Shown: positions 1 through 64,000 of the stretch, piece by piece
How positions within the stretch are numbered: position 1 is the stretch's first letter
How the letters are laid out: each line of letters begins with the position of its first letter
Origin: an uncultured virus (IMG/VR IMGVR_UViG_3300028377_000002)
Taxonomy: Duplodnaviria > Heunggongvirae > Uroviricota > Caudoviricetes
Virus record (IMG/VR): IMGVR_UViG_3300028377_000002
Strand: one strand, 5' to 3'
DNA length: 64,000 nt
The notes under the pieces: model-generated
Database searches by the model: none
What the model was told of the DNA's origin: nothing
Seen by the model: only the letters and a program-made list of their open reading frames with translations
Translations under genes and position numbers: made by a program

Positions 1-2
1 AT

Positions 3-2852
3 AGGGCAACAACTGGTAGTATAACAAATTCAAGTAAAGAAGGATTATTAATTTACGATTCTGATGATAATAACAGACCGACTATTCATAACGGAACTGA
101 ATGGAAAGGATTAGCTTATGTAGATGATTTAAATGTTGCCGAAGGTAATGGTCAGTTAGTGGCAATAGATGAAGGTAATGGTGTTGGTTATGTCTTAAAA
201 GATAGGGTTACTGGTAACTATGGTAGTATTGGTGAAAATGCAAAAGATTTTAGCTTTAGTGATACTACATCAACAACAAAGGGCGCAACAGGTGCCTTTT
301 CATTTGCTGAAGGTTTTAACACAACGGCTAGTGGTACGTACTCACATGTCGAAGGTTTTTTTACTGAAGCTAGTGGTAGGTACTCACATGCTGAAGGTAG
401 GATTACTATAGCTAGTGGTGTTAATTCTCATGCTGAGGGTGCTAGTACTGAAGCTAATGGTAGTGCTTCACATGCTGAAGGTAGGAGTACTATAGCTAGT
501 GGTGTTAATTCTCATGCTGAGGGTGCTAGTACTATAGCTAGTGGTGACGCTTCTCACGCCCAAGGTCAAGATGTTTATGCTAGGGCATTTGGTGAACATT
601 CTGGTGGTATATATGGAACTGATTATACACCAGTTAATGGTGGTGATACAGAACACCCAACTGATAGATTGGTTAATTACGGTAATGGTATTAGTACTTC
701 ATCTAGAGATGATGCGTTCACTATATACAGAAATGGGGCAGTTAGGTTTTATAGAAATGAACTTTCAGCTATAACTAACGCTGACGCTGGTTTCTTAATT
801 TATGATTCTGATGATAATAATAGACCGACTATTCATAACGGAACTGAATGGAAAGGATTAGCTTATGTAGATGAATTAGGTGGTGGAACTACTGGTTCAA
901 CGGGTGAATTGATATTCAATGGTAATGGTTATACTTTGAAAGATAGAGATGAAGCTAATTATGGTAATGTGGGTGTTAACGCAAAAGATTTTAGTTTCAG
1001 CGTTTCAACTAGTAATATTAATGGGGCAACAGGTGATAACTCTTTCACCGTTGGAGTTAATACAAAAGCTAGAGGGGATGCATCACATGCTGAGGGTGCT
1101 AGTACTGAAGCTAATGGTCCAAATTCACATGCCGAAGGTGATGGTTCAGTGGCTAGTGGTGTTAATTCTCATGCTGAAGGTGTTGGTTCAGTGGCTAGTG
1201 GTGCATATTCACATGCTGAAGGTGGAAATACAGAAGCTAATGGTAATGGTTCTCATGCTGAAGGTGTTGTTACTGAAGCTAATGGTAGTGCTTCACATGC
1301 TGAAGGTAGGAGTACTATAGCTAGTGGTAACGCTTCACACGCCGAAGGTCAAAATGTTTATGCTAGAGCGTTTGCTGAACATTCTGGTGGTGCTTTTGGA
1401 ACTGATTATACACCAGTTAATGGTGGTGGTAGTCACCCGACTGATAGAATAGTTAACTATGGTAATGGTGGTGATAGCTCTAATAGGGATGATGCATTTA
1501 CTATATATAGAAACGGCGCAGTTAGGTTTTATAGAAATGAACTTTCAGCTATAACTAACGCTGACGCTGGTTTCTTAATTTATGATTCTGATGATAATAA
1601 TAGACCGACTATTCATAACGGAACTGAGTGGAAGGGATTAGCATATGTGGATGAATTAGGTAGTGGTGGTACTGATACTAAAGTAAATGCATTAGGTTTT
1701 AACTCAGCTGATGGCGTTCTAACTGCAACTAGAGATGATTTAATTACTGTAACTACTAATTTAGATGGTAGGTATTCGTTATTAAACCATACACACACAA
1801 TATCAGATATAACTAATTTTCCAGTGGATATAAGTTATTTCAATAATGACGCTGGTTATATAACTAGTTTCACTGATACTAAAATAAATGCATTAGGTTT
1901 TAACTCAGCTGATGGCGTTCTAACTGCAACTAGAGATGATTTAATTACTGTAACTGTTGATTTAGATGGTAGGTATTCATTATTAAACCATACACACACA
2001 ATATCAGATATAGCTAATTTTCCAGTGGATATAAGTTATTTCAATAATGACGCTGGTTATATAACTAGTTTCACTGATACTTATTTAGATGGTGCAGGAT
2101 TTAGTACTTCTACTGGTGTACTATCATTAAGTAGAAATGATGGTTTATCTAATGTAACTGTTGATTTAGATGGTAGGTATTCATTATTAAACCATACACA
2201 CACAATATCAGATATAACTAATTTCCCAGTGGATATAAGTTATTTCAATAATGACGCTGGTTATATAACTAGTTTCACTGATACTTATGTTAATGATGTT
2301 TTATTTGATACCTCTAATGGAGTTTTAACATTAGATATAATTGGGGGTGCTAATCAAACAGCAGATTTAGACGGTAGGTATGTTGATTTGAGTAATACAC
2401 AAACTATTGGTGGTGAGAAAACTTTTACTTCTAATTCAATTTTCAACGGTGATGTAGGTATAGGGACAGATACACCATCTGCTAAATTAGATGTAAACGG
2501 TAATATAATAGCAGATAAAGTTTATTCTACATCGGCAACATCATCTTTAAGAAAATTAAAGAAAAATTTATCACCTTTTAACAATTCTGCACTAGCTTTA
2601 GTAGACTCCCTAGATATTTATACTTTTGATTATAAGGAGGAGAATAAAGGGGTGGACCAAATAGGTATTATGGCTGATGATTCACCTGATGAGTTTTTAA
2701 CAGAAGAAAGGGATGCGGTTAACTTGTATAAAACTTTATTTGTTCAAGCTAAGGCAATACAGGAATTATCACAAAAGAACAAGTATTTAGAAAATAAATT
2801 AAATAAGCTTGACGAATTAGAAAAGAGATTGAAATTAATTGAAGATATATAA
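3..2852 (+). CDS. Tail fibre/adhesin with SHAEG (YadA-head-like) repeats and C-terminal intramolecular chaperone (peptidase S74-like); 5' end lies upstream of the window
   Basis: Frame is open from nt 3 (RATTGSITNSSKEGLLIYDSDDNNRPTIHNGTEWKGLAY...), so GTG 159 is not the true start. 14-aa SHAEG repeats, repeated LDGRY/HTH/NNDAGYITS shaft units, VGIGTDTPSAKLDVNG, then SSLRKLKKN...IGIMADD and a coiled-coil tail. Confidence 0.85.
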   Translation, partial: RATTGSITNSSKEGLLIYDSDDNNRPTIHNGTEWKGLAYVDDLNVAEGNGQLVAIDEGNGVGYVLKDRVTGNYGSIGENAKDFSFSDTTSTTKGATGAFSFAEGFNTTASGTYSHVEGFFTEASGRYSHAEGRITIASGVNSHAEGASTEANGSASHAEGRSTIASGVNSHAEGASTIASGDASHAQGQDVYARAFGEHSGGIYGTDYTPVNGGDTEHPTDRLVNYGNGISTSSRDDAFTIYRNGAVRFYRNELSAITNADAGFLIYDSDDNNRPTIHNGTEWKGLAYVDELGGGTTGSTGELIFNGNGYTLKDRDEANYGNVGVNAKDFSFSVSTSNINGATGDNSFTVGVNTKARGDASHAEGASTEANGPNSHAEGDGSVASGVNSHAEGVGSVASGAYSHAEGGNTEANGNGSHAEGVVTEANGSASHAEGRSTIASGNASHAEGQNVYARAFAEHSGGAFGTDYTPVNGGGSHPTDRIVNYGNGGDSSNRDDAFTIYRNGAVRFYRNELSAITNADAGFLIYDSDDNNRPTIHNGTEWKGLAYVDELGSGGTDTKVNALGFNSADGVLTATRDDLITVTTNLDGRYSLLNHTHTISDITNFPVDISYFNNDAGYITSFTDTKINALGFNSADGVLTATRDDLITVTVDLDGRYSLLNHTHTISDIANFPVDISYFNNDAGYITSFTDTYLDGAGFSTSTGVLSLSRNDGLSNVTVDLDGRYSLLNHTHTISDITNFPVDISYFNNDAGYITSFTDTYVNDVLFDTSNGVLTLDIIGGANQTADLDGRYVDLSNTQTIGGEKTFTSNSIFNGDVGIGTDTPSAKLDVNGNIIADKVYSTSATSSLRKLKKNLSPFNNSALALVDSLDIYTFDYKEENKGVDQIGIMADDSPDEFLTEERDAVNLYKTLFVQAKAIQELSQKNKYLENKLNKLDELEKRLKLIEDI
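1672..2390 (+). repeat. Intragenic tandem repeat, ~200-nt unit x ~3.5 (fibre shaft)
   Basis: Unit DTxxNxLxFxxxxGVLT...LDGRYSLLNHTHTISDIxNFPVDISYFNNDAGYITSFT; the ttagatggtaggtattc...actagtttcactgatact block recurs almost verbatim three times. Confidence 0.9.
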
Positions 2853-4051
2853 TGGCAAGAGAGTTCAATGCAGTAGTAACATTTGATGATGCTCATTACA
2901 TGGTGGTTAATGAGGGGTATTTCCAATTGCAATCTGCAATGCCCACTGGAAGTGAATGTATGAGTAAGGCGGCAATACAATTTTTTTTACAAATTGATGA
3001 AACAAGGATTTCTAGTTTGGATATGAATCAACTAGTCCCTTATCAATTATTGTCACCATTAACAAACCTAGGGTGGAGAGTTAAACAAGATTCTGAATTT
3101 TGTGAAGAAGGCGTTACATTAGAGATTGAATCTACAGACCCTACTATTAGTGGAGCATTGGACGGGACAGCGACGGTGACTGTAACTTCAGGTGAAGGTC
3201 CTTACATTTATACATGGAGTAATGGTTCTACAACTAGTACTTCATCTATCACTAACACAATTACTGATTTAACTGTGGGTACTTATACCGTTACCGTAGA
3301 AGATTCTAGAGGTAATACAGCGAGTATAAGTACTATTTTATACGAAGGTGCAGTTGAATGTGCTGAAGGAATGGATGTAGCTATTATAATTGACTACTCT
3401 GCGAGTATGGCTGAAGATATTGAAAACACTAAATCTGGTGTATCAGATTTGGTTAACACTATTGAAACTGAAACTAACACTAATGATTATAGATTGGGTT
3501 TATGTATTGTAGATGAATGGTTTAATTCGGCAATTCAAGTTATTTATAATAATCCATATTATGATGAATTACCTAATAATCAAAAATTAACGTTAAATAG
3601 TAATGCAGATACAACGATTTATATAACAGCAATGGAGATGTTTAATATAAATAATAACTCTACGTTTAATACCCAATTAAATAAGATAAACAGCGATGTA
3701 TTTAGATTAGGGAGTGGTGCGGGTTTTCCAGAACCAATGGATATAGCATTAGATAAAGTTTTAAATAACAATTTACTTGGTCAATTTAGGTCAGGTGTTG
3801 CTAGGTATGTAATTTTAATAACCGATGCTTTACCTGGTGGATTAGATGATGATTTTACTGAGGAAGTTAGAAATCGTATCGCATCATTAACACAAGATTG
3901 TATTGATAATGGTGTTGTTGTTATAGTTCTTGGTCAAGGTGCTACAAACCCAATTTGGCAAGACCTTGCGACAGATACTGGAGGTGATTTCAATACCACA
4001 TATAACGCTAACACCATTTCTGATATCATTGAATCTTCATGTAATGTATAA
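2852..4051 (+). CDS. Virion-associated protein with SprB-like repeat and von Willebrand factor A domain
   Basis: DGTATVTVTSGEGPYIYTWSNG...LTVGTYTVTVEDSRG (SprB-like); DVAIIIDYSASM (MIDAS DxSxS), VILITDA, LATDTGG (VWA). Confidence 0.75.
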   Translation: MAREFNAVVTFDDAHYMVVNEGYFQLQSAMPTGSECMSKAAIQFFLQIDETRISSLDMNQLVPYQLLSPLTNLGWRVKQDSEFCEEGVTLEIESTDPTISGALDGTATVTVTSGEGPYIYTWSNGSTTSTSSITNTITDLTVGTYTVTVEDSRGNTASISTILYEGAVECAEGMDVAIIIDYSASMAEDIENTKSGVSDLVNTIETETNTNDYRLGLCIVDEWFNSAIQVIYNNPYYDELPNNQKLTLNSNADTTIYITAMEMFNINNNSTFNTQLNKINSDVFRLGSGAGFPEPMDIALDKVLNNNLLGQFRSGVARYVILITDALPGGLDDDFTEEVRNRIASLTQDCIDNGVVVIVLGQGATNPIWQDLATDTGGDFNTTYNANTISDIIESSCNV

Positions 4052-4074
4052 ATTAATAAATAAATAAAGATAAT

Positions 4075-5322
4075 ATGGCAACTAACGGATTTGTGGGTTA
4101 TGGGATTTTAGAGAGATATAATATTGATACGGGTGAACCAACAGGTGAGACTAAACCCAATACAGAGTTTATAGGTGGTGAATTAAATGAGGACTACGTA
4201 GCTCCAGTTTTTAATACATCTATTTGCCCAATAACTAATCCTGATGGTCAACCACCAGTAGTAACTAATTTGGCTGAAACTAATAATTCTCAAACATCTA
4301 TAAGTATTAGCTGGAATAGTACTGATGATGTTGGTGTGGTATCTCAAACTATATATTACCAAGCGGCTGGTGGTGTTTGGTTAACAATAAATGTTGGAGG
4401 TGGTGTTAGGAATTATACGATAAGTGATTTAGGGATAAATACGAATTATATCATTTATATTACCGCTAGAGATGCGGCTAATAATGTAGGGACTAGCGAT
4501 AGTTTGTTCACTGGTACAGTTAAAAATTTACCAACTATTAATATATCAATCGATGCTTTTGATACCACACAACAAGCTTGTAGTTCTTTATCATCGACGA
4601 GACTTATTTTTTGGGATGACCAACTGAATAATGGTGAAGTTGGGGGTACTGATAAGTTATTTGAAAATATAGAAGGTACATTACCCTTTGATGGTAATAA
4701 TAAATTCTACACATTTAATGAAGATAATCAAGCCACTAGTGATTCAATAATTAAAGTAGATTCAAATGGTATTATAACACTAAAATATGATTGTTCACAA
4801 TCATTAAGTGTTATACCTTCAAGTGAAGACGTAGATGATAGTGCAGGTATATTTTCATTTAGTGTAACTTCAAATACTACTTGGAATGTTTTTAATAATG
4901 ATTCTTGGATAGATATAAATTATTCGACTGTCGCTGGAATAGGTAATGATAATACAGTTTCGGTAAACTATTCACAGAATACTACTGGTAATGAAAGAAC
5001 TGGAAGTATAGTTTTAAGGACAACAGATAGTTTTATAACTAGAACAATTTCATTAAGACAATTCTCAGATTCACCTACATTTCAACAAACCTTAGCTAGA
5101 GATTCTTCTTCAATAGAAAATGCTTGTGGTGGTGTGTTAAATTTAACTAAATATACAGACACTGAATCCCTCAATTCAGCTAGTCAATTATATGAAAATA
5201 GTAATGGTGATTTAGAACAGATTTCTGGATATTATTCAGATGGTAATACATGGAAGTTTTGGGATATTAGAACTGAGTCATTCACTAGTTCTGGAATATG
5301 TGATTTTTCAGGTGGTATTTAA
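4075..5322 (+). CDS. Virion-associated protein with fibronectin type III and BACON-like domains
   Basis: SISISWNSTDDVGV...YTISDLGINTNYIIYITARDAANN (Fn3); FSVTSNTTW...SWI...NTTGNERTGSIVL (BACON). Confidence 0.75.
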   Translation: MATNGFVGYGILERYNIDTGEPTGETKPNTEFIGGELNEDYVAPVFNTSICPITNPDGQPPVVTNLAETNNSQTSISISWNSTDDVGVVSQTIYYQAAGGVWLTINVGGGVRNYTISDLGINTNYIIYITARDAANNVGTSDSLFTGTVKNLPTINISIDAFDTTQQACSSLSSTRLIFWDDQLNNGEVGGTDKLFENIEGTLPFDGNNKFYTFNEDNQATSDSIIKVDSNGIITLKYDCSQSLSVIPSSEDVDDSAGIFSFSVTSNTTWNVFNNDSWIDINYSTVAGIGNDNTVSVNYSQNTTGNERTGSIVLRTTDSFITRTISLRQFSDSPTFQQTLARDSSSIENACGGVLNLTKYTDTESLNSASQLYENSNGDLEQISGYYSDGNTWKFWDIRTESFTSSGICDFSGGI

Positions 5323-5364
5323 CTTAAAATGATTATGATGTTTAATAAAAAATTACATATTTAT

Positions 5365-5636
5365 AAAACGGAGCGTAAAACCCATTCATCGCTTTTGCGT
5401 GGATGGGATGTAAGCGACTCCAATTACACTTACGTTTTTGCCAAAAAATATCGTACTTTTACAAAAGTTTAAACTATTTAATAACATATGCTTAAAGGTT
5501 TTAAATATAGATTAGCTTTAAAAAATAATTTGAGTGGGGAACACACTCTTAAAAATCAGGACGAACTGTTGACGTTAGTCAAAGTGCTGACCCCTGAAGC
5601 CCATCCCATCGCCTCTGGCGTGGGTGGGTAGTTCAC
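5365..5636 (+). mobile_element. Non-autonomous IS200/IS605-family mini-element 1 (internally deleted tnpB)
   Basis: Preceded by TTTAT; left-end hairpin cccattcatcgc-tttt-gcgtggatggg; right-end hairpin cccatcccatcgcc-tct-ggcgtgggtggg followed by TTCAC; GC-rich against AT background. Confidence 0.85.
5488..5631 (+). pseudogene. tnpB: tnpB deletion remnant: N-terminal 9 aa fused in frame to C-terminal tail (47 aa)
   Basis: MLKGFKYRL (TnpB-type N-terminus) joined to ALKNNLSGEHTLKNQDELLTLVKVLTPEAHPIASGVGG*, which runs into the right-end hairpin. Confidence 0.75.
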
Positions 5637-5678
5637 AATTAAATGATTAATAATAATATATAATAAAAACAAAAAAAA

Positions 5679-5915
5679 ATGGAAGAAAAAAACAGAAATT
5701 TAAAAAGAGGTAAAACTCTAAGAGATAACTCAGACCCAAGAAATCACATAAGAAGGGAAGATGAAGATGATAATAACACTGAAGGTACACCAAATAGAGG
5801 TTTTCAGGGGTCAGGGACTGTTCAAGATAAAAAGGGTTTGAGTCTTGCAGCTAAAATAGCTATAGGGGTTTTAATAGTGCTAGGTGTAGGTGTAGGTTTA
5901 GCTATATTTTTATAA
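5679..5915 (+). CDS. Small hypothetical protein with C-terminal transmembrane anchor
   Basis: 78 aa; charged N-part, hydrophobic C-end IAIGVLIVLGVGVGLAIFL; A-rich start context. Confidence 0.7.
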   Translation: MEEKNRNLKRGKTLRDNSDPRNHIRREDEDDNNTEGTPNRGFQGSGTVQDKKGLSLAAKIAIGVLIVLGVGVGLAIFL

Positions 5916-6107
5916 AACGGAGCGTAAAACCCACCCATCGCTTTTACGTGGGTGGGATGTAAGCGACAAAGGTAATGATTAACCAATACTATCTGGTTCA
6001 GGAACTGACTCGGATATAAAACAAAAACGGAGTAAGGCGTTGCCATTAGGCGAGTCTATGACCTCCGAAGCCCATCCCATCGCCTCTGGCGTGGGTGGGT
6101 AGTTCAC
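5914..6107 (+). mobile_element. Non-autonomous IS200/IS605-family mini-element 2
   Basis: TTTAT then a near-identical left end (aaaacggagcgtaaaaccc...gggatgtaagcgac); a different tnpB-like 3' tail (ILSGSGTDSDIKQKRSKALPLGESMTSEAHPIASGVGG*); last 41 nt identical to element 1, ending TTCAC. Confidence 0.85.
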
Positions 6108-6132
6108 AATATGAAGTTAAAATAAAGTAAAA

Positions 6133-6163
6133 AAAAAAAGGAGGTGTTAAACCTCCTTTTTTT
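6133..6163. terminator. Bidirectional intrinsic terminator
   Basis: aaaaaaaggaggt-gttaa-acctccttttttt between convergent transcription units. Confidence 0.75.
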
Positions 6164-9100
6164 CTAACTTTCTAAGTTTTTTGTAATCCTCAACATCGAT
6201 TTCAATGCCAACTAAATTCAATTCTTTTTCTATTTTATTGGCCTTACCTTCATCTTTATTAAGTTTAGCTTTAACCCACATGTTATATATCCACCCTTCA
6301 AAGTTTTTGTCATTTTTACTTGGATTTTCATTTAAATACCAATAACTTCTTTGTTCAGCCCAAGGCTCGTACTTTAATATATCCTCTACCGTACCTAAAT
6401 CAACACCCCATTTCGCTGAGGTTACAAATATATTTGGATTTCCTTTATCGTCGTCATGTACATTAAATTCAGCGAATGCTTCCAATTGCTTAGGTATTTT
6501 AGAAGACCCTTTCATTGTATTAATATCTTCAACTTCTAAACGTTTTATTGTGGATAAAAACATATTTTTATCGTATTTAATACCTTCAATTCTTTCTATT
6601 TCCTTTCTTTTATTATAATCATCAACAACTTCATTCCACTTTAACCCTAAATCTTCTAAATTATTAGGTACTTTTTTATTTCTTAACCAAAATTGGATTT
6701 CTTTATCCTCCATTGACATTAAATCATCATTATAGTCATCTTGGTCACCTTCTTTTATTGATGTTCCATTGGTTAATTGACATTGTGACTCAGTGAATAC
6801 CTTGAAATCACTTAATGTCATTTCTTTAGTCTTCTTATCCTTAACCATATCGACTATAATATCATCTCTAATTTCAGGACTAAAACAAACTAATAGAGGT
6901 TTTATTCTTTTATTAAAGTTATCCAAATATTTTGGTACATTATATTCTTCCGTTGTTAATTCTGGATTACCCTCAATTTGTTCAGCTGGAATCATCATAC
7001 AATTTAGATGTACGCTTCTTTTACCAGTTTCTTTATCAGTTTTAACTTTAACATCACCATGTGACTTTACAGTACCAGTATTTACATAATACATTGTATC
7101 ACCTAAATGAATGTCCACATCATTCTGAATAGCCAACTCCATGTGAGCCTTTCTAGCTTTATAGTTACCAGCTTTAGTCTTAGTTTTAGATTCCTTAATG
7201 TAAGTTGATTTAGACTCTTTAACATTAGATTTAGATGCTATTTTCATCAGTGGTACCCTAAAGTTGTAAATATCGTCAACAGTTTTATTATATAGTTGAA
7301 TGAATTTGTAACCATCACCATTTAATAAATATTTAATAGCTTCTGATAAAAATTCTTCAATGTATATCGGCATTTTAGATGACTTAATTGTATTACCAAC
7401 TAATTTAATCTTACCATCGATAAGGTTAGCATAATTTTTCCTAGAGAAATTAATTGTTGATTCACAAATATCATCAATATCTAGGCCCATACGGCCAATC
7501 ATATACAATTCATTGTACTCATCAACAACTGCATCTAAACCAACAGACTCAACACCTTTTTTGCTTTCCGTAAATCTATGCGTACCTTTAGGTGTATATC
7601 TAAACTTGTCAACATCTTTAGGTATTGCAAAGTTGAAACCATCAGTGTTCTTTAAGTCAACACCTCCAATTCCACCAACAAAAGTACCATCTTCTGTTGA
7701 AATGTCATACACATATCCATTAGGACATCTATTTTTTATAACCTCATTTAACCAAACTTCATCACTTTTCATTTTAGTTTTATTAGTAAAAGATGAGTTA
7801 TTTCTATTTTTATTTTTTAATCTAAATGAGATGAAATTTTCTTTATCTTTTATAGTTCTTATTTTTTTATCAATACCTAAACAATCCATAATATACCCAA
7901 TACCAGACATAGCAACTTGAGATTTCATACCAATATCTGAACAATCTTCTAAATAATCACCATAACCATCTGAGGAAAAAACACCATTTAAAAAAGCTAA
8001 TTTATTTTTATCACTAGCATTTAATATGTAATACGGAATTTTCTTCTCTCTGTATGAAGTATAAAAATCTTTACTAAATTTAATACTTACGTATTTAGAA
8101 TAACTAACTAGATTATAAACACCACTAGATTTTCTATGGTCTTTAATCTTTGTTTTAATATCAAATTGTTCTTCTATGATTAATTGTAATTTAAGTAATT
8201 TATCATAGTTAGATGAAGAAATTTTAAAAACACTTCTTTTCCCTTTATTAATATTTATTTCACCAGTTCTTTTAGATTTATAATATTGTTTTCTATCACC
8301 ATAAGTAGCGGAACCATCACCTAAAAAATAACCATATAGAAATGATACTTCTTCATCTAAATATTCAATACCTTCATTATTAAAATTTTCAACATTTCTA
8401 ACATCTAATAAATCACCTCTTTTTAAATCTTTAGGTTTTATTTGTTTAGTATTTTGAAAAAGTGAGTGGTCTTCGGTTACACAAACTAATTTATCCTTTG
8501 TAGAGACTCTATGTATTTTTTTATCTGTTTTATGACGATATATATAATTAATTTCTTTCCAACCATTTACGGTTAAGACTTCATATGGTTTGATTTCATA
8601 ATCTCTAAGTTCTTCTTCATCAATAAACTCTGAGTTAGGATTATATAAATCAGAGATTGGTAGAATATCTATCTCTTTCGTTTTTTTCCACCTGATAAAT
8701 ATTGGAGTGTTAAAGGTTACTGAATCTCCAACTAAAGGTGTGAATCCTTTATCAACAAAGAACCAAACCATTAATCTTAGATATTGTCTACCTCTACAAG
8801 TGGTTTCTTCAGCACATTCAATATCACCCCAGTTAAATATGTTAGGTGCGCCCAAAGAACCAAAAAATGAGTTACCTAGAATTTTAATAGGTAATTGTTT
8901 CTTATCATACGTACTTGCTAAAGCTGAGTTTTCTTTTATTTGTTTTTTAGCAAAACCCAACTCTTCCTCAGTCATAGATTCACCTTTCGTATCTATAATC
9001 TCTTGGAATGTTCTAACTTCAGCTTTATGTTCATTCATTAAACCTTTAAACTTATCCCTTGTATTTGCAATATAAAGTAACATACCTTTCATTACATCAC

Positions 9101-10685
9101 TAATATCCGTATCTGGGAATATATCCCAAGTTATTTCAATATTAGGGTATAGGGCAGCAAAGTCCAACTTAACAACATCAGTTCTATAACCAACTTCCAG
9201 TAACCTAGATAAACCACCTGTAAAAGTTTGTCTTTCTTTTAACTCTGGTACGGCCAACCTATTCTCATACGACCAAGCTAACATAATCAATTTCCATATA
9301 CCTGCGGTACCCATGGTTATAGACCTCATGTATGAGGTAGGTATTAACTTAGATAATAAGAAAGCTGCTTGGTTAAATTCAGCATCGACTTTTTCTGTTT
9401 CCCATAAATCGTCAAGTAGGTATCTCCTTATAATCATTTTACCTTTGACAAGCTCATATCCTTCTTCTAATGGCTTTTCTTCAGTAATCTTATAATATGT
9501 ACCGTCAGTATCATTAAAAGCGTAATCAGTAACGCTATCAGCCCACATGCTGTAAATCTTATCACCGTCCACATACACTCGGTTAGGTTTGTTCTTTTTA
9601 GCGTATTTAGTAATATACTTTAATCCAGCGCTTTTTATATTGGAGTTAATTGCTTTTGCTCTACGCACAGCATGATAAACATCAATAATATTATAACCCC
9701 ACATCGTTGTTTGCTTGTAATACTCTCGCTCACCACCTAATTTAAGAGATTTATCAACTCTTTTTATTTTGTGCTCACCAGTAGGGTCCAAAGTTTTGGC
9801 CACCAATTCAATGTCAACACCTAAAATGTCGCATCTAGTGAAAATAAAATCCCAGTCAAAGTTTTCTGAGTTATAGCCAGCAATTGTATCAGGTTTTAAT
9901 TTTTTAATAACCTCGAACATCTTGAATATAGCGAATAACTCTTCTTCTCTATCGTCAACATCAGGACCTGTTTTAATTTCTATAATATCTTCGTAACCTC
10001 TATTATCCTTTACACCGACTTGGAATATTCTTGCATCCTTATACCTAACTGGTTGATTTTTCTCATCGAACTCATAAAGTTTGGTCAAATCTTCGCCAGT
10101 ACTCATTCGACTTTTAACGTCTTCTATTTCCTCACGTGATAATAAAGTACCTTTAGGTTTAAGTCCAGTTGTCTCTAAGTCAAATTGTAATCTGTGTAAA
10201 TCATCATAGTCATCAAACCCTTTAAATAAACGCTTACCTGATGCAATTAAGTATTGTTCGATAGGGTTGATTGCAACAAAGTTTCTTTTATCACTCTCAC
10301 CATACACATCAATACCACCCTGCTTAAAGAAATTTAATAGTTTTCCATAAGGACCAGTACATTTGGCCATAAACTTAAAACCATCTTCCATCCTTGGTGC
10401 AATACCTTGGTTATTTAATGAAGTCTTTAGTCTAGTTATAGTAACGCCGAATTTCTTACAAGCTTGTTTAATCTTATTCCTTTTACCACCATACATTTTT
10501 TTTGTGATAGGTTCCTTAAACCAAACAAACGACGTGATATCATCTTTAACCACGTATTTACCCTTAACTGGGTCGTTTATTATTAAAGAAACTTTATCGG
10601 CACCATAAGGTATTTCAACATTTACAATGTATTTTTGACGGTTTCTTCCTTCTAAGAATCTTGATATTTGTTCATCGTTAATCAT
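6147..10685 (-). CDS. polB: Family B DNA polymerase with intein
   Basis: Exo motifs FDLETTG, GYNSENFDW, YLLDDL; Pol motifs LDFAALYPNI, KQLPIKILGNSFFG, GD/TDG (split by intein), RKNYA. Confidence 0.95.
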   Translation of the reverse strand: MINDEQISRFLEGRNRQKYIVNVEIPYGADKVSLIINDPVKGKYVVKDDITSFVWFKEPITKKMYGGKRNKIKQACKKFGVTITRLKTSLNNQGIAPRMEDGFKFMAKCTGPYGKLLNFFKQGGIDVYGESDKRNFVAINPIEQYLIASGKRLFKGFDDYDDLHRLQFDLETTGLKPKGTLLSREEIEDVKSRMSTGEDLTKLYEFDEKNQPVRYKDARIFQVGVKDNRGYEDIIEIKTGPDVDDREEELFAIFKMFEVIKKLKPDTIAGYNSENFDWDFIFTRCDILGVDIELVAKTLDPTGEHKIKRVDKSLKLGGEREYYKQTTMWGYNIIDVYHAVRRAKAINSNIKSAGLKYITKYAKKNKPNRVYVDGDKIYSMWADSVTDYAFNDTDGTYYKITEEKPLEEGYELVKGKMIIRRYLLDDLWETEKVDAEFNQAAFLLSKLIPTSYMRSITMGTAGIWKLIMLAWSYENRLAVPELKERQTFTGGLSRLLEVGYRTDVVKLDFAALYPNIEITWDIFPDTDISDVMKGMLLYIANTRDKFKGLMNEHKAEVRTFQEIIDTKGESMTEEELGFAKKQIKENSALASTYDKKQLPIKILGNSFFGSLGAPNIFNWGDIECAEETTCRGRQYLRLMVWFFVDKGFTPLVGDSVTFNTPIFIRWKKTKEIDILPISDLYNPNSEFIDEEELRDYEIKPYEVLTVNGWKEINYIYRHKTDKKIHRVSTKDKLVCVTEDHSLFQNTKQIKPKDLKRGDLLDVRNVENFNNEGIEYLDEEVSFLYGYFLGDGSATYGDRKQYYKSKRTGEININKGKRSVFKISSSNYDKLLKLQLIIEEQFDIKTKIKDHRKSSGVYNLVSYSKYVSIKFSKDFYTSYREKKIPYYILNASDKNKLAFLNGVFSSDGYGDYLEDCSDIGMKSQVAMSGIGYIMDCLGIDKKIRTIKDKENFISFRLKNKNRNNSSFTNKTKMKSDEVWLNEVIKNRCPNGYVYDISTEDGTFVGGIGGVDLKNTDGFNFAIPKDVDKFRYTPKGTHRFTESKKGVESVGLDAVVDEYNELYMIGRMGLDIDDICESTINFSRKNYANLIDGKIKLVGNTIKSSKMPIYIEEFLSEAIKYLLNGDGYKFIQLYNKTVDDIYNFRVPLMKIASKSNVKESKSTYIKESKTKTKAGNYKARKAHMELAIQNDVDIHLGDTMYYVNTGTVKSHGDVKVKTDKETGKRSVHLNCMMIPAEQIEGNPELTTEEYNVPKYLDNFNKRIKPLLVCFSPEIRDDIIVDMVKDKKTKEMTLSDFKVFTESQCQLTNGTSIKEGDQDDYNDDLMSMEDKEIQFWLRNKKVPNNLEDLGLKWNEVVDDYNKRKEIERIEGIKYDKNMFLSTIKRLEVEDINTMKGSSKIPKQLEAFAEFNVHDDDKGNPNIFVTSAKWGVDLGTVEDILKYEPWAEQRSYWYLNENPSKNDKNFEGWIYNMWVKAKLNKDEGKANKIEKELNLVGIEIDVEDYKKLRKLEKKEV
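7647..8723 (-). mobile_element. Intein (359 aa) with LAGLIDADG endonuclease in PolB motif C
   Basis: LVGD|SVTFNTPIF ... VTEDHSL ... YVYDIST ... GGVDLKN|TDG; LAGLIDADG motifs FLYGYFLGDGS and FLNGVFSSDGY. Confidence 0.92.
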
Positions 10686-10784
10686 AAAACTATATTATAC
10701 TTATTACCTACAAAGTAACTAGTATAATAACCGAAAAACAAGTTTTTTGTAATAATTTTTAAAATAAAGTGGTGTTTATCAGGT

Positions 10785-10973
10785 TTGTCTATATCTCAAA
10801 TAGTACGTAGGTTAAAACAACAATCTACTAAACAAATATGGTTACTACATCCCACATTACTTCGTAGAGAGTACTGGTACAAAAACATTTTATGGAGTGC
10901 AGGTTATTTTGTTTGTTCAATAGGTGAAGCAAGTCCAGATACAATTCGTCAATATATTTTAAGTCAAGGTTAA
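10785..10973 (+). pseudogene. tnpA: IS200/IS605 Y1 transposase C-terminal fragment
   Basis: SISQIVRRLKQQST...LWSAGYFVCSIGEASPDTIRQYILSQG, with catalytic Tyr helix; N-terminal HUH half missing. Confidence 0.85.
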
Positions 10974-11040
10974 TTAGTTACCTTTGTCGCTTACATCCCA
11001 TCCACGCTAAAAAGCGATGAATGGGTTTTACGCTCATGGT
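10785..11040 (-). mobile_element. Truncated IS200/IS605 element (left end plus tnpA 3' half), inverted relative to elements 1 and 2
   Basis: Reverse complement of ~10986-11035 matches the left ends at 5365 and 5914; flanked by ATAAA (TTTAT on minus strand) at 11041-11045; no right end found. Confidence 0.85.
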
Positions 11041-11042
11041 AT

Positions 11043-11171
11043 AAAAATAAATTAATACAATTTATAGTTGATGATGGTTTGTATGCTAAGTTATCTTCAA
11101 AATTAATGAAAGATGATGTAAGTGTTTCAACTTATATGAGGAATTTAATTATCAAGGATATGGATGTATAA
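11043..11171 (+). pseudogene. Ribbon-helix-helix-like ORF lacking a start, apparently cut by the IS insertion
   Basis: KNKLIQFIVDDGLYAKLSSKLMKDDVSVSTYMRNLIIKDMDV* fits a strand-helix-helix pattern; begins right at the IS junction. Confidence 0.45.
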
Positions 11172-11507
11172 CTCGTCTTTTATAGGGACGATTAATTTAC
11201 CTGAACCATCATTAAATCTAATTGTGAATTCACCCACATAAGTACCAGCTTTTCTAGTTTCTTTTTCGCTAAATTGATAGCCGATGTAGTATTCTTCACT
11301 AATGCTGTCAGGTTCTGGTTCTTTTAAAATACATAGAGCTTCTTTACCACCTATTCTTTTGATTCCTGTATTAGCATCAGTCATACAGAACGTAATAATG
11401 GAATCCTGTAACCTATCGTGAAAATTATCAAAATCATTTCTACCATCGTTAATTAACTCCATTTTTAATCTAGGTAAAGTACTTCCTTTATTTATGTAAA
11501 AATCCAT
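11145..11507 (-). CDS. Virion protein, BppU N-terminal-like domain
   Basis: FYINKGSTLPRLKMEL...YQFSEKETRKAGTYVGEFTIRFNDG pattern; TATTTAT motif ~15 nt upstream. Confidence 0.55.
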   Translation of the reverse strand: MDFYINKGSTLPRLKMELINDGRNDFDNFHDRLQDSIITFCMTDANTGIKRIGGKEALCILKEPEPDSISEEYYIGYQFSEKETRKAGTYVGEFTIRFNDGSGKLIVPIKDELYIHILDN

Positions 11508-11530
11508 TGTTTATTTTTATAATAAATATA

Positions 11531-11782
11531 CTACTCTAATGATTTAATCAACTCAATTGCTTCATCTATCGTATTGAAACTTCTGGTTGGTATTAATATA
11601 TGGGGTTTCTTGATGATTATAGGTATTATGGGTTTACCAACAAACTCATATAATTTATCAACATGTTCTCTATTTTTGTCATTATCCACGTCAATGTCGG
11701 TATATTCAATATTACCCCTCTGTAATTTGGTTTTTAAATCATTACAGTATACACATTCTTCACTTGTATATATTCTAATCAT
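11531..11782 (-). CDS. Glutaredoxin/NrdH-like redoxin
   Basis: IRIYTSEECVYC (CxxC), IEYTDIDVD, IP motif; 83 aa. Confidence 0.85.
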   Translation of the reverse strand: MIRIYTSEECVYCNDLKTKLQRGNIEYTDIDVDNDKNREHVDKLYEFVGKPIIPIIIKKPHILIPTRSFNTIDEAIELIKSLE

Positions 11783-14709
11783 AGTTTTAAGTCATTTTCT
11801 TTTAACTCACCCAAAAGATTTGCCATCCTTTCACTGTGTTTATCACCTTTAGTTAGTATCTCATCAATATTTTTTTGTTTACTCATAACAGAATACCACA
11901 TCATTAAAGAAATAGTACCTCTAAATAACTGGTAATATACCGATACATTGTTTTTTTGACCAATTCTATAACTTCTATCTTCTGCTTGTTCATTATCACC
12001 TGGTACCCAACTAAAAGAGTTGAATATTACAACCGTGGCCTCAGTTAAGGTAATACCGACACCAGCTGATGTTATGTTACCAATGAAAACTTTTGTTTTC
12101 TTGTTATTTTGGAATTTATCAATTGATTCTTGCTTAGCTTTACTGCTCATTCTACCATTATGTATAACACACTTATTACCGAAGTGTTCAGATAACTCCT
12201 CTAGTTCTTCAGTAAATGTTGTAAATATAATAACTTTCTGGTCTTGTTCAATAGCTTCCTCAGCTAACTCAATTGATTTAGGTATTGTTTCCATCGCAAT
12301 GAATTTTCTCAATAGACCTAATTCAACTAAATCCTTATGTACTGAACTTGTTTTACGTTTACCTTCTTCAGCTCTTTTTTCTAAGTACTCTTCCCACAAG
12401 TTTTCGTATTCTGACCAACCACGTTTAGATAAATCATGGTACATTGTAGTTATGGTTTTATCTGGCATATCTAATGCTTCAGATTTTAATCTTCTTAACA
12501 AACTGTTTTTAGTTCTAATACCTAATTCAGCTAAATTTGACGCTCCATCAGTAATCCATATTTGTTTAGTTCTACCGTTTTTAAGTTTTTTATAGAAACG
12601 CTTGGCATCACAATATCTTGTGGCAAAAAACTTCCAGTTAGCACCTAATGGTGATTTTATTAATTTTAATAGGTTGAAAAAATCCATTGGTTTATTGGCA
12701 ATTGGTGTACCTGTTAATAACCAAACTTTTTCTATATTACCACGCTCTATAATGTCGTTCATTATTTTAGTTCTTTGAGCTTTAGGGTTTTTAATTTTAT
12801 GAGCTTCATCCATGATAACTAAATCGTAATTTTCTTTCATGATATCCTCATAGTAAGGTTCATTTTTCTTACGAGGACCTGTTGAATGAAAATTCTTTAG
12901 AATGTCATAATTTATAATTGTATATTGACCAACGTCTGGCCAGTTACTACCACTAACTATAATCGCTTTCTTACCGAAGCTTTCAACTTCCCTTTGCCAA
13001 GATATCTTAACACTAGCTGGACATACGATTAACACTTTTTTAGCTCCAACTTCTAAAGAGGATATAATTGATTGATATGTATTATGTGTAACAATACCAT
13101 GATTAATAACAAATAATGAGTCTTCAGCATCAACCTTAATACACACACTATCACCTTCACCAATAGATTCTATATTTTTAATGTATCTAGCAACGTTATA
13201 TTTTTCAGGTGTGTTATATTCATCAGCTTTTCTCTTTAACCTAAATGGATTCATCCCTTCTGGTAATTTAATATTTAAACGATAAGCTTTTTCATCATCT
13301 GAATTTTTATAAGAACCTATTTTACTCTTCTTTCTTACAATACCACCCAAACTATGTACAATTTCAGCCACATCATCAGCTAATTGTTCAGATACACTAC
13401 AATATTCAGTTCCAGTAAAATTGCCACTTTTTGATTTCATACAATGACCATCAGTGTCCATAAGACCTTGAAGGATAGCTAATCTATCTTCAATTGAAGA
13501 ATATTTATATATTTCTGGAATGAATTTGGTGTGAGATAAAGTACCATTTAATTTAAGTGCACATACTTCTTCTTTTAAATTATTTAAATAATTTAATCTT
13601 ATATTAAAACCACCTGAACTTTCATTAACACATTGATTTTTAAATATTTCATCAAAATCAGCTTTATGTAAGCCAATACTAATAACACCCGTTTTTTTGA
13701 TATGTCCACCACCCAAAGTAACACCTAATAAATAAGGTTCAATAGGTAATTTATATTCATTTTCAAATTCAATTGGTTTAACAATTGGAATTTGCCATTT
13801 GTTTTGTCCATTAGGTTGTTTGTAATATGTTTTAAACTTATAAGGTCTTTTCTCATTCCATCCAAAACCCCTTTGTTCTAACTCTAATTCTTTATCCAAC
13901 ATTTGTTCGATTGTTAAATTAGTGTACCTAATTGACCGATTTTTATTATTCACACTACCATTATTTGCTGTAACAGTCCACATATGTTCTTTACAACAAA
14001 TAGTAGAATATCCATCATTAAATGTTATTTTAAATAAATCTTTTTTAGGTTGTGGGTGAACTTCAAGAACTTTTGTTTTTTTACCATCAGAACCAATTAC
14101 ATAATCACCCACTTTTAAATCGCCAATTTTAACCTTTCCAGTTGGTGTGTAAACTAACTCATTGATAATCACCGCTTTACCCAAACCCATATCGTCAGCT
14201 AAAATAGCACCATCTCTGCATGATAAAAATTCAATTCCAGTTTTTTGGTGCTCATAAGGTAACCTACAGTCAGCGTCCATTTTTTCGTACCTCTCCCAGT
14301 CAATATCTAAATCACACTCAGTAAAATAAGGGTCATCCAATACCATAGTTTTTGGTAAGAAATACATTTTAGCGTGTTTCTGATTCCTCTTAAGCTTACC
14401 GTATACGTGATAAGTTTTTTCTTGGTCAGCTAACATGGCTTGAATTAGAATTCTTTCTGGAACAAAAGATAGATTTTCTTTTTCCTTTAAAGAGTTACCC
14501 AATAATGGATTTATTTCAACCACCTTGTTTAAGACTTGAGGTGGAGTATCGTGAAAATCAGTTATGTACTGAGATTGCCCTTCAGTTAAACTTATTTTAC
14601 CTGTTTTGAGTAAGTTAGATTTTAACTCCTTTATATAAGGGTTAATACCTTCGTATGTTTGCAATAAAGTTACTGCACCCCTACCCTTTAAATCATTTAT
14701 ATCTATCAA
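11779..14709 (-). CDS. SNF2/SWI2-family helicase with intein
   Basis: ILADDMGLGK|T, LIVCPAS, DEAH, LLTGTP, LRRLK, AGVGITLT, QAEDRSYRIGQ. Confidence 0.93.
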   Translation of the reverse strand: MIDINDLKGRGAVTLLQTYEGINPYIKELKSNLLKTGKISLTEGQSQYITDFHDTPPQVLNKVVEINPLLGNSLKEKENLSFVPERILIQAMLADQEKTYHVYGKLKRNQKHAKMYFLPKTMVLDDPYFTECDLDIDWERYEKMDADCRLPYEHQKTGIEFLSCRDGAILADDMGLGKAVIINELVYTPTGKVKIGDLKVGDYVIGSDGKKTKVLEVHPQPKKDLFKITFNDGYSTICCKEHMWTVTANNGSVNNKNRSIRYTNLTIEQMLDKELELEQRGFGWNEKRPYKFKTYYKQPNGQNKWQIPIVKPIEFENEYKLPIEPYLLGVTLGGGHIKKTGVISIGLHKADFDEIFKNQCVNESSGGFNIRLNYLNNLKEEVCALKLNGTLSHTKFIPEIYKYSSIEDRLAILQGLMDTDGHCMKSKSGNFTGTEYCSVSEQLADDVAEIVHSLGGIVRKKSKIGSYKNSDDEKAYRLNIKLPEGMNPFRLKRKADEYNTPEKYNVARYIKNIESIGEGDSVCIKVDAEDSLFVINHGIVTHNTYQSIISSLEVGAKKVLIVCPASVKISWQREVESFGKKAIIVSGSNWPDVGQYTIINYDILKNFHSTGPRKKNEPYYEDIMKENYDLVIMDEAHKIKNPKAQRTKIMNDIIERGNIEKVWLLTGTPIANKPMDFFNLLKLIKSPLGANWKFFATRYCDAKRFYKKLKNGRTKQIWITDGASNLAELGIRTKNSLLRRLKSEALDMPDKTITTMYHDLSKRGWSEYENLWEEYLEKRAEEGKRKTSSVHKDLVELGLLRKFIAMETIPKSIELAEEAIEQDQKVIIFTTFTEELEELSEHFGNKCVIHNGRMSSKAKQESIDKFQNNKKTKVFIGNITSAGVGITLTEATVVIFNSFSWVPGDNEQAEDRSYRIGQKNNVSVYYQLFRGTISLMMWYSVMSKQKNIDEILTKGDKHSERMANLLGELKENDLKL
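13081..14175 (-). mobile_element. Class 3 (Ala1, W-C-T triad) intein, 365 aa, in Walker A of the SNF2 helicase
   Basis: MGLGK|AVIINELVYTP ... EHMWTV ... DSVCIKV ... GIVTHN|TYQ; LAGLIDADG-like YLLGVTLGGG and ILQGLMDTDG. Confidence 0.88.
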
Positions 14710-14829
14710 TTTTTTAAGTGTTTAACAATATATTATATTACTTAATATAGTTATTTTTAATAAAAAGTAAAGTATATCGTCAGATTTACTAATAGTTAAA
14801 TATTTATCTTTAAAGCTAATAGATTAACC

Positions 14830-15351
14830 ATGAGTAACGGAAAAAGAAAAATACCAATTAAGAGAATAAACAAGTTTTTTTCAGGTGAAGATTTTGATTT
14901 AGAAATTGAAATGGGTAGAGAAGCTATGGAAGGTGATGGTAACTTCACAGTTATTTTGTATAGGGTTGATAGAGAGACGACACAATCTGATGACATATAT
15001 AATGAAGCTAACGCTAATGAATTGAATTACCACCCACCTGTTGAGTTATACGTCACTCCTACAATTAATGAAGCTAAGAATTTAACTTATAATGAGTCAA
15101 ACTTTAGGTATCAAGAAGATGGTAATTTAAGTTTTATTGTTTATGTAGAGCATTTGAACGAATTAGGTGTTGACGTTACTGTAGGTGATTATGTAGGTTA
15201 TCCAATTAATGAAACTGACATGATTTATTTTAGTGTAACTAACGCTGGTGAAAAGAACTACGACAATAAACACACAATAATGGGTTATAAAAGCGCTTAT
15301 AGAATTATTGAGTGTACTATAGCCAATGAAGATGAATTTAACGGAAGATAA
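14830..15351 (+). CDS. Putative neck/head-closure protein
   Basis: Position upstream of the tail-terminator-like gene and sheath; beta-rich 173 aa; TATTTAT at 14801. Confidence 0.45.
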   Translation: MSNGKRKIPIKRINKFFSGEDFDLEIEMGREAMEGDGNFTVILYRVDRETTQSDDIYNEANANELNYHPPVELYVTPTINEAKNLTYNESNFRYQEDGNLSFIVYVEHLNELGVDVTVGDYVGYPINETDMIYFSVTNAGEKNYDNKHTIMGYKSAYRIIECTIANEDEFNGR

Positions 15352-15405
15352 ATATTATAAAATTATGACTAAAGATAATTTAACTAAATTTAATAAAATA
15401 ACATA

Positions 15406-16464
15406 ATGTCAGGTTTACCAAAAGGATTTAGAAAAAATGTTAATATTATTAAACAAAGTACTGGACCTGAGAGGAGGCAAGAGTATTTAGATGATATTGA
15501 TTATAAAGGCATGTACCTACCTAAGGGTGTAGAGACTGAGGATATTGATAGAACTTTTATTGAATTTGTTGATGATGAAATATCATTACAAGTTGATGGT
15601 GAGGAAGTACCTGTTCTATTCCTAACAATACAAAAGTGGGCTGAATTTAGTAAGACTTGGAGTTTTTCTGATAAATATAAAAATGTTAAAATGCCTTTTA
15701 TTACTATAGTTAGGGAACCTAATTTACAAGTGGGTACGAATCAAGCTGGTAATTGGAATATACCAGGTCGTAATTTATATACTTATTTGAAGGTTCCCAC
15801 TAATGTAGATGGAAGAAAGGGTATTGATACGTATAAAATACCTCAACCAACTTCAATCGATATAAATTATGAGGTTAGGTTGTTTTGTAATAGAATGAAA
15901 GATTTAAATAAATTTCATAAAAAAATACAGAAAACTTTTAACTCTAGACAATTTTACATCAAAGTTAACGGACACCCAATGCCAATACATTTAGAGACTA
16001 TAGGTGATGAAAGTCAAAAAAGTGATTTTGATAAAAGAAGGTTTTATGTACAAAGTTTTGAGATGAAGATTTTAGGTTACATTTTAGATGAAGATGATTT
16101 CGAATTAATACCTACTATTAATAGAGCTAACATCAAATTCAAAGAAATTTTAAAAGGTAAAACTAAAAGTGGATTTAAGGTTAAACAAGTAACTCAAAAC
16201 ACATTTTTATATGATATAACTTTTAAACCCAATAGTTCACTAACATTTGATTTTAACTCTGATTTCAATTCTCAATTAATTAGTTTACGAAATTTAACCA
16301 ACGTGACTAGTGTAATAATAGAAGTTAATAATACTGAAGTGTTTAGTGGTTTGGAGATAACTAATCCTATTAATGTAGGTATTAACGATAAGATTGACGT
16401 GACAATAACGACTGATGATTCATCATCAAGTTCAGCACTCGTAATTAATGGAAAATTAACGTAA
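15406..16464 (+). CDS. Putative tail terminator / sheath stabiliser (T4 gp15-like)
   Basis: KMPFITIVRE ... PQPTSIDINYEVRLFC ... FEMKILGYI pattern; context next to sheath. Confidence 0.5.
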   Translation: MSGLPKGFRKNVNIIKQSTGPERRQEYLDDIDYKGMYLPKGVETEDIDRTFIEFVDDEISLQVDGEEVPVLFLTIQKWAEFSKTWSFSDKYKNVKMPFITIVREPNLQVGTNQAGNWNIPGRNLYTYLKVPTNVDGRKGIDTYKIPQPTSIDINYEVRLFCNRMKDLNKFHKKIQKTFNSRQFYIKVNGHPMPIHLETIGDESQKSDFDKRRFYVQSFEMKILGYILDEDDFELIPTINRANIKFKEILKGKTKSGFKVKQVTQNTFLYDITFKPNSSLTFDFNSDFNSQLISLRNLTNVTSVIIEVNNTEVFSGLEITNPINVGINDKIDVTITTDDSSSSSALVINGKLT

Positions 16465-16466
16465 CT

Positions 16467-17753
16467 ATGAATGATTCAAGATTTAATAAAACATTTATAA
16501 TTCAACCTGCATTGGGGAGTGATAGTTACCTAAGTGGAACTACATTTGATAATAATACCATTTATTATAATATGAGTAATGCAGTATCAGCATTTACAAC
16601 AGATTTAAGTAGTTTAGTTTTAAATGATGTAGGTCAATTAACAGCTGTAGATGAAGGTAATGGTGTTGGTTATATCTTAAAAGATAGGGTTGCTGGTAAC
16701 TATGGTAGTATTGGTGAAAATGCAAAAGATTTTAGCTTTAGTGATGACCCATCAACAACAAAGGGCGCAACAGGTGCCTTTTCATTTGCTGAAGGTTTTA
16801 ACACAACGGCTAGTGGTACGTACTCACATGCCGAAGGTTATTTTACTGAAGCAAGTGGTTTCGCTTCTCATGCTGAAGGTAACTCCAGTGTCGCTAGTGG
16901 TTCTGGTTCACATGCCGAAGGTTTTAACACAACGGTTAGTGGTACGTACTCACATGCCGAAGGTTATTTTACTGAAGCAAGTGGTACGTACTCACATGCC
17001 GAAGGTTATTTTACTGAAGCAAGTGGTTACGGCTCTCACGCTGAAGGATATACGACACTAGCCACTGGTCAATATTCACACGCTGAAGGTAGGAGTACTA
17101 TAGCTAGTGGTTTTTTATCTCACGCTGAAGGATATAAGACACTAGCCACTGGTCAATATTCACATGTTCAAGGTTATTACAATTACGCTAGGGGTGTTGG
17201 TGAACATTCTGGTGGTATATACGGTACTGATTATACAGTTAATAATGACGATACTGATAGATTAGTTAACTATGGTAATGGCACAAACGATTCTAGAGAT
17301 GATGCGTTCACTATTTATAAGAATGGGGCAGTTAGGTTTTATAGAAATGAACTTTCAGCTATAACTAACGCTGACGCTGGTTTCTTAATTTATGATTCTG
17401 ATGATAATAACAGACCAACGATACATAGCGGAACTGAATGGAAGGGATTAGCATATGTGGATGAATTACCTAATGGGTATAGATTAGTTAGTTCTTCAGA
17501 TACATTAGAAGTAAACGATTATACATTAGATTGTGATAGTTCTGGTTCTACTATAACATTATTCGACGCTACAACAACTAATGTACAAGGAAAGGTTTAT
17601 AATGTGACTAATTCGGCAGGAGGTGATATTACTGTAAATACTACTAGTTCTCAAACTATTTATGTTGTAGGAGGTCCTGTTACTGATTTAACACTAAGTG
17701 ATGGTAAATCTATAAGGGTACAATGTACTGGTTCAAATTGGAGGTCATTGTAA
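16467..17753 (+). CDS. Second SHAEG-repeat fibre/collar protein
   Basis: About nine SHAEG-type repeats; blocks nearly identical in DNA to the fibre at 3..2852; distinct beta-rich C-terminus. Confidence 0.8.
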   Translation: MNDSRFNKTFIIQPALGSDSYLSGTTFDNNTIYYNMSNAVSAFTTDLSSLVLNDVGQLTAVDEGNGVGYILKDRVAGNYGSIGENAKDFSFSDDPSTTKGATGAFSFAEGFNTTASGTYSHAEGYFTEASGFASHAEGNSSVASGSGSHAEGFNTTVSGTYSHAEGYFTEASGTYSHAEGYFTEASGYGSHAEGYTTLATGQYSHAEGRSTIASGFLSHAEGYKTLATGQYSHVQGYYNYARGVGEHSGGIYGTDYTVNNDDTDRLVNYGNGTNDSRDDAFTIYKNGAVRFYRNELSAITNADAGFLIYDSDDNNRPTIHSGTEWKGLAYVDELPNGYRLVSSSDTLEVNDYTLDCDSSGSTITLFDATTTNVQGKVYNVTNSAGGDITVNTTSSQTIYVVGGPVTDLTLSDGKSIRVQCTGSNWRSL

Positions 17754-17903
17754 TTACTCGTCGTATAAATCAGTCGGCTTTTTACATTTCTCTTTAATTA
17801 GTTTTTCAACGAACCCAAACATTTTAAGTCCATTTTCATTGCAATAGTCTTTTAATATTTTGTGAGTTGTAGGTGTTATTTTAAGGTTTTTAGTTCGTTT
17901 CAT
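17754..17903 (-). CDS. Small ribbon-helix-helix-like DNA-binding protein (49 aa)
   Basis: MKRTKNLKITPTTHKILKDYCNENGLKMFGFVEKLIKEKC; ATG at 17903 preferred over the upstream start in the track. Confidence 0.6.
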   Translation of the reverse strand: MKRTKNLKITPTTHKILKDYCNENGLKMFGFVEKLIKEKCKKPTDLYDE

Positions 17904-17920
17904 GAGTTTTTTACTATAAG

Positions 17921-17975
17921 TATGACAAAAGTAATACAAAAATCATACTAAATATGATGTATTACATACATCATA
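17921..17975. promoter_or_regulatory. Putative operator: inverted TATGA/TCATA half-sites
   Basis: Perfect IR TATGATGTA-ttaca-TACATCATA (17953-17975) plus a second TATGA...TCATA pair (17921-17947) between the divergent RHH and sheath genes. Confidence 0.5.
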
Positions 17976-18043
17976 AAAACTTTTGATAAAATTCTACATA
18001 TTTATTATAAAATAAGAATTATAAAAACTAAATATCTAATTAT

Positions 18044-20467
18044 ATGAGTACAAACAACAGAGTATTTGTAAGTCCAGGGGTTTACACATCAGAAAGAGAC
18101 ATATCATTTGTAACACGTCAAATAGGTGTTACAACAGCTGGTTTGGTAGGTGAGACTACAAAAGGTCCAGCTTTCCAGCCTATATTCGTTTCTAATTATA
18201 ACGAATTCACTTCATTCTTTGGTGGGACAAACCCAGCCAAATTCCCTGATACTGGATATCCTAAATATGAGTTACCTTATATAGCTAAATCATACTTCAC
18301 AAGGTCTAATCAATTATACGTAACTAGGGTATTAGGTTACTCAGGTTATGACGCTGGTCCAGCTTGGGTAATTAAAGGTAGTAATGACCAAGTTGTTGCT
18401 CTTATTAGAAGTAGAGGTAGTTACGATGCTAGTGAAGATTTAATCTTCGACGTAGGTATCGATGATTTAGTGATTGACCCTGCTATTAATGATATTGATA
18501 GTGACGCAAAGGCCGAATTTGTATTAAGTGGTACAACTGGTGGTAATGACTTTACCTATAACGTATCATTTGACTCAACTAAAAAGAATTATTTACCTAG
18601 GGTTTTAGGTCAATCAAATTCAGATGGTCAAGCACCTATATTTGTTGAGAGTATTTATCCAAATATGTTAGATTCTTTAATAGATGATAGTACCATTACT
18701 GGTATTAGTACTACTTTAGATAAATTTGAAACTGAATTCGAAGATTATAAAACCAAATATAGACCTGCTATAACTCCATGGGTTGTATCTGAGGTTAATG
18801 GTAATATTATTAAAAAATTATTCAGACTTATTACTATATCAGATGGTAATGGTGCCAATTCAGAGATTAAAGTATCTATTGAAAATATAAGGCCTAATGC
18901 TAGAGAATTTGATGTTAGAATTAGAGCATTCAATGATACTGATGCTAATCCAGTAACTTTAGAAAGATTTTCTAGATGTACAATGGACCCAACTTCAGAT
19001 AATTTTGTTGGTAGAAGACTTGGTACTTTAGATGGTTTTTATTCTTCAGTATCTAATTATGTGTTAGTTCAATTAGATGAAACTGAGGAAACTTCAGATT
19101 CATTCCCAGCTGGATTTACTGGTGTGCCTACTAAGGCCTTTGGTGCTTCTTTAGATGCTCCATCAGTTAATTATAATCAAGCTTATGGTCAGTTCGATAA
19201 AGTAAGAAAAATTTACTTAGGTCTTTCAGATACAGTAGGCATAGATGGAGATTTCTTTAAATTTATAGGGGCTGATGACGAGGCTACTAGTGGTATGACA
19301 AACGGTTTCCATATGGACGTTGACGCAAGTGGTGCTACTTTAGATAACTTCACATTTGTTTATGGAGATTCTAATTTCCAAAACGATACTCAATTAGAAT
19401 TATCTGGTAACAGTTACACTAGAATACAATCAAGAAAATTCACAATGGCACCTTTCGGTGGTTTTGATGGATGGGATGAGTATAGAGAAGGTAGAAGTAA
19501 TACAGATAGTTTTGTATTAGGTCAAACCAATAGTAATGAAGCTTTAGCTAGTGGTGCTATTGCTGAAATGGCTCTGGAAAATGGTGACCAAGGAACGACA
19601 GCTGATTACTACGCATATCAAGAAGCTATAAGAACATTTAATAACCCTGAAGACACTAACGTTAACGTGTTTGCAACACCAGGTATTGATATATTTAATC
19701 ACACTAATCTTGTTGAATCGACTATTGAAATGGTTGAGGAAGAAAGAAGTGATTCTATCTATATTACAACAACACCTGATTATGAGAATGAGACGGTAAT
19801 TACTGTAGATGATGTTGTTAATAGATTAGACGCTACAGGTATTGACAGTAGTTATACTGCAACATACTGGCCTTGGGTACAAGTTAATGATACAGATAAT
19901 AACGTATTAGTATACTTACCACCTACAAGAGATGTTATAACTAACGTTGCTTTAACCGATAATGTATCATTCCCATGGTTCGCTGTGGCTGGTGTACAGA
20001 GAGGTATTGTAAACGCAGTTAAAGCTAGAAAGAAATTAACTTTAGGTGAAAGAGATACTTTATATGAAGGTAGAATCAACCCTATCGCTACATTCGCTTC
20101 TGAAGGAACAGTTATTTTCGGTAATAAAAACTTACAAGAAAAAGAAACTGCTTTAAACAGACTTAACGTAAGAAGATTATTACTACAGGCTAGAAAATTA
20201 ATATCTGCTGTATCAATCAGATTATTATTCGAACAAAACGATGAGGTTGTAAGAAATCAATTTAAAACATTAGTTAACCCTATTCTAGAAAATATTAGAA
20301 GTGAAAGAGGTCTTACTGATTTCCGTGTAGAAGTTGATAACTCACCTGAGTCAATTGATAGGAACGAACTTAACGGTAGAATATTCATTAAACCAACAAG
20401 AGCGTTAGAATTTATAACAGTAGAATTTGTTGTACAAAATACTGGTGCATCATTCGAAGATGTATAA
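18044..20467 (+). CDS. Tail sheath protein (T4 gp18-like)
   Basis: VSPGVYTSERD, GLVGETTKGPAF, WFAVAGVQRG, RDTLYEGRINPI, LNVRRLL, FEQND, IKPTRALEFI. Confidence 0.95.
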   Translation: MSTNNRVFVSPGVYTSERDISFVTRQIGVTTAGLVGETTKGPAFQPIFVSNYNEFTSFFGGTNPAKFPDTGYPKYELPYIAKSYFTRSNQLYVTRVLGYSGYDAGPAWVIKGSNDQVVALIRSRGSYDASEDLIFDVGIDDLVIDPAINDIDSDAKAEFVLSGTTGGNDFTYNVSFDSTKKNYLPRVLGQSNSDGQAPIFVESIYPNMLDSLIDDSTITGISTTLDKFETEFEDYKTKYRPAITPWVVSEVNGNIIKKLFRLITISDGNGANSEIKVSIENIRPNAREFDVRIRAFNDTDANPVTLERFSRCTMDPTSDNFVGRRLGTLDGFYSSVSNYVLVQLDETEETSDSFPAGFTGVPTKAFGASLDAPSVNYNQAYGQFDKVRKIYLGLSDTVGIDGDFFKFIGADDEATSGMTNGFHMDVDASGATLDNFTFVYGDSNFQNDTQLELSGNSYTRIQSRKFTMAPFGGFDGWDEYREGRSNTDSFVLGQTNSNEALASGAIAEMALENGDQGTTADYYAYQEAIRTFNNPEDTNVNVFATPGIDIFNHTNLVESTIEMVEEERSDSIYITTTPDYENETVITVDDVVNRLDATGIDSSYTATYWPWVQVNDTDNNVLVYLPPTRDVITNVALTDNVSFPWFAVAGVQRGIVNAVKARKKLTLGERDTLYEGRINPIATFASEGTVIFGNKNLQEKETALNRLNVRRLLLQARKLISAVSIRLLFEQNDEVVRNQFKTLVNPILENIRSERGLTDFRVEVDNSPESIDRNELNGRIFIKPTRALEFITVEFVVQNTGASFEDV

Positions 20468-20485
20468 TATTAATAGATGAATAAT

Positions 20486-20512
20486 AAAACCCTTCTTTAA
20501 GAAGGGTTTTTT
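20486..20512. terminator. Bidirectional intrinsic terminator
   Basis: aaaacccttct-tta-agaagggtttttt after the sheath gene, overlapping the stop of the convergent endonuclease. Confidence 0.8.
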
Positions 20513-22164
20513 GGTTTATACGAATAAGTTATAGTACCACAATCATAAATCCTATAAATTTTATTTTCTAACATTACTTCACGTTCAGTCTTACCTTCAA
20601 TATTATAACCCATTTCTTTTAATTTTGATTTTCTGAAATTAAACCTATGAAAACGTTCTTTATTTATTATATACCAGTAATTTGGTCTATTAATGTGAGT
20701 TTTAGTAAATTTCAACATTTCATACATATTACCTTGACTCCACCTTCTATCTGCATAACTTCTAATTTCATTTGGTTCATATTCTTTAATGAAATGTTTT
20801 AATAATTTACTGGCGCCACCTATTACACTAACATCTAATTTATTGCAAAACCTAGATAATTCATAGCCATCATATTTCCCACCAACACCACTTCTAGGTT
20901 TATTAAAGTTCATTAAACTAACCAATTCATCATTATTATATAACCCTAAGTTTATTGATGCATTTACAGAACCTTGTAAATGGTTTTTATTTAAGAATTT
21001 CTTAGATTCACTAAATGGTATTTCTTTTATAAAACACTTTCGGGCGTACATTTTATTCTTAGTCAAACCTAATATGTTTTTTAATCTAGACTTTGTGATG
21101 TTTTTTTTACTTAACCATTCATCTTCAAAAATATGTATTAATTGTATCCCCTTGTTATTACAATCATTAGTTTTATCATTATGGTAATGTTTACTTAAAA
21201 ATAATTCAGAATGCCAATATAAACCGTTAAATTCAATAGCAATTCTAAGTGAGGGAATGTAAATGTCTATTTCTTTACCATTTAAAATTTTTCTACTCGA
21301 AGTAATGGTTTTTAAATGTAATTCATTTGTGATGAAATCATTTATTTCATTTTCAAATGATGATACTATATAAGTACATTTATTACAACCATGACCAGAT
21401 AAGTGGTCATATGGTAATTGTTCAAATTCACCATGTTCTGGACATATTATTTTTACTTTTGAATGTGAATTAATATAATCAACATTCAAATAACTATATT
21501 TATTGTGGTGTTTTTTATTACTTCTAACAATAAAATCATTCTCATCTAAAGATAATTTATTTTTAGTTTTATTAATACTACAAGATTTACACCCCTTACC
21601 CCTAATATGATTATACGGTAATTGATTAAACTTACCATGTTTTGGACATGTTATAGTTACTTTAGTCTGTGAATTAACGTATTTAACTTCATCGTAACTA
21701 TAATAACCTTTATGTTTTTTATTTGCTTTAAATAAAAAAGCTTCTATTGTTTCATTCTTATTATGTTTACCTAAGAAACATTTCTGACAACCTGATTTAA
21801 AATGTCCATTTGGTAATTGTTCAAATTCACCATGTTCTGGACATATTATTTTTACTTTAGTCTGTGAATTAACATATTTAACCTTAGAATAATCATAATA
21901 ATCTCCGTGTTTTTCATTAGATTTAATTAAAAAATCTTTTATTTTTTTAACAGGACCACCACATAACACACACTTTTTATACCCCCTTAAATGCTCTGTC
22001 GGTGACTGTTCAAAGGTTATGTTATGTATATTACAAGTTAGTTTAACTAATGAATCACTATTAACATAATTAACATTAGAGTAATTAAATTGCGCCCCAT
22101 ATTTTTTTTTTGATTTAATAATAAAATTTAATTCCTTATTTTTAACTTTTTTTTGTTTTTCCAT
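20497..22164 (-). CDS. Free-standing Hef-like homing endonuclease (Cys/His repeats + Vsr-like nuclease + GNAT-like C-terminus)
   Basis: Four YxYxxVxYxNSxxKVxIxCPxHGxFxQxPxxHxxGxGCxxC-type repeats; EIDIYIPSLRIAIEFNGLYWH...IHIFEDEW; ELSRFC...GGASKLL...SYADRRWS; likely start MEKQKK at 22164. Confidence 0.7.
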   Translation of the reverse strand: MEKQKKVKNKELNFIIKSKKKYGAQFNYSNVNYVNSDSLVKLTCNIHNITFEQSPTEHLRGYKKCVLCGGPVKKIKDFLIKSNEKHGDYYDYSKVKYVNSQTKVKIICPEHGEFEQLPNGHFKSGCQKCFLGKHNKNETIEAFLFKANKKHKGYYSYDEVKYVNSQTKVTITCPKHGKFNQLPYNHIRGKGCKSCSINKTKNKLSLDENDFIVRSNKKHHNKYSYLNVDYINSHSKVKIICPEHGEFEQLPYDHLSGHGCNKCTYIVSSFENEINDFITNELHLKTITSSRKILNGKEIDIYIPSLRIAIEFNGLYWHSELFLSKHYHNDKTNDCNNKGIQLIHIFEDEWLSKKNITKSRLKNILGLTKNKMYARKCFIKEIPFSESKKFLNKNHLQGSVNASINLGLYNNDELVSLMNFNKPRSGVGGKYDGYELSRFCNKLDVSVIGGASKLLKHFIKEYEPNEIRSYADRRWSQGNMYEMLKFTKTHINRPNYWYIINKERFHRFNFRKSKLKEMGYNIEGKTEREVMLENKIYRIYDCGTITYSYKPKNPS

Positions 22165-22233
22165 ATATTTATAATAAAGCCACAAGGCTAATATACTAAT
22201 AAATATTATAAAAAACAAAAAAATAAGAAAATT

Positions 22234-22722
22234 ATGTCAGATTTATTGATGAAAATGCCTGTACCTTACGAACCTAAAAAGAAGAATAGATGGTTAATGA
22301 GGTTCCCAGCTGAGTTGGGTATACAACAATGGTGGTTACAGTCAGCATCACGTCCTTCAATCACACAAAATGAAGTTGAGATTCCATTCTTAAACACATC
22401 TACCTACGTAATTGGTAGATTTACTTGGGATACTATTGAAGTTGTATTTAGAGATGCCATTGGACCTTCTACATCCCAAGCTATTATGGAATGGGTTAGG
22501 TTAACTTCTGAGTCTGCTACTGGTAGACAAGGTTATGCTGCTGGATACAAAAAAGATGTTGAGCTTGAAATGTTAGACCCTAGTGGTGTTGTTATTGAAA
22601 AATGGCAACTACAAGGTACTATGTTAACCAATGTTGGATTTGGTGACTTATCAATGGATGATGACGGTATTGCAGATATCACAGCCACTTTAAGGTTTGA
22701 TAGGGCAATATTATTATTCTGA
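22234..22722 (+). CDS. Tail tube protein (T4 gp19-like)
   Basis: EPKKKNRW, GRFTWDTIEVVFRD, YKKDVELEMLDPSGVVIEKWQLQG, FGDL, TLRFD. Confidence 0.9.
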   Translation: MSDLLMKMPVPYEPKKKNRWLMRFPAELGIQQWWLQSASRPSITQNEVEIPFLNTSTYVIGRFTWDTIEVVFRDAIGPSTSQAIMEWVRLTSESATGRQGYAAGYKKDVELEMLDPSGVVIEKWQLQGTMLTNVGFGDLSMDDDGIADITATLRFDRAILLF

Positions 22723-22757
22723 TTTCTATTACTCACATTATCAGCTATTTATAAAAT

Positions 22758-22836
22758 AAATAAACGGTTTAGGACCGATTATAGCTCACGGCTATTTAAA
22801 ATCACTTAAGTGTCGCTACCTAAGTGATTTTTTTTT
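22758..22836 (+). ncRNA. Candidate small structured RNA / attenuator (three hairpins, ends in terminator)
   Basis: TATTTAT at 22746; hairpins CGGT-ttagg-ACCG, ATAGC-tcacg-GCTAT, AAAATCACTTA-agtgtcgctacc-TAAGTGATTTT plus U-tract. Confidence 0.5.
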
Positions 22837-22844
22837 AACTATAT

Positions 22845-23213
22845 ATGAAAATACCGATTGTAAAGTATAACGACACACTATTATCAATTATAAGTTTATT
22901 CGCACCGATAAAAGGAATTACTATTTTTCCTTTTATCATAATAAGAGAAAGGTTTATTAATTATCATTACCCAAAGGCCACTGATAAATTACTTAATCAT
23001 GAGAAAATACATATCGAACAACAAAAGGAGATGTTAATTTTACCCTTTTTTGTGTTTTATTTCATAGAATGGTTAGTGAAATTGTTTATCTATGGGTCTA
23101 AATCTTATAGAAACTTAAGTTTTGAAAGAGAAGCTTATAAGTTTGAGGGGGATATGACATATTTATCTAATAGAAAGCGTTATGCTTTTTTAAAATACGT
23201 TATAAAAGAATGA
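22845..23213 (+). CDS. Hypothetical protein with HExxH motif and hydrophobic segment
   Basis: GITIFPFI, LLNHEKIHIEQ, FFVFYFIEWLVKLFIY, YRNLSFEREAY. Confidence 0.6.
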   Translation: MKIPIVKYNDTLLSIISLFAPIKGITIFPFIIIRERFINYHYPKATDKLLNHEKIHIEQQKEMLILPFFVFYFIEWLVKLFIYGSKSYRNLSFEREAYKFEGDMTYLSNRKRYAFLKYVIKE

Positions 23214-23362
23214 GAAAACAAGATAAAAAGAAAAACATGGATAAGGTTAACAAAAAATTCCAAGATAGGATGAATGGAGTTGACGAAGAAAAAGATAAAG
23301 AAAAGGATAAATTTAAATTTGTTAAAGACATTTATCCTGAATTAAGTAGAATAATAAACTAG
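23210..23362 (+). CDS. Small charged hypothetical protein (50 aa), not in ORF track
   Basis: ATGA overlap with upstream stop; MRKQDKKKNMDKVNKKFQDRM...; ends 1 nt before the next ATG. Confidence 0.55.
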   Translation: MRKQDKKKNMDKVNKKFQDRMNGVDEEKDKEKDKFKFVKDIYPELSRIIN

Positions 23363-23363
23363 T

Positions 23364-23744
23364 ATGGGAAAGAAACTTAAAATTACAGAAAAACAATTAA
23401 AAACTCTAAAAGAAAACTTACTTAAGGAAGATAAATTTAGTTGGGATGGTAAATATGCTAATGAAGAAGATATTAACGAACATCACGACGGTGAGTTTCC
23501 AGAGTCTCTAATGAATAAATCTCTAGAGCAATTTTTAGATGAATTATCTAAAAAAAGTGAAACAGATTACGATAAAGTTGAAGATATAATCGCCAAGTAT
23601 TTTGCTACATCTAAAGATGAAGGTTATACTGGATTACCTAGTGATTTAGAGGTTGTGGATGAAGATAATAAACCAACAGACGCTAAATCTAATCAATGGT
23701 TTTCAGATTCAGATGGTGAAAGAGTAACCGACGGAGTGCATTAA
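23364..23744 (+). CDS. Hypothetical acidic protein, possibly internal head protein
   Basis: N-terminal KKLKITEKQLKTLKE leader then acidic body. Confidence 0.45.
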   Translation: MGKKLKITEKQLKTLKENLLKEDKFSWDGKYANEEDINEHHDGEFPESLMNKSLEQFLDELSKKSETDYDKVEDIIAKYFATSKDEGYTGLPSDLEVVDEDNKPTDAKSNQWFSDSDGERVTDGVH

Positions 23745-23809
23745 TATTTTAAAAACTTTACTTTTTCATATTTATTATTATATAACATACTAAAAATAAG
23801 TTAATAAAT

Positions 23810-24922
23810 ATGGAGAAGAAACCAAATGTTTTCCCAACATCGTCTAGGATGACTGATGAAATGAAAGAAGCTAACGAGATGGGTAGTAAAATAGCCGAAG
23901 AAGTTAGTGAACAAGAAGGTATAAGTAAGACTGAAAAAAGCGATAGAGAGAAAGAATACGCTCAGAAAATGAATCAGGAATCTCTAGATATGTTAGAGGA
24001 ACAGATGAGAAAGAGAGATGAATTAATCGCTAAAAGAAAAAATGATGGTGATGTTGGTGGTAGTGATGATTTTAGTGGTGAGGAAACCGCTAAAGTTACT
24101 TATTCAGACGCTGAGAGTAAACCACATAAAAAATTAGAGGTACCAGAAGATAGATTCGAAGAGTTAAGTAGACCTCAAGAGGATTCACCTTATGATGTAA
24201 TTAAATTACCTAGTGAAGGGTTACTTTACCCTAATCAAGGTAGTTCAATAAAACTATCTTATTTGAATGCTAGTGATGAAAACCTTATTACTAACCCTAA
24301 TCTTTTAAGGTCAGGTAAGTTTCTAGAAGTTCTTATCAATAGAAAAATGTTGGGTACTGATTTAAGGTACAAGGATTTACATGTCGGTGATAGAAATGCA
24401 ATCATGATTTGGTTACGTTCTACTGGGTATGGTTCAATGTATAACGTTATGTTAACTGACCCAAATGATGATTATAAAGAATTTGAAACTAAGATTGATT
24501 TATCTGAGTTACCAATTAAATACTTAGATGAAAAGCCAGATAAAAATGGTCACTTCAAATATAAATTACCATTATCTGGTAAAGAGGTTACATTTAGAAT
24601 GTTAAGCGTTGGTGACGTTAATGATATTGAAGACCACATAGAGGAATTAGTTGAGGAAAAGGGTTCAGATTTTGCTGACGCTTCAACTTATACACTTAAA
24701 AAGCAGATATTAGCCATTGATGGTGATAATAACTCGACTGTTGTTAATAACTTCATTGAAAGAGGAATGAGATTAGGTGATGTTAGAAGTTTTAGACAAC
24801 ATTTAAACAAAATTGAATCAGGCATTGATATGAATATTACTGTCGGGACTCCTGGGGGTGGGTCCATAACTACGTTTCTTCCCCTTAACGGAAACTTTTT
24901 TTGGCCTGACACATCACTATAA
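23810..24922 (+). CDS. Baseplate hub/tail assembly chaperone (gp26-like; gpG equivalent)
   Basis: IKLPSEGLLY, DENLIT, GDRNAIMIWLRSTGYG, YKLPLSGKEVTFRMLSVGD, C-terminal NFFWP; upstream of tape measure. Confidence 0.7.
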   Translation: MEKKPNVFPTSSRMTDEMKEANEMGSKIAEEVSEQEGISKTEKSDREKEYAQKMNQESLDMLEEQMRKRDELIAKRKNDGDVGGSDDFSGEETAKVTYSDAESKPHKKLEVPEDRFEELSRPQEDSPYDVIKLPSEGLLYPNQGSSIKLSYLNASDENLITNPNLLRSGKFLEVLINRKMLGTDLRYKDLHVGDRNAIMIWLRSTGYGSMYNVMLTDPNDDYKEFETKIDLSELPIKYLDEKPDKNGHFKYKLPLSGKEVTFRMLSVGDVNDIEDHIEELVEEKGSDFADASTYTLKKQILAIDGDNNSTVVNNFIERGMRLGDVRSFRQHLNKIESGIDMNITVGTPGGGSITTFLPLNGNFFWPDTSL

Positions 24923-25130
24923 AAAAGATTTATTAGAAGAAATATATCTTTGTATGAAGTATTTAAATATTTCATACGGTGATTTAATGAAAATACCTAC
25001 ATACGAGAGGCGTTTCTTTATAGTGACATTACAAAACCAAATAAATAAGACAGAAGAGGAAGCTGAAGACACACCTAAAGTAACCAAGACTGGTAAATTT
25101 ACCAGTACTAGGTCATATTCACCTAAATAA
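24897..25130 (+). CDS. Frameshift extension of the chaperone (gpGT/gp51-like), alternatively a small ORF from ATG 24954
   Basis: +1 frame reads FFGLTHHYKKDLLEEIYLCMKYLNISYGDLMKIPTYERRFFI...*, beginning on the T7 run at 24896-24902. Confidence 0.6.
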   Translation, partial: FFGLTHHYKKDLLEEIYLCMKYLNISYGDLMKIPTYERRFFIVTLQNQINKTEEEAEDTPKVTKTGKFTSTRSYSPK

Positions 25131-25156
25131 AATCCCTTAATCAAGGGATTTTTTTA
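25129..25156 (+). terminator. Intrinsic terminator
   Basis: aaaatccctt-aatc-aagggatttttttt directly after the extension's stop. Confidence 0.8.
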
Positions 25157-25236
25157 TTATTTGATATTTATTAAGTAGAATACCAAATACTTTTAATATA
25201 TTTATAACATGGTATTTAAATAAAAATGATTAAATT

Positions 25237-26484
25237 ATGAGTTTAAACGAAAGAATGGTAAACATAATGAAAGTTATGTTAATGGAAGTTGAACTTAAGA
25301 AGACCTTCAGTACAATTAGTAGTGGTGATAAAATAAATATCATTGAGGTTGACGACAATAAATATAGTTTTATTGTTCAGTCAAATATCTCTGGTAGGGT
25401 TATAATGAAGGATTCAAGTGAGAAATCCTTAGGTAAACTATTTGTTTTAGAAAAAGACTCATTAAAAAAGAACGAATTAACGATATACATATACGATAAC
25501 AGCGCTGTTAGTAATGATTTCAAAGGAAAATCATTATCTATAGAGGTTAAATATATCAGTGTATTAGATGATAAAACTGGTGAGCTTCAAAGAATTGATA
25601 TAACTTCTGATGAGAAGACTATGAAACAAAAAGAAGAACTATCTAGAATTGATGAATACACTAGAATTATTAAAGAACTAGATAAGGGTGAAATGTTGAT
25701 TATAACAACAGAAACCGACTCAGAAAAAGATAGTATCGTAAACGACTTAGTTTTTAAAGTTGTAGATATCAAGAAAAATTGGTACGTTTTAAATTTAGTT
25801 AAAGTTAGAGGTAATTCTGAAGGTGATAAATCTGTTGAAAGTGATAAAATTCTTGATGTTGTTAGGTCTAAGGAATTATACATTGGTAAAGGTGGATTCT
25901 TTAAGGTAGTTGATAACAAAGTGACCTTAGATTTAAGATTCGGTAAAAACTATAAAATACCTATTAAAGGTATTATCGACGTTGATATTGAAAATGATAA
26001 TGTTGGTGATACTTCAGATGATAAAACTGTAACTGATAAGGATGATTTTACTGATTGGCTTGATAATAATCCTCAATATAAAAATATAATTAATAAAACA
26101 CCTAATTTTTTTGAAAAACTTAGCGGAGCCTCACCAAAAGGTGTGTTTCAATTACAAAACATGTTAAAAAAAGCAGGTACTAGTAACTCTTATTTAACTA
26201 AGAATAAATATGTTGTGATAAAATTATTAGATGGTAGAATAGAGGTTGATTTATCTAATAAACTTTTAAGTAAAGCTGGTAAAACTTATGAAGCTAAAGT
26301 CACTGATGATAGAACTCTTAGAATAGGTGATAGAAGAAAAGGTTATTGGGAAATTGAGTTATTAGATGAATATGAAGATAAAACTTATAAAACTAAAGTT
26401 AGTTTCTGTTACCCTAATGGAACTTGCGACCTTAAAGCCAACGATGCTAAGATTAAAATATTAAAAGTTAAAAATAATAGATAA
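25237..26484 (+). CDS. Hypothetical protein
   Basis: 415-aa ORF, translationally coupled to tape measure; no motif recognised. Confidence 0.6.
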   Translation: MSLNERMVNIMKVMLMEVELKKTFSTISSGDKINIIEVDDNKYSFIVQSNISGRVIMKDSSEKSLGKLFVLEKDSLKKNELTIYIYDNSAVSNDFKGKSLSIEVKYISVLDDKTGELQRIDITSDEKTMKQKEELSRIDEYTRIIKELDKGEMLIITTETDSEKDSIVNDLVFKVVDIKKNWYVLNLVKVRGNSEGDKSVESDKILDVVRSKELYIGKGGFFKVVDNKVTLDLRFGKNYKIPIKGIIDVDIENDNVGDTSDDKTVTDKDDFTDWLDNNPQYKNIINKTPNFFEKLSGASPKGVFQLQNMLKKAGTSNSYLTKNKYVVIKLLDGRIEVDLSNKLLSKAGKTYEAKVTDDRTLRIGDRRKGYWEIELLDEYEDKTYKTKVSFCYPNGTCDLKANDAKIKILKVKNNR

Positions 26485-28967
26485 TGGCCGAGCTACCTGA
26501 TGATTTAAAAAAACGTATAGAGTTAGCTGAGGAAGCCTCAAAAAGTTTAAGCAACTATAACAAGCTTTTAAACGAAACGAGAGCTTACGAGGAGAATATT
26601 ACCCATATAAAAGAGGGTCAGCTAAAAATATATAAAGACTTAGAAAAGAATGAGGCTGAAATAACTAAGGCTGTCTCTAGTAACAACAAAGAGAAAGAGA
26701 GAGAATTAAAAAAAGAGAGGGGAAACTTAAAGAAATTACACAAGATTAATGAAGACGCAATTAATCAGGGTGAAAAAGAGTTAGATATACGTAAAAAAGC
26801 GGTAAAAGAGGTTAACCTTTTAAATATAGCTAGAGAAAAAGGATTAGATATTGGTAGGAAGATTACTAATAGTTTAATTAAACAAGGTAAACAATTCTTT
26901 GAACAACAAAAATCAGTTAAAGAAACTGAGTTGTCAATGGGATTATTATCGAATCAGGCTAACGGTTTTAGAAATAACATTTATCGTGCTTCTATTAACA
27001 CAAATCAAATTGGTGTTGATACTAAAGGATTAGCTAAAATACAAGGTGTTTATGCTGATAATGTAGGTAGAGCGGTTCAATTAAATGGTGAAGAGTTAGA
27101 GAATATGGCAGCCCTTGCTAAAGGTACTATGTTAGGTGCTGAAGGTGCCGCTGAGTTCGCTGGTCAAATGGAAAAATTCAATATATCTGCTGAAAGTAGT
27201 GTTGATTATGTTGAGGATGTTGTGAATAAGTCTAGTGAAATGGGACTTAACGCAAATAAAGTTATTAAGAATATCCAAAGTAATATTGGATTATTGAATA
27301 GGTATAATTTTAAAGAGGGTGTTAAAGGTTTAGGTAAAATGGCCGAGTTAGCAACCAAATTTAAATTTGAAATGCAAGATATTGCTAACCTAGCTGAAAA
27401 AGTAATTACACCTGAAGGTGCGGTAGAAGTTGCTGCTAGATTACAAGTATTAGGCGGTGAGTGGTCTAAATTAGGTGACCCATTTGAGTTAATGTATAGA
27501 AGTAGGAATGATTTGGCTGGACTACAGGAAGACGTTATAAACGCAACCAAAGCGACTGCTAGGTTTAATGAGACCACTGGTGAGATAATGATTGACCCTA
27601 TGGAAATGCATAGACTTAGAGAAGTTGCTAATGCCACAGGTATGAGTTTTGATTCTTTAGCCAATTCTGCTAGGGAAGCCGCTAAGTTTGACCAGATTAA
27701 GAAGGGTATGTCAAATATCTTTAAAGATGAGGATAAAGACTTTTTAGCTAGTATGGCTAAGTTTGATAAAGAAACTGGTCAATTTAAAGTTACTATGCAA
27801 ACTGAAGAAGGTGAAACTATAACTGAAAACGTTCAAGCATTAAGAAGAATAACACCTTCACTTATTCAATCTCAAAGAGATTTAAAACAATCTTTAGAAG
27901 AAAGAGCTAAACAAGCGATTACATTTGATGAGACTTTAGTTAACTTAACTAACTCTTTTAAAACACTTCTTTTCCCAGGTTTTGAAGCTTTTGCTGGTGC
28001 ATTACAAAACAGTGTTGGTGACTTCCACGACTGGGCTGTGGATAGTGGTGCAATGGATAAGTTTGCTAATTTTGCAAAAAATCTAGGTGAATTATCTGGT
28101 TCATTAGTTAAATTTATTGTCGAGAATCCTATTAAATCAGCTATTGGTCTTTTATTAGGTAAAGCCGCTATGTGGTATGCTAGAGGTTTTCAATTAGGTA
28201 AGGGTTTTAACGCTGCTACATTTGGTAGAGGTGGTGGTGGTGGAGGCATGTTTGATATGTTTAGTGGTAAAAGTGTTAAAGGTGCTGATAAGGGTGCTAA
28301 AAGTGTGGGTAGAATGGGTAAACTAGGTAAGGTAGGTAAAGGGCTTGGTAAAGCAGCTTTACCACTAGCTTTATTATCAGCTGGATATGATGCCTTTAGT
28401 AATTTTAATGATGATAGTCTAGATTCAGGAGATGCCGCTTTAAAAACCTTCGACCAGAATAAGTATATGGCCATAGGTGCTGGTATTGGTACCTTAGTCG
28501 CACCTGGTGCGGGAACAGTAGTAGGAGCTGGTATTGGTGGTTTAGCTGATTTCGGTTCTGGATTCCTTAAAGATGATGGTTTGTGGTTTGACTATGGTGG
28601 TGGTAATCAAAAACCTAAAATGTTTAATGATTTTATTGCTAGACCAGGTGAAAACCCAATTAATTTTAGTCCAAAAGATACCGTTGTAGGTGCTAAAAAG
28701 GGTGGTCCAATTGATAGAATGATTGAACAAACTACTACAAATAACACTACTAACGTCAGTAATAGTGGAGCAAGTAAAGTTTCTGTTGAATTTAAAGACT
28801 CTATTAAGATTGAAGGTTCTATTGATGTAAATTCATCTTCTGATTCTGCTAAAATAGACTTGGATGACCCTATTTTAATGAGGAATTTGAGTAAGATGAT
28901 AATGGAAGAATTAAGTAAAGCAATTAGTGGTGGTAAAATAGGTTCTAATCCAGTTTCAATATCTTAA
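26484..28967 (+). CDS. Tape measure protein
   Basis: Long helical Ala-rich coiled coil, Gly-rich hydrophobic C-part (AIGAGIGTLVAPGAGTVVGAGIGG), NDFIARPG...DTVVGAKKGG motif; follows chaperone. Confidence 0.8.
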   Translation: MAELPDDLKKRIELAEEASKSLSNYNKLLNETRAYEENITHIKEGQLKIYKDLEKNEAEITKAVSSNNKEKERELKKERGNLKKLHKINEDAINQGEKELDIRKKAVKEVNLLNIAREKGLDIGRKITNSLIKQGKQFFEQQKSVKETELSMGLLSNQANGFRNNIYRASINTNQIGVDTKGLAKIQGVYADNVGRAVQLNGEELENMAALAKGTMLGAEGAAEFAGQMEKFNISAESSVDYVEDVVNKSSEMGLNANKVIKNIQSNIGLLNRYNFKEGVKGLGKMAELATKFKFEMQDIANLAEKVITPEGAVEVAARLQVLGGEWSKLGDPFELMYRSRNDLAGLQEDVINATKATARFNETTGEIMIDPMEMHRLREVANATGMSFDSLANSAREAAKFDQIKKGMSNIFKDEDKDFLASMAKFDKETGQFKVTMQTEEGETITENVQALRRITPSLIQSQRDLKQSLEERAKQAITFDETLVNLTNSFKTLLFPGFEAFAGALQNSVGDFHDWAVDSGAMDKFANFAKNLGELSGSLVKFIVENPIKSAIGLLLGKAAMWYARGFQLGKGFNAATFGRGGGGGGMFDMFSGKSVKGADKGAKSVGRMGKLGKVGKGLGKAALPLALLSAGYDAFSNFNDDSLDSGDAALKTFDQNKYMAIGAGIGTLVAPGAGTVVGAGIGGLADFGSGFLKDDGLWFDYGGGNQKPKMFNDFIARPGENPINFSPKDTVVGAKKGGPIDRMIEQTTTNNTTNVSNSGASKVSVEFKDSIKIEGSIDVNSSSDSAKIDLDDPILMRNLSKMIMEELSKAISGGKIGSNPVSIS

Positions 28968-29050
28968 AATTATTCGGTTGAAGTTATTTAAAATCAGGTA
29001 CTTATAAATTATTTTAAAAATATTTACAATTTTACTTGTTTTTATAAATG

Positions 29051-29144
29051 AATTTACCTTTATTATATATTACCTATATTATAATAATAATTACTATTAT
29101 ATATACTATATTATATATTATATACTATATTATATACTAATATT
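29051..29144. repeat. G-free AT-rich tract with direct repeats (candidate origin/unwinding element)
   Basis: No G on + strand for ~94 nt; TATACTATATTATAT at 29102 and 29121. Confidence 0.4.
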
Positions 29145-29220
29145 GCGTAAACCTAAAATTAGAACTATTTCAACCGAAAAAACAAATCAAATTATATTTA
29201 TTAGTAAATAGAATTACAAC

Positions 29221-32200
29221 ATGGCCAGTAATATAAACGAATTATCTCCAGAAATTAGAGATTTTCTACTAAATAGAAACTTAATACCTTCAGACACTGT
29301 TACTGATAATGGTTATAGTGCTACTGGTTTGGGTACTCAAGCTAATATTACTAGTTCATCTAATTCAGTAAACCCTTCAATAGACATTGAAGATTCTTCA
29401 AACGATTTTAGAGCTTCAGTTGTAAGTAGAAATAGATATACTTCAATCGAAGATATGGTATCCGCTAACATAATTAATAATTCTTTTAGTTATAATCAAA
29501 TAGATGGTGGTTATATTGATGAAAATAGAAATTTAAATTTAGAAGGTCGTTCAAACGATGGTCTAGACGTAATAACAAGTATTACATCTCAAGAAGGGTT
29601 TGGATTAGGTTCAGATGGATTCTTCCCACAAAACAGTGTTAATACATCAATAACTGGTAGAGTTTTAGGTGGTGTAGGCGCAATAAACGATACTAAACTA
29701 GGTATTATTGCTGGTGAGCAGTTATTGTTAGCTTTAGGTCAAAAAGCTTCATTTAACGCACAAAAAGAATTATTAGGGAAAGTAAACCTTCAACCATTCA
29801 GTTTACTAAGAGGTGGAGATTTTTTAAATCCAGATTACTCGATAACAGTAAGTAGCTCAACTGGTGGCCGTGTATTAGACACAGCACTCGATTTAACGGG
29901 TTTTCAGCTACCCATTTCACAAATAGATAGTGAGGGGTCAATTTTCGAAGAAACACCCTTAAACAAGACGAATTCGATTGAGAGAAACAACGCTTTAATT
30001 AGAAACACTGGTAGAGGTCAAATTCTTAGATTATTTGAAAGTTTAAATCAAAACCAATACAGCCCCGAATATGAAAGTGACAGGAATGATAAAGGTGTAA
30101 CAGACCCTAATCAATACACTAAACCAACTGACCCTAGTTTAAGTCAATTGTCATTTAACAACACACCTCTTGGGTCTATACCAAGTAGTTCCCAATCAGT
30201 AGAGTCTAATGGTTCAAGTGATATATGGAGTCCAGATGTTACTTTTAGTGATGATAATTCTATTTTATCAAAGACAAAGAATTTATTCAGTAAAGATAAC
30301 TTCAGATTATATAATAGCACATTTAATGAACAAGGTGTAGAAAATCTTAATAAGAAAGACCAATTAACAACACCTTCAGGTGGTAGGTTATCTAAAGGTA
30401 GTGGTGTGTTGAGTGAAGATTTCTTATTGAATACCGATAAAGAATTTGTTTTCTGTAGAACTTGGAGTTCAACTAAACAATATTCAACTGTAAATGATTT
30501 ACAAAAAAATAGTGGTTTAAAAGATAATCCTAGAAGGATTAGAGATGGTATTGAAGATTCAGTGTTAGGTGACAATGGGTTTGTTAAAATATCTCCATAT
30601 AGCAATGTACCTTCTGACGACACTGAAGACGTCAAAAAATATATGTTCTCGATAGAAAATTTAGCTTGGGCTAATAATTTATCAAAAATATCCAACTTTG
30701 AAACTGGTTCAGGTGACCCTATAACTGGGACCAAAGGTAGAATAATGTGGTTTCCACCTTATGATATTAATTTTAATGAATCTAGCTCAGTAAATTGGGA
30801 TTCAACTAATTTCATAGGTAGAGGGGAACCAATATACACTTATAACAACACTGAAAGAATTGGTCAATTAAGTTTTAAAGTAATTATTGACCACCCAGAT
30901 TACTTAAATGATAATAATTTAAGCTCGGATGAAATAATCAGTAGTATAATGGCTGGGTGTTCGGACTACGAAAATTTTTTATCAGCTGAAGAATATGGTG
31001 AAATACAAAAAGTTAGCAATGCTGAAGCTCCAGTAAGTGAAACAGTAGAGGCAAGTGCTGTTCAAGAACCAGACGATATTAATTTTTATTTCGCTAATGA
31101 TGTTGCCTCACTTAAGAAATACCCTAATTACGAGGTTGGTGGTGAAGTACAACCTAACCCTACAATTCCAGATAGCGGTTATAATTCTGAAACAACTGAT
31201 AGTTATGAGAATAATACTAATTCTGGTTTAAATTATTTTTGGAATAATGAAAGTAACATCCAAAACATAAAAGACTTTTTAAATAACAATGAAGGATTCA
31301 GAATCGATTTAATTGGTTACTCTAGTTTAGCTGGTAATAGTGAGGATAATCAAAATTTAAGTAGCGATAGGATAGATAGTATTAAGACTTGGATAAGAGA
31401 AAACTTAGGAAAAAACGTAAAGGTATTAGAAGGAAAACCTAGAGGTAGTAGCGATTCTAATGCTACTGGTGAAGTTGACTCTGAAAGTGTTAAAAGAGAT
31501 AGAAAAGTAACGTTAGAATTTCAATACGATGGAAGTTTAGATTCTAAAAATACTGAAAACGCTGAAACAGAGAAAGAAGTAAGGTATGATAAAGAATTTG
31601 TAAGTAAAATTAAAAGAAGATTTCATAAAGAATCTGAATATTTTGAAAGACTAGAGAAGAGTGAAGCTAATAGCGATAAAATAATATATGATTCAATTCG
31701 TGAGAAAATCAAATTCTTTCAACCAGCTTTCCATTCCACAACACCAGAAGGCTTTAACTCTAGATTAACATTTTTACAACAATGTACAAGGCAAGGCCCT
31801 ACTAATGATGATAATAGAGCTAATAATTTAGCATTTGGTGCACCACCAATTTGTATATTAAGAATAGGTGATTTTTATAATACCAAAATTGTAATAGATA
31901 ATGTTAGTTTTGACTTTCAACCACTTGTATGGGATTTAAACCCTGAAGGTGTAGGTGTTCAACCTATGATAGCCAAAGTTTCGCTAAGCTTTAAATTTAT
32001 CGGTGGTAGTTCTTTAAAAGGCCCTATTAATAAATTACAAAATGCAGTATCATTTAATTATTTTGGTAATACTGAGGTATACGACCCAAGAGCTGATAGA
32101 TATGTTAGAGGTGAAGATGGGTTAACATTAAGTAGTGGTATAGAAGATTTAAAAACAGTCTTGAGTGAAGATAATAACCCAATAACTAAAGAAGGTAATA

Positions 32201-32688
32201 ATAGTTTAGTTAATGACCAAGAAGCCGTAGCAGAAAAGCAGGCATCTAAACAGACAGTTGAACCCTCAGCTACAAACCCTAGAAATCAGATTAAAAATCT
32301 AAATCTAGTAGGGTATAATTATAATTCTTCTACTACTGAATTATACCTAGAGTTTCAGTATAAAAATAACCCTAGTAATATAATTGAATTGAATAAAAAT
32401 TTAACGGGTAATATAACATTAGTGAACTCAAATAACCTATTAGATGTTGTCAATGTGGGAAGTGTTACAGCCAAACCTGACAGTCAAGGTAGTTTTATTA
32501 TTGAAAACTCAGATGGTTCTTCTCAAAGTACTATAAATTCATCTACCACTAGCTTTAGTGTCGGTATTAATTTAATTAATGTAAAAGATTTCATTACTTT
32601 ATTTGAGACCTTAACATCAGACGGTAATAAAGGTGTTTTCAAAATAAGATGGCCCGAAATAAACTTACCAAATACAGTAAATTTATAA
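29221..32688 (+). CDS. Baseplate/tube-initiator-like protein with inserted OmpA-like domain
   Basis: WFPPYDINFNESSSVNWDSTNFIGRGEPIYTYNNTERIGQLSF and GAPPICILRIGDFYNTKIVI...WDLN flank INFYFAND...LIGYSS...NQNLSSDRIDSI...DRKVTL. Confidence 0.6.
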   Translation: MASNINELSPEIRDFLLNRNLIPSDTVTDNGYSATGLGTQANITSSSNSVNPSIDIEDSSNDFRASVVSRNRYTSIEDMVSANIINNSFSYNQIDGGYIDENRNLNLEGRSNDGLDVITSITSQEGFGLGSDGFFPQNSVNTSITGRVLGGVGAINDTKLGIIAGEQLLLALGQKASFNAQKELLGKVNLQPFSLLRGGDFLNPDYSITVSSSTGGRVLDTALDLTGFQLPISQIDSEGSIFEETPLNKTNSIERNNALIRNTGRGQILRLFESLNQNQYSPEYESDRNDKGVTDPNQYTKPTDPSLSQLSFNNTPLGSIPSSSQSVESNGSSDIWSPDVTFSDDNSILSKTKNLFSKDNFRLYNSTFNEQGVENLNKKDQLTTPSGGRLSKGSGVLSEDFLLNTDKEFVFCRTWSSTKQYSTVNDLQKNSGLKDNPRRIRDGIEDSVLGDNGFVKISPYSNVPSDDTEDVKKYMFSIENLAWANNLSKISNFETGSGDPITGTKGRIMWFPPYDINFNESSSVNWDSTNFIGRGEPIYTYNNTERIGQLSFKVIIDHPDYLNDNNLSSDEIISSIMAGCSDYENFLSAEEYGEIQKVSNAEAPVSETVEASAVQEPDDINFYFANDVASLKKYPNYEVGGEVQPNPTIPDSGYNSETTDSYENNTNSGLNYFWNNESNIQNIKDFLNNNEGFRIDLIGYSSLAGNSEDNQNLSSDRIDSIKTWIRENLGKNVKVLEGKPRGSSDSNATGEVDSESVKRDRKVTLEFQYDGSLDSKNTENAETEKEVRYDKEFVSKIKRRFHKESEYFERLEKSEANSDKIIYDSIREKIKFFQPAFHSTTPEGFNSRLTFLQQCTRQGPTNDDNRANNLAFGAPPICILRIGDFYNTKIVIDNVSFDFQPLVWDLNPEGVGVQPMIAKVSLSFKFIGGSSLKGPINKLQNAVSFNYFGNTEVYDPRADRYVRGEDGLTLSSGIEDLKTVLSEDNNPITKEGNNSLVNDQEAVAEKQASKQTVEPSATNPRNQIKNLNLVGYNYNSSTTELYLEFQYKNNPSNIIELNKNLTGNITLVNSNNLLDVVNVGSVTAKPDSQGSFIIENSDGSSQSTINSSTTSFSVGINLINVKDFITLFETLTSDGNKGVFKIRWPEINLPNTVNL

Positions 32689-32691
32689 ATT

Positions 32692-33012
32692 ATGGCACAA
32701 CAATATTTAGATAGATACGACAGATTTAGAAGTGATGATAACTTTAAGTCAGTACCTGGTATTCCTATACCAGAAAAAAACACTGATAAATACTTGACTT
32801 ATAAGGTAGGTAGCACTAGGTTTGATATACTGAGTCAAAAATATTATAACTCACCATATTACGGGTGGTTAATAATGTTAGCTAATCCAGAATTCGGTGG
32901 TATGGAATTTAATATTCCTAATAACAAAACTATAAGAGTACCGTTTCCTTTAAAAACCTCAGTAAACGATTATTTAAGTGAAGTAGATAAATATTTTAGA
33001 TTATATGGCTAA
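32692..33012 (+). CDS. Baseplate wedge protein, LysM/gp53-like
   Basis: TRFDILSQKYYNSPYYGWLIMLANP...IRVP. Confidence 0.75.
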   Translation: MAQQYLDRYDRFRSDDNFKSVPGIPIPEKNTDKYLTYKVGSTRFDILSQKYYNSPYYGWLIMLANPEFGGMEFNIPNNKTIRVPFPLKTSVNDYLSEVDKYFRLYG

Positions 33013-36000
33013 TGATATTTCAGGTTCTAATGCCAAAAGTGTTGAATTCCAAAATTTATTGATTGTAGACCCAAATCCTTGTGGTTCTGAATCAGTGAAC
33101 GTTGAAGATTTATCTATTTCAGTAGAGTTAGAAGTCTTTAGAAGAAGTAACGAAATTTTAATATTCAATGAATCTGAAGACACAACAACTCAAGTATCAA
33201 GTGATAATAGTGAAACAACTAGAATTAGTTTTATTGACGGTTCAGAGGAAAACGATAAAACACTAACTACTAGATACACCGAATTAAACTCAACTTTTAA
33301 CAAAGAAAATCCAGACTTAGGTACCTTAGGTATTGAATCAATTGATATTAATTTTAATACCTCATATACACCAATAGTTAAAATAAAATTTAAAGATATA
33401 AGGGGTAAATTATTTGAAATGGGTGAGAACTCACCATATAGTTTCTTATTTAGAATGCCTTACCCTATTTTTTATTTAACAGTAAAAGGTTATTATGGTA
33501 AACCAGTTAAATATGCATTACACCTAACTAAATTTAATGGTGAGTTAGATGCAGAAACTGGTAGTTTCATAATTAATTGTGACTTTATCGGTTATACTTA
33601 CGCATTTTTAAGTGACCTTCTTATGGGTTATTTAAGGGCCGTTCCGTACATGCCTGAAGCTAGACCATTACCAGAAGGTTTTACGACTTTTGAGCAACTA
33701 CAAAAGAGTATTAAGGAGTTAGAAAAGTTTATACTCAACTTCAAGAAAAATGATGATAGATTAAGAGCGCTAACTGTTTATGATGATTTGAATAGTAAAT
33801 TAGAAGGCATATTGGGTGAGCTTAAAAATTCACTAAATTATTCTGAAGATTTAATAAAATTACAAAACAACTCAAACAATTCAAACCTTATTGTATATAA
33901 ACCGTTCACAGGTGACTTTGGTGATGAACTCACTAACACTTACAATAATGTTTTAGAGTTAGTTGAGAAATATAATTCATTTACCAAGAGTAGTGGTGCT
34001 GAATCATATTCATTGAATAAAGATAAGTTCGAACTGAATGGTGGAGGTGTTTACTATAAAAGATTTAGGGTAACTCACTTTCTAAATAGAAACTTTGGTA
34101 GTGGTAACGCTAATACATTTTTAACTTACTCAGAATTTTTAAATAATCCTACCGAAATATTGGATTTATATGGTAACTTTAAAAGGGTTGAAGAAACTGA
34201 GGATGAGAACATAGGTGGTAGTGTAACAGAAGTTTTATATAATAATTTCATTAATCAATTAAGGAATAGACCATTTGTTGATGAAAATAATATACCAACA
34301 TCAAATAGATATGATATAATTGACCTTAGATTCGCCATTCAAGAAATTAACAATATAAAAAATAGAATAAACGGTCAATTAGAAGAAAAAACAAATGAAG
34401 TTACTAATGAATTTGCTGGTAGTTTAACTCAATTTTTTGATAATCAAAGTATCGACTTTAACGGGTCCATAGGCTCATTTTTTAGAATCTTATGTGAACA
34501 TGTAGATTTATTTATTAAAGTAATTAGGAACTTAGGTACTGAAATAACAAAAGAAGTTAATAACGGCACTAGGACAATAGAAGGGACTAATAAAGAAAAC
34601 TTTTCAGAATTCGATAATTTTGATAACTCACCTACTATAAAAATTAAACCATTCCCTGAATATGTAGAAAAAGAAGGGGATGACTTAGTAGAAAAGTGGT
34701 TAGGTTCTAACCCTAAATTTGATGATTTTAGAGAAGTTAGGTTTATTGATAATCTATTTAACGCCATACTAAAGGCCGATAAAATAGATGAACAAGTATT
34801 AGACGGCAGTGAAACACTAAATAAAAACTGGGTACCTGTAAATCCATTAGAAACCAAAGCTTTTAATCGAAGTAACGTAAATCCTTGGAAGGGTATTAGT
34901 GAACTTAAGAAAGATGAAGTAACTAAATTATTATATCAAAGAATGATGATTTTCTTAGGATATAGTAATAAAACACTAACGAATGAACAAATAAATACAA
35001 TGGCCAAAATAGAGGCCAACCAAGCGTATAATGCACTAGAAAATCCAAGTGTTAAACTAACATTTATAAAACATGAAGCAAACACTGAAACTATTGGTAA
35101 TAAACTAAGTAACTTTAGAGACGTTCTGGAGGATAAATATGGAATAAGATTATTTAGTGATGAAGCTGACTTTTTTGGTCTGTTTGGTGATGATGATAGA
35201 TTCGTTTATAGACATGATTTAAAATATAAAAATCTTAATATAGAAGATATTGATATTGAAGACGCCGAACCTACATATCTTCCAATAAATCAACCACAAT
35301 CAGAGCTTAAAAGTGGTGTTAATTCGCTAAATGTTACTGATAATAGGGAGTTAGCCGAATATACTTTTATCAGTTCGGCGGTTTCAGGTGAAGCTGAATA
35401 TGAAACATTCATTAAGATTATTAACAACAATGAATATAGCAATTCATTCGTCTACGATTCGTATGTACCAGCTGGTGGTGAATCTATTGTAAAATCATTT
35501 AATTTAACTAGGGAAAGTCTTGAATATAACACGAATGATGTTAACATTAAAGAGTATAATAATTTTCTAGGTGGTATTTATAAAACCCATGAATTCTTAA
35601 GTTATGAGAATAAAAAGGTAGGTTCATTACCACTTTACTATGAGTTTTATGAAAGCGGTATTGATGTTTTAAAATCATTTAGAAATACTAATGAAGATAG
35701 TCAATACGATACTTTCATTGAAAATAATGATGGTTTTAGGTATAATACTCAAGTTAAAAATATAAATAGAAGTGAAATAAATAGTTTAAATTCAGTTTAT
35801 CCAATAACAACGTTTAAAGAAAAACTATTATCAAATGTAAAAGAGAATTTTATATTGAATAGAAGTTTTAAATTTGAACCTACTTTTAAAAGTAACAGTA
35901 AGAGTTATAATTTATTTGGTAGTAAACTTTATTATGAACAAAGCAATATCGGTAAGGCTTACTTATTTTTACATACACTACCCTTCGTTGGTTTAGGTGG

Positions 36001-37873
36001 TAAAGAAGATGCATATATAAAAGGATTATTGGTTAAAAAAGACCTTACATTCTTCAATAACAGTAGTGGTTTCGTTTCAGTACCATACGCTTGGATTTTA
36101 TTTTTAGGTGCTATTTTGTATAGGAATGAAGTTAAAGAAGATATTATAAGTTTAGATGGTAATGTACCTAATTTTGATGGTAATCCACAAGTTGAAAAAA
36201 ATAGGTACTTAATATCTGGTTTATATTCCAGAAATTTAGAATTTAAAGACAATGGTACTGGTTTCGAAAGTGTTAATGATGTAATTTTAAATTTACCAAG
36301 TAGTGTTAAAGACCAATTCATTAATCAATTCACTCAGTGGGTTGACAATCCAAACGGGTGGATTCAGATAAAAGACTCAATGGAAATATTTAAAGATACG
36401 GCCAGTGAATCTGAAATAAATTCAGTTTGGAGTAACTTTAACAACTTTATCCCTTCCTATAGAAACTCTAGTATTATAAAAAGTAATGTGGCTGAAAACT
36501 ATTATGTGATATCGCCTGATGACGAGGAAAATAATTTCATTTTAGATATAAGAGATGATAGTGATGCCTCTAACAAAGTTATAGACTTTATGTTAGATAA
36601 TAGAATAATAGTAAACAGTACTCATAGAATATGGCAAGGTTCTGAAAATACACATGAAAATATTTCGGCACCTAGTGAATACATTGAAACGTATTTAAAT
36701 TCATTCCTTAAAGAATTTAGTAGATTAAATAAACCTACATTGAACAATGAGACTGATAATTCGAAGGAAAGGATTTTTAAAACAAATAACGAAGATGACA
36801 TTAAACTAAGTATATATAAGAATATAAAATCTATTTACGATAAATGGATTGTAGGTATACCACAAGATAAGGAATCTACGGTCGTTAGCGATTTATATAA
36901 AAGATTTAACTTCATTGATAGGTCGTATACTGATATATCTGATAAGTTTAAAATTGCACCAACAACATTTGTAGATTTTTGGAAAAATAACACTAACATT
37001 AGTTTTTACAATTTTATAGCTAGAATACTTAAAGACAATAATTTTGACTTTATACCGTTACCGACGTATATAGATTACTCATCACCTAAAGATGTGAGAG
37101 ATATATTTACACCATTTAGGTTTAATGAAGAAGTGGGTGCGAAAGGACCTCAATTTATTTGCATGTATTTTGGTGAACAATCTAGTCAACTAAACATAGA
37201 CGAAAAAAGTAAATTTAAGAAAAATGATAGTTTTGCTATGGACGTTAAGTGTAATGGAGATGACATTAATGTAAATGACGGTAGTTCATTACCTTCAGAC
37301 TTTTCTAGTGGTACTACGAAAATACCATACGTATTAGTTAATTATTCAGACCAGAATCAGTCAGTGTTTAAAAACTACAAATTAAATCAAAACGAATTTG
37401 TCGAAACTCAGGAAAGTTTAGAGATAATAGACGGACTATCTAATCAAAATAGGAATAATTCAATAGGTCAAAATTTATTTGATGTTTATAACAATAGGTC
37501 ATATTCAGCCGAAATAGAAATGTTAGGCTGTGCCCAAGTTCAACCTTTCATGTACTTTCAACTAAATAATATACCAATGTTTGATGGGGCGTATACTATT
37601 ATTAATACAAGTCATAGTATTAAACCTAATCATATGACAACCACTTTTAAAGGTGTGAGAATACGCTCGGTTAAAACTAAAATGATTGATGATGAAACCC
37701 TATATTCACACTTAATAACAAATTTAGACGAAGTTAATAGAGAAAATCGTGACTTATCTAAACTAGAAAGAAGTGATTTAAATACTGATTTTGAAAATGA
37801 AATAATAAAAGCTAGTAGTGTTGTAAATAATGTTAATTTACAACTATTACAAGGTATAGTAATAGAAGAATAA
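33005..37873 (+). CDS. Large baseplate hub protein (gp27/VgrG-like ends, long insert)
   Basis: N-part LGIESIDI...FYLTVKGYYG; C-part SYSAEIEMLGCAQVQPFMYFQL...GAYTIINTSHSI...TTFKGVR. Confidence 0.55.
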   Translation: MANDISGSNAKSVEFQNLLIVDPNPCGSESVNVEDLSISVELEVFRRSNEILIFNESEDTTTQVSSDNSETTRISFIDGSEENDKTLTTRYTELNSTFNKENPDLGTLGIESIDINFNTSYTPIVKIKFKDIRGKLFEMGENSPYSFLFRMPYPIFYLTVKGYYGKPVKYALHLTKFNGELDAETGSFIINCDFIGYTYAFLSDLLMGYLRAVPYMPEARPLPEGFTTFEQLQKSIKELEKFILNFKKNDDRLRALTVYDDLNSKLEGILGELKNSLNYSEDLIKLQNNSNNSNLIVYKPFTGDFGDELTNTYNNVLELVEKYNSFTKSSGAESYSLNKDKFELNGGGVYYKRFRVTHFLNRNFGSGNANTFLTYSEFLNNPTEILDLYGNFKRVEETEDENIGGSVTEVLYNNFINQLRNRPFVDENNIPTSNRYDIIDLRFAIQEINNIKNRINGQLEEKTNEVTNEFAGSLTQFFDNQSIDFNGSIGSFFRILCEHVDLFIKVIRNLGTEITKEVNNGTRTIEGTNKENFSEFDNFDNSPTIKIKPFPEYVEKEGDDLVEKWLGSNPKFDDFREVRFIDNLFNAILKADKIDEQVLDGSETLNKNWVPVNPLETKAFNRSNVNPWKGISELKKDEVTKLLYQRMMIFLGYSNKTLTNEQINTMAKIEANQAYNALENPSVKLTFIKHEANTETIGNKLSNFRDVLEDKYGIRLFSDEADFFGLFGDDDRFVYRHDLKYKNLNIEDIDIEDAEPTYLPINQPQSELKSGVNSLNVTDNRELAEYTFISSAVSGEAEYETFIKIINNNEYSNSFVYDSYVPAGGESIVKSFNLTRESLEYNTNDVNIKEYNNFLGGIYKTHEFLSYENKKVGSLPLYYEFYESGIDVLKSFRNTNEDSQYDTFIENNDGFRYNTQVKNINRSEINSLNSVYPITTFKEKLLSNVKENFILNRSFKFEPTFKSNSKSYNLFGSKLYYEQSNIGKAYLFLHTLPFVGLGGKEDAYIKGLLVKKDLTFFNNSSGFVSVPYAWILFLGAILYRNEVKEDIISLDGNVPNFDGNPQVEKNRYLISGLYSRNLEFKDNGTGFESVNDVILNLPSSVKDQFINQFTQWVDNPNGWIQIKDSMEIFKDTASESEINSVWSNFNNFIPSYRNSSIIKSNVAENYYVISPDDEENNFILDIRDDSDASNKVIDFMLDNRIIVNSTHRIWQGSENTHENISAPSEYIETYLNSFLKEFSRLNKPTLNNETDNSKERIFKTNNEDDIKLSIYKNIKSIYDKWIVGIPQDKESTVVSDLYKRFNFIDRSYTDISDKFKIAPTTFVDFWKNNTNISFYNFIARILKDNNFDFIPLPTYIDYSSPKDVRDIFTPFRFNEEVGAKGPQFICMYFGEQSSQLNIDEKSKFKKNDSFAMDVKCNGDDINVNDGSSLPSDFSSGTTKIPYVLVNYSDQNQSVFKNYKLNQNEFVETQESLEIIDGLSNQNRNNSIGQNLFDVYNNRSYSAEIEMLGCAQVQPFMYFQLNNIPMFDGAYTIINTSHSIKPNHMTTTFKGVRIRSVKTKMIDDETLYSHLITNLDEVNRENRDLSKLERSDLNTDFENEIIKASSVVNNVNLQLLQGIVIEE

Positions 37874-38580
37874 TGAAGATACAAAGTTTTGTAGAAGTAG
37901 TAAAAGAAAAATTTAATAAACTTAACCCATATTTTAGGGGTACTAGAACTAGAGACATATCCACTGTAGACACAGTCGTATTACATTGGACTGCTGGTAG
38001 TAGTGTAAGAAGCGACATTGATGTTTTACAATCTAAAAATTTTGGGTACCACTTTTTAATCGATAAAGCAGGTCAAATATATCAAGGTTCACCAATTAAT
38101 AAAGTGGTTAGTCACGCTGGTCAATCATATGGGCCTAGAGGTGAGTTTGTTAACGGACATAGCATTGGTATATCATTTTCTATGTTAGGTACTCAAGGAC
38201 CTAGCGAATACACAACTGAGATGTTTGAAAGTTGTTTAGCTTTAATACAGAATTTAAAACCATCGGTACCAAACTTAAAATATATAACGGGCCATCATTG
38301 GGTATCACCAGGTAGAAAAATAGACCCATATACTTTTGACTTTGAAAGTTTAATGAATGAATTGGGTCCTGAATACGAGTTATGGAAAACAGGTGATTTC
38401 CCATTCCCTAAGGGTTTAAGAAGCTGCAAATGCGTTAAATTTGATGATAATGACCCAACTAGATGTATTAAATCTGAAGGTAAGTGTAAGGGTAAGAATA
38501 CTGAAAACGGTTATTCTAAAAGAAATTTAAATTTTAAAGTATCAGATATTTCATTCCAATCCGATTTAGATACCAATTAG
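37873..38580 (+). CDS. N-acetylmuramoyl-L-alanine amidase (Amidase_2)
   Basis: VVLHWTAG, GYHFLIDKAGQIYQ, SHAG, NGHSIGI, ITGHHWVSPGRKIDP. Confidence 0.88.
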   Translation: MKIQSFVEVVKEKFNKLNPYFRGTRTRDISTVDTVVLHWTAGSSVRSDIDVLQSKNFGYHFLIDKAGQIYQGSPINKVVSHAGQSYGPRGEFVNGHSIGISFSMLGTQGPSEYTTEMFESCLALIQNLKPSVPNLKYITGHHWVSPGRKIDPYTFDFESLMNELGPEYELWKTGDFPFPKGLRSCKCVKFDDNDPTRCIKSEGKCKGKNTENGYSKRNLNFKVSDISFQSDLDTN

Positions 38581-38611
38581 TTGTTTAAGTAAAAAAATTT
38601 AAGTATATTTG
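38581..38611 (+). promoter_or_regulatory. Bacteroidota-type housekeeping promoter (-33 TTG / -7 TAnnTTTG)
   Basis: TTG at 38581, TATATTTG at 38604-38611, 4 nt before ATG 38616. Confidence 0.55.
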
Positions 38612-38615
38612 CTGA

Positions 38616-39224
38616 ATGGAGATTGCTAATATAGTTTCTGAAAGAAAAATAGACATAGGACCAGAATTTAACATAGTTGAGTCACTGGATGATGTGATAT
38701 TTAAAGATTTACCAACACTAATAGTTGGGTACGAATTAACACTGAGTTATTTTGAGAAAGATTTGGTTAACATACTCAATAAACAAATCGATAAAAATAC
38801 GTTCTGGACGCTAAAGAAGAATGTAAAACGAGATGTTTACACGAATGATTTAGAAGACTTCATAAGATACTCCTACAAAAAATCTACAGATAAAATTAAT
38901 TATGTAGATTTAGACTTTCTTCAGTATTCTAAGAAGAAACTTTACAAAATAGTAAGAAAAATATATAACTTAGATAAGGTAATATCCTATAAATCAGAGA
39001 ATAACGTTATATACATATATGGTAGTGATTTAATATTTGGTGTTGATTTGAATTTAGCTAATTTTGTTGGGTTAGATTCAGATAAAATAAAAAGCAAGAT
39101 AATTGAAAAAAGTCTTGTATTTATAGAGGGTGAAGAGATACTTATTGAATACAATAACCAACTGGAACGTATAAACAACGAAATAAAATACATTCCATTT
39201 CTGTATTCAATAAACCCTATATGA
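38616..39224 (+). CDS. Hypothetical protein
   Basis: 202-aa ORF overlapping the next start; no function recognised. Confidence 0.6.
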   Translation: MEIANIVSERKIDIGPEFNIVESLDDVIFKDLPTLIVGYELTLSYFEKDLVNILNKQIDKNTFWTLKKNVKRDVYTNDLEDFIRYSYKKSTDKINYVDLDFLQYSKKKLYKIVRKIYNLDKVISYKSENNVIYIYGSDLIFGVDLNLANFVGLDSDKIKSKIIEKSLVFIEGEEILIEYNNQLERINNEIKYIPFLYSINPI

Positions 39225-39622
39225 CCAAGAAACTACTAATCCTAGTATTCGTAAATAAAAAAGATAAAATTAAACAAATAGAGTTCATAGAAGACGAATT
39301 TAATGTAAATTCGTCCGACATATTTATTTTCGAAAATTTAGATAACCCTTCACAATACATTTTCACATTCTACATTGAGATAGGTGTAGGTGAATTCATA
39401 AAAGTAAAAGACTATTTCCGAAATGGCCTTATTATACATAAGAAAAGAAATACATTTTACACTATAAATGCACTCAATAAACTAATTGAGAGAGAGTATG
39501 ATTTAGAGGTTGGTAATATTAACTATAAGAAATGGAAAATTGATTGGTTTAAGTATGATAACCAAATAATTTTAAATAGTGGCGATAATTTATCATTTAT
39601 ATCAATAAAACGTGTTTTTTAG
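39221..39622 (+). CDS. Hypothetical protein
   Basis: 133 aa; IHKKRNTFYTINALNKLI motif; ATGA-adjacent overlap with upstream gene. Confidence 0.6.
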   Translation: MTKKLLILVFVNKKDKIKQIEFIEDEFNVNSSDIFIFENLDNPSQYIFTFYIEIGVGEFIKVKDYFRNGLIIHKKRNTFYTINALNKLIEREYDLEVGNINYKKWKIDWFKYDNQIILNSGDNLSFISIKRVF

Positions 39623-39672
39623 TAAAATCAATCTATTTATATTATAAGAACTAAATTAAAAAAAATAATATT

Positions 39673-39855
39673 ATGGATAATAAAGTAGAAAAATTAAATG
39701 ACTTTTTAGATGAAAATGGAAATGTTAGTAATGAAGGTACTATATGTGATACTGACGGTAACTGCGTTCCTAAAGAGATAAAGGGTGATAAAAGCATCCT
39801 TGAAAGAGTTAATAAAAAAATAATCATTGAAGACGGTAGACAACTATTAATGTAA
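39673..39855 (+). CDS. Small hypothetical protein
   Basis: 60 aa, preceded by TATTTAT (39634), coupled to next gene. Confidence 0.6.
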   Translation: MDNKVEKLNDFLDENGNVSNEGTICDTDGNCVPKEIKGDKSILERVNKKIIIEDGRQLLM

Positions 39856-40550
39856 TGAAAAAGTACACAAACGAAGATAATAAGAGAGATAAGGAAAGGT
39901 TTAACTTATTAATGGAGTATGACTTTTATATTGGTGAGGAAGAAGACAATTACGAACCTGATGGTGAAATGATAAATGAAGAGCCACCAGAAGAAGATGT
40001 GGAATCTACTGATGAGGTCGAACCAGAATCTGAAGTTGAACCTGAAATGGAACCAGAAGCCGAAGTTGAACCAGAAGCCGAAGTTGAAGTTGAACCTGAA
40101 CCTGAAATGGAACCTGAACCTGAAATGGATGATGAAGTTGAATTAGATGTAACTGATTTGGTACAAGGAACTGAAGAAGCACAGAATTCAGCTGAAGAAG
40201 CCAATAAAAAAGCTGAAATGTTATTAAGTAAATTAGACAATCTAACTAATTCTTTAGATAAAATGTCGGCTATGAATAACAAGATAGATGACTTAGAGAA
40301 TGAATTTGAGAAAAGAAATCCGACTCCTGAAGAAAAATTAGAAATGCGTTCATTAAGTTCTTATCCTTATAACCTAAAATTAACAGATTTTTGGTCTGAA
40401 AAAGAAGGTAATTATGACGTTATGAATCAAGATAAGGATGGTGAGAAAGAATATGTATTAACTCAAGATGATGTGGATAGAGATTTTAATCCAATGGAGA
40501 TTAAAGACTCTTTTAAAGACGAAGATTACCAAAGTAATCAAAGCTTTTAA
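39855..40550 (+). CDS. Acidic Glu-Pro-repeat coiled-coil protein (possible scaffold/internal protein)
   Basis: EPESEVEPEMEPEAEVEPEAEVEVEPEPEMEPEPEM then coiled coil. Confidence 0.5.
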   Translation: MKKYTNEDNKRDKERFNLLMEYDFYIGEEEDNYEPDGEMINEEPPEEDVESTDEVEPESEVEPEMEPEAEVEPEAEVEVEPEPEMEPEPEMDDEVELDVTDLVQGTEEAQNSAEEANKKAEMLLSKLDNLTNSLDKMSAMNNKIDDLENEFEKRNPTPEEKLEMRSLSSYPYNLKLTDFWSEKEGNYDVMNQDKDGEKEYVLTQDDVDRDFNPMEIKDSFKDEDYQSNQSF

Positions 40551-40575
40551 AGCTAAAGTATTAAATATCAAAACG

Positions 40576-40610
40576 AAAGGTGTAATTTAATTATTACACC
40601 TTTTTTTTTT
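40576..40610 (+). terminator. Intrinsic terminator
   Basis: aaaggtgtaat-ttaatt-attacaccttt plus long T run. Confidence 0.85.
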
Positions 40611-40630
40611 GTAAAAATATTAAAAAAGAC

Positions 40631-40661
40631 TTGTAATAACTCATTTTAATTAGTATCTTTG
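40631..40661 (+). promoter_or_regulatory. Bacteroidota-type promoter of ssb/replication operon
   Basis: TTG at 40631, TATCTTTG at 40654-40661. Confidence 0.6.
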
Positions 40662-40799
40662 GCTCAGTTATTTTAATGTAAATCATTAGGTAGCGTAACA
40701 CGATTACCACCCGTGAATTATAAGTGGTGGTGATACAAATAAAGACTCCGACATATAAAAAACGAAGGTCGGACATTTACTAATAACAAAATTATAACT

Positions 40800-41750
40800 A
40801 TGAGTAACGAGAAAAAAAATCCGTTAGAAGCGATGTTAGCTCAGTACGAGACATCGACTTCAAAATCGAGTAACAACTCATTTGACAAAACAAATTACTT
40901 CACTACGTATTTACCAGATGGTATTGAAAGTGCAGTTAAAAAAATTAGAATTTTACCACCAGAAGAAGGTAAAACACCTTTCGAAGAAGTTCACGTACAC
41001 AGTGCTAAAGTTGACGGTAAAAACCGTAAATTCACTTGTATTAAAGAACTGAATGACGAAGATTGTCCTTTCTGTGAAGCTAGAGAAGAACTACTTTCTA
41101 CGGGTGAAAAAAGTGATGAAGAATTAGCAAAGAAATATAAAGCTAGGTTAATGTACATCGTAAGAGTTATTGACAGAGAAAACGAAGACGAAGGTATAAA
41201 ATTCTGGAGATTTCCAATTAACTACAAAAAAGAAGGTATCTTTGATAAAATAATGGCAACCATTGGATTATTAAAAGAAGATATCACAGACCCTGAAGTA
41301 GGTAGAGACTTAATTCTTAACATAGTTAGAGTTAAAAACCCAAGAGGTGGTACTTACCCAATGGTTAACTCAATCCAAGCATTCGATAAAGGGCCTCTAA
41401 GTGAGGATAAAAAACTAGCTAAAGGCTGGTTAAGTAACAATAAGAGTTGGAAAGAAGTTTACTCAGTAAAAGGTTACGATTACTTAAAAATTGTAGTCTT
41501 AGGAAAAATCCCAATGTGGAGTAAGAAGCAAGAAAAATTTATTGCAAAAGAAGACTTAGAAGCTGAAAATGAAGATTCAGAAGACTCTAACAGTGAATTA
41601 GAAGACCAAATCACAATGGGAGGTGGTAGCAAAAACATTGATACCAAAAGCACTTCAGATGTTAAAACAGAAGAGTTAACTGAAAGTGAAAATAGTTACG
41701 ATACCGTAGCTGAAGAAGAAGATGAAGAAGAAGATGATTTACCATTCTAA
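40800..41750 (+). CDS. Single-stranded DNA-binding protein (T4 gp32-like)
   Basis: IRILPP, HVH...TC...DCPFCE Zn site, VRVIDR, DITDPEVGRDL, acidic tail ending DDLPF. Confidence 0.85.
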   Translation: MSNEKKNPLEAMLAQYETSTSKSSNNSFDKTNYFTTYLPDGIESAVKKIRILPPEEGKTPFEEVHVHSAKVDGKNRKFTCIKELNDEDCPFCEAREELLSTGEKSDEELAKKYKARLMYIVRVIDRENEDEGIKFWRFPINYKKEGIFDKIMATIGLLKEDITDPEVGRDLILNIVRVKNPRGGTYPMVNSIQAFDKGPLSEDKKLAKGWLSNNKSWKEVYSVKGYDYLKIVVLGKIPMWSKKQEKFIAKEDLEAENEDSEDSNSELEDQITMGGGSKNIDTKSTSDVKTEELTESENSYDTVAEEEDEEEDDLPF

Positions 41751-41775
41751 ATAGGTAACATCTTAATATAATAGT

Positions 41776-41810
41776 AAAAAAGGGGGTGAGGTTACCTACC
41801 CCCTTTTTTT
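41776..41810 (+). terminator. Intrinsic terminator
   Basis: aaaaaagggggtgagg-tta-cctaccccctttttt. Confidence 0.75.
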
Positions 41811-41863
41811 TCCTAAAATAGTGAAAAAATAAAACAACTCTGGGTGCAGTAAAAATAGAATAT

Positions 41864-42970
41864 ATGGCAAAAAGTAAAAAACCGAGTAAAAAAACTGTTT
41901 CTAAATCCTCTTATAGTTTAGAAGATTTTAAAAAATCTCAGGGGGTTGAAAAAACCGTTAAGGATAAAGAGCTATCTTGGATACCTTTATCTAAAGCGTG
42001 GCATGATGCTATCGGAATACCAGGTTTTGCTAGAGGTTATGTAAACTCAGTTAGAGGATATTCAAATACGGGTAAATCAACTGCTTTTTATGAATCAATA
42101 GCAGGTGCTCAAAGAATTGGTGATTTACCAGTTATCTTTGAAACTGAAGGTAATTTTGATTGGGAACATGCTAGAAAGTGTGGTGTTAAGTTCGATGAGA
42201 ATGTAGATGAAGAAACTGGTGAAATAACTTACAGTGGTAGATTTTTATACATGAGTAATCAAGACTTATTAGATAAGTATCAAAATTATGACCACCAACA
42301 TAGTAAGATGACTTCAAAGCCTTTAAGGTATGAACCAGTTATTGAAGACATTTCACTAAGTATGACTGAACTATTAGATTTACAGCAAGAAGGTAAATTA
42401 CAAGAAAATTTATGTTTCTGCTGGGACTCTATAGGTACGCTGAATGGATTTAAATCAGCGATATCTAAAACAAGCAACAATATGTGGAACGCAGGTTCAA
42501 TGAAATGTTTCCAAGCAATTGTTAATTTCAGAATACCTAGTTCTAGAAGAGAGGATAATGAATTTACCAATACGTTTATCTGCGTACAGAAAATATGGTA
42601 CGATAGTATGAACATGAAAATTAAACATAGTTGTGGTGAGTTTATGTTCTTTAACTCTAGATTGATTGTACATTTAGGTGGTATTGTATCTCACGGTACG
42701 GCCAAACTAAAAGCAACATCATTAAGTAAGGATTTTCAATACGGAACTGAATGTAAGATATCTTGCGAGAAGAATCATGTTAGTGGTATTGAAAAGAAAG
42801 GAAAGATAGCATCAACTCCACATGGTTATTGGAACCCAGACGAGTTAGATACTTACAAGAAAGAACACCGTGACTTTATACATGATAATCTAGAAGTAGA
42901 TTACAATGCTGAAGTAGTGTTCTCGACTGAAAAAGGAGAAAGAGGTGAAGACGACTACGATAGTATGTAA
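41864..42970 (+). CDS. RecA/UvsX-like recombinase
   Basis: Walker A GYSNTGKST, FETEG, Walker B CFCWDSIG, EKNHV. Confidence 0.8.
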   Translation: MAKSKKPSKKTVSKSSYSLEDFKKSQGVEKTVKDKELSWIPLSKAWHDAIGIPGFARGYVNSVRGYSNTGKSTAFYESIAGAQRIGDLPVIFETEGNFDWEHARKCGVKFDENVDEETGEITYSGRFLYMSNQDLLDKYQNYDHQHSKMTSKPLRYEPVIEDISLSMTELLDLQQEGKLQENLCFCWDSIGTLNGFKSAISKTSNNMWNAGSMKCFQAIVNFRIPSSRREDNEFTNTFICVQKIWYDSMNMKIKHSCGEFMFFNSRLIVHLGGIVSHGTAKLKATSLSKDFQYGTECKISCEKNHVSGIEKKGKIASTPHGYWNPDELDTYKKEHRDFIHDNLEVDYNAEVVFSTEKGERGEDDYDSM

Positions 42971-42986
42971 ACTTTAAAAACAAAAG

Positions 42987-44051
42987 ATGTCTAAAAGACC
43001 AAAAAGAAAAGTGGGTATTTCTAAAAATACTAGGAATACCCTACTTATCGATGGAAATGCATTATTTAAATTAGGTTTCTTTGGTGCTAAAGATATGTAC
43101 ACTAGAGATGGTGACCACATAGGTGGATTATATATCTTCATTACAATACTTAGGAAATTACTACAAGAGGATTTATATTATAGGGTTTTTGTTTTCTGGG
43201 ATGGAAAATTTAGTGGTAGAAAACGATGGGAACTTTATAAGGATTATAAATCTGACCGTGGCAAAGACTTTGAAAATGGGACTCACCCAGTAGATATTCA
43301 AGAAAAAACTGAAATATTCTTAATAAGACAGTATCTAGAGGAATTATGCATTAGACAATTAGTTGATAATTCAAAAGTAGGTGTTGAAGCAGATGACTTT
43401 ATTGCTTACTACTGTCTAACTAGAAAATCTAATGAAAAGATAACTATATGTACGTCTGATAGAGATTTGTGTCAGTTAATAAATGATGATGTTAGAATTT
43501 ATTTATGTGATAAAAAAGAATACGTCACCTATGATAATTACCAAAATTATTTTAAACATCACCAAAAGAACTCTAAATTAATTAAAATAATTGGTGGTGA
43601 TAACTCAGACAGTATTAAGGGGATTGATGGAGTTAAAGAAACAAGTTTACTCAAATACTTTCCAGAGTTAAAAGAGCGTGAAGTTTCATTAACTGAAATA
43701 CTACAATCAGCTAAAAAACAATTAACGGAAAGAGTTGAGCAAAAGAAAAAGCCTTTAAAAGTATTAACAAATTTAGTTAATAGTAAAACGAAAGGAGTTC
43801 AAGGTAAAAACATTTATAAAATAAATGAGAAGATAATTGACCTAAGTAATCCTTTAATTGACAGAAAGAATAAAGAGTTATTAAAATACTACAGGAAGCC
43901 CATGGGTGATTTAGATAGTAGAGGTATTAAAAACGTTTATAGTTTTATGAAGCGTGACGGTGTTGATAAAGTAATAGAATCATTTAGCACGAATTATCTA
44001 CTACCTTTTAAAAAATTAATAGAGAGAGAACGTAAAGAACTAAATAAATAA
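42987..44051 (+). CDS. 5'-3' exonuclease / flap endonuclease (T4 RNase H-like)
   Basis: LLIDGNAL, VFWDG, YKDYKSDR, EADDFIAY, SDRDLCQL, GGDNSDSIKGIDGV. Confidence 0.9.
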   Translation: MSKRPKRKVGISKNTRNTLLIDGNALFKLGFFGAKDMYTRDGDHIGGLYIFITILRKLLQEDLYYRVFVFWDGKFSGRKRWELYKDYKSDRGKDFENGTHPVDIQEKTEIFLIRQYLEELCIRQLVDNSKVGVEADDFIAYYCLTRKSNEKITICTSDRDLCQLINDDVRIYLCDKKEYVTYDNYQNYFKHHQKNSKLIKIIGGDNSDSIKGIDGVKETSLLKYFPELKEREVSLTEILQSAKKQLTERVEQKKKPLKVLTNLVNSKTKGVQGKNIYKINEKIIDLSNPLIDRKNKELLKYYRKPMGDLDSRGIKNVYSFMKRDGVDKVIESFSTNYLLPFKKLIERERKELNK

Positions 44052-44061
44052 ATAAATAAAG

Positions 44062-44649
44062 ATGAGTAAAACAAAAGAAGAAAAGCAATTAGAATTTGAG
44101 AAGCAAATCGTTAAACCATTCGAATTTGTATTGAAAATCAATGACAATATTATTTGTCAAAGGTATTTTAATATTAAAGGTTATAATAACGAATGTAGAG
44201 AGTCTCTAGAGATGAAAGAAATGATGGATGATATCATGGGAGTCAACCAGCAAATTAAATTAGGGGTTATACCCGATTTTTTCAAATACAGATGTGTTGT
44301 TAATTCTTATAAACCTTATTACAACCAAAACAATTATTTAAACGATAAAGATGATATCTTTAGTTTGGAAGTATTAAAAAATAACGTAAATAAATTACGT
44401 AATAAGAACAATGATTTCAACTTAGATGATTTACAAAAGGAGAAGTTAGTCGAAGGTACCTTTGATGGTAAAATGTTTCATCCTAATGTTAGGTATGAAA
44501 TTGACATCAGGAGTATAATTCCTGAAATTATTGGAGTAATTCAAGACTACTTAGGTAGTAGCTCTTATACCAAAGAATATGGTGACGTATCCTTGAAAAG
44601 AAATAACAGATTAACACAAAAAGATAGACTTAAATTAGTTACATACTAA
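44062..44649 (+). CDS. Hypothetical protein in replication operon
   Basis: 195-aa ORF between exonuclease and helicase. Confidence 0.6.
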   Translation: MSKTKEEKQLEFEKQIVKPFEFVLKINDNIICQRYFNIKGYNNECRESLEMKEMMDDIMGVNQQIKLGVIPDFFKYRCVVNSYKPYYNQNNYLNDKDDIFSLEVLKNNVNKLRNKNNDFNLDDLQKEKLVEGTFDGKMFHPNVRYEIDIRSIIPEIIGVIQDYLGSSSYTKEYGDVSLKRNNRLTQKDRLKLVTY

Positions 44650-44651
44650 AT

Positions 44652-46061
44652 ATGACAGATATTAAAAAAGACGAAGGATTTGGATTTTTAGGAATTCCGT
44701 ATCAGAAAAGATTAATATCTCAGTTAATAACAGATTATAGGTTTGCGTCAAATATATTAGAAATAGTTGACGCAAACTATTTTACGGATTTATATTTAAG
44801 AATAATAGTGTCTGAGATAAAGGGTGCACATGAGAATGACGACGTTATCTTAGATTTTGATGGGTTATCATATAGACTTAACAGTAGAGGTGATAACGAC
44901 ACTGTTAAGATGTATACTGAAGCTCAAATGGATGAAATTAAACACATACCATTAAAGGATTCAGAATTTATCCAAGACAGGGCAATGAAGTTCTGTAAGC
45001 AACAGGAACTTAAAAAAGCCACTAATGAAATCTTAAACATAATCGATAAAGGTGATTTAGATGATTATGATGCGTGTGAAGAAATACTTAAAAAAGCCTT
45101 AGAAGTTGGTTCAGACAAAGATGATGCTATTGATGTTTTTGATAATATTGATGAAGTATTAAGCGAAGACTTTAGAAAACCAATACCAACAGGTATAAGC
45201 GGATTAGATGAGAAAATGAATGGTGGTTTATCTAAAGGCGAATTAGGTGTGATATTAGCGCCTTTTGGTGTCGGTAAGACAACTATGATTACTAAACTGG
45301 CGAACACGGCTTACAACGAAGGTAAGAAGGTTCTACAGATATTCTTTGAGGATACCCCTAAGGTAATACAAAGAAAACATTTATCATGTTCAACTAAGAT
45401 AACCCTAAACGACTTATCTTTACCTGAAAATAGACCAATTATTGATGAGTCTATTCAGAGGGGAAAAGAAAATGAAGGTTACTTGTTACTTAAGAAGTTT
45501 CCTAGTGACGGAACCACTATACCTGTAATCAAGAACTATGTTAGAAAATTAGCGGCAGCTGGTAATAAACCAGATATGATATTAATCGATTACATTGACT
45601 GTGTTACACCAACTAAGAGTTATGATAAAGGTTATGAGGCTGAAGGACCTATAATGAGGAAGTTTGAATCACTATTGAGTGAATTTGATATGGTCGGCTG
45701 GACTGCAATACAAGGTAATAGAGATTCTATTAATGCTGACACAGTAGATTCCACTATGATTGGTGGTTCTATCAAAAAAGGTCAGATTGGTCACTTTATC
45801 GTTTCAATTGCTAAAACCTTAGACCAAAAGGAAATAGGTCGTGCTAATATGGCCATACTGAAATCTAGATTTGGTATTGATGGTATTGTTTTTACTGATG
45901 TCGAGTTTGATAATGGTAGAATGCAAATTAATATTGATGATGGAGGTTATTTGAAAGCATCCGAAATGGGTGATTACCAAGAAGAGCAGAACAAAACACG
46001 TGTTAGCGACTTAATGAAAAATAAATTTAAGAAAAAAATGGAAGAAAAATCACAATTATAA
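44652..46061 (+). CDS. dnaB: Replicative DNA helicase (DnaB/T4 gp41-like)
   Basis: IPTGISGLD, GGLSKGEL, APFGVGKTT, ILIDYID, WTAIQGNR, LKSRFG. Confidence 0.9.
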   Translation: MTDIKKDEGFGFLGIPYQKRLISQLITDYRFASNILEIVDANYFTDLYLRIIVSEIKGAHENDDVILDFDGLSYRLNSRGDNDTVKMYTEAQMDEIKHIPLKDSEFIQDRAMKFCKQQELKKATNEILNIIDKGDLDDYDACEEILKKALEVGSDKDDAIDVFDNIDEVLSEDFRKPIPTGISGLDEKMNGGLSKGELGVILAPFGVGKTTMITKLANTAYNEGKKVLQIFFEDTPKVIQRKHLSCSTKITLNDLSLPENRPIIDESIQRGKENEGYLLLKKFPSDGTTIPVIKNYVRKLAAAGNKPDMILIDYIDCVTPTKSYDKGYEAEGPIMRKFESLLSEFDMVGWTAIQGNRDSINADTVDSTMIGGSIKKGQIGHFIVSIAKTLDQKEIGRANMAILKSRFGIDGIVFTDVEFDNGRMQINIDDGGYLKASEMGDYQEEQNKTRVSDLMKNKFKKKMEEKSQL

Positions 46062-46114
46062 ATAAAAATAGATAGTTATTAATACAGATAAACTAAAATA
46101 AAAAAACAATAAAC

Positions 46115-47074
46115 ATGAGTAAGTATTTAAACATTGACAATGGTAATAGGGATACCAAGTTCCCAGTTCTTCATGATAAACTATGGAAGTTCTATAAGAA
46201 ACAACAACAAAAGATATGGACCGCAGAAGAGTTAAACCTATCTAATGATACCTTAGAAGGTATACCAGAAGGTGAAGTGGTTATATTGAAAAACCTATTG
46301 GCTTTCTTTGGAGTTTCAGATACTCTAGTTCAAGATAACTTAGCTGATGAAATCGTATCAGAGTTCTCAAGCGTTGAGGAAATTAAATCAAATTACGTTT
46401 ATCAAGCTTATATTGAAGATGTTCATAGTGAAACATATTCTCTATTGATTGAACAATTGATTGAGAATGAAGAAGAGAAACAAGCTATGTTTCAAGCCAT
46501 TCAAACTAACCCAGTTGTAGCTTCTAAAGTAAAGTGGGCGAACAAATGGCTAGATAACGGTGATATCATACAAAGATTGGTTGCGTTTTCTTTATTAGAA
46601 GGAATGGGATTCTCTAGTACATTTGCTATACTAATGTTCTTTAGATTAAGATATCCTCAACTAACTGGTTTAGGTCAGGCGAATGAGTTAATATTACAAG
46701 ATGAAGTATTGCACATGCATTTTGGTATTAACATGCACAACAAATACATCAAGAAAGAATTTAGGTTACCACCTGAAGAAATTAAAGAGATGATTATGGG
46801 TTGTTATGAGACAGAAAAAGTTTTTGTTGAGTCAATTTACAGTGGTTCTTATGTACTAGGACTACCGAAGGATAAATTAATCCAGTACATTCAGTATGTG
46901 ACTGATAGTTTATTAATGTACTACGATATTGATAAAGTGTTTAGAGTTGAACAACCATTTGACTTTATGGCGTCATTCTCGATTGTAGAGCGTCAAAACT
47001 TCTTTGAAACTAAAGGTGGTGAGTATAATAGATTAACTAATATTGGTGGTGATTTAACTACTGATGACTTTTAA
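46115..47074 (+). CDS. nrdB: Ribonucleotide reductase class Ia beta subunit
   Basis: WTAEE, FFGVSD, EDVHSETY (radical Tyr), LEGMGF, DEVLH, NFFE. Confidence 0.93.
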   Translation: MSKYLNIDNGNRDTKFPVLHDKLWKFYKKQQQKIWTAEELNLSNDTLEGIPEGEVVILKNLLAFFGVSDTLVQDNLADEIVSEFSSVEEIKSNYVYQAYIEDVHSETYSLLIEQLIENEEEKQAMFQAIQTNPVVASKVKWANKWLDNGDIIQRLVAFSLLEGMGFSSTFAILMFFRLRYPQLTGLGQANELILQDEVLHMHFGINMHNKYIKKEFRLPPEEIKEMIMGCYETEKVFVESIYSGSYVLGLPKDKLIQYIQYVTDSLLMYYDIDKVFRVEQPFDFMASFSIVERQNFFETKGGEYNRLTNIGGDLTTDDF

Positions 47075-47084
47075 AAACAATTCA

Positions 47085-49247
47085 ATGAAAATAATTAAAA
47101 AAGACGGTAATAGTCAAAACTTTAACCCTAATAAGGTTTTAACTAGAATAAAAAGGACTGCTAGAAACTTAAATTTAAGAATTGATGCAGATAAATTATC
47201 ACAAAAGGTCATTCCACAAATACAAGATGGGATGACCACTAATGATATTGACAACTTAATTGTTATTGAATCGTTAGGGTCGGTATTTTTACACCCAGAC
47301 TACTCTATGGTGGCTTCAGCTATTGAAATTGATAATTTACATAAGTTGCACAAATACAAAGAGTTTAATATTGAGTTAGATTACTCTAGAGATTACTCTT
47401 ACGATTACTTAGCTTGGGCCACATTCAAAAAATCATACAGGAATGGTGATGAATTACCTCAAGAAATGTACGGTAGAATTGCAACTGAATTATCTGAGAG
47501 CAAAGAGGATGCACAGTATTTGTATGATATGTTATCTACAAAGCAGTTAAACTTTGCAACACCAATTAACTTAACTGCTGGAACTGGTGCAAATAACAAT
47601 AGATTTATTTCATGCGATATCAACTTCCTAAAAGAAGATAGCCTAGAGGGTATTGTAGATACACTAGGTGAGTTAGCTAAATCATCTAAAGATGGTTCTG
47701 GTATTGGAATATACATTGGTAACCTTAGAAGTTCTAAAAGCAAGGTAGGTGATTTTAACGGTAATGCAGCTGGTATACCTAGATTAGCAGATTTAGCTCA
47801 AGGTATTGCTAGATTCTTTAATCAAAGAGGTAGAAGAAATGGAGCGTTTGCTTTATATGCACCAACATGGCACAAAGATATCATTTCTCATTTAGAGTTA
47901 AGACTTAATGAAGGTGATGAAAGATTAAGAACTAGAGATATTTTCAACGGTGTGTGTGTTGATGATTTATTCATGGAAGCTCTATTGGAAGAAAGGGATT
48001 ATTATTTATTCTGCCCTAACGATATAGTTAAAGCTGGTTTAAAACCTTTTTATGAGTGTTCACCAGATGAATTCAGAAGTGTATACGCAGAAGCTATAGA
48101 GTTAGGTTTAGGTGAAAAGATAAACCCAAGAGACATTTGGAATAAAATATTAATGTCTCAAGCTTCAACTGGAACTCCATACGTGGTTTACATCGATTCT
48201 ATTAATAGGAAGAACATGCAAGAACACTTCGGTAATATCAAAAGTTCAAACTTATGTGTAGAAACACTTTTATATGCTGATAAAGACGAAGTAGGTCAAT
48301 GCGCTCTAGGTTCTATTCCACTTATGACGTGTAAGGACATTAGAGAGGCTTCTAGAGTGTTAAGTTACTCAATTAACCTAGTAATAGATAGAAACGTTTA
48401 TTCGACTGAGAGAGCCGAAAAAGGAGGTCTAGGACAAAGAACTATCGGTATCGGAGTTGCAGGTCTAGCTGAGTACCTATATTCTAGAGGTATGTCATTT
48501 GAAAGTGAGGAAGGTAAAGAAGCTTTCAAAAACATTATGAGAGAAATTTACCTAGGTGCCGTTAAAGGCTCTCAAGAGTATTATGAGAAACATAAAAAGA
48601 CGTTTAGAGATTATGACAACTCATTGTACGCTAAAGGTGTATTTAACCCTCAGAAATGGGGTGTTCATGAACATGAAATTGACATGACTAAACCTGTAGC
48701 TAACAGTTTATTTACAGCTCTTATGCCAACGGCATCATCATCTAACCTATTAGGTTGTACTGAAATGTTTGAGGTGCCACAAGGTATGGTATACAGAAGA
48801 AAACTGGATAAAGGTGAATTCGTAGTAGTTCAAAGAAACCTAGTTGAAGATTTAGAAAAGATAGGTATTTGGAATGAAGAACTTGCTAAGAGAGTAGTAA
48901 TGGCAGGTGGAACAATTCAAGGTTTATATGACATTCCTAAAGATATAAGGGAAAAATATAAAACAGCTTATGAGGTGTCTCAAAAGAAGAGAATTGATAT
49001 GATTAATCATGCGTTCCCTTATATTGACCAATCAACGTCACTTAATTTATATTACCAAGACGGCAATTTCAGTAAATTATCAGCTGCGTTGATACATGGT
49101 TGGAAGATAGGTAATAAGACTGGTGTTTATTACACTAGAGTACTTAAGAAAGACGCTGAAACAACTAGTGACTTATTCATGAGAAAAGACACTACTCCTG
49201 AAAAACCAGAGGATTCAGATTTCGAATGTTTCGGGTGTTCAGCTTAA
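47085..49247 (+). CDS. nrdA: Ribonucleotide reductase class Ia alpha subunit
   Basis: ATP-cone MKIIKKDG, FATP, ISC, SSNLCVE, MPTASSS, DQSTSLN, KTGVYY, C-terminal CFGC. Confidence 0.95.
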   Translation: MKIIKKDGNSQNFNPNKVLTRIKRTARNLNLRIDADKLSQKVIPQIQDGMTTNDIDNLIVIESLGSVFLHPDYSMVASAIEIDNLHKLHKYKEFNIELDYSRDYSYDYLAWATFKKSYRNGDELPQEMYGRIATELSESKEDAQYLYDMLSTKQLNFATPINLTAGTGANNNRFISCDINFLKEDSLEGIVDTLGELAKSSKDGSGIGIYIGNLRSSKSKVGDFNGNAAGIPRLADLAQGIARFFNQRGRRNGAFALYAPTWHKDIISHLELRLNEGDERLRTRDIFNGVCVDDLFMEALLEERDYYLFCPNDIVKAGLKPFYECSPDEFRSVYAEAIELGLGEKINPRDIWNKILMSQASTGTPYVVYIDSINRKNMQEHFGNIKSSNLCVETLLYADKDEVGQCALGSIPLMTCKDIREASRVLSYSINLVIDRNVYSTERAEKGGLGQRTIGIGVAGLAEYLYSRGMSFESEEGKEAFKNIMREIYLGAVKGSQEYYEKHKKTFRDYDNSLYAKGVFNPQKWGVHEHEIDMTKPVANSLFTALMPTASSSNLLGCTEMFEVPQGMVYRRKLDKGEFVVVQRNLVEDLEKIGIWNEELAKRVVMAGGTIQGLYDIPKDIREKYKTAYEVSQKKRIDMINHAFPYIDQSTSLNLYYQDGNFSKLSAALIHGWKIGNKTGVYYTRVLKKDAETTSDLFMRKDTTPEKPEDSDFECFGCSA

Positions 49248-49271
49248 AGCAAAATAGTAAAATAGATATGT

Positions 49272-49305
49272 AAAAGGTGTAAGATTAAGTTCTTACACCT
49301 TTTTT
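49272..49305 (+). terminator. Intrinsic terminator
   Basis: aaaaggtgtaaga-ttaagt-tcttacacctttttt. Confidence 0.85.
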
Positions 49306-49348
49306 CTTTTAAAACTTTATTTATTAATATTTATTAGTAAAATAGAGT

Positions 49349-49732
49349 ATGGCTAATAAATCAATAAATATAAACTTTCCTTTTAGAGATAGTGACAAGG
49401 GTTTCTTCCTAGAATTAAATACTGAAGATTCTAAGGCTATCAAAGCTGATTTATTACATTTAATACTAACCAATAAGGGTGAACGTTTATATCTACCCGA
49501 TTTTGGAACAAATTTACGTAAATACTTATTCAACCAATATGACGGCATTACTGAGGGTGATATAAAAAATGAAATAAGTGAAGCCGTTAAAAAATACATC
49601 CCTAATTTAAAAATTAACACAATTACATTTGATGAGGCACCTCAAAGCCAATATGGTGTAGTAGTCAGAATTGATTACACGGTTAGTGAAGACGTTTTTG
49701 AAACCCGTGACTTCGTAATCATACAACTTTAA
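49349..49732 (+). CDS. Baseplate wedge subunit gp25-like
   Basis: LILTNKGERLYLPDFGTNL...AVKKYIP. Confidence 0.88.
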   Translation: MANKSININFPFRDSDKGFFLELNTEDSKAIKADLLHLILTNKGERLYLPDFGTNLRKYLFNQYDGITEGDIKNEISEAVKKYIPNLKINTITFDEAPQSQYGVVVRIDYTVSEDVFETRDFVIIQL

Positions 49733-49820
49733 ACAGATACTACTTATTTATCGTTTTAAAAAAAGAAATGCATTTATTTTTTTTGAAAAATAACTATATT
49801 ATATTTATAATAAAAGAATT

Positions 49821-51647
49821 ATGGGAAAAGGAATTGCTTATTCTAGCAGAAATTTCGCTGATGTCAGAACAGAACTAATTGACTTCGTTAAACAATATTA
49901 TCCAGATATACTATCGGACTTTAACGACGCTTCGATAGGTATGTTATTAATTGAATTAAACGCTGCTGTTAGTGACATGTTATCAGTTAACACAGATAGA
50001 GCGTTCCAAGAAACTCAAATTGATTATGCTCAGCAAAGAAATTCCGTTTTATCTATGGCTAGAACCTTTGGTCTTAAAATACCAGGAAAGAGACCATCTA
50101 TAAGTATTGTAGATTTTTCAGTTACTGTTCCAGTATTAGCTGATTCGTTTGATTCTAGGTATGCGCCAATAATCAGAGTAGGTACACAAGTTTCTGGTGG
50201 TGGTAAAATATTCGAAACTGTAGATGACATAGACTTTAGTAATCCTTTCACAACAGGTGGTATACCAAACAGATTAATAATACCAAACTTAAACAGTAAT
50301 AATAACATAGTTAGTTATACTTTAACTAAAAGAGAAATAGTGTTAAACGGTGTAACAAAAACATTTAAGAAAACAATATCAAATGCCGACATCGTACCTT
50401 TCTATGAATTAATTCTACCTGATAATGACATTCTATCCATAACTTCAGTAATCACAAAAAATGGTACTAATTATAACGAAGAACCAACTATTGACGAATT
50501 TTTAGATTTTGATAATAGATGGTTTGAAGTTGATGCATTGGCTGAGGACACTAAATTCGTAGAAGACGTTAATGAAGTTTCTGATAATGTAGGTATAAAA
50601 CCAGGTAAGTGGATTAGAATAACTAGGAAATTTTTAAAAGAATATACTGATAATGGATTCGTTAAACTATTGTTTGGTGGTGGTAACGAAGACATCAATG
50701 CGATAAACGACTTTGACATTGATAACCCATTAACAGATAGAATTGGTGATTTTATAAATAATTTATCATTAGGTGAAACTTTAAAAGCTAACACGACCGT
50801 ATACGTACAATATAGAGTAGGTGGTGGGTCAAATACAAATTTAGGGTCTAATACCTTAACATCGGTAAATCTAGTCGATATCTTTGTTAATGGCCCTGAT
50901 ACGATACAAAACAACTCAGTGAGGCAATCATTAACGGTAAACAATCCGATACCAGCTTTAGGTGGTAGAGATAAACCATCAATAGATGAGATAAGAAACC
51001 TAGTTAAATATAATTTTGCGTCACAAAATAGGGCTGTAACAATTAAGGATTATCAGTCTAGAATAAGTCTAATGCCAGGTGAATTTGGCGTGCCATTTAG
51101 AACTGGTGTTTTCGAAGAACAAAATAAAATAATGGTTTATATTCTAGGTTTAGATAATCTAGGTAAATTAACAAATTCTTCAACAACAACCCTTAAACAA
51201 AATATATCAAATTATCTATCTGATTATAGAATGTTAAACGATTACGTCGTTATAAATGATGGTCAAATAATAAACTTATCATTTGAATTTGATTTGTTAA
51301 TAGAAAAAGATTACCCGCAATCACAAATTATATTAAATGTGATTAATAGTGTTAAAGAATATATGGATATTAATAAACACTATATGGGTGAGAACATTTA
51401 TTTAGGTAAATTAATTGAAGCTATAAATAATGTAGGTGGTGTTATTAATGTAATTGAGAATAAAGTTTTTAACAAAGTTGGTGAAGGAGTCTACTCAATG
51501 AACGAGATACAACAATCATTCAATGATGAAGAAACCAGAGAAATATTTATTTCAGATGAATTTACTTTATTCGGAAATCCGATAAGTATGTTTGAGGTTC
51601 GTTATCCTAAAAAAGATATTCGTGTAAGAGTTAAAACAGCACAATAA
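49821..51647 (+). CDS. Baseplate wedge subunit gp6/J-like
   Basis: RNFADVRTELI, DFNDASIG, FGGG, YRVGGG, GGRD, QNRAVTIKDY. Confidence 0.88.
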   Translation: MGKGIAYSSRNFADVRTELIDFVKQYYPDILSDFNDASIGMLLIELNAAVSDMLSVNTDRAFQETQIDYAQQRNSVLSMARTFGLKIPGKRPSISIVDFSVTVPVLADSFDSRYAPIIRVGTQVSGGGKIFETVDDIDFSNPFTTGGIPNRLIIPNLNSNNNIVSYTLTKREIVLNGVTKTFKKTISNADIVPFYELILPDNDILSITSVITKNGTNYNEEPTIDEFLDFDNRWFEVDALAEDTKFVEDVNEVSDNVGIKPGKWIRITRKFLKEYTDNGFVKLLFGGGNEDINAINDFDIDNPLTDRIGDFINNLSLGETLKANTTVYVQYRVGGGSNTNLGSNTLTSVNLVDIFVNGPDTIQNNSVRQSLTVNNPIPALGGRDKPSIDEIRNLVKYNFASQNRAVTIKDYQSRISLMPGEFGVPFRTGVFEEQNKIMVYILGLDNLGKLTNSSTTTLKQNISNYLSDYRMLNDYVVINDGQIINLSFEFDLLIEKDYPQSQIILNVINSVKEYMDINKHYMGENIYLGKLIEAINNVGGVINVIENKVFNKVGEGVYSMNEIQQSFNDEETREIFISDEFTLFGNPISMFEVRYPKKDIRVRVKTAQ

Positions 51648-51683
51648 CAAACGGTGTTGTAAAATATTAATAGTTGATTAAAT

Positions 51684-52010
51684 ATGGGATGTGGATGTAA
51701 AAGTAAAAATAATGATAAATATAATTCTAAACTAGGATTAAAAGATTCAGGTGGTGAATTAACTTTAAAGGGTAAGGTATTTAAAATACCACTTGCCATT
51801 GGGTTAACAATGCTGTTTTTATTTTTATCACCTATTTTATTGATTTATATTTGGTATCTATTCATGGAACAAATATTCACAAATAGGATGTTATTATTTT
51901 CTTTTTTAAATAAATTTAAAAAAGATGATACCACTAATGATGATGGTGACGACTCAGAGGAAATTAACCCTGATGAATACGTGTTAATGGATGTAGATAA
52001 AGTTAAGTAA
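51684..52010 (+). CDS. Small membrane protein (MGCGCK start)
   Basis: Hydrophobic IPLAIGLTMLFLFLSPILLIYIWYLFM; acidic tail. Confidence 0.6.
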   Translation: MGCGCKSKNNDKYNSKLGLKDSGGELTLKGKVFKIPLAIGLTMLFLFLSPILLIYIWYLFMEQIFTNRMLLFSFLNKFKKDDTTNDDGDDSEEINPDEYVLMDVDKVK

Positions 52011-55000
52011 TGTCGAAAAATATTAGAATAAGGACAACACCAAATGGCGGTGATAAAAATGTTAAGATTCAATTAAATCAAGATTTTGATTTTCTTGAAA
52101 TATTATCATTAAAAATATCTCAAGAAGACGCATACCGTAGTTTTTATTCTAATTATGGTGTTGTAGTAGGGCGTGTGATAATGAATAGTGGTGTTGGGGT
52201 ACCAAATGCCAAAGTTTCTATATTTATACCTTTAGATGAAGAAGACGCACAAGACCCTGAAATATCGACGATATACCCTTATTCAGATATACAAGTTTTA
52301 AATAATGACGGTGTTAGGTATAATACATTACCCAAAAATGTGGATAAAGAATGTCACGCACCAATAGGTACTTTTCCCTTAAAAAGAGAGATTATAGATA
52401 ATGATAAATTATTCAAGGTATATAAGAAATATTACAAATACACCACGACAACAAACGATGCTGGTGATTTTATGTTATTTGGTGTACCAGTAGGTAATCA
52501 CATACTGAATGTCGATGTTGATTTATCAGATATAGGAATTTTCTCTCAAAGACCTTATGATTTTATTGAACAAGGTAATCCAGAAAAACTATTCGAATCA
52601 CCAACTAAGTTTAAAACTAATAATAACTTAAATAATTTAACTCAGGTTAAAAATAGACAAGTAGGTGTTAACGTTATACCTTTTTGGGGTGATAAAGTTA
52701 ATAATGAAGTCGGTATTAGTAGAGTTGATGTTGACCTAAATTATAATGTTGAACCTAAAGCTATTTTTATCGGTTCTATTTTTAGTGATAATGATAAAAA
52801 TAGTGTTAATAAAAATTGCAGGGCCAGAAAAAAATTAGGTAAGGTATGTGAAATGGGAGAAGGTAAAGGTACTATAAACATAATAAGAAAAAATAGGTTA
52901 GGTGATACAGAAAAATTTAATTTAGAGGGTGGTCAGTTAATCAATGACGATGGAGTGTGGGCCTTTCAATTACCAATGAATCTAGATTATAAAGTGACTG
53001 ATGAATTTGGTGACCTAATACCTACTGATAACCCTAATATTGGTATACCTACTAGAACCAACGTAAGGTTTAAAATAGGTATGAATGAAACTGGCGGTGA
53101 AGGTAGGATAAGGACTAGAGCTAAATATCTAGTACCTCATAACCCTAATTTACCTAGTGAGATAGATTATTCATTTGATGAATCTACCTCTGATATACAT
53201 TTTAGGGATATGTTTTGGAATAAAATATATACAGTTAAAAACCACATAACACGTTTTCAACGAAACCCTCGTAAAGAGAATAGAAACTTCATTGGTTTTA
53301 AAGATGTGGATGACTGCGTTGGTACGAAGAACCCATTACCTTTTAATAAACTAGATACAGATTTTAATCCTTTATTTATTGTACTTTGTTTAATAGTAAA
53401 CTTTATTATTACGATAGTAGACATAATAAACAAAGTAGTTACTGTTAAATTTTTAGGTATAAAACCTTTGTGTAAATTTGGTTGTGTTAAATTAACGTGT
53501 CCAATTAATGAAACTGAATATGCACCTGGTTGTCGTCGTGACTGTGAGAGAGGAGGGGCTAACGGCAGTACGTCTCAAGCTAGAAAATGTTTTAGTTTAG
53601 CTCTAGCTGAGGCTTTAAATGTTTTTGAATTTGACTTTTATAACGATTGGATTAATGGGTCTCTATATCCATTTTTATTAAAATATAAAAAGGTATCTTC
53701 TAATGAAGAGAAATTCTGTGGTAGTGAAACAGGTGATTATAACATTGTGGATACTTATTTTGAAGGTGGTAGTGGTGACGACAGTTCAGATTCTAACCTA
53801 AGTGAGGGTGTTGCTGTGAGTTACGAAGGTGAGTTATTTTATAAACCAATAACTGACAAAAAATTAAATTTTTACAATACTGACATATATGAGTTAGGTT
53901 CAGTACTTGATTGTGATTGGCAAGGTAAAGTTAAAATACAAGGTGATTTAGTTAATAGTAGTTATAAAAGACCTCCTTTAATAGGTGAAGGTGAGACAAC
54001 TGGTAGTGACCCATTATTTTTTGATATCGACTGTTCTGGTGTAGATGTAAATCGTGACCAATACAACAATATTAGGCGTATATGCGAAATAGGTCTTGGT
54101 TTAGATGAAGGAGATTCACAGGATGGTCTTATAAACAGGCAAGATATTGATGATAAATTAATTCGCTCAAAATTAATAAAATTAAATGTAGATGGGTACG
54201 AAAGTAGTAGGTTAACTGATATTAACTCTGACTTTAATGGTAGTGAATATGGGGATTATAGGGGTCAGTTCAGTGAAGATGGGATGGCACAATACCAAAA
54301 CTCATTTTTCTTTTACTTTGGAACTAAACCTAATAGCACAGCAATTGATTTAATGAATAGTAAATATTTCACTGAATGTACAACAGAGGTTGAAAATATA
54401 ATTAATATCTCTGGGGTTGTTACTGAAGTAACAACTGTAGGTGGTAGTGACGGAACAATAAGTATCAATGTTAACGGTGGTACACAACCTTACACATATA
54501 AGTGGTACGACTCAAACGAACCAAATTCATTATTAAGTGACAATAAAGACATTAATGGTTTAGCCAGTGGTAGTTACTTTGTTGTGGTTGAAGACGATAA
54601 CGGGGTTACGACTAAAAAAACATTTGTTGTTAGAGGATTAAGGGAGGTAAATGGTGAAGTTTCCACTAGAAACACTGAGAGTGCATCATCTAACAATGGG
54701 ATTATATATGTTAGCTCGTTAACTGGCGGTATTCCACCTTACACGGTTCAAATTTCAGGACCATCCCAAGCAACTAAAAATAATGTGCAATTCAGTACGT
54801 CATTTACAGGTTTAGATGAGGGTAATTATACAGTAACAATAACAGATAGTAATACCCCAAGTGATAGTGTATCTTACGAAGCAACAGTAGAGGTACCAAC
54901 ACCACTTTCTGTGACTGTTGATGCTGAAGATAGCTATTGTGTTGGGTTTAATTCAGGTGTTATAACAATCAACATAGCTGGAGGTACACCTTTTTATGAC

Positions 55001-55405
55001 GTTGTTTTTAGAGATATTTCAGACCCTAACAATCCATTTGTATTTAATCGTAATGTTAATTATAGTGATAACGCAACAGCTCAAATAAGTTATAATAATT
55101 TACAGGCAGGTAGTTATGATTTTTACGTAGTCGATGATTTAAATCAAAGGTTCCCTAGTGCAGAAAATACACAAGAAGAGATAATTATAACTGAAACAAG
55201 TAGGCCTACTTTAACTAGGTCTGGTGGTGATTTAGAAGCTGGTAACCTAAAAGTGGATAATGAATACACCTTAGAAGACGGTGATGATAATGTATTAGAG
55301 ACTTTTACAGCTAATAATACGACAGAAACACTAACAGGTTACAGTGAAGGTAATGGACCTTATCAGATAACAAGTGAAGGGTGTAGTAGTGATTTTATTC
55401 AATAA
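52010..55405 (+). CDS. Large virion/baseplate-associated protein with C-terminal SprB-like repeats
   Basis: GVVVGRV...GVPNAKVSIF (carboxypeptidase-regulatory-like); three DGTISINVNGGTQPYTY-type repeats. Confidence 0.6.
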   Translation: MSKNIRIRTTPNGGDKNVKIQLNQDFDFLEILSLKISQEDAYRSFYSNYGVVVGRVIMNSGVGVPNAKVSIFIPLDEEDAQDPEISTIYPYSDIQVLNNDGVRYNTLPKNVDKECHAPIGTFPLKREIIDNDKLFKVYKKYYKYTTTTNDAGDFMLFGVPVGNHILNVDVDLSDIGIFSQRPYDFIEQGNPEKLFESPTKFKTNNNLNNLTQVKNRQVGVNVIPFWGDKVNNEVGISRVDVDLNYNVEPKAIFIGSIFSDNDKNSVNKNCRARKKLGKVCEMGEGKGTINIIRKNRLGDTEKFNLEGGQLINDDGVWAFQLPMNLDYKVTDEFGDLIPTDNPNIGIPTRTNVRFKIGMNETGGEGRIRTRAKYLVPHNPNLPSEIDYSFDESTSDIHFRDMFWNKIYTVKNHITRFQRNPRKENRNFIGFKDVDDCVGTKNPLPFNKLDTDFNPLFIVLCLIVNFIITIVDIINKVVTVKFLGIKPLCKFGCVKLTCPINETEYAPGCRRDCERGGANGSTSQARKCFSLALAEALNVFEFDFYNDWINGSLYPFLLKYKKVSSNEEKFCGSETGDYNIVDTYFEGGSGDDSSDSNLSEGVAVSYEGELFYKPITDKKLNFYNTDIYELGSVLDCDWQGKVKIQGDLVNSSYKRPPLIGEGETTGSDPLFFDIDCSGVDVNRDQYNNIRRICEIGLGLDEGDSQDGLINRQDIDDKLIRSKLIKLNVDGYESSRLTDINSDFNGSEYGDYRGQFSEDGMAQYQNSFFFYFGTKPNSTAIDLMNSKYFTECTTEVENIINISGVVTEVTTVGGSDGTISINVNGGTQPYTYKWYDSNEPNSLLSDNKDINGLASGSYFVVVEDDNGVTTKKTFVVRGLREVNGEVSTRNTESASSNNGIIYVSSLTGGIPPYTVQISGPSQATKNNVQFSTSFTGLDEGNYTVTITDSNTPSDSVSYEATVEVPTPLSVTVDAEDSYCVGFNSGVITINIAGGTPFYDVVFRDISDPNNPFVFNRNVNYSDNATAQISYNNLQAGSYDFYVVDDLNQRFPSAENTQEEIIITETSRPTLTRSGGDLEAGNLKVDNEYTLEDGDDNVLETFTANNTTETLTGYSEGNGPYQITSEGCSSDFIQ

Positions 55406-55406
55406 T

Positions 55407-57128
55407 ATGAGTGATAAAAAAATTAGATTAAATAGTGAAACTTCACAGAATTCTGTGAATGAGGATTCTTTTGTCAAAATTAATTTAGAAAATAAAACTA
55501 ATTTACTACCTATTGAGAGTATTAATAACATAGTAAACTTAGGTGATAGGTTTAATAAAGAAAGACAAGAAGCTACTCAATACAGATTAACAGGTCAATT
55601 TAACACATTATTCACCAACGTATTATTTAATACATCAGGACCTAATAGTTGGAAATCATTAAATCAGCCTAAATTTAGAGATGAAACCTTCCCACCTGAT
55701 GCTGATTCAATAAACGACCTAGATGAGGGTGAAGACATTAGCTATAGTGAATCGATAGATAAATACCTAATTGAAGATAATGGGTGGTTCGGATATCAAG
55801 ACCCTAACCCTAATATTAGTGAAAGTTTATGTAAGTTTATTGAAATGGAACCAAATAGAAACAAATATTCTATGATTCCTAATAATAACGTAAAAAATTG
55901 GGAAATCACTATAACATATCCAGTGCAAGTTGGTAGGCAACCAGGTGAGTTTAATGATAAGTTAGTCAATGGAGGTCTGTTAATTGTCTCAAGTGAACAA
56001 GTTGTCGTTAACGAAAGGAATATGGTGATGTTTGCAACACCAGTGAAACATGGCTTGGTAGATGGTGATAATGTTGAACTTAAAGGTCTGAGTAGTGATA
56101 ATGGTCTTTATACGGTGGTTAGAGTAGGTAAAAGTAACGGTGATGATAAAGATTATTACTTTACTGTAGACATTAATGGACCTATTACTATAAATGAGAA
56201 CAACGTAAGTAGTAGAATGGTGCGAGTAGTTGGTGGTAGAAACTCCGTATACTACATTAGAAAATTTAGAAAAATAAAAGTTAAAGGTAATAGCACAATT
56301 GAAAATGATGATTATGAAATATTCCCATTAGCCTTTTCACAAAATATTTATGAAGATGTGATACCTAAATACGTATTTAATGAAGAAATTGATATATCAG
56401 GATTAAGGGATAATTTGAATAGGCCTTTATCTGAACTATATCTTACAGTTATAAAGACCGATAGTGAAAACACGTTCACTCCAATAAAATCTGGTATTAA
56501 AATGGGGTTTATTGATGAAGTATCTAACATTAATGATATTCCAGATATTAATAGAATAACTAATGATACGTTATCACACGAACCTTTAAATGATGACGTT
56601 ACTATAAACGATAATGAATTCTATGGTGATGTAGTAGAGTATAATGTTTTAGAGTTAAACGAAAAGGTATTAGGTGATGTTTACCATAGATTCAACTCAA
56701 TAAATAGGGAAAATGAGACGCAAGTATCTAATGTAGATTTTAACGGTAATAACATAAATTTGGGGCTTAGATATGAAGGGTATATGTATAAAGCTCATCA
56801 TAAGATAAAAATTAAAAACTTTTCAAATTATATTGAGCAAGGGAGTGCTTCTACACTAAATAAACCTGACTACGCATTTCCTTTAGGTGATGGTAGGTTT
56901 GTTTGGAGAGACTTGTTAGATATAGGCGCCGACGATGGTCAAGAAAACTTTTTAGATTATCCATTTTTAAATGGTGCTCATTATATCGATACACCAATAA
57001 ATATAGCTTTAGAGAGACAAGACCCATTCAACCTATATGATTTACAATATACCAATTTTCCTAGTGATAGGGGTGGTAAAATGTTAGAAGATGATATATT
57101 AATTAAAAGAAGTGATAATGTCTGTTAG
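55407..57128 (+). CDS. Hypothetical virion protein
   Basis: Tightly coupled operon; start MSDKKIR preferred; KHGLVDGDNVELKG segment. Confidence 0.55.
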   Translation: MSDKKIRLNSETSQNSVNEDSFVKINLENKTNLLPIESINNIVNLGDRFNKERQEATQYRLTGQFNTLFTNVLFNTSGPNSWKSLNQPKFRDETFPPDADSINDLDEGEDISYSESIDKYLIEDNGWFGYQDPNPNISESLCKFIEMEPNRNKYSMIPNNNVKNWEITITYPVQVGRQPGEFNDKLVNGGLLIVSSEQVVVNERNMVMFATPVKHGLVDGDNVELKGLSSDNGLYTVVRVGKSNGDDKDYYFTVDINGPITINENNVSSRMVRVVGGRNSVYYIRKFRKIKVKGNSTIENDDYEIFPLAFSQNIYEDVIPKYVFNEEIDISGLRDNLNRPLSELYLTVIKTDSENTFTPIKSGIKMGFIDEVSNINDIPDINRITNDTLSHEPLNDDVTINDNEFYGDVVEYNVLELNEKVLGDVYHRFNSINRENETQVSNVDFNGNNINLGLRYEGYMYKAHHKIKIKNFSNYIEQGSASTLNKPDYAFPLGDGRFVWRDLLDIGADDGQENFLDYPFLNGAHYIDTPINIALERQDPFNLYDLQYTNFPSDRGGKMLEDDILIKRSDNVC

Positions 57129-57957
57129 AAAATACAAATTAAATATTGGTAAGGGGAGTGGTCCTAAGAACATTAAAATTCCTTTGAATTTAGACTATAA
57201 CTCTGCTGGTCAAAGTGAAGCTGTTAATGATAATTTTGTTAAAGATGAGGTGGAAAACTCTATTAACCCAATAATTGACTATGAGCAAACTAAATATAAA
57301 CCTAAATCAAGTAACGGAACATTAATCAATGATTTGAGGTATAATCTAATATTTTTAGATGAGGATAAAACCTTATTAGAACCTAAAACTTTTTATTCAG
57401 ACATTGGCTTCATTGATGACGATATCAAATTCAGAAAAAATAGATTTAAAAAGTCTTTTTTAAGTCTTAATTTTTATGACTCAGATAAATTAACAAATCA
57501 AAATTTAGTATCTATAATTACATTATTTAGTAAGGTATACGCTACCGATTTAGTTGATGATTCGTCACCTTCAGGAGGTGGAATACCTAAACCAGCAAAC
57601 TCGATACCAATTAGATTTATTTTAGACGACCCAGAGTTAAAACCTAAAGGTAATAATGAAGGTTTCAACATTTATCACAGTAAGAGTGGTTTGGTTAAAA
57701 ACGATGCAATACCTGGAGAGTTATATATGAGAGCTGAATATAATAATGCTTCAACAGGTAAAACCAACAGATTTATTACAACAACCGAAACATTACCAAT
57801 AAATAAGTTAGTTGATAAAATGCATGTTAGGTATTTATTAACAAGAGGTGAAACTGGTTATTATTACTCAGTAGACCCAAATTATAACAATGCTGAAAAT
57901 ATTGTTGAAAACGGGAGTAATCTAGAAGTTAATTTATATGAAATTAAAGTTCAATGA
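57112..57957 (+). CDS. Hypothetical virion protein
   Basis: Coupled ORF in baseplate/fibre operon. Confidence 0.55.
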   Translation: MIMSVRKYKLNIGKGSGPKNIKIPLNLDYNSAGQSEAVNDNFVKDEVENSINPIIDYEQTKYKPKSSNGTLINDLRYNLIFLDEDKTLLEPKTFYSDIGFIDDDIKFRKNRFKKSFLSLNFYDSDKLTNQNLVSIITLFSKVYATDLVDDSSPSGGGIPKPANSIPIRFILDDPELKPKGNNEGFNIYHSKSGLVKNDAIPGELYMRAEYNNASTGKTNRFITTTETLPINKLVDKMHVRYLLTRGETGYYYSVDPNYNNAENIVENGSNLEVNLYEIKVQ

Positions 57958-58691
57958 TGGAGATTATTAAAAGAAAATTTTTATTAAATAAGAAAAAAGG
58001 TAAAGAGAGTGAAGAAGAATCATTTTTTACGGTGAAAATACCTTTACATCAAACAATTAATAACTTAGGTTTAACGACCGACATGGAACCATTTTTCTTG
58101 GGTTTACCTTCTGAGTTTATAGATAAAGGCGTCATAAGTGATTATTATAAACAAGGTGGTACTGTAACTTATGGTTCAGATTCCAAATTAGAGGTTGTTA
58201 GGTCATATAATAATGATAATCCTTACATTGAAGGTTTTGATGTGAATAGAGAGACGTATCGAAATTACAAAAATGAGGTAATTGTTAATGCTGTTGATAG
58301 GGTAATAAATATAAATGGTAATGAAGTAAGGTACGTTGTTGATGCAAATAGAGATAGTAATATAGGTACAATCAACCAAGAAAATGGTTTTGTTTATAAT
58401 GACAACCCTGATGGTGGTGTAGCAGTACCTGCGGAATTAGAGAATGGCGAAACCACAACAAAAGTACAATATAAAAGTGAAGGATGGAACGAAACAAATT
58501 CTTCAATAGGTCCCCAAGTACAACAAGAACATTTACTAGGGATAATAAATAAACCAGAAGTTGAAAGTGATATATTTATAGATAGAACAACTTTTAGTGT
58601 TATGGATAAACATTTAAGACTTTCTGAAGTTAATAATTTAGAGGAATTGGTTAACTACGGTAATGGTTTCTATAATATTAACAGAGATTAA
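57954..58691 (+). CDS. Hypothetical virion protein
   Basis: Coupled ORF in the same operon. Confidence 0.55.
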   Translation: MMEIIKRKFLLNKKKGKESEEESFFTVKIPLHQTINNLGLTTDMEPFFLGLPSEFIDKGVISDYYKQGGTVTYGSDSKLEVVRSYNNDNPYIEGFDVNRETYRNYKNEVIVNAVDRVININGNEVRYVVDANRDSNIGTINQENGFVYNDNPDGGVAVPAELENGETTTKVQYKSEGWNETNSSIGPQVQQEHLLGIINKPEVESDIFIDRTTFSVMDKHLRLSEVNNLEELVNYGNGFYNINRD

Positions 58692-58704
58692 ATAAAAAAA
58701 AAAT

Positions 58705-59613
58705 ATGGCTAGAGGTAATTATGGTACGGTAAGACCAGCTGATGTTTCATTAGATGACGTGGAGGTTTTTTTACACTTCACACCTTCTAGAAATTCAGTG
58801 GGTGATACTACTTTAACAAAATTGAATACGAGAGAAGTTCTTTCGGAAATAAACAACCCCAATAACACAAATAGTATTGAGGTTTTTGGTGGGTTATATA
58901 CCTTAACACTACCTAGCACTACATTCTCTACAAAAGGTATTTACACAATAACAATTAAACCAATTGAAATTAGAACTAGGATATTAGATTGTGGTGTATT
59001 ATCTGCCAAATCAGATATTAAAGGTTTGGTTTTTGATACTGCGGCGTCAGATTTAAATCCAGCTTTTACCTCTAGATTTCAAAACGGTGGTTTAGTGGGT
59101 TATCGTGTAGAATATTTGGCACAAGGCAGTGGTAATAAAGTAAGAAATTTCTTTAGGGTTATAACTTCTAATAATAGAGTTGATGTTGTGAATCAAAATT
59201 TAACTAATACAAATCAAAAAGCAGTTAGATATAGTTTTAATGACAATTCAACTTTAGTGTTTTGTACGGTAACTCCGAGTTCATCATCAAATGTTAAACC
59301 TAACGTTTTACCTTTCATTGGTGAACCAAATCAAGAAGTGATAATAACAAACACATTTTTCAACCCTGTAACAGTCGAAATTGAAATGGTTGAGCATGAT
59401 TTAGAAACCATAGCTTACGGTCTTTACGGCGCACAAAGCAAATCATTAGAAGACGGTGTTTATACTCAATATAATTTTGATTATGAAATCTATAAACAAT
59501 ACAACTTATTCGAAATTAAAGATGAGTTTACAGGGCAACCATTATTTGAAGTAAAAGAACCAAGGGATAATATAGATTTTGATAAAAACTTTGATGAAGT
59601 AAGTAATACGTAG
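58705..59613 (+). CDS. Hypothetical virion protein
   Basis: 302-aa beta-rich ORF in the same operon. Confidence 0.55.
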   Translation: MARGNYGTVRPADVSLDDVEVFLHFTPSRNSVGDTTLTKLNTREVLSEINNPNNTNSIEVFGGLYTLTLPSTTFSTKGIYTITIKPIEIRTRILDCGVLSAKSDIKGLVFDTAASDLNPAFTSRFQNGGLVGYRVEYLAQGSGNKVRNFFRVITSNNRVDVVNQNLTNTNQKAVRYSFNDNSTLVFCTVTPSSSSNVKPNVLPFIGEPNQEVIITNTFFNPVTVEIEMVEHDLETIAYGLYGAQSKSLEDGVYTQYNFDYEIYKQYNLFEIKDEFTGQPLFEVKEPRDNIDFDKNFDEVSNT

Positions 59614-59618
59614 AATAA

Positions 59619-62558
59619 ATGAGTAAAATTAAAGTCGTTGGGTACGCAAAAAAAGAATTTTTTGGTAATGGTGTTGAATATAGAAATTTTTCACCTGACC
59701 TTGTAGGTAATCAACTTACCTCAAACGACGGTACTCCTAGTTTTACATTCGGTAACTTTAATATATCAACCAATCTAGATGATAGGGTGAGTAAAAGGTT
59801 TATAACCAATAGATACTCTAAATTTATATCATTAGAAACTCTAAACGTAGATGAAGCATTTGAGGATGTTGTGACCAAATACTCCAAAAATGTAAAACTA
59901 AATTTAGATTACGATGATGTATTAAGTTATGCTTTTTTTGGGTCCTTTAAAGAATTTGTTAGGGTTTCACTAGAGAACATAATTATCAAATGGCCAGCAT
60001 CGTTATATGTAAGCGAAACAGACCCTACCAACCCTAGTAATGTAGGTAATACCGTAACAACGTATAATTATGATAGTGTAAGTGACAAAGCGAATATTAC
60101 AATAGACGTAAGTAGGATAGAAAACCCTTTTAGTGTTAATTTTTTAAGTGGTGGTACTATTGAAAATACATTTAATGAAACTAACAAACTAAGAAATTTA
60201 CAAACAAATTTTAGTCATTATGTGATAAGTAATCAATATGGTGATTTTAAAGTTAATAGTTTTATAGGTGCATCTGGTTTAACCAATTCTGAGATAACTC
60301 TTGAAGTAGAAGGTGACCCATTCCCTAATTATGGGCTTGAAATAATAAATTACCATATAAAGCCTAACAAAACAAAAATAGAGGAGTTTTTCTATAATCT
60401 TAATGATTTTGAAAATAAATTACTTAACAGATTATCTACACCTATCTATACAAGTTCATTTAAGGTTAAAACAGAGTCTGAATTTGGTACGACGGTAGAA
60501 ACTATCAAAAAAATAACTTGGCCACTTAGAGACGGTTATAACATCGATTTTAATTCAACTGAATATAGTAGGTACGTAAACAAATTATTGGAGATATCAG
60601 AATTATCAGATTCTAGTAGGTCTAACTTAATGGTTAGGTTTTTAGTATCACCCTCTATATCTGAGTTTGACAGTGTACCAGACATAGATGGTAGTTATCC
60701 TGACACTAATGGTCAAAAGATGACTAGTGCGTTAAAAATATATGGTAGAGAGTTTGATGAAGTTAAAAAATACTCAGACGGAGTTAAATTCGCAAATGTA
60801 GTCACCTACGATAAGAAGAACAACACACCAGATATTGCCATTAAAAACTTAGCTAGAGTTTTAGGGTGGCAGTTAACGTCATCTATTACGGATATAGATG
60901 TGTTAGGTGATTTTTTATCATTAAATAACAATTATTACGATGGTTATTCTAGAGGATTAAGTGATGCTGAAGTTGAAGTTGAGCTTTGGAGAAGAATAAT
61001 CATGAATACACCTTGGTTATGGAAATCAAAAGGTACTAGAAAAGCAATTGAATTTTTATTTAGATTTATTGGAGTACCAAAAGGGTTAATTACATTTAAT
61101 GAATATTTGTACGTTGCTGAAGACAAAGTAAATGTCGAAACGGTTGAGGAAATCATGGAATTCTTCAATAATACTAGGGATATTAGTGGTTTAAATTTAG
61201 ATTCTGACGGTTACCCAAGAGTATTACCTAATACACCAGAAATGTATTTCCAAAAAGCTGGACTATGGTATAGACAAACTGGTGGCGCAAACCCAGATAT
61301 TGATATATTAGAAGGTAATAACCCACACATTGGACCTTACGATAGGGGTCAAGAATACATAAATCAATTCACTGAATGTTTAGTACCTAATTTTGAAGCT
61401 GGTAATGAGGAAGACCCAATTGAGGTGGAAGATGTCGAATTATTTACTAATTATAAAAACGGTACTTTTGACGAATGTTGTGATGAAAATGTATTTGTGG
61501 TAGTTCCACTAAATCAAAACTTTAATACTATATTAGAAACAAATCAAAATAAATATTTAAACAACTTCCCAGTATCAGAAGCTGGGTGTACTGGTACAAC
61601 AAATACTTGGACTTTAGAGGCTCAACTAAGGGGTGAAACTTTCTTTGAGAGTGTTATAGATACAACTACAGATGATAATGTGATAACAAATACTCAGTAT
61701 GCAAATAAGATATACGAATTAAGTGGTCAAACTGAGCTAAGTGGGGTAACATTTGAAACAAATAATGATGAGATAAGAATTTTAGCACCTGACGGTTGTG
61801 ATAGTGAACTATTAGATGATTTCTTTAAAATAGTCTTATATGTTTCTACTGATTATGATTGTGAAGACGAGAGTGTAATTCCACCAGAATCCACCTTAAC
61901 AGCATTCAATGTATCAAATATAGACAACCCTATTGATGCATGTGAAATACTATCACCACCACTATCACCAGACACTTTATATCATGACGGTGACGGACCT
62001 AGACCAGCATTAGGTGATACTGTTTACATTGATGAATTTGGTGTTAATATCTATGTTTCACCTGATAGTAGCAACGATAACCGTGACTTATACATGGGTC
62101 CTTCCATAAACAACACTAATAACTTTCTAAGAACTGATAGTAACGGTGAAAGAGTAGAAATAGAGTGTCAAGAAGAAGTGGAAGAATGTGTTGTTTTAGG
62201 TAGAACTTCAACATCAGATACACCAGGTTCTTTTTATATAGATGGGGTTACTGGTGCTAGAACTGCTAGGATAAAATATAGTATAAGTGATATAGTAACA
62301 GAAGGTGATTTCGGAATCCTTAAAGTAACTACTTCTGATAGTAGAGTATTCTTAAGTGAGAGGATAACAGAAGCTATAGTTGAGGTTAATATAACACCTT
62401 CTGATAACGAATTTGATTTCATCGATGAGGTGTCATTTGCTAGTTCTTATGATGGAATAAGATTCTCAATTTTCTTTGAGGTTCTAGAAATTGATGGTGG
62501 TGAATGTATAGATGGGCCAACTAGATTATCTAAATTTTTAATAAACGGGGTGATATAA
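59619..62558 (+). CDS. Baseplate wedge-like protein (gp7/P2 gpI-like motif) with C-terminal extension
   Basis: LARVLGW ... WLWKSKGTRKAIEFLFRFIG...EY motif. Confidence 0.55.
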   Translation: MSKIKVVGYAKKEFFGNGVEYRNFSPDLVGNQLTSNDGTPSFTFGNFNISTNLDDRVSKRFITNRYSKFISLETLNVDEAFEDVVTKYSKNVKLNLDYDDVLSYAFFGSFKEFVRVSLENIIIKWPASLYVSETDPTNPSNVGNTVTTYNYDSVSDKANITIDVSRIENPFSVNFLSGGTIENTFNETNKLRNLQTNFSHYVISNQYGDFKVNSFIGASGLTNSEITLEVEGDPFPNYGLEIINYHIKPNKTKIEEFFYNLNDFENKLLNRLSTPIYTSSFKVKTESEFGTTVETIKKITWPLRDGYNIDFNSTEYSRYVNKLLEISELSDSSRSNLMVRFLVSPSISEFDSVPDIDGSYPDTNGQKMTSALKIYGREFDEVKKYSDGVKFANVVTYDKKNNTPDIAIKNLARVLGWQLTSSITDIDVLGDFLSLNNNYYDGYSRGLSDAEVEVELWRRIIMNTPWLWKSKGTRKAIEFLFRFIGVPKGLITFNEYLYVAEDKVNVETVEEIMEFFNNTRDISGLNLDSDGYPRVLPNTPEMYFQKAGLWYRQTGGANPDIDILEGNNPHIGPYDRGQEYINQFTECLVPNFEAGNEEDPIEVEDVELFTNYKNGTFDECCDENVFVVVPLNQNFNTILETNQNKYLNNFPVSEAGCTGTTNTWTLEAQLRGETFFESVIDTTTDDNVITNTQYANKIYELSGQTELSGVTFETNNDEIRILAPDGCDSELLDDFFKIVLYVSTDYDCEDESVIPPESTLTAFNVSNIDNPIDACEILSPPLSPDTLYHDGDGPRPALGDTVYIDEFGVNIYVSPDSSNDNRDLYMGPSINNTNNFLRTDSNGERVEIECQEEVEECVVLGRTSTSDTPGSFYIDGVTGARTARIKYSISDIVTEGDFGILKVTTSDSRVFLSERITEAIVEVNITPSDNEFDFIDEVSFASSYDGIRFSIFFEVLEIDGGECIDGPTRLSKFLINGVI

Positions 62559-63490
62559 TGAGAATAACAGGTACAATAAATACAAGTGAAATATTAATTA
62601 ATGAGCGTTTTAAGATAACGTCATCAGATGGAGACACTAGACCAACATCTGGTGACATGGCCAGCGTTCCGTTTATTGATGTAATTGATAGTAATGGTGT
62701 TGATGTATCTGAATGTTTTGGTATTGAAACTAGAGTAACTGCCGTAGAAACAAGTAATATCCCACCAAGTGAAGGGTGTAATACTAGTTTAGAAATAGTA
62801 GTGAGTGAGGGTGTTAATAAACCAGTTGTTTGTGATTTTACTAATTTTATTAAAGAGCAAGACACTGGTTTGATTACGTTTTATTTTGACGATGGTTCAG
62901 CTTCTAAAAATACACACCCAGAGTGCTGTGAATCTTTAGGATTTACACCTGAGATAGGACCAGAAAAATATTTTGTTTGTAGGTGGAGAGGCGAAATCGA
63001 TGTGAATGATTGCGATAATTACACACCAACATCTAATAGAATAGATGACTATGTAGTATTTGATTTTGTGACAGGTAGTACTGTAACCACAGTACCTAGC
63101 GCACAATGTTGTTTTGATAATGGTTTCGTTGATGAAATGACTGACGATGGAATTAAGTGTATTGAAGAGGTTGAATATAACCCATGTGAAGGTTTAGAAG
63201 TTGTAGAACCTGCACAAGATTTTGGTGCGATTACATTCATCAACCCAGTTACTAAAGAAACAACAACTACTGTACCTACTGCGGAGTGTTGTAGTGTTAA
63301 TGGATTCAGTTCTGATGAGAGGTCAGATGGAACAATTATATGTTATAATTCACTACTGACAGTACTACCAACAGTTAGCATTACAAATGATTTATGTTGC
63401 GAGGTAGGACCACCTCCAACAGTATTAATAACAAATGATGCGTGTTGTCAATTAAGTGGAAGTATCTTTGATTCTGGCGACCAAGGTTAA
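62558..63490 (+). CDS. Cys-rich repeat virion protein
   Basis: Repeats xxCCxxxGF (ECCESLGF, QCCFDNGF, ECCSVNGF) and PTVxITNDxCC twice. Confidence 0.6.
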   Translation: MRITGTINTSEILINERFKITSSDGDTRPTSGDMASVPFIDVIDSNGVDVSECFGIETRVTAVETSNIPPSEGCNTSLEIVVSEGVNKPVVCDFTNFIKEQDTGLITFYFDDGSASKNTHPECCESLGFTPEIGPEKYFVCRWRGEIDVNDCDNYTPTSNRIDDYVVFDFVTGSTVTTVPSAQCCFDNGFVDEMTDDGIKCIEEVEYNPCEGLEVVEPAQDFGAITFINPVTKETTTTVPTAECCSVNGFSSDERSDGTIICYNSLLTVLPTVSITNDLCCEVGPPPTVLITNDACCQLSGSIFDSGDQG

Positions 63491-63541
63491 ATCTGAGCCC
63501 AGTGCAACCGTAATAATAATAATAGTAATAAAATAAATAAT

Positions 63542-64000
63542 ATGTGTAGAATTCCAATAAGATTATCAACAACAACACCAGATGGCACTACAATAACTAG
63601 TGCAAATGGTAGATATAGGGTACAAGGGAATAATACTTGGAATAACTTCTCAATAGATTTGAATGACCCAAAAACAGAGAATATAACAAGTGTTGGTCAA
63701 TATGACTTAGAGGTTAACGTAACTAATTCGGATGGTGCAACAAGTGCTTGGGCAACCTCAACTTTCACTGTAAGTGAAGATTGCGGTGGGGACCCAATTT
63801 GTACAGAATATAGAGTACAATGGCTAACATCAAGACCTGAAGGTGATTTTAGTCAAGAAGTAGAACCAGACCCAGGCTTTGGCGATGGTGTCGATGGCGG
63901 TACCGCTCCTATTGATGGTGGTAACACAAGAAGGTTTGATTTCATTGAGTGTAATTCAAGAAACCCTCTTGGGTCAGTAACATTTACCTTTGTTGGTGAA
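63542..64000 (+). CDS. Hypothetical Ig/Fn3-like virion protein, runs off window end
   Basis: ATG 63542, open to end: MCRIPIRLST...GRYRVQGNNTW...GQYDLEVNVTNSDG... Confidence 0.65.
   Translation, partial: MCRIPIRLSTTTPDGTTITSANGRYRVQGNNTWNNFSIDLNDPKTENITSVGQYDLEVNVTNSDGATSAWATSTFTVSEDCGGDPICTEYRVQWLTSRPEGDFSQEVEPDPGFGDGVDGGTAPIDGGNTRRFDFIECNSRNPLGSVTFTFVGE

Follow-up and report, generated by a model that had tools for sequence, protein, structure and literature searches.

The interval 22757-22842 of the DNA analysed here, a stretch of 64,000 nucleotides from an uncultured tailed virus (referred to as the window), is, judged from its letters and its relatives, one member of an uncatalogued and strongly conserved family of small folded RNAs. 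Taking all the evidence as a whole, the best explanation, which we consider probable, is that this interval encodes an uncatalogued three-hairpin phage RNA that acts in trans and at the same time forms the terminator of the tail-tube transcript, and that a complementarity between its third hairpin and the leader of the single-strand DNA binding protein (ssb) operon is coincidental. An initial annotation of the same letters had described the interval as a small structured RNA with an exposed loop that matters, and this part of the description was borne out by the finding of a conserved family with the invariant loop UCGCUAC, which is contained in the very loop that had been singled out, GUGUCGCUACC.

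The tail tube gene occupies positions 22234-22722 on the + strand and was assigned from its match to the PHROG tail tube protein family phrog_4542 (E 1.4e-27). Behind it we recovered both elements that had been noted from the sequence, namely a TATTTAT at 22746-22752 and a series of three hairpins followed by a U-tract, the latter in the letters as well as in the fold. The TATTTAT is part of the motif TATTTATA (22746-22753, + strand), a candidate late promoter located 11 nt before the ACGG of the RNA. Hairpin 1 (22765-22777, +) has a CGG/CCG stem and the loop UUUAGGA, hairpin 2 (22781-22795, +) has a 6-bp stem with a small loop and looks like a structural spacer, and hairpin 3 (22798-22831, +) has a long stem carrying the conserved loop AGUGUCGCUAC, with the invariant UCGCUAC at 22813-22819. 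A run of nine U residues (22828-22836, +) gives hairpin 3 the form of an intrinsic terminator. The next gene (22845-23213, +), encoding a protein of 122 aa assigned to phrog_15610 “protease” (E 1.1e-25), starts 9 nt past the U-run, and the intervening letters hold no promoter-like motif. When the stretch 22723-22844 was folded, an energy of -21.2 kcal/mol was obtained (z = -2.5), and 3 of 200 shuffled sequences folded as well. It is clear that the hairpins are far more than chance, since the interval matches a covariance model of the family with 88.3 bits and the stems of the family covary (see below).

As a terminator, hairpin 3 is only in part of the usual kind. Its stem of 11 + 3 bp is directly followed by the U9 run, as expected for a stem-loop with a U-run, but the stem is A/U-rich and the loop is large, where intrinsic terminators are expected to have a G+C-rich stem and a short loop. 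A consensus scan of the region 20000-26000 for at least 3 G-C pairs and a loop of 3-8 nt returned three sites, a hairpin at 20486-20510 on both strands and one site at 25129, and hairpin 3 was not among them. Among tail-tube relatives in viral contigs, where 599 of 600 pattern-matched stretches were confirmed as such, most of the other loci carry an unrelated hairpin and T-run at this place, and a minority carries the same three hairpins.

For the family as a whole, the covariance model R1 was built from 21 sequences collected after pattern scans. The window matches R1 with 88.3 bits over model positions 1-84 (E 1.1e-23, spanning 22757-22842 on the + strand); this was the only match at E <= 1, and a second copy was not found in the window. 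The three helices and both of the invariant loops that define membership are all present, the loops in the forms CGG-UUUAGGA-CCG and UCGCUAC. R1 also matched 8 of 80 tail-tube loci, and among loci derived from the patterns it gave 38 matches in one set of 100 and 56 in another 100, and altogether 50 distinct full-length family sequences were obtained. The family stems were examined in two alignments, A2 with 98.8% of the cells paired and 16 of 19 pairs changed on both sides (slid controls were 22-54% paired), and A3 with 96.8% of the cells paired and 10 of 19 pairs changed on both sides; as both alignments had been fitted to the structure of the model, these figures favour that structure. In A2 all six pairs of hairpin 2 change on both sides, and all ten stem pairs of hairpin 3 have compensatory changes, while the pairs of hairpin 1 show little or no variation across all the distinct rows. 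Thus the stems of hairpins 2 and 3 have turned over completely and are yet still paired, and the loops do not vary. U-G pairs are frequent in the stems and therefore only the + strand fits the structure.

Across the family, the hairpin 1 loop NUUAGGA is 7 nt long in 37 of the 50 distinct members, 6 nt in nine and 8 nt in four. Hairpin 2 keeps its 6-bp stem with a small loop that is often UUCG, and hairpin 3 has a stem of 8-12 bp with the loop AGU(N)UCGCUAC. The core of the latter reads TCGCTAC in 43, TCGCTGC in four and TCGCTAT in three of the 50 members. However, the collection patterns demanded the invariant motifs, which makes the “invariance” of the loops partly circular. The main form of the whole hairpin 3 loop is AGUNUCGCUAC, and 10 of the 50 members have GUUCGCUAC instead; with so few members reading GUUCGCUAC, a derivation of hairpin 3 from a T-loop was rejected as the main reading. 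Directly after hairpin 3 a T-run was counted in 36 of 50 members by a strict column count, and on inspection most of the other 14 have one too. A divergent second copy was seen in one of the phage genomes (G008:C1:266696-266780, - strand, locus L366), scoring 29 bits, with UUUAGGG in loop 1, UUCGCUAC in loop 3 and a U-run. The UUUAGGG of this copy indicates that the patterns did not capture the full breadth of the family.

We did not find the family in the collections that were searched. With Rfam 15, the best score for the window positions 22600-22950 at E <= 10 was 20.9 bits, where the gathering score is 63, and for ten diverse member loci searched at E <= 1 no family matched on the element, tRNA being the only credible family seen. 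A description of the three-hairpin RNA was likewise not found in a literature search on small RNAs of phage tRNA clusters, and of 82 papers containing a 9-mer of the motif letters the 10 that were listed are on unrelated subjects and lack the 12-mer. A blastn search of GenBank phages with positions 22000-24000 gave no match, and the 23 metagenome runs that contain the stretch are all DNA and come from lake or salt-lake water.

The RNA is carried by large T4-like phages of fresh water, about 150-360 kb in size, which form a clade and have tail-tube proteins that are 34-64% identical to that of the window. Strong copies occur once each in five records (G002, G003, G007, G008, and G009), of which G002 is 360 kb with terminal repeats, G007 is 325 kb, G008 is 292 kb and G009 is 148 kb. 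In four related partial genomes (36-54% complete) no match to R1 was found, and some phages of the clade may therefore lack the RNA. The position of the RNA in the genome differs among carriers and subclades, and the genes upstream from it are unrelated between subclades. In 26 of 28 representative loci the RNA and the upstream reading frame share a strand, and the RNA usually starts 5-20 nt past the upstream stop codon. With this spacing it would normally be transcribed as the tail of the preceding gene and end at its own terminator. At L167 and L189, where the upstream gene is on the opposite strand, a TATTTAT motif is found 25-45 nt upstream of the RNA. A scan of genome contigs gave ten stretches, three of which are true members located on small contigs (2-13 kb) of metagenome-assembled genomes (MAGs) binned to unrelated taxa; these are probably phage DNA and hence give no host information. 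A further match of 21 bits in a Latescibacterota MAG chromosome (L435, 643799-645055) has both invariant motifs and an unpaired hairpin 3; the search pattern probably picked it up by chance.

In four of 38 representative loci (L146, L175, L194, and L201) the RNA sits among clustered tRNA genes, in the same orientation as these and in a tRNA-sized slot. In L146, L194, and L201 it begins immediately behind a tRNA, and in two of these, L194 and L201, another tRNA begins within 4-8 nt of its end; these two members, with a tRNA next to them, have no U-run. ARAGORN detected no tRNA genes in the window, and here the RNA does not occupy a tRNA slot. Matching the four loci to the Rfam tRNA model recovered 15 neighbouring tRNAs and never the element, which does not form a cloverleaf.

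As mentioned above, the RNA shows complementarity to the leader of the ssb operon, and on this basis it had been proposed to modulate, as an antisense RNA, the ssb-recA-exonuclease-helicase transcript and to couple tail assembly to replication by way of an RNA. The gene for the gp32-like single-strand DNA binding protein is located at 40800-41750 (+; phrog_1192, E 2.4e-12), and TATCTTTG at 40654-40661 (+), together with a TTG at 40631-40633, is a candidate -7-type promoter element of the operon. The relatives' ssb leaders keep an equivalent TAGTATnTTTG/TAGTATAATTG. This type of promoter (TTG ... TAnnTTTG) and the A-rich, Shine-Dalgarno-free gene starts are features that we take to be reminiscent of Bacteroidota.

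The letters on which the proposal was built are correct. The reverse complement of 22810-22830 reads AAATCACTTAGGTAGCGACAC, the leader at 40680-40701 (+) reads AAATCATTAGGTAGCGTAACAC, and the two form 6 + 10 + 4 pairs, where the ten contiguous pairs are flanked by six and four as described; TATCTTTG ends at 40661, 19 nt before the target, in agreement with the distance of about 19 nt that had been given from the TAnnTTTG. Within the window the 10-mer that they have in common, TTAGGTAGCG, is present at 22814-22823 (-) and 40686-40695 (+) and nowhere else. The seed was also said to cover the exposed loop, and this holds insofar as it uses six of the seven invariant loop bases (CGCUAC), but 11 of its 21 bases, about half of the seed, are locked in the 11-bp terminator stem.

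Is the complementarity clearly beyond chance? By exact matching it is not, and by energy it is borderline. Among 1000 dinucleotide shuffles of the 21-nt seed, 44% gave an exact antisense match of at least 10 nt on the + strand, and the real seed has three such antisense 10-mers, at 6805, 44549, and 40686. The duplex between seed and leader, at -24.2 kcal/mol, is the best in the window for the 21-nt seed, the next unrelated site reaching -20.3, and only 1 of 57 shuffles was as good. A comparison with shuffled sequence, which had been suggested as a check, therefore goes against the pairing for the 10-nt match and is borderline for the energy. When the folding of each RNA on its own was counted, the dimer gain was -11.8 kcal/mol, matched by none of 100 shuffled leaders, yet in a comparison with 418 other windows of 152 nt this ranked second of 419 behind a site in a coding region (-13.7 at 39977). 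Local alignment gave a score of 28 at the ssb leader against 27, 27, 27, and 26 elsewhere in the window. Full-length duplexfold gave long meaningless duplexes, with -39.6 at ssb against -41.2 and -39.3 elsewhere, and the seed and dimer-gain measures were used instead. The pair was picked after the whole 64 kb had been read, and all of these nominal statistics thus overstate the pairing.

Conservation was the second check that had been suggested, and here the proposal failed. Five records with the RNA and ssb on one contig and two complete genomes, representing five related lineages, were available for the comparison, in which the seed of each phage was paired with its own ssb leader. The energies were -12.0 (three near-identical contigs), -7.6, -10.9, -11.8, and -10.5 kcal/mol against the -24.2 of the window; a comparable pairing was kept in none of the five lineages, and GTAGCG does not occur in any of their ssb leaders. 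The target at 40680-40701 lies in a lineage-specific spacer of the ssb leader that is identical only in near-identical contigs (L110-L112 and G001) and absent or different in L102-L106, L113-L115, G007, and G008; in L113-L115 the spacer is missing and in L102 and L105 another sequence stands in its place. The nearest record, G001, has an identical ssb leader but lacks the tail-tube region and is therefore uninformative about the RNA. Since the pairing is unconserved, the target lies in a variable spacer and the statistics are borderline and post hoc, the antisense link is unsupported, and the match to the ssb leader, which is private to this phage lineage, has most likely arisen by chance. A conserved link between tail assembly and replication was not found in the five lineages.

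One could still imagine a late small RNA that binds 40680-40701 in trans with the loop and the 3' arm of hairpin 3 and tunes the ssb-UvsX-exonuclease-helicase transcript, the target having been gained recently in this lineage. In addition to the points above, the 7-base complement of the invariant loop is hardly ever seen in the 5' regions of genes, with 0, 1, 0, 1, and 0 sites in positions -100 to +30 of the gene starts in the window and four genomes, out of 2-7 occurrences per genome or window. We regard such a regulator as improbable.

The ssb leader contains a more persistent feature right downstream of the proposed target, namely two hairpins at 40702-40774 (+; 40702-40736 and 40744-40774) which are kept in relatives with 50-65% identical ssb proteins, where their stems show compensatory changes. 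They do not belong to the three-hairpin family and gave no match in an Rfam search of the leader. Between these hairpins and the AUG the relatives also keep an A/U-rich run. T4 gene 32 is described as controlling itself through a pseudoknot at the 5' end and an A+U-rich stretch behind it (PMC3014915), and as far as this account goes the leader here is similar in being long, with conserved covarying hairpins and then an A/U-rich stretch up to the AUG. The hairpins here lack an Rfam match, and a binding by the ssb protein is putative. By this comparison the hairpins suggest a self-control in the style of gene 32 instead of an antisense link.

Returning to the three-hairpin RNA, its likely mode of production can be read from its surroundings. 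A ATATTTAT-type motif is located 19-72 nt upstream of many structural genes on the + strand, including the sheath and tube genes and those at 23810, 25237, and 29221, and positions of ATATTTAT(A/T) include 17999, 22166, 23769, 25199, 29195, 39634, and 49802. In the whole window there is no overall excess of the motif, with 19 found against 20 expected. On the other strand the ATATTTAT(A/T) core reads TATAAATA, which we take to be the T4 late promoter. The placement fits a role as a late promoter without being proof, and we treat the motif as a candidate that may be active. The tail-tube transcript would be expected to run into the RNA element, and hairpin 3 and the U9 run would form a putative intrinsic terminator of the late sheath/tube transcript. 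If they do terminate this transcript, the RNA would be made as its 3' end, or alone from the ATATTTAT-type motif at 22746.

The RNA that we propose to be made in this way is about 70-80 nt long and has three consecutive hairpins, where the short CGG/CCG stem of hairpin 1 would present the invariant (N)UUAGGA loop, hairpin 2 would be a purely structural stem, and the long variable stem of hairpin 3 would present the invariant UCGCUAC loop. A stable small RNA may be released by termination or, in the tRNA operons, by tRNA processing, after which it would act in trans with its two invariant loops docking one conserved partner, which would be a protein or else an RNA of the host. A phage mRNA start region is an improbable partner, because the loop complements are rare and unenriched there. 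The low numbers given above for the hairpin 3 loop near gene starts indicate that this loop is no general seed for phage leaders, and the complements of either loop showed no enrichment in positions -60 to +10 of the gene starts in the window and four phage genomes.

Several other explanations have to be weighed against this trans-acting RNA. The simplest of these is a purely cis-acting 3' end, where the hairpins do nothing but terminate the tail tube mRNA and shield it from 3' exonucleases. The element is indeed located 40 nt past the stop of a presumably highly expressed late gene and ends in a hairpin with U9, at the corresponding spot most tail-tube relatives carry an ordinary terminator that is unrelated to it, and most family members begin a few bases past the upstream stop codon. 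A generic stabiliser should recur at many genes, however, and we find one strong copy per genome of 148-360 kb; the upstream genes are unrelated between subclades, and the members in tRNA clusters have no mRNA to protect and in two cases no U-run. Because of the single copy, the unrelated upstream genes and the tRNA-cluster members, a role in cis only is unlikely, and the invariant loops on top of fully turned-over stems point to a sequence-specific recognition beyond stability. A site that works at the level of DNA, such as a signal for recombination, homing or replication with no RNA involved, is very improbable. It would agree with an insertion-rich region, where 24 of 80 related loci have an HNH endonuclease-like gene between the sheath and tube genes, and with a genome position that differs between subclades. 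But the covarying stems contain many U-G pairs, which are strand-specific and would be A-C mismatches on the other strand, the orientation follows the flanking genes and tRNAs, and the element ends in a U-run.

The occurrence in tRNA clusters raises the question whether the RNA is a tRNA-derived look-alike, in which hairpin 1 copies the anticodon arm of tRNA-Leu(UAG) with its loop YUUAGGA, hairpin 2 takes the position of the long variable arm and hairpin 3 is a stretched T-arm, so that an RNA cut from tRNA operons could act, as a decoy or an adaptor, on a factor reading that loop. It would explain the tRNA-sized slot between tRNAs in three of the four cluster loci and the adjoining Val/Leu genes in L146 and L194, and the phage tRNA-Leu(tag) in L146 has an anticodon loop, CUUAGGA, that matches the common 7-nt form of the hairpin 1 loop, N-UUAGGA. 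The GUUCGCUAC of ten members is moreover close to a T-loop, and the two best-aligning of the 33 tRNAs of G007 are Leu(aag) and Leu(tag). Against this, ARAGORN and the Rfam tRNA model are blind to the element yet detect every neighbouring tRNA, an acceptor stem and a D-arm are absent, the hairpin 1 loop varies from 6 to 8 nt, and the main hairpin 3 loop, AGUNUCGCUAC, is not a T-loop. The Leu alignment scores of 25 and 24 are barely above the 23 for Asn, Glu is best in G002, and the RNA is present in genomes with one or eight tRNAs and no tRNA-Leu. The look-alike is thus possible but weak, and we consider it rather unlikely. A broader idea, which is no more than a speculation with a small chance of being right, sees a new class of phage small RNAs made from tRNA operons or mRNA 3' ends, whose loops jointly act on a conserved factor, for example by decoying an enzyme or a nuclease which recognises the tRNA-Leu(UAG) anticodon loop (the YUUAGGA being identical), and where UCGCUAC may also target the ssb leader in this phage.

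Compared with known systems, the three-hairpin RNA resembles the intrinsic terminators behind phage late structural genes in that hairpin 3 and U9 are found about 100 nt past the tail-tube stop on the coding strand; unlike those terminators it has two more conserved hairpins in front, a loop sequence that is constant across phages with unrelated stems, and some family members inside tRNA clusters with no U-run. The RNAC and RNAD of phage T4 are longer than the three-hairpin RNA. According to a review of T4 they are small RNAs transcribed from the tRNA region with unknown roles, and by the same account no small trans-acting RNA of T4 had been functionally characterised (PMC3014915). Going by that description, to which the comparison is confined, the family is similar to RNAC and RNAD in being small RNAs of T4-type phages found together with tRNA genes, here in the four tRNA-cluster loci out of 38, and differs from them in that most of its members are located outside tRNA clusters, behind protein genes and with a putative terminator of their own. 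With the trans-acting antisense small RNAs of phages it shares the short hairpin structure and a conserved, exposed loop able in principle to pair with a leader located far away, but the pairing with the ssb leader is unconserved and the loop complements are unenriched at the gene starts here. The closest of these systems are the intrinsic terminator, whose form hairpin 3 has, and the RNAC and RNAD of T4.

Collectively, the letters and their relatives argue for a real, uncatalogued and conserved phage RNA that has the form of a tail-tube terminator. It belongs to a compact covarying family with one strong copy per genome and with loops that are identical while the tail proteins have diverged to 34% identity, and such a family is a well-defined object for finding out what phage RNAs of this sort bind. 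The comparison also corrects the attractive notion of an RNA link between tail assembly and replication, which lacks support as a conserved feature.

Two further observations were made around the tail tube gene. In the subclade of L004 and L085 a small ORF of about 50 codons is found between the tail-tube gene and the RNA; the N-terminal half of its product is hydrophobic, and its stop codon overlaps the conserved AAAATAAACGG at the start of the RNA. Upstream in the window, the HNH homing-endonuclease-like gene between sheath and tube is located at 20497-22218 on the - strand, encodes 573 aa (phrog_559, E 2.8e-138) and is closed off by the two-way terminator at 20486-20510. Its homologues in the 24 of 80 related loci lie within 1.5 kb of the tube gene, some of them with a second copy downstream of the tube.
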